Shown: positions 1-28,016 of the stretch, one piece after another
Layout: the number at the start of each line of letters is the position of its first letter
Numbering within the stretch: position 1 is the stretch's first letter
From: an uncultured virus (IMG/VR IMGVR_UViG_3300048503_000010)
Lineage: Duplodnaviria; Heunggongvirae; Uroviricota; Caudoviricetes
Direction: 5' to 3' (one strand)
DNA length: 28,016 nucleotides
IMG/VR virus record: IMGVR_UViG_3300048503_000010
Location: 62,001-90,016 of that record
Program-made: the position numbers and the translations under genes
The notes under the pieces: model-generated
Told to the model about the DNA's origin: nothing
Seen by the model: only the letters and a program-made list of their open reading frames with translations
Database searches by the model: none

Positions 1-2
1 CA

Positions 3-230
3 AAGACAGGGGTTTTACTCTCACACTACTATAGACCGATTCTGAACACAAAGTTTAGAAAGCTTGGGGACTCAATAGCATTATTGCTATCGGATATTGT
101 TGAACTTTCATGGAAGAGGGTGGAAAAATTAAAACCAAATTCTGAACTAGATGTACATTCTGGTAATCTTGGACTTGACGAAAACGGTAGGATAAAGATC
201 ATAGATATGGGATACTTTTTTAAGAACTAA
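3..230 (+). CDS. 3' end of a protein-kinase-like (PKL fold) protein, partial at window edge; not in ORF track
   Basis: Frame 3 is open to TAA at 228-230 and reads ...SELDVHSGNLGLDENGRIKIIDMGYFFKN*. It has a DxHxGN catalytic loop and a KIIDxG (DFG-like) motif at kinase spacing. Confidence 0.7.
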   Translation, partial: KTGVLLSHYYRPILNTKFRKLGDSIALLLSDIVELSWKRVEKLKPNSELDVHSGNLGLDENGRIKIIDMGYFFKN

Positions 231-237
231 GGAAAGG

Positions 238-654
238 ATGACTAAACAGGAAAAAGCAAAAGACGCAAGACTAAGAAGGGAATTCAACACAAACTTAGAC
301 GAATACAATCAAGTACTCAAATACCAAGGATTTTCTTGTGCTATTTGCAAGCGTAAAGTCAACAAAAAAGGACGTGGACTCATTTTATGTGTAGATCATT
401 GCCACAAAAAAGGACTTGTTCGTGGCCTCCTTTGCTGGACTTGCAACAAAGCTTTGGCGATATTTCAAGACGATGTTGATAGATTGTTAGCAGCAGCCGA
501 GTACATAAAGAATCCTCCATTTACAGTAGTTTTAGGAAGGGAAGTAATCACGGCACCGGGAAGAATAGGAAGCAAGGCGAGAGCTAAGGTTCTAAATAAA
601 ATGAGGAAGGAAGGATTGCAGGGGAGTTATGGGAAAGAAAAAAAATCAAAGTGA
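238..654 (+). CDS. Recombination endonuclease VII (T4 gp49-like) family nuclease
   Basis: Q-x3-CAIC...VDHCH-x2-G-x-VRGLLC-x2-CN signature; AAGG-type SD upstream. Confidence 0.9.
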   Translation: MTKQEKAKDARLRREFNTNLDEYNQVLKYQGFSCAICKRKVNKKGRGLILCVDHCHKKGLVRGLLCWTCNKALAIFQDDVDRLLAAAEYIKNPPFTVVLGREVITAPGRIGSKARAKVLNKMRKEGLQGSYGKEKKSK

Positions 655-1072
655 AGTATGGTCCAAGAATAAATCGGCGTTTACTGAAGTCATGGGCGAT
701 CCCTATGCTAAGCCTGACCCAATAGAAGGACAATATTCATACCTGAAAAACAGAAGTTCTATTTCAGTTGCCAGCAAAGAAGAAGCACCGTCTGTATCTA
801 TTAACGAAGCAAGGCCAAGTGTAGTTGATTTCTTCTGCGATGTGGAGGCAGCAATAATTGATGGTATGCTTATATTTGCAAGAAGCTGGAGAGAACCGGA
901 TGAATGCCTTTTTGTATTCCATACTACTTATATTACTGAGGACGATAATTACTACAAATTCGACCAAGGAGAGCGCAACAAAATAGAACAAATTATTGGA
1001 CGAATCTTTAGAGAAAGAGACATATCTCCTGTAAGAAAGTATTTTTCGGCAATACGACGTAAACGTGATTAA
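629..1072 (+). CDS. Hypothetical phage protein
   Basis: 147-aa ORF with GGGGAG SD, overlapping its neighbours as in an operon. Confidence 0.7.
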   Translation: MGKKKNQSEVWSKNKSAFTEVMGDPYAKPDPIEGQYSYLKNRSSISVASKEEAPSVSINEARPSVVDFFCDVEAAIIDGMLIFARSWREPDECLFVFHTTYITEDDNYYKFDQGERNKIEQIIGRIFRERDISPVRKYFSAIRRKRD

Positions 1073-1088
1073 CAAAGAAAGGAACAAA

Positions 1089-1253
1089 ATGGAAGTAATT
1101 AAGAAGACTGTGATTAAGAACGGACTTGAAGCTGCACTAGAAGAGATCAACTCTGCACGAAGCCCGCAAGAGAAGATCATGTTGCTCCAGAAGCACGGAC
1201 TCATGGACCCTATCCTAACCCCAGAAGAGGTTGAACTATGCAGCCAGAGCTAG
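1089..1253 (+). CDS. Small hypothetical protein
   Basis: ATG at 1089 follows an AAAGGA SD; fills the operon gap. Confidence 0.6.
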   Translation: MEVIKKTVIKNGLEAALEEINSARSPQEKIMLLQKHGLMDPILTPEEVELCSQS

Positions 1254-1705
1254 AACAGGTAGACGTTGTTGACAACACTTTAACAACAACCGTTGAGACA
1301 GAGTACCCTAGCTATGACATCATAGATAGCGATGGGACTGTACTTGAAAAAGCCGAACCTGCTCCTCTACGTCCTCCTATCAAGCTATCAAGAGCGATGA
1401 TAGGAAAGATTCGCAAGAAGCAAATCACTGTACATAACCCACGGGCGCAGGGATGTCATCATAAGCTTGATTTAAAGAGCCAACCTAAGCACAGGAATTG
1501 TGAACATTGTTGGTGGGCATGGTTTCAGAACAATGGAGAAATGGTTAAAACGGCTGATGAAGTCTTTCAAAATGGGCATCCTGAGTTGATTGTTCAATTG
1601 CAGGGAGAAGTATTCTACAAGAACTTTTTGAAGTTCATGAGCACTGTGGCACGTCTTAAGGATTTAGAAAAACCAATTGAGGAAGCAAAGGAACCTAATG
1701 AGTAA
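1238..1705 (+). CDS. Hypothetical protein with possible Zn site (CHH...CEHC)
   Basis: 155-aa ORF with GAGGT SD, coupled to recA. Confidence 0.7.
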   Translation: MQPELEQVDVVDNTLTTTVETEYPSYDIIDSDGTVLEKAEPAPLRPPIKLSRAMIGKIRKKQITVHNPRAQGCHHKLDLKSQPKHRNCEHCWWAWFQNNGEMVKTADEVFQNGHPELIVQLQGEVFYKNFLKFMSTVARLKDLEKPIEEAKEPNE

Positions 1706-2807
1706 AGGATTAATGGACCTTGCAGCAGTTCTAGGGGAGCCTGAAGTTAAGGCTCCTGTTGCTGTATCTAAGAAGAAAGAGCCTGAAAAAACTCTGAGTA
1801 AGGAAGATAAGTTTGCTACACTAAGAGCAGTAGAAAAAGCTTTAAACAAGCAATTTGACACAACTATGTCAATTGTAAGACTTGGGGATCGAGTTGGAGT
1901 TCCCATTCCTAGCATTAGTACCGGTTTGCCCAGTCTAGACTATGATGTACTAGGTTGCGGCGGTATCCCCAGAGGAAGAATAATAGAAGTCTACGGAGTA
2001 GAGAGCGGGGGTAAGACAACACTGTGCTTGCATATCATAGCACAAGAGCAAAACAACACTCAAAATGTCTGCGCTCTAGTTGATGCTGAACATGCTTTTG
2101 ATCCATCTTATGCGGCTCTGTTAGGAGTCAACGTGGACGAGCTAATAGTTTCACAGCCGAGTAGTGGGGAAGACGCTCTGGAGACGGTGGAAGCATTAAT
2201 CGATTCAGATTGTGTAAGCCTGATTGTTGTTGATTCGGTAGCTGCACTTGTGCCACGCGCTGAACTAGATGGAGAGATGGGGGAAGCCGTAATGGGGCTA
2301 CAGGCGCGGCTTATGAGTCAAGCCTGCCGAAAGCTGGTAGGAAAGGCATCTTTAAAGAAGGTAACTGTTATATTTATCAATCAGTTACGTGAAAAGATTG
2401 GTGTAATGTACGGCTCCCCAGAAGTCACCACCGGTGGAAAGGCACTTAAGTTTTATGCGTCGGTAAGATTGGATGTCCGAAGGCGTGAGGTTATCGGACC
2501 TAAAGATCAGCCACTGGGTCACCAACTCAAGATAAAAGCTGCCAAGAACAAATGTGGAGTGCCTTTCCATGAAACCTTTGTCAACCTTTTGTACGGATCG
2601 GGGATAGACACATTCTCAGATTCTGTTTCCTATGCTGTAAAACTGGGGGTAATCGAACAAAAAGGGGCTTGGTTCTATATGGGAGGAAAAAATATTGCAC
2701 AGGGCTTGACAAATCTAGTTGAATGTGTTAAACTGTCTCCAGAGTTGCAAGAAGAGATCAAGACCTCATTAGAGACAAAGAGAAAGGAGAATGATGCCAA
2801 AACTTAA
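1698..2807 (+). CDS. recA: RecA recombinase
   Basis: Walker A GVESGGKTT, DAEHAFDP, Walker B LIVVDSV, IFINQLREKIGVMYGSPEVTTGGKALKFYASVRLD. Start placed at ATG 1698 after AAGGA. Confidence 0.97.
   Translation: MSKGLMDLAAVLGEPEVKAPVAVSKKKEPEKTLSKEDKFATLRAVEKALNKQFDTTMSIVRLGDRVGVPIPSISTGLPSLDYDVLGCGGIPRGRIIEVYGVESGGKTTLCLHIIAQEQNNTQNVCALVDAEHAFDPSYAALLGVNVDELIVSQPSSGEDALETVEALIDSDCVSLIVVDSVAALVPRAELDGEMGEAVMGLQARLMSQACRKLVGKASLKKVTVIFINQLREKIGVMYGSPEVTTGGKALKFYASVRLDVRRREVIGPKDQPLGHQLKIKAAKNKCGVPFHETFVNLLYGSGIDTFSDSVSYAVKLGVIEQKGAWFYMGGKNIAQGLTNLVECVKLSPELQEEIKTSLETKRKENDAKT
2706..2734 (+). promoter_or_regulatory. sigma70-type promoter inside the recA 3' end
   Basis: TTGACA(2706-2711)-17 nt-TAAACT(2729-2734) with extended -10 TG. 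Confidence 0.55.
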
Positions 2808-2961
2808 ACCCGGAAAGCCATACATCAAAAAATTCACAACCTGCCTAGAGGCTCTAAAATATATAGATTCCCTCTTGACAAAAAAGAATAGAAGTGGTAG
2901 GCTTAATAACAGTGATGGACAATGGTTGGTACGGTATACACGAAAGGAGAACGATGAATAA
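2791..2961 (+). CDS. Small basic hypothetical protein, 56 aa (MMPKLKPGKPY...KENDE); not in ORF track
   Basis: Strong AAGGAG SD; overlaps the recA stop and the next start. Confidence 0.55.
   Translation: MMPKLKPGKPYIKKFTTCLEALKYIDSLLTKKNRSGRLNNSDGQWLVRYTRKENDE
2875..2903 (+). promoter_or_regulatory. sigma70-type promoter
   Basis: TTGACA(2875-2880)-17 nt-TAGGCT(2898-2903) with extended -10 TG. Confidence 0.6.
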
Positions 2962-3196
2962 TCGTGAAGCACCAGAAGATATTGTAGAAACATTACAGAG
3001 ATATGTCACCCATAGGGTCCATACAGGTGGATTTCTTCATGCAGTTCTTGCTAATGATTTAAGAGAATCTTTTGCAAGAGCAGATGATGTTAACAGGCAT
3101 TGTCTATTTGAAATAGTCTCATACTGTTACAACAACATTCCTTCTAAATGTTGGGGATCGTATGAGGCAGTAGACGACTGGTTGAAAGGAGAGTAA
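2954..3196 (+). CDS. Conserved-looking small phage protein (GGFLxAVLxNDL...ADxxN...WGSxExVxxW)
   Basis: ATG 2954 after AAAGGAG; motif pattern recalled from phage hypothetical proteins. Confidence 0.75.
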   Translation: MNNREAPEDIVETLQRYVTHRVHTGGFLHAVLANDLRESFARADDVNRHCLFEIVSYCYNNIPSKCWGSYEAVDDWLKGE

Positions 3197-3385
3197 ATGC
3201 CAAACCTTACTAAAGCTGATGCAGATGAAATTTATGTTGCTGGTCAACACATGAGCAATTGGTTATATAACCAGTCGCAGAAGTTTAATTTTGCCGTCTA
3301 CAAGAACGAAATGCAAAATATGGCAAAAGACTGGGATCGTGTTAAAGGTACGCTATACAGAGCAGACAGAAAGGAAGCAAAGTGA
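3197..3385 (+). CDS. Hypothetical protein
   Basis: AAGGAG SD; abuts the upstream stop. Confidence 0.7.
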   Translation: MPNLTKADADEIYVAGQHMSNWLYNQSQKFNFAVYKNEMQNMAKDWDRVKGTLYRADRKEAK

Positions 3386-3624
3386 GCAGACAGAAAGGTA
3401 AGCAACCGTTCGCTGGTGTGGCAGTATTCGACTACACGAGCGTGTGCTGTGGTGCAAAAGCCACAAAAGACCCTTGCGTTAGGTCCAAGGAGGATCGTAA
3501 GGAAAACAAGTTCAGCGAATGTGGACTTGGATGCTGGCACTGCGGGCAGTGTGGGAAGGGCTGTAAGGTACGGCGTACTAAGGTTAAGAAAGAGGAGCCT
3601 AAGGAGGAAAATGGAGTCTCCTAA
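3382..3624 (+). CDS. Cys-rich putative zinc-binding protein
   Basis: SVCC...C...CGLGCWHCGQCGKGC; GTGA start/stop overlap. Confidence 0.7.
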   Translation: MSRQKGKQPFAGVAVFDYTSVCCGAKATKDPCVRSKEDRKENKFSECGLGCWHCGQCGKGCKVRRTKVKKEEPKEENGVS

Positions 3625-3916
3625 AATAGTTACCAAGAAGTTAGAAGACATTGGTACACGATACACTCATCTCTGCGATCTTCAAGATTCCTTGGAAATC
3701 TGTGTTGAGATAATTGTTACAAAACTTCCTGATACATGGGATAACAAACAGCGCCTAGCAAAAATGAGGATTGCTTTGGAAATTATTAAAATAAGCATTG
3801 ACTCATTCGGAGACTATAACGACAAAGATAATAAGTATAATTTGTACAAAATGATTGAAAACATTCCGAAGAACCCGGATGAAATTGTTGGAGGAAGGGG
3901 GACACCGCTAATATGA
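3611..3916 (+). CDS. Hypothetical protein (start MESPKIV)
   Basis: AAGGAGG SD directly before ATG 3611. Confidence 0.7.
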   Translation: MESPKIVTKKLEDIGTRYTHLCDLQDSLEICVEIIVTKLPDTWDNKQRLAKMRIALEIIKISIDSFGDYNDKDNKYNLYKMIENIPKNPDEIVGGRGTPLI

Positions 3917-4098
3917 AATATCTTGGAGAAATCGCAATAGTGGAACTTGATGATGAGAAAAACATTAGAGTGTCTATTAAGACATATGACGGCAAGCTTG
4001 CTTTAAGGCTAGAGAGGTATGATCTAGAAGGATTCGGAGCAACGTTACCGGACGCATTAGAAGACCTCATAGAAAGGATTCAGGAGATACCAGAATGA
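3913..4098 (+). CDS. Small acidic protein with a HicB-like C-terminal motif
   Basis: ATGA overlap; LEGFGATLPDALEDL resembles the HicB GxTxxEAxxxL motif. Confidence 0.55.
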   Translation: MKYLGEIAIVELDDEKNIRVSIKTYDGKLALRLERYDLEGFGATLPDALEDLIERIQEIPE

Positions 4099-4340
4099 GT
4101 AACGCTATCATTACGAGTGACGTTATCATTGGACAATACACAGACTACATGGACACCGGTATATGGACTCTTGAGAGTATAAGTCCCCTAGAGGGATTTA
4201 TTGTTGCCCCAGATGACCTTACTATATCTCAACTCAAGGATTTCCTGCTGACTAGTGGGGGTGCTGTTTATCTTCGAGAAGATGGAAAGATTGTTTGGAT
4301 ACATGGGAGCACACTGGGAGAACACAATGATAACACTTAG
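4095..4340 (+). CDS. Hypothetical protein
   Basis: AGGAG SD, ATGA overlap. Confidence 0.65.
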   Translation: MSNAIITSDVIIGQYTDYMDTGIWTLESISPLEGFIVAPDDLTISQLKDFLLTSGGAVYLREDGKIVWIHGSTLGEHNDNT

Positions 4341-4671
4341 CTCGTACCAAGCCGCCGCACTAATGACTGCACAGTACCCAGACTTGGGGAATAACCTGAT
4401 CTATCCGGCTCTAGGACTCGCAGGAGAAGCTGGAGAAACAGTTGACAAGATTAAGAAGCTGTGGCGCAACAAGGGAGTCACAAGCAAGAAGCAGTTGTCC
4501 AAAGAAGATAAGGAAGAACTTATCAAGGAACTGGGAGATGTGTTGTGGTATGTTGCAGCTTTAGCAAGTGAAATGGATACAGACCTAGCCGTAGTTGCGA
4601 CTAGGAACATAGAGAAACTACAAGATCGCCAGAAGCGGGGCGTGATTAAAAGTCGTGGAGATAACCGCTAA
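4327..4671 (+). CDS. MazG-like nucleotide pyrophosphohydrolase
   Basis: YPALGLAGEAGE...KIKK...KELGDVLWYVA...NIEKL-x-DR-x2-RG; start ATG 4327 after GGGAG. Confidence 0.92.
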   Translation: MITLSSYQAAALMTAQYPDLGNNLIYPALGLAGEAGETVDKIKKLWRNKGVTSKKQLSKEDKEELIKELGDVLWYVAALASEMDTDLAVVATRNIEKLQDRQKRGVIKSRGDNR

Positions 4672-4686
4672 AAAAGGAAGGAAAAA

Positions 4687-5325
4687 ATGAAGAAGATTAT
4701 TCTTGCACTGCTCGCTTTGGTAATGACCCTTGCGATTCCTTTGTCGGCTAATGCCGATACTGTGACCTTAACCCTGAACACAGCAGGCTCTAACCAAGTG
4801 GCAGGAGACTATGCCTATCCATATTATCTTACTGTGGGTGACACTGCTAATGTGGCGCTGATGTGTCTGAATTTCGCAGACGATGTTACCTTCGGAGAAT
4901 CATGGACAGCTACAGAAGTTACACTACTTGGACCTCATGAAAATTTAAATAATCTTGCGGCTGCTTGGCTACTTCAAGATGCTATTTCCAATCCGGGAAA
5001 TGCCGTTGCAGACCAGTTGGCTGCATGGTCATTGTTTGATAGTACAGATGCTGCTTCTTTGCTGCTCGACGCACCAAACGCACAAACTCAGTTGCACGCG
5101 GCTGTTGCCGGGGAGTTATCTGTAAATAAGGTGGATTTTATTCTTTACACACCTGTAGATGGAACCCAGACAGAGGGCGGAATTCCTCAGACTTTTATTG
5201 GGATAAATCCTGTGCAAACGCAGACTCCAGAACCTTCATCCTTACTGTTTATGGGAACTGGTCTTCTGGGACTGGCATTGGTATGGTCTAAAAAGAATAG
5301 ACGTACCGGAAAGGAAAACGCGTGA
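4687..5325 (+). CDS. PEP-CTERM sorting-domain surface protein with signal peptide
   Basis: N-terminal signal peptide (MKKIILALLAL...ANA/D). C-terminal TPEPSSLLFMGTGLLGLALVWSKKNRR gives PEP + TM helix + basic tail. Confidence 0.9.
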   Translation: MKKIILALLALVMTLAIPLSANADTVTLTLNTAGSNQVAGDYAYPYYLTVGDTANVALMCLNFADDVTFGESWTATEVTLLGPHENLNNLAAAWLLQDAISNPGNAVADQLAAWSLFDSTDAASLLLDAPNAQTQLHAAVAGELSVNKVDFILYTPVDGTQTEGGIPQTFIGINPVQTQTPEPSSLLFMGTGLLGLALVWSKKNRRTGKENA

Positions 5326-6164
5326 AATTCTCTTTGTTTATTTTAACACTCACACTCGCAGTTGGTTTTAACACTTCTGCGTTTGCAACCGTAGCTGTGG
5401 CACAAACCCCTACAGCTACGGCTACATCCACGGCTACTGGAGGCAATAGCACTGTTTCAGTGCCAATCAATTCAGTCACCAAGTCAACATCTAACTCGAA
5501 CTCTGACTCGAACGCTAACTCACAGTCTAAGTCGAATTCGCAGTCTCAGTCACAATCCGATTCACAATCGACTGTGAAGAACAGTGGGAATTCACAAAAC
5601 ACCAATGTGTCTGTGTCTAAGGGCGGTTCAGGGGGAACCGGGGGAACCGGGGGAACCGCTAATGGCGGTACAGCTTCCGCTGCAAACAACAGCACTGGAT
5701 CGGGTAACTCCACTACAATATCTTCGGAGTACAATCAAGTGCGTCAAACTCCAATAGCTTATGCTCCAGACTCGTTTCCCACGGCTCCATGCTTCAAGAG
5801 TTTTTCTGCCGGTGCGTCTTCACCTTTCTTCGGTGCAGCACTTGGTGGGGGAAAGATTGATAAGGGATGCGATTCTCGTGAGACAGCGCGTAGCTTTGCT
5901 CTCATGCACAACTTTACAGCAGCAGCAAAGATACTCTGTTCAACCAACGCAGCAAAGCGAGCGAAACTTACTACAGAAGATTGCTTAGCTCTTGCTGTAC
6001 CGGTTCCAGAAGTTATTGGGCAGGTTCCGACAGTGGCTCCCGTAGTTCCTATGTCTCCTGTATCTCCTGTACCCATTCCGGCGTCAACTGTACCCGAAAA
6101 GGGTACAGAAGTGCCGGTAACTCCAATAGCTCCAATGACTGAGAACAAGAAAATTAGTCAGTAA
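5322..6164 (+). CDS. Secreted Ser/Thr/Gly-rich protein with a Cys-containing domain and Pro-rich tail
   Basis: Signal peptide (..SAFA/T), S-x dipeptide run, GGT x3, four Cys in APC...GC...ILC...DC, and a VP-rich C-terminus; GTGA overlap. Confidence 0.8.
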   Translation: MKFSLFILTLTLAVGFNTSAFATVAVAQTPTATATSTATGGNSTVSVPINSVTKSTSNSNSDSNANSQSKSNSQSQSQSDSQSTVKNSGNSQNTNVSVSKGGSGGTGGTGGTANGGTASAANNSTGSGNSTTISSEYNQVRQTPIAYAPDSFPTAPCFKSFSAGASSPFFGAALGGGKIDKGCDSRETARSFALMHNFTAAAKILCSTNAAKRAKLTTEDCLALAVPVPEVIGQVPTVAPVVPMSPVSPVPIPASTVPEKGTEVPVTPIAPMTENKKISQ

Positions 6165-6529
6165 TGTTTGCCACGATTCTACTCTATTCGGCGCTGATTT
6201 GCTTTCAAACCCCGCAGCAGTCGCAACAAGTCTGCTACCCGGCTCTGGTAGGCAGATCAACGCCAATTGGGGTTTTCTCTGTGGTACACAAATTGACTAA
6301 GGCTCCCGGATATGGTGGAGACATTCTGGTATTCAACGAATTACCGGATAGGGTATATGCCATTCACAGACTGTGGTTACGTAATCCAGCACAGCATCGT
6401 AAAGAACGGTTAAATTCCGGCGACCCTGACCAACGAAGAAACGTGACCATGGGGTGTGTAAATGTCTCCCCAAATGTTTACGGACAACTTAAAGACTCGT
6501 TAACTGTAGTAGAGATAATCAACCACTAA
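6164..6529 (+). CDS. YkuD-like L,D-transpeptidase family protein
   Basis: TPIGVF, GYGGD, YAIHR...TMGCVNV (His...GC catalytic motif). Confidence 0.8.
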   Translation: MFATILLYSALICFQTPQQSQQVCYPALVGRSTPIGVFSVVHKLTKAPGYGGDILVFNELPDRVYAIHRLWLRNPAQHRKERLNSGDPDQRRNVTMGCVNVSPNVYGQLKDSLTVVEIINH

Positions 6530-6537
6530 TTAAACAC

Positions 6538-6597
6538 AAAAAATACCCCATGTCAGAAGTTTGTTACATTCTTCTAACATGGGGTATTTTATTTTTT
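6538..6597. terminator. Bidirectional intrinsic terminator between the convergent arms
   Basis: Inverted repeat AAAATACCCCATGTCAGAAG / CTTCTAACATGGGGTATTTT, flanked by A and T tracts. Confidence 0.85.
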
Positions 6598-6599
6598 GT

Positions 6600-8465
6600 T
6601 TAGCGAACAGGGCACGTTCCCCCACTACACTCCAGACCTTCGATCATACTTCCCTCCCCAACATCATCCAATTTAATCGGCTTAATCTTAGCTGACATCT
6701 TTTGATACTGCTCAGCCGTGATTGCCTCTTTAGGTGCCTGCTTAAATCCGTGGTCACTGTGGCATAGAAAACTAATCGACTTGACAGAACTGAGATTTTG
6801 TGCTAGCCATTCTTTGATCTTAGGAATATCTGTGCGTTCATAATAGACTGTTACAGAAACTGCTTGGTCTGCCCAATGCTTCTGAGCAAACTTTAGTGTA
6901 TCAAGCTGCTTCCAAGTATTCCAGTCTTCATCTGCTACAGGGTAGCCATTAGGAGCCTGCACATAGAAGTCTACTACTTGAGTCTGCTGGTCAAGCGTTC
7001 CATCAAACAGAAGAACCGGCTCCATCTTATGTCCGGCTGCTCTCAGGCGGGGAATCAGTGGGTCATTGGATGCCACACGTATACGTTGAACTATGTATCG
7101 ACTAAATGCAGCATGTATACCCTCATAACCATTACAATCCATAACTTTTGACATAGTTCCAGATGGCTTACATAAAGTAGTTCTTTTACTAGTAGGAATT
7201 CCTAATTCTTTAGAGTATTTTTGGTCTTCTTCCTGAATTGCTGCATATGCTTTGTCAAGAACTTCTGGGACGAATAGGTTGGATGCCAAGCATCCGGTGA
7301 TTCCAATTCCTACCCTCCTGTTACGCTCAATGACAGCCTGAGTCACAGCATGGTGATATTTCTCCATGGTCACACGCTTAGTATACCTCAACATGAGCCT
7401 TGAAACCTTGATAAACTCCTCTTGAGATTCCAAATTACAAATTGGAATTTCTGCGAGGTTGCATGGCTCACCATTTTCAAGGGTAGCCTCCCCGCAGGGG
7501 TTTGTGCCTGTGGCTGAATCTGGCTTCAGTTCCCCCATTCTACCATACTTCTGAATTGCTGTCCGATTGACGATCCCAAAAGCTTCTCCCTGCTCGTAGG
7601 TCTTCCAAAACAGGGGATGCAAATCTTCAATGTCTTCACAGATCACAGAATAGTTGGCACAGCTACGGTGAGTAGGTATCGATCCTAAGTCCCAACGCTT
7701 AGCCTTTAGATACTCCTTGTCCCAACAATCCCCAAGAATAATGATTGCACTGCGCCGAACGTTTCCTGCCACGACCATCTCACCAGTAGCAGTAAGAAGA
7801 TCTGCCGCATCTATCGGCCTAACGTGCTTTCCTCCACGCGCAACAAGAATGGCACTCAAAGTCTCAACGAATCGAACGAGAGGCAATGGACCTGACGCCA
7901 CACCACCAAAGCCCACAATAGGTTCCCCATATCCTCGTACACAGACCGTAGAATAGGTGAATGGTTTTCCAGTAACAAAATAGCTCTCCAACACCCTGCG
8001 CGTAAGTTCACACCAGCCTTCTCTAGAATCAGGAATAATAAAGTCCGCATCCTTAGTTGCCTTGTGAGTTACGTGAACATCTTTCTTTACTTTTGGAAGC
8101 TTGCTTGTAAACTGGCTCTCAACACTCATTCCTACTCCACCACCTAACATGAGCAAATCCTGCGCTATTACAAAGTTGTTCCAATCATCTGCTGTGAAGA
8201 ACCAGCAGTTCACTAAAGCTGCCCCACCAATCCTGTCCTGCGCGGGCGCTCCTGAAAACCAATAGCCTCTTCCTGCCGGTCCAGCCTTGCGCTCATTCGC
8301 ATACTTGATTAGTTCTTTAATCTCTTCTTCAGGAACATTGTGTCCCTTTACATTTCCTGCAACCGCTCTTTCAACTGTTTGTTCCCAATTCTCATAACTT
8401 CCAGAATCCCTTCGGCTGTAGGTCCGGCGATAGACTATTCTAGAAAGATTTGACCACTCTTTCAT
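6600..8465 (-). CDS. nrdJ: Class II (adenosylcobalamin-dependent) ribonucleotide reductase
   Basis: VYRRTYSR, NCWF, VVAGNVRRSA, TNPCGE, PCNLAE, KPSGT, C-terminal CSGGTCPVR. Confidence 0.95.
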   Translation of the reverse strand: MKEWSNLSRIVYRRTYSRRDSGSYENWEQTVERAVAGNVKGHNVPEEEIKELIKYANERKAGPAGRGYWFSGAPAQDRIGGAALVNCWFFTADDWNNFVIAQDLLMLGGGVGMSVESQFTSKLPKVKKDVHVTHKATKDADFIIPDSREGWCELTRRVLESYFVTGKPFTYSTVCVRGYGEPIVGFGGVASGPLPLVRFVETLSAILVARGGKHVRPIDAADLLTATGEMVVAGNVRRSAIIILGDCWDKEYLKAKRWDLGSIPTHRSCANYSVICEDIEDLHPLFWKTYEQGEAFGIVNRTAIQKYGRMGELKPDSATGTNPCGEATLENGEPCNLAEIPICNLESQEEFIKVSRLMLRYTKRVTMEKYHHAVTQAVIERNRRVGIGITGCLASNLFVPEVLDKAYAAIQEEDQKYSKELGIPTSKRTTLCKPSGTMSKVMDCNGYEGIHAAFSRYIVQRIRVASNDPLIPRLRAAGHKMEPVLLFDGTLDQQTQVVDFYVQAPNGYPVADEDWNTWKQLDTLKFAQKHWADQAVSVTVYYERTDIPKIKEWLAQNLSSVKSISFLCHSDHGFKQAPKEAITAEQYQKMSAKIKPIKLDDVGEGSMIEGLECSGGTCPVR

Positions 8466-8495
8466 ATTTTGATACCCCCTTTTAGACTAAAACAC

Positions 8496-8523
8496 AGCCC
8501 ACTCCGTTAGAAGTGGGCTTTTT
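8496..8523. terminator. Stem-loop in the nrdJ leader (terminator-like on +, possible 5' hairpin on -)
   Basis: AGCCCACT-8 nt-AGTGGGCT, followed by TTTT on + and GTGTTTT on -. Confidence 0.55.
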
Positions 8524-8548
8524 CTACAAAACTATTACTGACAACTTG

Positions 8549-8917
8549 TTAGGCGATAACCTGTAACCTGCGATCTCCGGAACTCCACATAGCCTCCCGA
8601 ACTAAGCGGGGCATAATGACACAACCTTCACTGGCCGCACCGGGGTGAACAACACTATCTCCATGACAAAGGAATCCGCTGCGTCCCTCCATATCGTTTG
8701 CTGCATCTGGTGTTAGCCGCATGACAAATGGACCATGTTCTGTGGTATTAAAAGGCGGTCCTTCAATGGTGTAAAAACCTTCTGGAATTGGACCTACATC
8801 CTTCACGAATTGCTCTGCTGGATTATCATATCCAACACCCTGCATACCACTGTAACCTTTGCCAAATGGCTGACTATTTAAGGTCAACTCACCTGTACTT
8901 TGTTTGTATGTAAACAT
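8549..8917 (-). CDS. Tlde1/DUF2778-type L,D-transpeptidase/carboxypeptidase-like protein
   Basis: YxQSTG, GYSG, GPIPxGxY, RSGFLCHGDS...ASEGCVI; AAGGAG SD; no signal peptide. Confidence 0.88.
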   Translation of the reverse strand: MFTYKQSTGELTLNSQPFGKGYSGMQGVGYDNPAEQFVKDVGPIPEGFYTIEGPPFNTTEHGPFVMRLTPDAANDMEGRSGFLCHGDSVVHPGAASEGCVIMPRLVREAMWSSGDRRLQVIA

Positions 8918-8970
8918 TATTTCTCCTTAAAATTTGGCATCTTGAATCATCTACTAACCGTTCGTTCATT

Positions 8971-9045
8971 TGGCATACTCATAAGGATTCGAACCCTAAC
9001 CTCAACGTGTTGGAGACGTGCATCATGCCGTTAGACCATGAGTAT
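8971..9045 (-). tRNA. tRNA-Trp (CCA)
   Basis: Acceptor ATACTCA/TGAGTAT, G73, encoded CCA end, anticodon loop CT-CCA-AC, T-loop TTCGAAT. Confidence 0.9.
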
Positions 9046-9048
9046 GTT

Positions 9049-9124
9049 TGGCTCCGGGAAAAGGACTTCAACCTTCACACTTTCGCTTACAGGGCGAATG
9101 CTCTAGCAATTGAGCTATCCCGGA
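9049..9124 (-). tRNA. Atypical tRNA, anticodon UGU (Thr) with C33, on a U1-A72/G73 body
   Basis: TCCGGGA/TCCCGGA-G-CCA; D stem GCTC/GAGC; anticodon stem TTCGC/GCGAA with loop CCTGTAA; T-loop TTGAAGT. Confidence 0.75.
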
Positions 9125-9146
9125 TTAACTTCCGTGCTGTCCTTTC

Positions 9147-9221
9147 TGGCTCCGGGTCAGAGACTCGAACTCCGATTCACGGGTTCAAGGCCCGGTGTCC
9201 TAACCATTGAACGAACCCGAA
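9147..9221 (-). tRNA. tRNA-Gln (UUG) with C33
   Basis: TTCGGGT/ACCCGGA-G-CCA; loop CC-TTG-AA; T arm CGGAG-TTCGAGT-CTCTG. Confidence 0.85.
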
Positions 9222-9265
9222 GTATATAATACCAGTTGGTAAAAGACGCGTATCATATACCAATT

Positions 9266-9460
9266 CTACAAATTCTCATACTCAGAAATGTCTGGATGGA
9301 AAGGCCATTGCAATGCAGGAGCAGTTACTGTTCCATCCTTCTTAGTATGGGGAACATAGTGACCATAATTGTTAGCTAAATCTCGGTAGTAGTCTCCGAG
9401 AATTTCCCTGTCTCTAACCCTCGTACAGCGTACCGACTTATTCTCTTCTGGTTTTCCCAT
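9266..9460 (-). CDS. Small hypothetical protein within the tRNA cluster
   Basis: 64-aa ORF with GAGGAG SD. Confidence 0.55.
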   Translation of the reverse strand: MGKPEENKSVRCTRVRDREILGDYYRDLANNYGHYVPHTKKDGTVTAPALQWPFHPDISEYENL

Positions 9461-9588
9461 GCTCCTCTTTCTCCACTAACGACATCATATGTTTCAAACA
9501 CACCACACTTACAAAATATAAGAATTTTGTAATAGGGCGGTCCCGGCATTTCGTAACCTACTTTTGTGTCAAAAACATGCTTATGCAT
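9376..9588 (-). CDS. Small hypothetical protein (HxH...CxCG, possible Zn site)
   Basis: ATG 9588 after GGGAG, just downstream of tRNA-Ala. The track start at 9642 lies inside the tRNA. Confidence 0.55.
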   Translation of the reverse strand: MHKHVFDTKVGYEMPGPPYYKILIFCKCGVFETYDVVSGERGAWENQKRISRYAVRGLETGKFSETTTEI

Positions 9589-9606
9589 ACTTCTCCCTGA
9601 TAGTTT

Positions 9607-9682
9607 TGGTGGAAGTGACAGGGATCGAACCTGCGACCTCAAGTATGCAAAACTTGCGCTCTCCCAACTGAGCTACACTCCC
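9607..9682 (-). tRNA. tRNA-Ala (UGC)
   Basis: GGGAGTG/CACTTCC with G3:U70, A73, encoded CCA, loop TT-TGC-AT. Confidence 0.95.
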
Positions 9683-9697
9683 ACTCCCACTAAGAAC

Positions 9698-9726
9698 ATT
9701 ATACCACGGACCTACTTATCTGTCAA
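9698..9726 (-). promoter_or_regulatory. Consensus sigma70 promoter for the tRNA cluster
   Basis: TTGACA-17 nt-TATAAT with extended -10 TG, 15 nt upstream of tRNA-Ala. Confidence 0.85.
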
Positions 9727-9727
9727 G

Positions 9728-10519
9728 CTATAGACCTTTTAGACCGATAAACAATCCAGAAACAAACCCTGTTCCAAAGCCCCAAGCAAATGTTTTCAAA
9801 CGACTCTTACGGGCCGCAGCCTTAAGAGAATTTACCTGTGCCGTGCATGATTTTGTCTGATCTACTAACTCTGTCTTTAAATCAGTAACCGCAGTTTGTC
9901 CTTGCAAAATTAACGCCGATGCTTTTCCTGATTGCACATTTAAATCGTCCACCTGTGCCTGTGTCGATTGAAGGTTTGCTTGTAGAACCGGAACAGAATC
10001 AAGTTGGTTTACAGTTGCTATCGCCGCATCATCTGTTACAGTTGTCCCTGATATATTCGAGACAACTTCTGTAGAAGGCTTATTAATGTCCGCTGCCCAA
10101 TGTGTTGCAAGAGCCGTCGGAGCAAGCGTGGCATTTGTAGCCTGCTGCTGGACCAATACCTTATTCCTGCTAGAAATAGCTGCCGAAAGCTGTGCATTCT
10201 GCACTACCTCAGCATTTAATGCCGTTTGATAGTCCTTTAGGGTTGTAGCGGCCTGAGACAAAGCTTGGTCAGTCGCAGTCTTCTGTGTAGCAAGGGTTGC
10301 AAGAGCAACCTGCTGCTTTTTAGAATCCACACCGTCAACATAAGAAAAGTATTTCTGAGCAAGAAACACTGCTAGGACTAAAGCTAGAAAAACAATAATT
10401 AGTGTAGTGTGTTTTTGAAGCCATGTCTGACTAGCCACTGCTGCTACTGGTGCTGCTGGTGTGACTACTGCCGCCTTTGTCGCCGTAACGACTACTGGTG
10501 TTACCGCTGGTGTTACCAT
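9728..10519 (-). CDS. Membrane-anchored coiled-coil protein, spanin-like candidate
   Basis: N-terminal TM (LIIVFLALVLAVFLA), long Ala/Gln/Thr helical region, C-terminal hydrophobic GxxxG segment; AAGGAG SD. Confidence 0.6.
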   Translation of the reverse strand: MVTPAVTPVVVTATKAAVVTPAAPVAAVASQTWLQKHTTLIIVFLALVLAVFLAQKYFSYVDGVDSKKQQVALATLATQKTATDQALSQAATTLKDYQTALNAEVVQNAQLSAAISSRNKVLVQQQATNATLAPTALATHWAADINKPSTEVVSNISGTTVTDDAAIATVNQLDSVPVLQANLQSTQAQVDDLNVQSGKASALILQGQTAVTDLKTELVDQTKSCTAQVNSLKAAARKSRLKTFAWGFGTGFVSGLFIGLKGL

Positions 10520-10634
10520 ACCGATCTCCTTCTAGTTTCTTCATTAAGAAAAAATTACCTGCCCATAACTTACCAGCCCACTCTTCAATCTGGCTCCATG
10601 GTCCATAATATTCTTTACTTGACTGCTTTTCCAT
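10431..10634 (-). CDS. Small hypothetical protein
   Basis: GAGGG SD; fills the gap but overlaps the downstream gene by 89 nt. Confidence 0.45.
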   Translation of the reverse strand: MEKQSSKEYYGPWSQIEEWAGKLWAGNFFLMKKLEGDRYGNTSGNTSSRYGDKGGSSHTSSTSSSSG

Positions 10635-10764
10635 TTTTCACCCTCTTAGGTAACTTTTTGCCCTTTGTTGGATCAAGCCACTCTTTCTTAACTTTTTCCT
10701 TTCCTCCAAACTCTTTTTGGTGGGTCATTATGTACCCTATTTGTGCCTTCGATTTTGCTGGCAT
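10615..10764 (-). CDS. Small basic phage protein MPAKSKAQ...EW...KGKKLPKRV (49 aa); not in ORF track
   Basis: AAGGAG SD. The MP-x-KSKAQ...LP-x-RV pattern is recalled from a common small phage protein family. Confidence 0.75.
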   Translation of the reverse strand: MPAKSKAQIGYIMTHQKEFGGKEKVKKEWLDPTKGKKLPKRVKNGKAVK

Positions 10765-11203
10765 TATTCTCCTTGATAATTCCACTTAACTTATCTAAAA
10801 AATCCGCATACCATGATGGGTCTATTACATTACCATCCTCATCATACAGTAACGGCCTATCGTCAATCAAGTTCCCGGTTGCTTGTGTGTCTAGAAGTAT
10901 AGCAATACAAGCAAGCGCATGGCCGAGATGGTGAACCTTGCTATCTCTGGCGCACTCTTCACCTTCAAACCAACAATCTAGATGACGCCTCGCCGCATCA
11001 ACATAAATACTAGCTTGGACTGACTTATCCCTGAAATTATACGGCCCGTATTTTCCGGCACCGTCCATCATTGCCATTGCTCCCCACGCTGTAGCAATTG
11101 CAGGAAGCTTTGTCAATGAAACTTTTTTACTACCTATAACATCCTTAGGATTAGGTCCGTCTGCTTTCGACTTTGGACTAATCCTGACATTCTTCTTTGG
11201 CAT
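10688..11203 (-). CDS. dATP/dGTP diphosphohydrolase domain protein (DUF5664-like)
   Basis: GAGKYGPYNFR...YVDAARRHL...EGE...DSKVHHLGHALACIAILLD; start MPKKN after GAGGAG. Confidence 0.88.
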   Translation of the reverse strand: MPKKNVRISPKSKADGPNPKDVIGSKKVSLTKLPAIATAWGAMAMMDGAGKYGPYNFRDKSVQASIYVDAARRHLDCWFEGEECARDSKVHHLGHALACIAILLDTQATGNLIDDRPLLYDEDGNVIDPSWYADFLDKLSGIIKENNASKIEGTNRVHNDPPKRVWRKGKS

Positions 11204-11384
11204 ATCTTGAAAATCTCCTCGCAATCTTCTCCAAAATATTATTCCACCAGTACCAACGTACTGCATATACTTTTACAGCATCTCTTGCCATAAGCATATA
11301 CTTATGACCATCATCGTGTATGAATAGTTCATGAACATCAATGTTACAGAAAAGAGAACTAGGACGAAAATCAACGATATTCAA
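11178..11384 (-). CDS. Small hypothetical protein, paralog of the upstream gene
   Basis: VDFxP...DGHxY...AVRWYW motif. Confidence 0.65.
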   Translation of the reverse strand: MNIVDFRPSSLFCNIDVHELFIHDDGHKYMLMARDAVKVYAVRWYWWNNILEKIARRFSRYAKEECQD

Positions 11385-11553
11385 CTATTTTCTCCCCAAT
11401 TTCTTTAACCCAGTCATACAGCCTGTCGAACCAATAATAACGCTCAACAGCAATGGCTGTTTTTACTTTCTTAGTAATTCGATAGTTATGACCATCAACT
11501 TTAATAATGTCTCCAACGCTTGCTAGGGGATCAAAGTCTACTGTTTTCATCAT
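11371..11553 (-). CDS. Small hypothetical protein, paralog of the downstream gene
   Basis: VDFxP...DGHxY...AVERYYW motif; AGGAG SD. Confidence 0.7.
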   Translation of the reverse strand: MMKTVDFDPLASVGDIIKVDGHNYRITKKVKTAIAVERYYWFDRLYDWVKEIGEKIVEYR

Positions 11554-11726
11554 TTATCGCTCCTCTCTTTGGATTTCTCCTCACGATCCAAAATACCGCC
11601 CAAATTTATAAGAACGGTTCCAGCACATGAAGGACAAGCCCACACCGCATCTGAAACCATTTTACAGTTTACACATAGCACAGCCAGTGATAGTGGAATA
11701 GCTTGCATACTCATTACGTTTCCCAC
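11550..11726 (-). CDS. Small zinc-ribbon protein (CVNC...CPSC)
   Basis: Two CxxC pairs; start at GTG 11726 (AAAGGGG SD) or ATG 11714. Confidence 0.65.
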   Translation of the reverse strand: MGNVMSMQAIPLSLAVLCVNCKMVSDAVWACPSCAGTVLINLGGILDREEKSKERSDK

Positions 11727-11745
11727 GGTACCCCTTTCTACAGCA

Positions 11746-12954
11746 TCACACAAACCTTTTTTCGTAATATTTCCTGTCAAAAAACGGGTGCCATTCAACG
11801 GCAAAACCAGAAATTGCCCCGTGCTCATCCTGCTTAATTTTAACAACCGAGTATCCAACATGTGCCTGCAACCTCTTCTTACGCATAAACATGGACTGAT
11901 CAGTAGTACATCCACCTTGTAAAGTATGAACTTCCCTCGGATAGCCATAATTGAATTTATGATAGTGCCCAACAAGTTCAACTTGAGGCTTTTCCCCTCC
12001 TTGATAAGACTCTACACGCTTCTGGTCAGTATATGAGATTGCATAAGCCGACCCTCCTCCGGGATGAACAATGCGCATAACAGAAGAACCAGAGCCAAAC
12101 TGCAATTCAACATCGGCCTCCCCATACCCTAAGTACTTAAGATCATAACGGCCAGCTTCTTCCGCCCTCATCTGAAGATAACGCCCTATTTCTACACCCT
12201 CACGTTGCTGATACCATCCTTCATGATCGTCACCGGCAATATAATGAGTTTCAATTCCGTCTCGTACAGGCCAATTATCAATAAGATAATCAAGTTGATG
12301 ATCCATTCCGGGAGCAGTTATCAACTCTGTCTTATTAAACCTAGCCTCCCCATCAATCCAGTTTCCAGCATTGAAAACAGTAGTAATACCCTCATTCTCA
12401 AAATGGTCATATGCTGCATTTAAAACATCTAAACGGGAATGTTTGCTGCACAAATGATTATCTGTAGTGAATCCAAAAATATGCGTCCACTCATCCTTGG
12501 TTCCATGAACTGCGCTCTTCCCCGGTTCTAACAGAAAACTTTCATTCAAGTTGTGAAGTCCGCCAACTGTGGTGAACAACATTGCACCGCGATCTTTCAT
12601 TTCTTCAATAGCTTCTACTACCCGCTCTGGAGAACAGTTCAAAGCTTCCGCGAGAGCCTCTGTAGACCTTGGACCATCACGAAGTAAACGTCGAACATCT
12701 TCATACTGAAAAGACTTTACAGCCTCATCACTTGCTCCTAAACTATTATCAACAACTTCTTCCTCCTGAGATGGAATAGCCGCTGCTACAAACGCCTTAA
12801 ATGTTGGAAAGGATTCACTCCATACCTTCTCCGGGAATGAACCATGGTGCCTGTAAAAATCTCTGGTTACGGTTTTATGCTTGTGAAGAAGCTTTTGCAT
12901 ATCTTCAACCAGTGCGTCCTGCTGCAAAATCTGCGTATCCTGTACTTTACTCAT
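11746..12954 (-). CDS. Calcineurin-like metallophosphoesterase with N-terminal helical and wHTH modules
   Basis: DNH, AGNWIDG, AGDDHE, VHPGGG, GHYH motifs; HTH-like STEALAEALNCSPERVVEAIEEM; ATG 12954 after GGAGG. Confidence 0.85.
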   Translation of the reverse strand: MSKVQDTQILQQDALVEDMQKLLHKHKTVTRDFYRHHGSFPEKVWSESFPTFKAFVAAAIPSQEEEVVDNSLGASDEAVKSFQYEDVRRLLRDGPRSTEALAEALNCSPERVVEAIEEMKDRGAMLFTTVGGLHNLNESFLLEPGKSAVHGTKDEWTHIFGFTTDNHLCSKHSRLDVLNAAYDHFENEGITTVFNAGNWIDGEARFNKTELITAPGMDHQLDYLIDNWPVRDGIETHYIAGDDHEGWYQQREGVEIGRYLQMRAEEAGRYDLKYLGYGEADVELQFGSGSSVMRIVHPGGGSAYAISYTDQKRVESYQGGEKPQVELVGHYHKFNYGYPREVHTLQGGCTTDQSMFMRKKRLQAHVGYSVVKIKQDEHGAISGFAVEWHPFFDRKYYEKRFV

Positions 12955-12991
12955 TCTCCTCCGATTTGGTCCGAACTTCAATCATGTTCTT

Positions 12992-13020
12992 ATTGTAGCA
13001 CTAAACAGACTTCTTGTCAA
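12992..13020 (-). promoter_or_regulatory. sigma70 promoter overlapping the stop codon of the upstream gene
   Basis: TTGACA-17 nt-TACAAT with extended -10 TG. Confidence 0.75.
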
Positions 13021-13471
13021 GCCCTTTCTTGGACTTTTTTGCTGCGGACCTCTTCTGCACCGTAGGTTTACTCTTCGCCCTCACAGACGCTTGGGGCATA
13101 GACTGGAAAAGTGTGGGCAGTAAAAACGACCTCAAATCACTGCGCAACTCCTTGACTTCCGCAACGAATGCAACAGTTTGTTGCGCAGTACCTTTACTAA
13201 AGATGTCCGTCTGTTTTGCCATACCATCACTGAAAATTTCTGTCTGTTTTGATAAATTCTGACCAAGAAGATTTGTTTGGTTTTCTACATCTTTTCGTAG
13301 GCCATTAGTGCTTTCATTAAGTGAATGTACTCTCTCTTTTAAATATACTAAAGTTTCTTTCGACCACGTGACTACTTTAAATGCTCCCCAAATCAGAGCA
13401 ATCACAGGCACCCAATATTTCGCAATCTCATATACGAGTACAAGACCCGCTAATGTGATAGGCTCTGCCAT
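13001..13471 (-). CDS. Membrane protein with coiled coil and basic tail; holin-like candidate
   Basis: Hydrophobic N-terminus, 11-aa repeats, Lys-rich C-terminus; follows the cell-wall-hydrolase-like gene. Confidence 0.55.
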   Translation of the reverse strand: MAEPITLAGLVLVYEIAKYWVPVIALIWGAFKVVTWSKETLVYLKERVHSLNESTNGLRKDVENQTNLLGQNLSKQTEIFSDGMAKQTDIFSKGTAQQTVAFVAEVKELRSDLRSFLLPTLFQSMPQASVRAKSKPTVQKRSAAKKSKKGLDKKSV

Positions 13472-13494
13472 TTTTATCTCCTATTAAAATACTA

Positions 13495-13905
13495 CTACAC
13501 GAAAAATGTTAAAGAATTAAGATCAGCTACTCGTCGGTGAATTTCTAAATGATCTAAAATTTTCTCCTGAAACCACGGGTTTGTCACTGGCTCCGCAAGG
13601 TCTACGAAATAAACTGCCCCATTGGAAAGATCTGGAGAAGAGGAATCAAACACCCCTTCCACTGCGTGCAAAAGTTTGATGAATACGGGATCCCAAAGCA
13701 AAGGCATCTCATCTGATTTTTCCACGATAGCAGACTTTAGTGGCATGTCATGAATAACTTCTAACCAACTCCCCCAACCAAGTTTTACTCTGTTTGCGAT
13801 AACGTTCATTATGGCTGTAGAAGCAAGGTGTCCACCATACTTGTGCCCTGCTCTCCAGCCATACATGACGAGTTGCCCTTTCAAAAAGTCGTCTTGTCTT
13901 AACAT
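13495..13905 (-). CDS. SleB/Hydrolase_2-like cell wall hydrolase homolog, catalytic Glu apparently absent
   Basis: AIMNVIANRV, DLSNGAVYF, PWF and RVADLNSLTFF match the SleB pattern. WRAG sits where WxEA is expected. Confidence 0.7.
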   Translation of the reverse strand: MLRQDDFLKGQLVMYGWRAGHKYGGHLASTAIMNVIANRVKLGWGSWLEVIHDMPLKSAIVEKSDEMPLLWDPVFIKLLHAVEGVFDSSSPDLSNGAVYFVDLAEPVTNPWFQEKILDHLEIHRRVADLNSLTFFV

Positions 13906-16900
13906 TATTTTCCTCCTAATGAGTTAGCAGCATCTGCATAGACACTCTTGTTTGGTGTAGTGTTAGTAAACCCACCACCACCAAAAGTTTTTCCAATAGT
14001 GCCAACAACAGCCGGAGCCAACGTGCTTTTCAGGGTTGGGTTATTAAGAGCCTTGAGCGCCCCCCACATCTTAGGACTGTTAGCAACATCTTCCAAGATT
14101 TTCTTGACAACTGGTGCTCTCTCGCCCGCCATGGTTGCCATCACTCCAGCAAATGTATACGCCAAAGTGTGACCAAGCCAATAGGAACCAACCGCATGAC
14201 CTGCCATACCACCAGCTACTGCAAGAGACGGAGCCAGTATACCATACTTAACTGCATTCTTAACGGAATCCACATTTTGAAGACCGGCCATTAACTTATT
14301 GTAATTTGCGACTGCTTCCGGTGTAGGTCTAAAAAATGCATCCTTTACTTCTGGGGAATCTTTCAAAGACTTAGCAAAATCTAATAGCTTTGTTGTATCT
14401 ACCTTATCGCCAATTTCTCCAGTCGCAGTAGTTGCGGCTTCTCTCAACTGATTAGCCATAATCATTTTCCCAAGATCAGCCATATTTTCTGGACCAACAA
14501 CTTGGGCAAGATTCTTCACACGCTCTGGGTCTTTTAGTAATGAGGTAATATCCCCGTTGCCCAGTATCTGAGAAATAGATTTATCAATGTCCTTCAATGC
14601 TGCTGTAGCATTTGGAATTGTCCCAAGAGCATTAACATTCTGCACCTGAGAAATTGCATCCTGAAGCACCCCTGCCCTTATAGATTTACCAAACATCTCC
14701 TTGCGAACCTCAGAAGGAATTCTATTCCAGTTTGAAAATAACTTCTGGAAACTAAGTTCCCCTGTCTTTGGGTCAACAGAATCTGCTACAGTTCTCTGTA
14801 ATGAATCATCAGAAAATTTTCCAAAAGATTCTTCGCCAATTGCTTTTCTAAATGCCTGGATGTCCTTGATGCTTGTTTCCCCGCCCATAAAACGCTTGGC
14901 AATATTATTGCTATTACCTTGTAAAGCAGCCTTAACATCTGCGTTCTGATAAGGTTGAATACCGTTTCTGTAATCCGTATTCATCTTGGTGACTTGATTA
15001 ACCAAGTCTGGTTTACCAGATTTCTCAGCTAATTGTTGAAGAGTGTCATGTATACCATCCTTCAATTCGAAATAGATGTCACGATCTGCGTTTTGCTCAT
15101 CTGTCATCCACCCGGTATTACGAATCAACTTATTTATTTTTTTCTCATAAAAAAGAAGATGATCGGCAGTTAGCTGTGTCGGTTCTCCCTTATCATTTAT
15201 ACCCAGTGTTCCTTCGGTATCTGAAAGTGCATCGACTAACGCATTGGCCTTTGCTGAGCCGGGACGAGTAACTGAAAAAGCCTGATCCAGAGGAGCAGCG
15301 GAATCTTGACCACCTTGCGCAATCGTCTGAGCCGCTTTCTGCAAAGGGCTTCCTGCAAAATCAACAGTAGTCCCGCTTGCTGCCTTTTTAATAGCACCGG
15401 CCTGTGCTTGATAATTTGTCCCTAAAGCATCATGTGCATCTTTAGCATACTTCTGCGCTGATTGAGTTATCTCGGATGCGGTCGGTGCATTTCGTGCAAG
15501 GTCATTCCCAATCTCTCCTGCTTGTGAAATAGTATCGTTTCCCTGATTTAACGCCTCTTGCGCTGCCTCTCGTTGAGGGGCAAACGCGTCATTTACCTTA
15601 GAGGCTAATTCAGAGTTAACGTTAGCACGAGTAGGAACAACAGGAGACTTACTTCTAGGGGGAGAGGTCTTTCCCTCTGCGAATTGGAGATTCTTAGTTA
15701 ATTCAAGACTGTCGGGGTCTGTTTCAAAGGCGTGACGAATTTTCACCCACTCCGGGTGTTTGGCTTCTAATTCAGCAATTCTTGCCGAAATGTTTTCCTG
15801 ACCAGCAGCCCGGTCATTCCAGCTACCATACATTTTCTCGGTTCCGGTTTGCTCTAAAACTTTTCCTGCACCGGTTTCCTCAGCAGCCTGTTTCACTGCG
15901 TCACGAAGTTGCCCCCCAGTACTAGATACTACAACATCATATCCGCTCGGAGTAGGAATTAAGGTTCTATTTTCAATCCCGTTCTTGTCCAACACTTCGG
16001 CAATAGAGGCAGGTCCAGCTTCGGAAGAAGGAACATGAAATCTAAACAGAGAATCGTCTCCTTCTCCGGGATGGAAGGACATAACAGCTTTCTGTCTAGT
16101 TACTCTCCCCATCAAAGCGGTATGATAATCTACTGCATCGGGGTCAGTACTCGGATCAAACCTACTTGTCGTAGAATTTTCCGCTCCATCTTTCCAATTT
16201 CCCAGAGAGTCTTTCGTTTCAGCATCCAACCCCAACATCCCAGACAAGCGTTGAGACAAGTTTTTTGTAAGACCTTGCTCTTTGGAAGAAAGCTGTTTTT
16301 GAGCGTCTCCTATTCCTCCTAAATTTTCGTAAACATTTGGGCTGACAAAAGAGTATGCCGTTTTCTCGTCCCTATACGCAGGACTGACATTAACAGGGGC
16401 AAAAGACTTTACAACCCCTTGACTACGATAGCCGTCAAAACCATTTTGTTTAATCAACTCTTCAACATTTTGTCCAAAAGGCTTTCCGTTTTTCTGAGTA
16501 AGTTCCTGCGCCTGTGTTTGAATGTTGAGAGGATCGGCATCTCGATCATACATCTTATTGTAGTCGATCTGGCCGGAATACTTATATGGTCTTGCTTGTA
16601 TCTGAGGTTCCTTTACTCCGGGTTCATAGAACTGTGTTCCCGGAACTACAGGACGTTTTGTTTCTGCGCCATTACCAATTTGCGTAGCGTTAGGATCAGT
16701 AACCTTCATACCCTTCTTATAGCTCCAGTGTTCAACTGGACGCATATCAGTTCCTGCCTCTCCCGCTCCAGTCCCTTCACCGACCTTGGATAACAAATCA
16801 TCTATAGTATTAGCTGCCTGTCCACCTTTTCCAATAACAGAACTAATAGCTGACATCGGAGCATCGAGCAATCCACCCGTTATTGCCATGTTCTTTGCAG

Positions 16901-17789
16901 AACTCCAAGCAGCCGCTTGATCTCCGGGGTTGTGCAATTCAGATTGTACACCCTGCACTGCTCCTGCTTCAGTTCCATGCAGTGCGGCAAGACTGGTAAT
17001 CCTCGCACCAACTCGCAGTGCGTTTGCAAGACGTGGAGAGCCTTGAATAGTCTTCATGGCTTTTGCAGCACGCTCAAGACGTACCGCATAAGGCAAAGCT
17101 TGAAGAGCTTCATCACCAAGAATGAACTCACCGATATTGGAAATACCTTGACCTAACAATTCTGGACCAGATGCTTGTTCATTATCTCCAGCAACCTCAT
17201 GCAACCATGCACGTGCAAAATCAGGCAATGTTGGGAGAACAGGTTGCAATGCTGCGTGTAACTCCGCACGTTTCACAGGGTCTTTAATACCTAAAGTATC
17301 AGCGGCCTTCTCACCCAAGTTGTATGATATATCATCAAGCGTGGCAATTGATTTTAAAGGAGTCTCACCCATTCCTGAAACAGTCTCAGCAGCACCTAGC
17401 CCAATTCCCTCGGCATTCCCAGACACACCACCTTTGGCAAAAGCAGCGTTGCGCTCTTGGGAAAGTTCACTGGCTGGTTTGGGTTTCTCTGCCTGTTTGT
17501 AAGCTGGATTAGATACAAACTCACTGTCCTCTGGATTTGGTTTATAGCTAGGATTAGCTGCAAATGTATTGTCATCTACCGAGGGACCAGTCTGCATCTC
17601 ATTGGCAGGGGTAGTCACATCAGATACATTGCCTTCATTTGGAGGGTTAGAAACACCTTCCAAAGAAGAGGAGGGAGTTTGTGCTTCTCCCCCCGGCATA
17701 ACAGAACCAGTATGTACCGTATCTATTCCACCGGGATTTCCTGTTACGGTATATCCCGGACCTTTTTCGACCACTTGTTGACCAGCCAT
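13905..17789 (-). CDS. Large internal virion (ejection) protein, polyvalent-type, with an internal enzyme-like cassette
   Basis: 1294 aa, Ala/Gly helical segments, last of three ejection-like genes; internal ART-like and SAM-lyase-like motifs. Confidence 0.7.
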   Translation of the reverse strand: MAGQQVVEKGPGYTVTGNPGGIDTVHTGSVMPGGEAQTPSSSLEGVSNPPNEGNVSDVTTPANEMQTGPSVDDNTFAANPSYKPNPEDSEFVSNPAYKQAEKPKPASELSQERNAAFAKGGVSGNAEGIGLGAAETVSGMGETPLKSIATLDDISYNLGEKAADTLGIKDPVKRAELHAALQPVLPTLPDFARAWLHEVAGDNEQASGPELLGQGISNIGEFILGDEALQALPYAVRLERAAKAMKTIQGSPRLANALRVGARITSLAALHGTEAGAVQGVQSELHNPGDQAAAWSSAKNMAITGGLLDAPMSAISSVIGKGGQAANTIDDLLSKVGEGTGAGEAGTDMRPVEHWSYKKGMKVTDPNATQIGNGAETKRPVVPGTQFYEPGVKEPQIQARPYKYSGQIDYNKMYDRDADPLNIQTQAQELTQKNGKPFGQNVEELIKQNGFDGYRSQGVVKSFAPVNVSPAYRDEKTAYSFVSPNVYENLGGIGDAQKQLSSKEQGLTKNLSQRLSGMLGLDAETKDSLGNWKDGAENSTTSRFDPSTDPDAVDYHTALMGRVTRQKAVMSFHPGEGDDSLFRFHVPSSEAGPASIAEVLDKNGIENRTLIPTPSGYDVVVSSTGGQLRDAVKQAAEETGAGKVLEQTGTEKMYGSWNDRAAGQENISARIAELEAKHPEWVKIRHAFETDPDSLELTKNLQFAEGKTSPPRSKSPVVPTRANVNSELASKVNDAFAPQREAAQEALNQGNDTISQAGEIGNDLARNAPTASEITQSAQKYAKDAHDALGTNYQAQAGAIKKAASGTTVDFAGSPLQKAAQTIAQGGQDSAAPLDQAFSVTRPGSAKANALVDALSDTEGTLGINDKGEPTQLTADHLLFYEKKINKLIRNTGWMTDEQNADRDIYFELKDGIHDTLQQLAEKSGKPDLVNQVTKMNTDYRNGIQPYQNADVKAALQGNSNNIAKRFMGGETSIKDIQAFRKAIGEESFGKFSDDSLQRTVADSVDPKTGELSFQKLFSNWNRIPSEVRKEMFGKSIRAGVLQDAISQVQNVNALGTIPNATAALKDIDKSISQILGNGDITSLLKDPERVKNLAQVVGPENMADLGKMIMANQLREAATTATGEIGDKVDTTKLLDFAKSLKDSPEVKDAFFRPTPEAVANYNKLMAGLQNVDSVKNAVKYGILAPSLAVAGGMAGHAVGSYWLGHTLAYTFAGVMATMAGERAPVVKKILEDVANSPKMWGALKALNNPTLKSTLAPAVVGTIGKTFGGGGFTNTTPNKSVYADAANSLGGK

Positions 17790-17798
17790 TTAATCTCC

Positions 17799-20654
17799 TT
17801 ACTGCGTCGGTTGACCCGTTGCGATAATATACTTATGACCCGAACCATCCATGCCAATTTTACCGGACTTGCTTATCTGTGCATATTGAGAAGTATCATT
17901 GGGTTTAAATTGTTGTTGTTGCCCGGCCCCGCTTTTCTCCCACGGCGTGTCTAACCCATAGTTTTTAAAAATTTTAGTTGCTCCACTGGGAACATTGATT
18001 AAATGCGTCTGAGTAATATCATAAGTATTTTCATCAATTGCGCTAATTCTTCCATACATCAGTTTAGTTACAGCCTCGATAGCCCCTTCTTTCTGTGCTA
18101 AAGTAAGAGCACCCTTAAAGTTATCTTCATTCTTCTTTACCTGATCTTCATATGGAACCGCCCCGCCTGCACTTACCTTGCTGGCCTCTTGAATTGCAAT
18201 TGGAAGAATTGCATTATAAATTACAACCGGAGATGCGCCGGTCTGGAAATGATAAGTATTTATTAGGGAGTTTAGATAGGGCATTGTAGTTAAATCGCCA
18301 TTCATTGCTCTAGCTGCCTGCTCTAAATTAGTTAAATGCTGCGCAGCCACTCCAGCATTCTGAATAGCCATGCCATTCTTAGAGTTTCCAGATGCATTCT
18401 CAGCAAGTACTTTCTGAGCCGGTATATAATTCTTTTGGTCATATCCAGGATTAATAAACTCATTGATGTATGACGCACCCGTTTGAGCATCCATTTCATT
18501 GGGAGAAAATTTCTGCGCTGTTCTCACTGGAAGAATGGTGCTTATTGGTGCTTTAAGGTGTCCTACTAACCACAGGGCATCAAAGTTAAACGGAATCTTG
18601 ACTCCCTGCTTAATCAGTGCAGCTTTGGCATCAACGGAATTCATATCAAAAACTTTAGGATCAAATTTGAAATTATCAGGAGGAACTAAAAATGCCTGCT
18701 GAGCAGATGATATTTTTGCATCACTCGCTGCTTTAAAGTTAGCTTTCTCTTCTGCTGCTTTCACTCCTACATCAGATTTTTCCTGCAAACGCTGCGCAGT
18801 AAGCGCATCGTCGTGATCACGAATAAAATCAGGATTTCCTTGATTCATAAATGCGGCAATATTATTAGCCGCTGAGTCATTTCCTGTAGAATGAAGATGA
18901 GCAAGTGCGTCACCAATCATATCAGCTTTGTCGGATGTAAGCCCGTTCATAGCTCCCATAAAAGCTTCCATATCTGAACCTGTAGTAGGGTTCTTGGCAT
19001 TCCATTGTTCTAACGACAATCTATTAGCCGGGGCCGCATTAGGAACAGCATTTGGGTTAGGTGATGGTTTCTCTCCCAAACCAACCATACTCGACACACT
19101 ATTAACATAATTCTGTGTATTTTCCGCAGAGTGTTGGGCGGTATCTTGTATTTCTCCATTGGGGCCAATCGCAGAAGGACCACTATAATAAGCTGCAAAA
19201 GCTTTTTTAGGATCATCCTTATAGGTCTTCAATAATTGAGAAAGGTATGCCGTACCAGCATTCACATTCTGCTCTGGATCAAATGGATTTTTAGGATACA
19301 AGTTTCCCATAGATGGGGTAAGCTGCATCAGACCTTTGGCTCCTGTAGGACTTACAGCATTCGGATTACCGTGGCTCTCTTGTGTAATCAAAGCCTTTAC
19401 ATATTCGGGACGAACTCCATTAGTCGTAGCCGCTGTTTCAGCTAATGAGGAAATTTTTGGGTCTTTAATTTCAGGAGACTTCGTAGGAGTTACCGAACTT
19501 CCTTGAGGATTCTGTCCCGCTGCATCTCCCTCTTTAAACATACTAGCAACTTTAGCATTACCAACATTCCAGCTAGCAAGCTTTGACTTAATATTTAAGA
19601 AATTAGCTAACTCGATTGGAGATGTCATCACTGAGTCGTTTCCTGCCCATGACAATCCCATTTCTTTTGCTGTAGCCATGTCGTCTTTTGTGAACAAATT
19701 AGTAAGTTTTAGTCCGGGTTTCACAATGTAGTAATCAACATCCCATTGTGGTACACCTTGGGCATTCTTCACCTGTTTACCGTCTGACCCCAAACGTGCA
19801 ACACGCATAAATGGAATTGCATTATCCGCCGTTACATTGTACTTTGCAAAATCACTATACTTAACCGGACCTTCGATGAAGTTAGGAGCCTTCTCTTTAA
19901 GCAAGTTCAAGGTTGGAGTATACTGACCAATATACTTATCGGTTGATTCTTCCTCCATATTCCCCACAGTACGAGCCATAGAGTACATTCTAAGGTTTGT
20001 CTCAGTCACTTGTGCTTTATTTGCAAAATCTTCCTGTGCCTGTTTTTGTGCTGCTTGATCCTGTTGCTGTCTCTGACCTGCAATTTCCTCACCTTTTTGA
20101 AGACCGGCTGCTCCAGCGTTACCTAAGAAATTCGGACCCGGCTTTGCTCCCAATCCTGCAAATGCTCCTGATAACATTTCCATAGCAATAGCAAGACCTA
20201 AATGCTTCCCACTAACGGGAACCTCAGTTTTTATCGTCTTTCCAGAGTCATCAACCGTATAGGAATAGCGGGGACCACCAGTAAAAATTTGTGCTATTTT
20301 TGTAACCCTTGACGCCGTCTTTTTGGACGCTTCTAGAGAAGGATCAGGAGTAGCGGGATTTACCGGAGCATTAGGAGTCACAGATGTAGCGTTTTTAGAC
20401 GCAGGAGAGGGTTTGCCGTCTTGTGCTGGCTGTGCCTGTTGCCCCGGCTGCGTCGCCTGCGTTGGCTGCGCTGGCTGTGTCGCTTGCGCTGCTTGAGTTG
20501 GCTGTGCAGCTTGCACCGGTTGCGCTGGAGCAGTTGCTACAGATGTGTTACCAACATCTCCCGCCGTGCCATCGGGAGGAGGAGTTGACACTCCCTGATA
20601 TGGGCTAGACGCTGAATCTTGAGTATCTACTACTGCTGAACTTGGAGTTGGCAT
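17799..20654 (-). CDS. Internal virion (ejection) protein with a lytic transglycosylase (SLT) domain
   Basis: ITQESHGNPNAVSPTGAKGLMQL...DPEQNVNAGTAYL...AFAAYYSG at about 19080-19440; AQP/TQ-rich N-terminus. Confidence 0.88.
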   Translation of the reverse strand: MPTPSSAVVDTQDSASSPYQGVSTPPPDGTAGDVGNTSVATAPAQPVQAAQPTQAAQATQPAQPTQATQPGQQAQPAQDGKPSPASKNATSVTPNAPVNPATPDPSLEASKKTASRVTKIAQIFTGGPRYSYTVDDSGKTIKTEVPVSGKHLGLAIAMEMLSGAFAGLGAKPGPNFLGNAGAAGLQKGEEIAGQRQQQDQAAQKQAQEDFANKAQVTETNLRMYSMARTVGNMEEESTDKYIGQYTPTLNLLKEKAPNFIEGPVKYSDFAKYNVTADNAIPFMRVARLGSDGKQVKNAQGVPQWDVDYYIVKPGLKLTNLFTKDDMATAKEMGLSWAGNDSVMTSPIELANFLNIKSKLASWNVGNAKVASMFKEGDAAGQNPQGSSVTPTKSPEIKDPKISSLAETAATTNGVRPEYVKALITQESHGNPNAVSPTGAKGLMQLTPSMGNLYPKNPFDPEQNVNAGTAYLSQLLKTYKDDPKKAFAAYYSGPSAIGPNGEIQDTAQHSAENTQNYVNSVSSMVGLGEKPSPNPNAVPNAAPANRLSLEQWNAKNPTTGSDMEAFMGAMNGLTSDKADMIGDALAHLHSTGNDSAANNIAAFMNQGNPDFIRDHDDALTAQRLQEKSDVGVKAAEEKANFKAASDAKISSAQQAFLVPPDNFKFDPKVFDMNSVDAKAALIKQGVKIPFNFDALWLVGHLKAPISTILPVRTAQKFSPNEMDAQTGASYINEFINPGYDQKNYIPAQKVLAENASGNSKNGMAIQNAGVAAQHLTNLEQAARAMNGDLTTMPYLNSLINTYHFQTGASPVVIYNAILPIAIQEASKVSAGGAVPYEDQVKKNEDNFKGALTLAQKEGAIEAVTKLMYGRISAIDENTYDITQTHLINVPSGATKIFKNYGLDTPWEKSGAGQQQQFKPNDTSQYAQISKSGKIGMDGSGHKYIIATGQPTQ

Positions 20655-20703
20655 ATTTATTTTCCTTAATGTCCCTAATATATTACTAACAACTTACATC
20701 TTT

Positions 20704-21402
20704 TTACATCTTTGCGGCTGCACCGGCTGCTGAACCGAGAGCACCTGTTACTGCTCCTACCCAACTGCTATTCTCCGAAGAAATTTGATTAGCCATGCTA
20801 CCTGCCGCTTCACCCGCCCCGGTTGCTTCTCCTGCCGCCCCACTCGCCGGTGTAAATACTCCCGGAAGTGCCTCTTCCCCACCAACAGCTGACGTATAGT
20901 TCTTATTACCTTGTGCATAGTTCGCTTGGGTGATCTGACTTAGTTCCGAGGATGTCTGGTTAGCTGCACTAGATGCAAGGTTAACATCGGCTCCAATAGT
21001 CGCCCCATTTGGCAACGATGTGTTTCCTCCCCCAATAGCTGCTTCCTCATTGCCTACAGCTGCTTTAGCATTTTTATAGCCCTGCGCCGTTTGTGTGATA
21101 GCCTGAGAATTCAAATTGGCATTCAAGGTCGGAGAAAATCCTTGCTGATCTGGACCAGCTTGAACAATTGGGGCAAATGTCTTCATTAGACTACTAAAAA
21201 CAGTAGAAGAATTACCAAACACGGTGCTTGCCTGCGACTGCAACTGGCTCATAAAACCAATCTGTGAATTTTGTATGCCAGTCTGTGCTGCCGTCGCCCC
21301 ACACATCTTCTCTACCGGACCAAAATAATCAAACCACTCGCTATTCATAAGAACGTATTCTGTACCGACTAGCGAGTATTCCAACTTTCTGTATATTTTC
21401 AT
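20704..21402 (-). CDS. Small Ala/Gly/Gln-rich ejection (pilot-like) protein
   Basis: Composition, position, N-terminal KIY...FDYxGPVxxxCG motif, hydrophobic Gly/Ala C-terminus. Confidence 0.7.
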   Translation of the reverse strand: MKIYRKLEYSLVGTEYVLMNSEWFDYFGPVEKMCGATAAQTGIQNSQIGFMSQLQSQASTVFGNSSTVFSSLMKTFAPIVQAGPDQQGFSPTLNANLNSQAITQTAQGYKNAKAAVGNEEAAIGGGNTSLPNGATIGADVNLASSAANQTSSELSQITQANYAQGNKNYTSAVGGEEALPGVFTPASGAAGEATGAGEAAGSMANQISSENSSWVGAVTGALGSAAGAAAKM

Positions 21403-21430
21403 TATAGCACACCCTCTGACACTTTGTCAA
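21401..21430 (-). promoter_or_regulatory. Consensus sigma70 promoter spanning the gene junction
   Basis: TTGACA(21430-21425)-18 nt-TATAAT(21406-21401) with extended -10 TG. Confidence 0.6.
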
Positions 21431-21866
21431 CTTCTCGAACTGCATCTTCCTGTAAATACTTTACCAAGAACTGCTCATCAAAAACTTCGAAGCCGAGCCG
21501 CTTAATACAGAATTTTCTGAGAAGTGGGACTATGCTCTCAAAAAGAAAACCCCTGAAGCCGTTCTCTTTAGCTCGTGCCTCTAGAATAGGAAACCCTTCA
21601 AGCATTACCCTCATGTTTCGTTTAGCATCTCGGTTATTCAAGAACTGGATGTCAAGGCGCACCATGTACCAACTAGTGTCTTCAGTGTTAAACAATGGAT
21701 GGCCCCTCACAAATAGAACAGGACCAGCTTCATCTGAGAATACAGAACACACTGTGTTGGCTTCAATAAAAAAATCCAACGGAGTATTCCTATGATATTC
21801 GTCTGCCGCCAAGCTTTCTTTCAAAAGAGGATAATCATCAGGATTAATAAACCGACTCGTAATCAT
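21402..21866 (-). CDS. GNAT-fold-like protein upstream of the ejection genes
   Basis: Size, position and the EARAKENGFRG...KFCIKRLGFE pattern are typical of podoviral GNAT-like assembly proteins. Confidence 0.55.
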   Translation of the reverse strand: MITSRFINPDDYPLLKESLAADEYHRNTPLDFFIEANTVCSVFSDEAGPVLFVRGHPLFNTEDTSWYMVRLDIQFLNNRDAKRNMRVMLEGFPILEARAKENGFRGFLFESIVPLLRKFCIKRLGFEVFDEQFLVKYLQEDAVREVDKVSEGVL

Positions 21867-21891
21867 AAATTCCTTAACTTCTTGAAAAAAC

Positions 21892-24800
21892 TTAATAGAC
21901 CACTGATACTACACCAGCGACTCTGTAAAAATCTCCTACTGCAAGTCCACCTGCTATGGCAAGAGCATTAGTTGAATATAACGGAAGACCAACTACAGCT
22001 AAAGGACTGTTCGGCGTTGTTGTCCCGATGCCGACGTTGCCGTTTAATAACGTCTTCGTTACCGCACTATTTCCCAAAACTACCTGATTGCTTGCCGTTA
22101 CCTGAGCACCGTTACCAAGAGCCATTGAGTTGGTTATTCCGTCTACCGATGAGTTAGCACCATAACCAAGGAAGGTGCTGTTGGTCATTGTTTGTAGTGC
22201 GACATCAGAATTGTAGCCAGCCTGGTACCCCTGCGCGGAGTTTCTGCTGCCTGTCGTGTTGGAGTAAAGGGCACTGACCCCCTGCGCGGAGTTGCTGCTG
22301 CCTGTCGTGTTGGAGTAAAGGGCTCCGGCCCCCTGCGCGGAGTTGCTGCTGCCTGTCGTGTTGAATTGAAGGGCGATGGCCCCCTGCGCAGAGTTGTAGT
22401 AGCCTGTCGTGTTGGATTGAAGGGCGATGGCCCCCTGCGCAGAGTTGTAGTAGCCTGTCGTGTTGGAGTAAAGGGCACTGACCCCCTGCGCAGAGTTGTA
22501 GTAGCCTGTCGTGTTGGAGTAAAGGGCTCCGACCCCCTGCGCAGAGTTGTAGTAGCCTGTCGTGTTGGACTGGAGAGCATTCATACCTACCGCCGTATTA
22601 TATGAACCCGTATATACATTTGTGCCGTCATACACTGAACTCTGTCCACCTCCACCGATGAAGATGTTGTTTCCTGAAGTAGAAGTTGGTTTGAAAGTAG
22701 AAATGAGAGCAGGAGTGCCGTTGGTGTTTACATTGATGTTGCCTGAAACATCCAGCTTTTGACCTGGTGCCGTCGTCCCGATGCCGACGTTGCCCGCCGT
22801 ATGCCCAGTATAATTCCCATCAATCCGTGCGTACTCTGTGTTGTTTTCGTTGAACGTGATCGCGTTTTTATTTGCGTCACTACGAGCGCTTCCACCCAAA
22901 AATATTGATGCGCCAGTTGTCGATGTCGGACCTTCTGCGTTGATGATTAAATACCCCCCAGTCCCATACGTCGTGCCGACGGTCTGGGTCGTGGCATCAA
23001 GGGCGATACCAGACGAACCCTGCTGAAATGTAGTAGTACCGGCGTTGGTAAACGAATTCGCTGCATTAAGCAAGGGAACATTGCTGGCTACAATACCGCT
23101 ATCGGCAATCTGACCCGCTGCACCAGTAAAGCTAACTAAATCTCCATTTGTGGAAGATGTTGGACCCGTAGGAATAGACGCACCACTTCCTGTTAATGAT
23201 TTACCAGCAACTGCACTCACGGCGGGGGTAGCGGTGGTTACCGCCGTCAACTGTCCGGCTGCATTATATGTTAATATGGGAATTGCTGTTGTGCTTCCAA
23301 TGGGTCCAGCCGCTGTAATTGTTCCGCCTTTTACTACAGTGCTTGAACTAGTTCCGGTAGGCAGGTATGCTATACCAACCGTGCCAGACGATATATTGCT
23401 GGCGTTGGCTGCGAAAGTTTCTGCATTGCTCTGCGCTGTAGCTGCTGCTCCACTGGTATCATATACACTCGCGCCAATGGCTGTCTGGATGTTGGCTGAA
23501 GTCGCTGCCGTTATTGCACTAGATGAGGAGAATGCTGCAATATTAGGACTAACTGGAGAACCGCTAAGAGTAACTGTTCCCACAGGAACTGCCCCTCCGT
23601 CGGTGATACTTGTCCCTGAAGTGTTGCCCATAACTGCTAGATGACCAACGGTTGCACCGCTGCCCGGACCCGTGACGGGGTTGGTCAGTGTAGCTTGCTT
23701 TGTCGAGGTTGCTATCGCAGACCATGAATCGAGATTTGCGCTATGAGCTTCAGTGTTTGTCCCGATGACAAGCCCTAGCGTTGTTGGTGTGACCGCTGCC
23801 GCCGCACCCGATACATCTGCTCCAATAGCCGCTGGCGTGATCGTAGCCGTGGTCACAGCAGTCAACTGCCCTGCCGCATTGTAAGTAATTACCGGCACAA
23901 CTGATGGGCTTCCGGTTGGACCACCCGCTGCAATCACCCCGCCTTGTGCTGCCGTGCCACTCGTAGTGCCAAAGCCGGGGAAAGACGTAGGAACTACTCC
24001 ACCGTCTGCTATCACGTCGCCCGAAGTAGCATTTATTATTGCCAAATGGCCAACCGTCGCGCCGCTGCCCGGTCCTGTAACTGGGTTAGTAAGTGCTGTC
24101 TGGAAATAGGATGTTGCCTTTGTGGAAGCAGTTCCAAGAGACAATGCAGTTATGGATGCATTTACAAAAGCATCGGTTGCAAGGTCTGCTGTATTATCAC
24201 CTGTAGTCTGTGTAGCTGCCTTCGTACCAGAGGGTAAAGTTGGCGTTCCACTAAGATTGGATGCTGTGCCTGAAGTATTTGCTGCATTAGCTGGAATATC
24301 CCCACTTATTAATGTAGGCAGTTGAGCATGTGGAAGAGTACCAGTTGTAAGATCAGATGCTGAAACTACAACATTGCTGCTAAGTGCATGACCATTGACC
24401 GTAGTACTAGTTGGAACTCCCCCTAAACCGCTCAGCGTCACCGCCGCCGCCGCACCCGCCACATCAGCCCCTACAGTATGATAATCAATAGTGACCGCCG
24501 CGCTGCCGTTAAAAGTTGTACCCGGAGCCGCACCGCCAGTTGCCGCCGCTGTAAGTGCATCCGTGGTTGTACCACCACCGCCGCTCCCTGTTGGAACTGA
24601 GTAATGTCCAGACTCGTCTAGATAACTGGTTGACGCTCCTGTGTTGATTGGGAGAACATGTGAAGCATCAACATTTAGAGTTAAAGCAGGGGTAGGACCA
24701 CCAGAAGATGAACCTTCAAAACCATTGGCAGTAACAACTGAAACTGCTGTAACCGTGCCAATGCCGCTCGGTAGATCATCAATAACTATTGCGCGTAAAG

Positions 24801-24963
24801 AGGCTACACCCGAACTTCCATTCGGTGTAGCCATAACTTCATTTGCAGTACCAGAAGGCTCAGACACTGTAAGCGCTGCAACTCCAGCATTAACTGTTAC
24901 AGCACTGGCTCCGGGGAAAGTAAAATCGATTTCATTTATTCCGTTCACGTTACATTTTGTCAT
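21892..24963 (-). CDS. Tail fibre / receptor-binding protein
   Basis: Gly/Thr/Ala-rich, duplicated modules, two GNVGIGTT motifs and a NTTG-x-xN-x-A-x-G beta-solenoid repeat. Confidence 0.88.
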   Translation of the reverse strand: MTKCNVNGINEIDFTFPGASAVTVNAGVAALTVSEPSGTANEVMATPNGSSGVASLRAIVIDDLPSGIGTVTAVSVVTANGFEGSSSGGPTPALTLNVDASHVLPINTGASTSYLDESGHYSVPTGSGGGGTTTDALTAAATGGAAPGTTFNGSAAVTIDYHTVGADVAGAAAAVTLSGLGGVPTSTTVNGHALSSNVVVSASDLTTGTLPHAQLPTLISGDIPANAANTSGTASNLSGTPTLPSGTKAATQTTGDNTADLATDAFVNASITALSLGTASTKATSYFQTALTNPVTGPGSGATVGHLAIINATSGDVIADGGVVPTSFPGFGTTSGTAAQGGVIAAGGPTGSPSVVPVITYNAAGQLTAVTTATITPAAIGADVSGAAAAVTPTTLGLVIGTNTEAHSANLDSWSAIATSTKQATLTNPVTGPGSGATVGHLAVMGNTSGTSITDGGAVPVGTVTLSGSPVSPNIAAFSSSSAITAATSANIQTAIGASVYDTSGAAATAQSNAETFAANASNISSGTVGIAYLPTGTSSSTVVKGGTITAAGPIGSTTAIPILTYNAAGQLTAVTTATPAVSAVAGKSLTGSGASIPTGPTSSTNGDLVSFTGAAGQIADSGIVASNVPLLNAANSFTNAGTTTFQQGSSGIALDATTQTVGTTYGTGGYLIINAEGPTSTTGASIFLGGSARSDANKNAITFNENNTEYARIDGNYTGHTAGNVGIGTTAPGQKLDVSGNINVNTNGTPALISTFKPTSTSGNNIFIGGGGQSSVYDGTNVYTGSYNTAVGMNALQSNTTGYYNSAQGVGALYSNTTGYYNSAQGVSALYSNTTGYYNSAQGAIALQSNTTGYYNSAQGAIALQFNTTGSSNSAQGAGALYSNTTGSSNSAQGVSALYSNTTGSRNSAQGYQAGYNSDVALQTMTNSTFLGYGANSSVDGITNSMALGNGAQVTASNQVVLGNSAVTKTLLNGNVGIGTTTPNSPLAVVGLPLYSTNALAIAGGLAVGDFYRVAGVVSVVY
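22228..22570 (-). repeat. Seven near-identical 51-nt coding tandem repeats (17 aa NTTGYYNSAQGVGALYS)
   Basis: GCCTGTCGTGTT ends at 22260, 22311, 22362, 22413, 22464, 22515 and 22566. Confidence 0.95.
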
Positions 24964-25003
24964 TTTACAATCCCCGGTCTACCTGTGAAATCCTGAAAAA
25001 TTA

Positions 25004-25760
25004 TTACTGCATCCCATAAAGAGTCGCTGTCGTTCCTGCCACAAAATTGCTGCCGCTAGCTAGCACAAGCGCAATACTGGTGATTGCATCCGTGCTGTTC
25101 CAATCCGCGGAAACTAGCGTTGGTTGCAAAACTGAGCCCGCACTCCAATAGTGCTGATTGCACATTATCTCTTTGTAGAACGCTGTCCCTGTGCATACGA
25201 CAAAATTAAGCACGTTTCCACACCCCGCTTTTCCTGTTACTGCCACATTATTAAGTGTAGCAACAATCAGATAATCTTGAGCAGCTAGCTGTGAACTTAC
25301 CGCAGCACTTCCAGTGCCCACAAGAAATGTCATATCATAATCAGCACTGCTATCGGCATTGAAGGTTGCATGAACATCATCCGTGTGTACTGGTACGTTA
25401 GAACTGCTCTGTCCGTTGATAATAAGTTGCAGGTTAGTATAGCTTCCCGGTATAGCATTGAAAGCAATACTTGGGACAGGAGAACCAACCACAACCTGCC
25501 CGATCTGTGTCAATGCTCCGCTACCCCCGCCGCCAACGGCTGAAATCACTCCACCGCTTGTAACTGTAATTGTTGTCCCATCAGGCTCTACCACACCCAA
25601 TGCGGAATCAGTCGCTATTGGTGGATTTGCAGAAGCAGCCAGTTCCCAACCGTTTCTTGTTGAGACATACAACTGATTTGCTAGAAATATCTACTCCTAA
25701 TGCTCCAATACCATGAGCACCACTATTAGGCGGTCCATAAAAAATCTTATCAAATGACAT
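25004..25760 (-). CDS. Tail-fibre-associated protein interrupted by a +1 frameshift near 25686
   Basis: An SD-led ORF from ATG 25760 (MSFDKIFYGPP...GALGVDI) joins the 25004-25672 frame (LANQLYVSTRNGW...) if one base is removed. Confidence 0.7.
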
Positions 25761-25771
25761 TTTTTTTCTCC

Positions 25772-26413
25772 TTACATATTGTTAGAATTAATTAAATACC
25801 AGTTAGTATCCGCTAAATTGTACGTCCACTTATAACAACTATGCGTGTTTGCCGTGAGTGTGACACTAAATGTCCCTAATAGGTTACCAGCAACTGCTAC
25901 AGCGTGTCCGGTAACATCTTGCTGCCAGAGTATCGTAATCTCCTGCCCATCTGTCGGGTTGGTTATACTCATGCTTGTTATAGGTGCAGTCACGTTAACA
26001 AAGAAGCTGTTGCCAAGGCTACAATCAAGGATAAGAGAGCCGGAAATCGCCGCCGCTGCCTGAACCTCAAGAACCCCCGCCGTATTTGCAAGGGTAATTG
26101 TGGTGGTCCCATTATTCGCGGTGCAAAGAAACGTACCGTTATTTGCAGGAGTGGCTACGAAACCGGAAACTGTGAAAAGCAATCCTACTAAACTGTTTAC
26201 AGGAACAACAATTGTCCCTGTATAAACCGTGGAGCCTCCCCCCGCAGTCGCAGCAGCCGACAGCACATATGACTTCACAACCGGAGCAGTTATAATCTTG
26301 TTTGAAGCAAGACCAACATATGCACTGACATTTCCACTGCCATCTTCCTGAAAATTTACATTTGTTCCTCCAGTTGGGGGAGCAGGAAGATTATTGTTCA
26401 AATTTATAGACAT
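25772..26413 (-). CDS. Tail/virion structural protein
   Basis: Beta-rich; C-terminal LDCSLGNSF...NPTDGQ...WQQDxTG module typical of fibre proteins. Confidence 0.7.
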   Translation of the reverse strand: MSINLNNNLPAPPTGGTNVNFQEDGSGNVSAYVGLASNKIITAPVVKSYVLSAAATAGGGSTVYTGTIVVPVNSLVGLLFTVSGFVATPANNGTFLCTANNGTTTITLANTAGVLEVQAAAAISGSLILDCSLGNSFFVNVTAPITSMSITNPTDGQEITILWQQDVTGHAVAVAGNLLGTFSVTLTANTHSCYKWTYNLADTNWYLINSNNM

Positions 26414-26415
26414 AC

Positions 26416-26694
26416 TTAAACTCCATTTACTAGAACAGGCTTCACTACATTCACACTAATATTAGGGTCATCCGAGATTGCAACACCATTGCATAAAATC
26501 TGCGCCTCCAAAACAGGAACCCATGAATTTTCGTCCGCACTATATTGTAATACTTGCCCTGAGTATAACCCCGCATTCGCAACAGGAGTTCCCTGTAACC
26601 CAACAACTCTCACTGTAGGAGAACCTGCCGTTGAAGTCGCATCACCTGTGATTGGGTATACTCCCCCACCCGGACTTATACATTCGCGGTTCAT
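26416..26694 (-). CDS. Small tail-associated protein
   Basis: GDAT...PTVxVVGLQGxPV...GQVLQY...WVP fibre-type motif; AAGGAG SD. Confidence 0.7.
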   Translation of the reverse strand: MNRECISPGGGVYPITGDATSTAGSPTVRVVGLQGTPVANAGLYSGQVLQYSADENSWVPVLEAQILCNGVAISDDPNISVNVVKPVLVNGV

Positions 26695-26703
26695 AAATTC
26701 TCC

Positions 26704-27441
26704 TTAACTAGTTGCCAATGGCACGTATGAAATACCCACTGTAATATTGTCGGTAGTTATATCTAAATTTGTGATAGTAACATATACCCTTGCAGTCACA
26801 GGAGACTCCCCGTTAGCGCCCGCACGGTCCTGAAATGTCCAAGCATAAGGAGAGGTATCTAATACCACATCAGTGATAATGTTCTGAGTAGAGCCTGCTG
26901 GTGGAGTAACATCTAGACCTCTATATAAATCCCCAAGCTGAGCGACCCGTGAACCATATATTTGAATACGACATGGAGCACTTGCGGTCAGTCCCAAAAG
27001 CTGGAATGACTTACTGAGTGTAATGGACCCAGAAAACTTACCTCCGGGTCCAAGACTGGCTGCAACAAGGGATGCCTGTGTTACAGTAATTCCCGTTGTG
27101 CTGCCTCCGCTTCCCCCACTAGAACTTCCCCCACCTGAACCACTCGAACTATTCGAAATATTCGAATAGTTGTTAGTAACATATGTACCACTTCCACTTA
27201 CTGGTGCAGGAGGAGTAAAAAATCTAGTCTGTGAAGTAGAACTTCCTTTATAAAACTGCCTCTGAGAATCAGGGTCAGTTTGACCAAGAGAAGGCAACGG
27301 GCATCTCATAAAAGGGTTTATTCCCGGCTCCACGCTTACAGATGGAGCCGGTATACCCATAGAAGGAGAAGCCTCATTGGTAACTGGGGTATAATTACTC
27401 ATATCTAAATTTTTAGTGCTAGATTCCTGTAATGTTGGCAT
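26704..27441 (-). CDS. Virion structural protein with a Ser/Gly linker
   Basis: 245 aa, two domains joined by SSSGSGGGSSSGGSGG; lies in the tail module. Confidence 0.7.
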   Translation of the reverse strand: MPTLQESSTKNLDMSNYTPVTNEASPSMGIPAPSVSVEPGINPFMRCPLPSLGQTDPDSQRQFYKGSSTSQTRFFTPPAPVSGSGTYVTNNYSNISNSSSGSGGGSSSGGSGGSTTGITVTQASLVAASLGPGGKFSGSITLSKSFQLLGLTASAPCRIQIYGSRVAQLGDLYRGLDVTPPAGSTQNIITDVVLDTSPYAWTFQDRAGANGESPVTARVYVTITNLDITTDNITVGISYVPLATS

Positions 27442-27454
27442 TTATATACCCCTA

Positions 27455-28016
27455 TTATAATTCTTGCGAAAAAGTGCCAAAAATGGTTGTTGAAAGCAAC
27501 TCATTGGCCACTGTATCATACGGAGAAAATATGATTTGCAACTGGCAATGGCGCATCGCCGCCGTCTCATCTTTTAACTCGGACAAATAGAAACGCTGAC
27601 TGTACAAAGAACTACTTGGTTTTAAGTTTGGAGGATCGTTTACCCATACCTTCAGAATATCAATTGGTCCTGTATAATAAGGTAAACACTCGTCTACAAG
27701 AAGTCCAATCACAAGAGGAGAACCAACCTTTATAGACTCTGTTGTAATAAAAGCTACTTCAGCAATCTGACCCGGTTGGGCCAATACCACTGAACCAATA
27801 GTAGCATATGCAGGGTATGATGTGCCACTATCGGAATATACCGTTAAATCTCTCTGTGTGATACTTCCTGTACCGGTAGGTCCAACTAAAAGACGATGAA
27901 CTCCCGGAGTCACTTCAACGCTTTGGATAGCTCCCGCTCCTCCTGTGATAATAGAATAAGGCGACCATGTGTTTCCGCTTTCAGGAGCCGGTGTACTCTG
28001 CGTTGATACCACTGCT
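27455..28016 (-). CDS. 3' part of a probable tail nozzle/stabilisation protein (partial at window edge)
   Basis: Open frame runs to the window end; beta-rich C-terminus (RHCQLQIIF...ELLSTTIFG); position upstream of the fibre genes. Confidence 0.55.
   Translation of the reverse strand, partial: AVVSTQSTPAPESGNTWSPYSIITGGAGAIQSVEVTPGVHRLLVGPTGTGSITQRDLTVYSDSGTSYPAYATIGSVVLAQPGQIAEVAFITTESIKVGSPLVIGLLVDECLPYYTGPIDILKVWVNDPPNLKPSSSLYSQRFYLSELKDETAAMRHCQLQIIFSPYDTVANELLSTTIFGTFSQEL

What the first reader, a model, noticed from the sequence alone, without database searches (positions are those of the whole stretch)
15780..16360. SAM-lyase-like domain embedded in a large virion ejection protein
Seen: residues about 478-575 read AYSFVSPNVYENL...TKDSLGNWKDGAENST...YHTALMGRVTRQKAVMSF. 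Known: the phage SAM lyases (T3 SAMase family) have an N-terminal strand with VS, a G-x-[YW]...E-x-[ST] motif and a helix ending in Q-x-x-V. They degrade SAM and counter type I R-M and BREX, and are normally small stand-alone early proteins. Here the same order and similar spacing (E537, Q566) occur inside a 1294-aa ejection-like protein. Inference: a pre-made anti-defence SAM lyase could be injected with the DNA, acting before any phage gene is expressed. The match is by eye at low identity.
Basis: partly seen in the sequence, partly recalled or inferred. Interest (0 to 1): 0.85.

Follow-up and report, generated by a model that had tools for sequence, protein, structure and literature searches.

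The report
SAM-lyase-like domain in phage virion protein
A large internal virion protein of a soil podophage carries a domain that looks like a distant, shortened relative of the phage enzymes that destroy S-adenosylmethionine, so the phage may deliver a ready-made counter-defence enzyme together with its DNA; no activity has been tested.

Summary
The quoted strings, E537 and Q566 sit where stated in a 1294-aa ORF (window 13905-17789, minus strand).

The stretch is a real domain of about 210 aa (aa 476-688). A profile search found 1439 cluster representatives. No Pfam, PHROG or NCBIfam model hits it.

G530, E537, Q566 and R660 are invariant in 150 of 150 relatives; W532 is kept in 149.

E537 and Q566 lie at the T-loop end and in the B-loop, the places of the catalytic Glu and conserved Gln of SAM lyases.

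Direct profile comparison with SAM lyases is not significant (P 0.03-0.06). A small family of 85-116-aa proteins, one encoded by this same phage, bridges the two at 88-90% hhalign probability.

Relatives are fused to portal, MuF, toxin and Acb1 domains, and the gene follows an SLT internal virion protein.

Differences: a 6-residue shorter T-loop, no PF23780 hit, K in place of D/E after the Gln, and an extra second unit. Trimer formation, activity and injection are untested. I rate it a new variant of a known kind.

The parts
13905..17789 (-). Gene for the 1294-aa protein P0001. It sits in the internal-virion/ejection-protein slot of the structural module.
   Evidence: ORF list and translation. 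No Pfam or PHROG hit for the whole protein. It lies directly downstream of the SLT-domain protein. Same gene order as Tunturi_3 gp24-gp25.
15726..16364 (-). Conserved ~210-aa domain (aa 476-688) shared with phage polyvalent and head-associated proteins.
   Evidence: BLASTP blocks. Profile search found 1439 representatives, and P0001 matched at aa 476-688. AF2 model pLDDT 94.0, pTM 0.90.
16059..16358 (-). N-terminal ferredoxin-like unit (aa 478-577, b1-a1-b2-b3-a2-b4): the SAM-lyase-like core.
15726..16058 (-). Second ferredoxin-like unit plus two C-terminal helices (aa 578-688). It carries invariant R660 and has no counterpart in the 92-94-aa bridging proteins.
16338..16349 (-). F481-V-S483-P484 at the end of strand b1.
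   Evidence: S483 in 148/150 and P484 in 146/150. hhalign pairs S483 with S16 of T3 SAMase (low-confidence alignments).
16173..16202 (-). G530-N-W532-K-D534-G-A-E537-N-S539: the b2-b3 hairpin (a short 'T-loop') carrying the candidate ligand-binding Gly, Trp, Glu and Ser.
   Evidence: G530 150/150, W532 149, D534 147, G535 149, A536 146, E537 150, N538 141, S539 137 of 150. In the model these are residues 61-70, at the end of b2 and start of b3. Aligned to G/Y-W/E/S-T of the bridging family and of SAM lyases.
16089..16094 (-). Q566-K567 between helix a2 and strand b4 (the 'B-loop' position).
   Evidence: Q566 150/150 and K567 148/150. Model residues 97-98 lie between H81-94 and E99. Q aligns with Q94 of T3 and Q79 of the bridging family.
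15810..15812 (-). R660, invariant, at the start of the first C-terminal helix.
   Evidence: 150/150. Model residue 191. Its role is unknown.
17799..20654 (-). Upstream neighbour: 951-aa protein with an SLT lytic transglycosylase domain (internal virion protein type).
   Evidence: Pfam SLT E 6.8e-25. phrog_342 'internal virion protein with endolysin domain' E 5e-22. Weak match to Tunturi_3 gp24.
21892..24963 (-). 1023-aa tail-spike-like virion protein further upstream in the same minus-strand module.
   Evidence: phrog_23837 virion structural protein E 7e-21 and phrog_4636 tail spike E 2e-15.

Best explanation
Amino acids 476-688 of the 1294-aa protein form a domain whose N-terminal half is a divergent member of the SAM-lyase (PII-like lyase) superfamily. 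It has the ferredoxin-like b1-a1-b2-b3-a2-b4 core, a Gly-x-Trp at the end of b2, a Glu-x-Ser at the start of b3 and a Gln just before b4. These are the same places where SAM lyases hold the ribose, the sulfonium and the amino group of SAM.

Most likely the domain binds SAM, or a close SAM-derived molecule, and promotes its intramolecular cleavage to methylthioadenosine (or its derivative) and homoserine lactone.

The domain sits in a protein in the internal-virion/ejection slot of a podophage related to an Acidobacteria phage, and its relatives are fused to portal and MuF head proteins. The enzyme would therefore be packed in the capsid and enter the cell with the DNA, acting on SAM-dependent defences or signals before any phage gene is expressed. 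The phage also has a small stand-alone relative for later.

Shown: the conserved domain, its fold, residue conservation and topological placement, remote homology through a bridging family, and the virion-associated gene context.

Inferred: ligand identity, catalysis, oligomeric state, packaging and injection.
For: 1. The strings and residues are as reported.
2. The domain family has 1439 representatives at E<=1e-3 and 558 at E<=1e-30.
3. G530, E537 and Q566 are kept in 150/150, W532 in 149/150, S539 in 137 plus 9 T.
4. The AF2 model has pLDDT 94.0. G61/W63 lie at the end of b2, E68/S70 at the start of b3, and Q97 between a2 and b4.
5. Passages of PMC12255297 place the catalytic Glu at the C-terminal end of the T-loop (b2-b3) and the conserved Gln in the B-loop (a2-b4). 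They state that only these two residues are structurally conserved between SAM and SAM-AMP lyases.
6. PMC7877911 names G56, E69 and Q104 as the only strictly conserved residues, with Y58 packing on the substrate.
8. Bridging family of four 85-116-aa proteins (A8): against the domain Prob 89.7%, E 1.8e-6; against 24 diverse PF23780 SAM lyases Prob 88.0%, E 3.2e-6. The same G, Y/W, E, S/T and Q line up in both. Real scores exceed all 60 column shuffles and all 60 block shuffles in each case. Two of the four bridging proteins have S-AdoMet_lyase as their only Pfam hit, E 0.011 and 0.0017.
9. Virion context. SLT internal virion protein directly upstream; TerL and portal in the same wrapped module. 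TerL is 56% identical to podovirus Tunturi_3, with the same SLT-then-large-protein order. Of 36 relatives scanned, 7 carry portal domains and 1 carries MuF; others carry DUF2213, ART, Zeta toxin and Acb1. Head or virion genes lie within three ORFs in 11 of 13 loci.
Against: - No direct sequence support. PF23780 does not hit the domain at E<=1 or in the own-genome scan at E<=10. hhalign of the domain against SAM lyases gives Prob 0.1-2%, P 0.023-0.48. PDB sequence searches find no SAM lyase.
- The bridging profile is thin (4 sequences, Neff 1.8). Much of its score comes from local motifs: block-shuffle maxima are 31.4 against 43.3 and 35.2 against 38.6.
- The b2-b3 connection is a tight turn, 6 residues shorter than the 10-12-residue T-loop that encloses the substrate.
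- R19 and N27, invariant in 24 SAM lyases, have no counterpart. K567 replaces the D/E that follows the Gln.
- The extra invariant R660 and a whole second unit are unexplained.
- Trimer formation could not be tested, and no residue-level superposition was possible.
- Kinetics (inference): at about 9.5 turnovers per second (Svi3-3), a few injected copies would take many minutes to clear a cellular SAM pool. The pool size is recalled, not from a call.
- The syntenic protein of Tunturi_3 lacks the domain, so it is dispensable cargo.
- No virion proteomics were found for this group in the passages retrieved.
Confidence: 0.5

Rival explanations
1. The domain is homologous to PII-like proteins and SAM lyases but is not an enzyme. 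It is a ligand-binding, regulatory or assembly module that helps polyvalent or head proteins bind a nucleotide, the portal, or the capsid interior. That would explain why it recurs next to many different effector domains.
For: - It occurs with very different partner domains and at any position in proteins of 193-3849 aa, like an adaptor.
- It lies mostly between portal and capsid genes, the slot of MuF-type head proteins.
- Invariant K567 and R660 would suit phosphate binding.
- The short T-loop cannot enclose a substrate as in Svi3-3.
Against: - The invariant set G, W, E, S, Q matches the lyase ligand-binding set rather than PII motifs.
- SAM lyases outrank PII proteins by about 2 Z units.
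- Stand-alone ~250-aa forms exist (L009, L028, L031).
- Invariant polar residues in loops are more typical of an active site than of a packing surface.
Confidence: 0.27
2. The substrate is not bulk SAM but a low-abundance SAM-derived immune signal such as SAM-AMP (type III CRISPR-CorA), or another sulfonium nucleotide. A few injected enzyme copies could realistically destroy such a signal.
For: - Invariant basic residues K567 and R660, absent from SAM lyases, could hold the extra phosphate.
- One relative (P0061) carries the signal-degrading Acb1 domain in the same protein.
- A phage SAM-AMP lyase fused to another domain is known (passage).
- The kinetic argument against bulk SAM depletion by a few molecules (inference).
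Against: [quoted passage not shown]
- Z differences between SAM-AMP and SAM lyases are under 1, which counts as tied.
- There is no evidence on the hosts' CRISPR types.
Confidence: 0.15
3. The resemblance is convergent or due to chance. The domain is one more tandem ferredoxin-like module unrelated to SAM lyases, and the shared G-x-aromatic, E-x-S and Q are coincidental.
For: - Direct profile comparison is not significant.
- The bridging alignments are short (49-61 columns) and motif-driven.
Against: - All solved SAM/SAM-AMP lyase entries cluster at the very top in three independent searches and reappear in BFVD.
- The residues invariant in both families fall in the same secondary-structure places.
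- The bridging family scores 88-90% to both sides with consistent residue pairing.
Confidence: 0.12
4. The protein is a virion or tail component that never reaches the cytoplasm. Alternatively, the domain acts in the producing cell (for example during head assembly or on newly made DNA) rather than as an injected enzyme.
For: - No proteomics or ejection data exist for this phage group in the passages retrieved.
- Only two weakly hydrophobic segments were found.
- The counterpart in Tunturi_3 is unrelated in sequence, so the slot's function is not defined by homology.
Against: - Position after the SLT internal virion protein in a phage whose nearest cultured relative (TerL 56% identical) is a podovirus.
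- Fusions of the domain to portal and MuF, which the polyvalent-protein paper reads as packaged and injected (passages of PMC5512222).
Confidence: 0.2

Closest known systems
Phage SAM lyases (T3 gp0.3 SAMase, Svi3-3; Pfam PF23780 S-AdoMet_lyase; PDB 6ZM9, 6ZMG, 6ZNB, 7OCK, 8BB1, 9LQD)
   Same: Ferredoxin-like b-a-b-b-a-b core. Gly-x-aromatic at the end of b2, Glu-x-Ser/Thr at the start of b3, Gln-x-x-Val before b4, Ser after b1. They are the nearest solved structures of the N-half, and are linked by a bridging family.
   Different: - No PF23780 hit.
- T-loop 6 residues shorter.
- Trp in place of Tyr; Lys in place of Asp/Glu after the Gln.
- No equivalents of R19 and N27.
- An added second ferredoxin-like unit and two helices, with invariant R660.
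- Embedded in a 1294-aa virion protein rather than a 130-170-aa early protein.
- Trimer and activity untested.
[quoted passage not shown]
   Different: No detectable sequence similarity. The T-loop there is 10-12 residues and carries substrate contacts. The substrate of the present domain is unknown.
Small 85-116-aa proteins found here: G000:39623-39904, Tunturi_3 gp112, L100, L101
   Same: Same short hairpin spacing (G-x-[YW]-K-x-x-x-E-[DN]-S) and N-x-Q before b4. hhalign Prob 89.7% to the domain. One is encoded by the same phage.
   Different: They are a single minimal unit that stands alone, in the non-structural part of the genome. They have a TEDVNRD motif after b1 that the domain lacks. 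They are themselves uncharacterised.
Polyvalent proteins and MuF- or portal-fused effectors of phages (Iyer et al. 2017, PMC5512222)
   Same: Relatives of the domain sit in multi-domain proteins with portal, MuF, ART-PolyVal, Zeta toxin, Acb1, topoisomerase IB and DUF7178, usually in head gene modules.
   Different: In the passages I retrieved from that paper by term search, 'ferredoxin' and 'S-adenosyl' each occur 0 times. P0001 itself has no other recognisable domain.
Podovirus ejection / internal virion proteins (T7 gp14-gp16 type) and packaged enzymes (T4 Alt, P1 DarB, N4 vRNAP)
   Same: Large protein directly after an SLT-bearing internal virion protein in a podophage-like module; the concept of a pre-made enzyme delivered with the DNA.
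   Different: No sequence similarity to any of them. The comparison with T7, T4, P1 and N4 rests on recalled knowledge and on abstracts listed.
PII / GlnB-like signalling proteins and CutA
   Different: Lower scores than the lyases. PII motifs are not present.

Membership tests
SAM lyase family (PF23780 / Svi3-3-like PII-like lyases) | Ferredoxin-like b1-a1-b2-b3-a2-b4 core | tested here: met
   DSSP of AF2 models: E9-13, H24-49, E54-63, E66-75, H81-94, E99-. The family description comes from passages.
SAM lyase family (PF23780 / Svi3-3-like PII-like lyases) | Structure closest to solved SAM lyases | tested here: met
SAM lyase family (PF23780 / Svi3-3-like PII-like lyases) | Strictly conserved Gly with an aromatic two residues later (G56, Y58 of Svi3-3; G55, Y57 of T3) | tested here: met
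   G530 150/150 and W532 149/150. They pair with G/Y in hhalign through the bridging family. Trp replaces Tyr.
SAM lyase family (PF23780 / Svi3-3-like PII-like lyases) | Catalytic Glu at the C-terminal end of the T-loop, followed by Ser/Thr at +2 | tested here: met
   E537 150/150; S539 137 S plus 9 T of 150. These are model residues 68 and 70, just after the b2-b3 turn. Placement is by topology and alignment only; there is no coordinate superposition.
SAM lyase family (PF23780 / Svi3-3-like PII-like lyases) | Conserved Gln in the B-loop between a2 and b4 | tested here: met
   Q566 150/150. Model residue 97 lies between H81-94 and E99. It aligns with Q94 of T3.
SAM lyase family (PF23780 / Svi3-3-like PII-like lyases) | T-loop (b2-b3 hairpin) of 10-12 residues that encloses the substrate | tested here: not met
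   The model shows a 2-residue turn between E54-63 and E66-75. hhalign needs a 6-residue gap against SAM lyases. G to E spacing is 7 against 13.
SAM lyase family (PF23780 / Svi3-3-like PII-like lyases) | Score over the curated cut-off of Pfam PF23780 | tested here: not met
   No hit at E<=1. No hit on this gene in the own-genome scan at E<=10.
SAM lyase family (PF23780 / Svi3-3-like PII-like lyases) | Profile-profile similarity to the family | tested here: inconclusive
   Direct: Prob 0.1-2%, P 0.023-0.48. Through the 4-sequence bridging family: Prob 89.7% and 88.0%, above all 60 shuffles of each kind.
SAM lyase family (PF23780 / Svi3-3-like PII-like lyases) | Other invariant residues of the T3-type family (R19, N27, D/E95, G125) | tested here: not met
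   These are invariant or nearly so in 24 sequences. In the alignment, R19 pairs with V486, and position 486 is not conserved. K567 stands where D/E95 does. No counterpart of N27 was seen. G125 could not be placed.
SAM lyase family (PF23780 / Svi3-3-like PII-like lyases) | Homotrimer with active sites at subunit interfaces | not testable with these tools
SAM lyase family (PF23780 / Svi3-3-like PII-like lyases) | Cleavage of SAM to MTA and homoserine lactone | not testable with these tools
   Needs a biochemical assay.
SAM lyase family (PF23780 / Svi3-3-like PII-like lyases) | Small stand-alone protein | tested here: not met
   Of 89 family proteins found, 88 are 77-197 aa and one is 234 aa; that search could only see proteins of 73-272 aa. 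This domain lies inside a 1294-aa protein. Stand-alone ~250-aa forms of the domain exist elsewhere.
Polyvalent / head-packaged effector proteins (Iyer et al. 2017) | Several unrelated domains in one polypeptide, with fusions to portal or MuF and a virion gene context | tested here: met
   True of the domain family: 7 portal fusions, 1 MuF, 3 Zeta toxin, ART, Acb1 and others among 36 scanned, with 14 of 36 showing no Pfam domain; 11 of 13 loci sit next to head or virion genes. P0001 itself has only this one recognisable domain.
Podovirus internal virion / ejection proteins | Large gene following the lytic-transglycosylase internal protein in the structural module of a short-tailed phage | tested here: met
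   Gene order. TerL is 56% identical to Tunturi_3, which has the same order gp24-gp25. Tunturi 3 has podovirus morphology (table passage).
Podovirus internal virion / ejection proteins | Presence in virions and ejection into the host | not testable with these tools
   The term search of the Tunturi paper found 0 occurrences of 'mass spectrometry' and 'structural proteins'.

The most novel reading that the evidence does not exclude
A family of more than 1400 sequence clusters, so far without any database model, consists of SAM-lyase-derived enzymes that soil phages pack into their capsids, fused to portal, MuF, ejection or toxin modules. On this reading, phages inject them with the DNA as a first-minute counter-defence that destroys SAM or SAM-derived immune signals such as SAM-AMP before any phage gene is read, backed up by a minimal 90-aa stand-alone version expressed later.
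Probability: 0.35. Interest if true: 0.85.

Novelty: new variant of a known kind. Interest (0 to 1): 0.72.

Why it matters
SAM lyases are known as small early phage proteins that disarm type I restriction and BREX, and SAM-AMP lyases as candidate anti-CRISPRs. A pre-packaged, injected version would close the time gap between DNA entry and first gene expression, when phage DNA is most exposed.

It would also give a function to a very large unannotated domain family of polyvalent and head proteins in phages of poorly studied soil phyla (Acidobacteriota, Planctomycetota).

The bridging 90-aa proteins would define the minimal SAM-lyase fold.

All of this is directly testable with simple enzyme assays and point mutants.

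Tried and rejected
**Searches that found nothing**
- tblastn of the whole protein, of the domain and of a typical family member (P0124) against 50,697 phage records: no match.
- PDB sequence searches with the domain and with profile A1: no SAM lyase. The best hit was eS1 at E 6.9e-4, treated as noise.
- ESM Atlas: no usable hit.
- NCBIfam: none for 10 proteins. PHROGs: no model covers the domain in 13 relatives.
- Earlier findings of this scan: nothing.
- Literature: DUF7178/PF23802 gave 0 papers. Two searches combining SAM lyase, SAMase, polyvalent, MuF, portal, injected, packaged and ejection terms returned no title or abstract reporting a virion-packaged SAM lyase.

**Readings considered and rejected or downgraded**
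- That the shared block was the DUF7178 domain. The two lie at different places in P0002-P0005.
- Direct hhalign of the domain against three SAM-lyase alignments is not significant, so direct sequence membership is rejected.
- That Tunturi_3 gp25, the syntenic protein, carries the domain. It does not.
- The RND-pump and ACT-pair matches of the full model are read as the generic tandem-ferredoxin arrangement, not as functional leads.
Full report
**1. The observation**

The window holds a 1294-aa ORF on the minus strand at 13905-17789. Residue 537 is Glu and residue 566 is Gln. The finding's coordinates correspond to aa 477-670.

**2. A real, widespread, unnamed domain**

Pfam and PHROGs give nothing for the protein, and NCBIfam gives nothing. 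A word-indexed search with aa 420-720 found five distant large proteins at 30-34% identity.

Pairwise BLASTP showed one shared block, P0001 aa 480-665. It lies at different positions in each partner and is separate from their DUF7178, ART-PolyVal and DUF2213 domains.

A profile of six such segments (A1) was searched against 1.84 billion cluster representatives. It found 1439 proteins at E<=1e-3, 1127 at E<=1e-10 and 558 at E<=1e-30. The domain sits anywhere in proteins of 213 to 3849 aa.

Among the 150 best hits, conservation is as follows:

| Residue | Kept in (of 150) |
|---|---|
| G530, E537, Q566, R660 | 150 |
| W532, G535 | 149 |
| S483, K567 | 148 |
| D534 | 147 |
| P484, A536 | 146 |
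| N538 | 141 |
| S539 | 137, plus 9 Thr |

**3. Fold**

AlphaFold2 with a 30-sequence alignment gave a confident model of aa 470-690 (pLDDT 94.0, pTM 0.90). It shows two tandem b-a-b-b-a-b (ferredoxin-like) units followed by two helices.

- G530 and W532 close strand b2.
- E537 and S539 open strand b3, after a tight turn.
- Q566 and K567 lie between helix a2 and strand b4.
- S483 and P484 follow b1.

By the topology of this fold, all of these lie at the same edge of the sheet (inference).

**4. Comparison with solved and predicted structures**

*Full domain.* Foldseek lists tandem-ferredoxin proteins first, at low TM-scores. The T3 SAM lyase (8bb1_E) has the best TM-score of the list (TMt 0.52, E 1.9e-3, rank 14).

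A Foldseek-independent scan of 48,161 PDB representatives gave the following:

|---|---|---|---|---|
| 1 | 7b8r_A | RND pump | 8.0 | 158 |
| 2 | 6zm9_A | SAM lyase Svi3-3 | 8.0 | 110 of 129 |
| 7 | 7ock_L | T3 SAMase | 7.0 | 124 of 152 |
| 11 | 9gab_D | SAM-AMP lyase | 5.9 | 97 of 129 |

*Viral predicted structures (BFVD).* Seventeen large proteins of uncultured phages come first. The names given for some of them are RelA/SpoT, 'Large polyvalent protein associated domain' (twice) and 'Inorganic pyrophosphatase domain'. Then come small proteins of named cultured phages:
- a 'S-adenosyl-L-methionine hydrolase' of Vibrio phage Vc1 at rank 21;
- a 142-aa protein of Salmonella phage Spp16 at rank 31, where T3 SAMase matches a 142-aa CDS at 33% identity.

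**5. What defines SAM lyases, and how the domain compares**

From passages and sections 7 and 11 of PMC7877911:
- Svi3-3 is a trimer of ferredoxin-like sandwiches with active sites at the interfaces.
- Only G56, E69 and Q104 are strictly conserved.
- Y58 packs on the substrate.
- A b-hairpin encloses the ligand.

From passages of PMC12255297:
- The fold is b1-a1-b2-b3-a2-b4.
- The catalytic Glu sits at the C-terminal end of the T-loop (b2-b3).
- The conserved Gln sits in the B-loop (a2-b4).
- Only these two residues are structurally conserved between SAM and SAM-AMP lyases.

E537 and Q566 occupy exactly these topological places in the model, and G530-x-W532 matches G-x-Y.

I fetched T3 SAMase and built alignments of 17, 10 and 24 family members. 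In the 24 diverse sequences the invariant residues are R19, N27, G55, Y57, E68, Q94 and G125. V13, S16, E59 and L98 are nearly invariant.

The domain shares S, G, aromatic, an acidic residue at G+4 (D534 against E59), E, S/T and Q. It lacks R19 and N27 and has Lys where the lyases have Asp/Glu95. The G to E spacing is 7 against 13, which means a much shorter T-loop.

**6. Sequence-level tests**

Direct tests fail:
- PF23780 does not hit the domain.
- hhalign of the domain alignments against the SAM-lyase alignments gives Prob 0.1-2% and P 0.023-0.48. Most of these low-confidence alignments still pair G with G, W with Y and Q with Q, and searches also pair S with S. One search is off by one at G-x-W, and one search does not cover that region.

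The own-genome scan with PF23780 gave a weak hit elsewhere in the same phage, at G000:39704-39940 (19.5 bits). The 94-aa ORF there reads G-M-Y-K-G-E-W-E-D-S ... N-K-Q-E-S. That is the short spacing of the virion domain combined with the Q-E-S of Svi3-3.

I found three relatives:
- gp112 of Tunturiibacter phage Tunturi_3;
- an IMG/VR ORF reading IGAWKGQRENS ... NQQESVLIL;
- an IMG/VR ORF reading TGYWKSGEEDS ... NGQECCMV.

The four-sequence profile (A8) scores as follows:

| A8 compared with | Prob | E-value | Columns |
|---|---|---|---|
| Virion-domain profile A1 | 89.7% | 1.8e-6 | 61 |
| Deeper alignment A2 | 60% | 8.7e-5 | 53 |
| 24 SAM lyases (A6) | 88.0% | 3.2e-6 | 49, with a 6-residue T-loop gap |

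The same G, Y/W, E, S/T and Q are paired on both sides.

Shuffle controls, n = 60 each:

| Control | Against A1 (real score 43.3) | Against A6 (real score 38.6) |
|---|---|---|
| Column shuffle, maximum | 19.0 | 17.4 |
| 10-column block shuffle, maximum | 31.4 | 35.2 |

The real scores beat all shuffles, but much of the signal is local motif. Two of the four small proteins have S-AdoMet_lyase as their only Pfam hit (E 0.011 and 0.0017, below the cut-off).

I read this as fair but not conclusive evidence of remote homology through an intermediate.

**7. Host protein and genome context**

The window is the last 28 kb of a 90,016-bp virus record, 94% complete. The minus-strand module wraps from the start of the record into the window in this order:
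1. Large terminase and portal at the start of the record.
2. A tail-spike-like 1023-aa protein.
3. Two small ORFs.
4. A 951-aa protein with an SLT domain (phrog 'internal virion protein with endolysin domain').
5. The 1294-aa protein.

The terminase has one match among cultured phages: Tunturiibacter phage Tunturi_3, at 56% identity over its full length. Tunturi_3 has the same order, an SLT protein gp24 followed by a 1070-aa gp25. Its paper describes Tunturi 3 as a podovirus of an Acidobacteriota host (table passage).

gp25 has no similarity to P0001 and lacks the domain. The slot therefore holds variable cargo.

Of 36 relatives scanned with Pfam:
- 7 carry portal domains;
- 9 carry DUF7178;
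- 3 carry Zeta toxin;
- 4 hit ART-PolyVal (2 of them over the cut-off);
- 2 carry a pyridine nucleotide-disulphide oxidoreductase;
- 1 each carries MuF, DUF2213, ADP-ribosyltransferase exoenzyme with Acb1, and topoisomerase IB;
- 14 have no Pfam domain.

In 80 viral loci, 79 ORFs carrying the domain were called, 193-2672 aa long. They include stand-alone forms of about 250 aa in L009, L028 and L031.

In 13 loci whose neighbours I scanned, 11 have portal, protease, capsid, scaffold, adaptor, MuF-like or internal-virion genes within three ORFs.

In GTDB species genomes, one exact-motif scan found nine loci, all in MAGs: six Acidobacteriota, one Armatimonadota and two Planctomycetota. This fits the absence from cultured phage genomes.

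**8. Interpretation**

Shown:
- a conserved domain;
- its fold;
- invariant residues at the lyase ligand-site positions;
- a homology bridge to SAM lyases;
- a virion-associated context.

Inferred:
- that it binds and cleaves SAM or a SAM derivative;
- that it is packaged and injected.

Points against:
- the short T-loop and the missing R19 and N27;
- K567 and R660, which SAM lyases lack;
- the unexplained second unit;
- the untested trimer;
- the kinetic doubt that a few injected molecules, at about 9.5 turnovers per second (Svi3-3), could clear a cell's SAM pool quickly. The pool size is recalled, not from a call.

That last doubt makes a low-abundance SAM-derived signal such as SAM-AMP an attractive alternative substrate. 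A non-catalytic PII-like binding or assembly role is the main rival.

**9. Novelty**

My literature searches and the passages I read of the polyvalent-protein paper turned up no description of this domain or of a virion-packaged SAM lyase. I rate it a new variant of a known kind. It has the SAM-lyase superfamily core, but with a shortened loop, in tandem form, embedded in virion and polyvalent proteins.

Noticed in passing
L004:1420-1704 (= G000:C1:39623-39907, plus strand; outside the window): The same phage encodes a 94-aa stand-alone protein with G-M-Y-K-G-E-W-E-D-S ... N-K-Q-E-S and a weak PF23780 hit (16-19.5 bits). With three relatives it forms a minimal ~90-aa SAM-lyase-like family that bridges the virion domain and canonical SAM lyases.
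   Followed up: yes
L099:1498-1776 (Tunturiibacter phage Tunturi_3 gp112, PP885686): This 92-aa member of the small SAM-lyase-like family is annotated 'ATP-dependent DNA ligase' in the record, and the 198-aa gene next to it as 'portal protein'. Both labels look wrong for proteins of that size.
   Followed up: partly
L003:901-1359 (phage T3 NC_003298 gene 0.3) and many rows: The T3 SAM lyase and many homologues are annotated 'SAM-dependent methyltransferase' in public records, although the sequence is identical to the SAM lyase of PDB 7OCK/8BB1.
   Followed up: partly
window 15990-16010 and 15963-15965 region (aa 597 and 608 of P0001): Two positions that are His in 131 and 134 of 150 relatives are Ala and Arg in P0001, and Arg/Arg in 13-14 relatives. 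The change is coupled, which suggests the two residues work together in the second unit.
   Followed up: no
window 16428-16763 (aa 343-454 of P0001): The stretch before the domain has a weak match (E 0.001, 29% identity) to P0003 aa 1183-1288, just upstream of that protein's ART-PolyVal domain. It may be a second shared module.
   Followed up: no
window 10688-11266 (-): A 192-aa protein with the N-terminal domain of dATP/dGTP diphosphohydrolase (PF18909, E 4e-22). Such enzymes can accompany modified-base DNA pathways (recalled, not from a call).
   Followed up: no
window 8549-8917 (-): A 122-aa protein with a Tlde1 domain (PF10908, E 2.5e-11; phrog_24118 over its full length), next to a class II ribonucleotide reductase gene at 6600-8465.
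   Followed up: no
L002:12778-13374 (-) and L002:6556-7446 (-): A homing-endonuclease-like gene lies between terminase and portal, and an HNH endonuclease gene lies further down the head module of the same phage.
   Followed up: no
L006, L030, L031, L066 (neighbours of the domain gene) and P0006 aa 138-295: Another unnamed module, matching phrog_2859 positions ~307-473, recurs in proteins next to or fused with the domain, including a portal fusion. DUF7178 and phrog_3842 also recur.
   Followed up: no
L005 (IMGVR_UViG_3300037148_000025, 89,414 bp) and L098: A second, near-identical phage genome from another sample carries both the 1294-aa protein (domain 100% identical) and the 94-aa ORF (100% identical).
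   Followed up: partly
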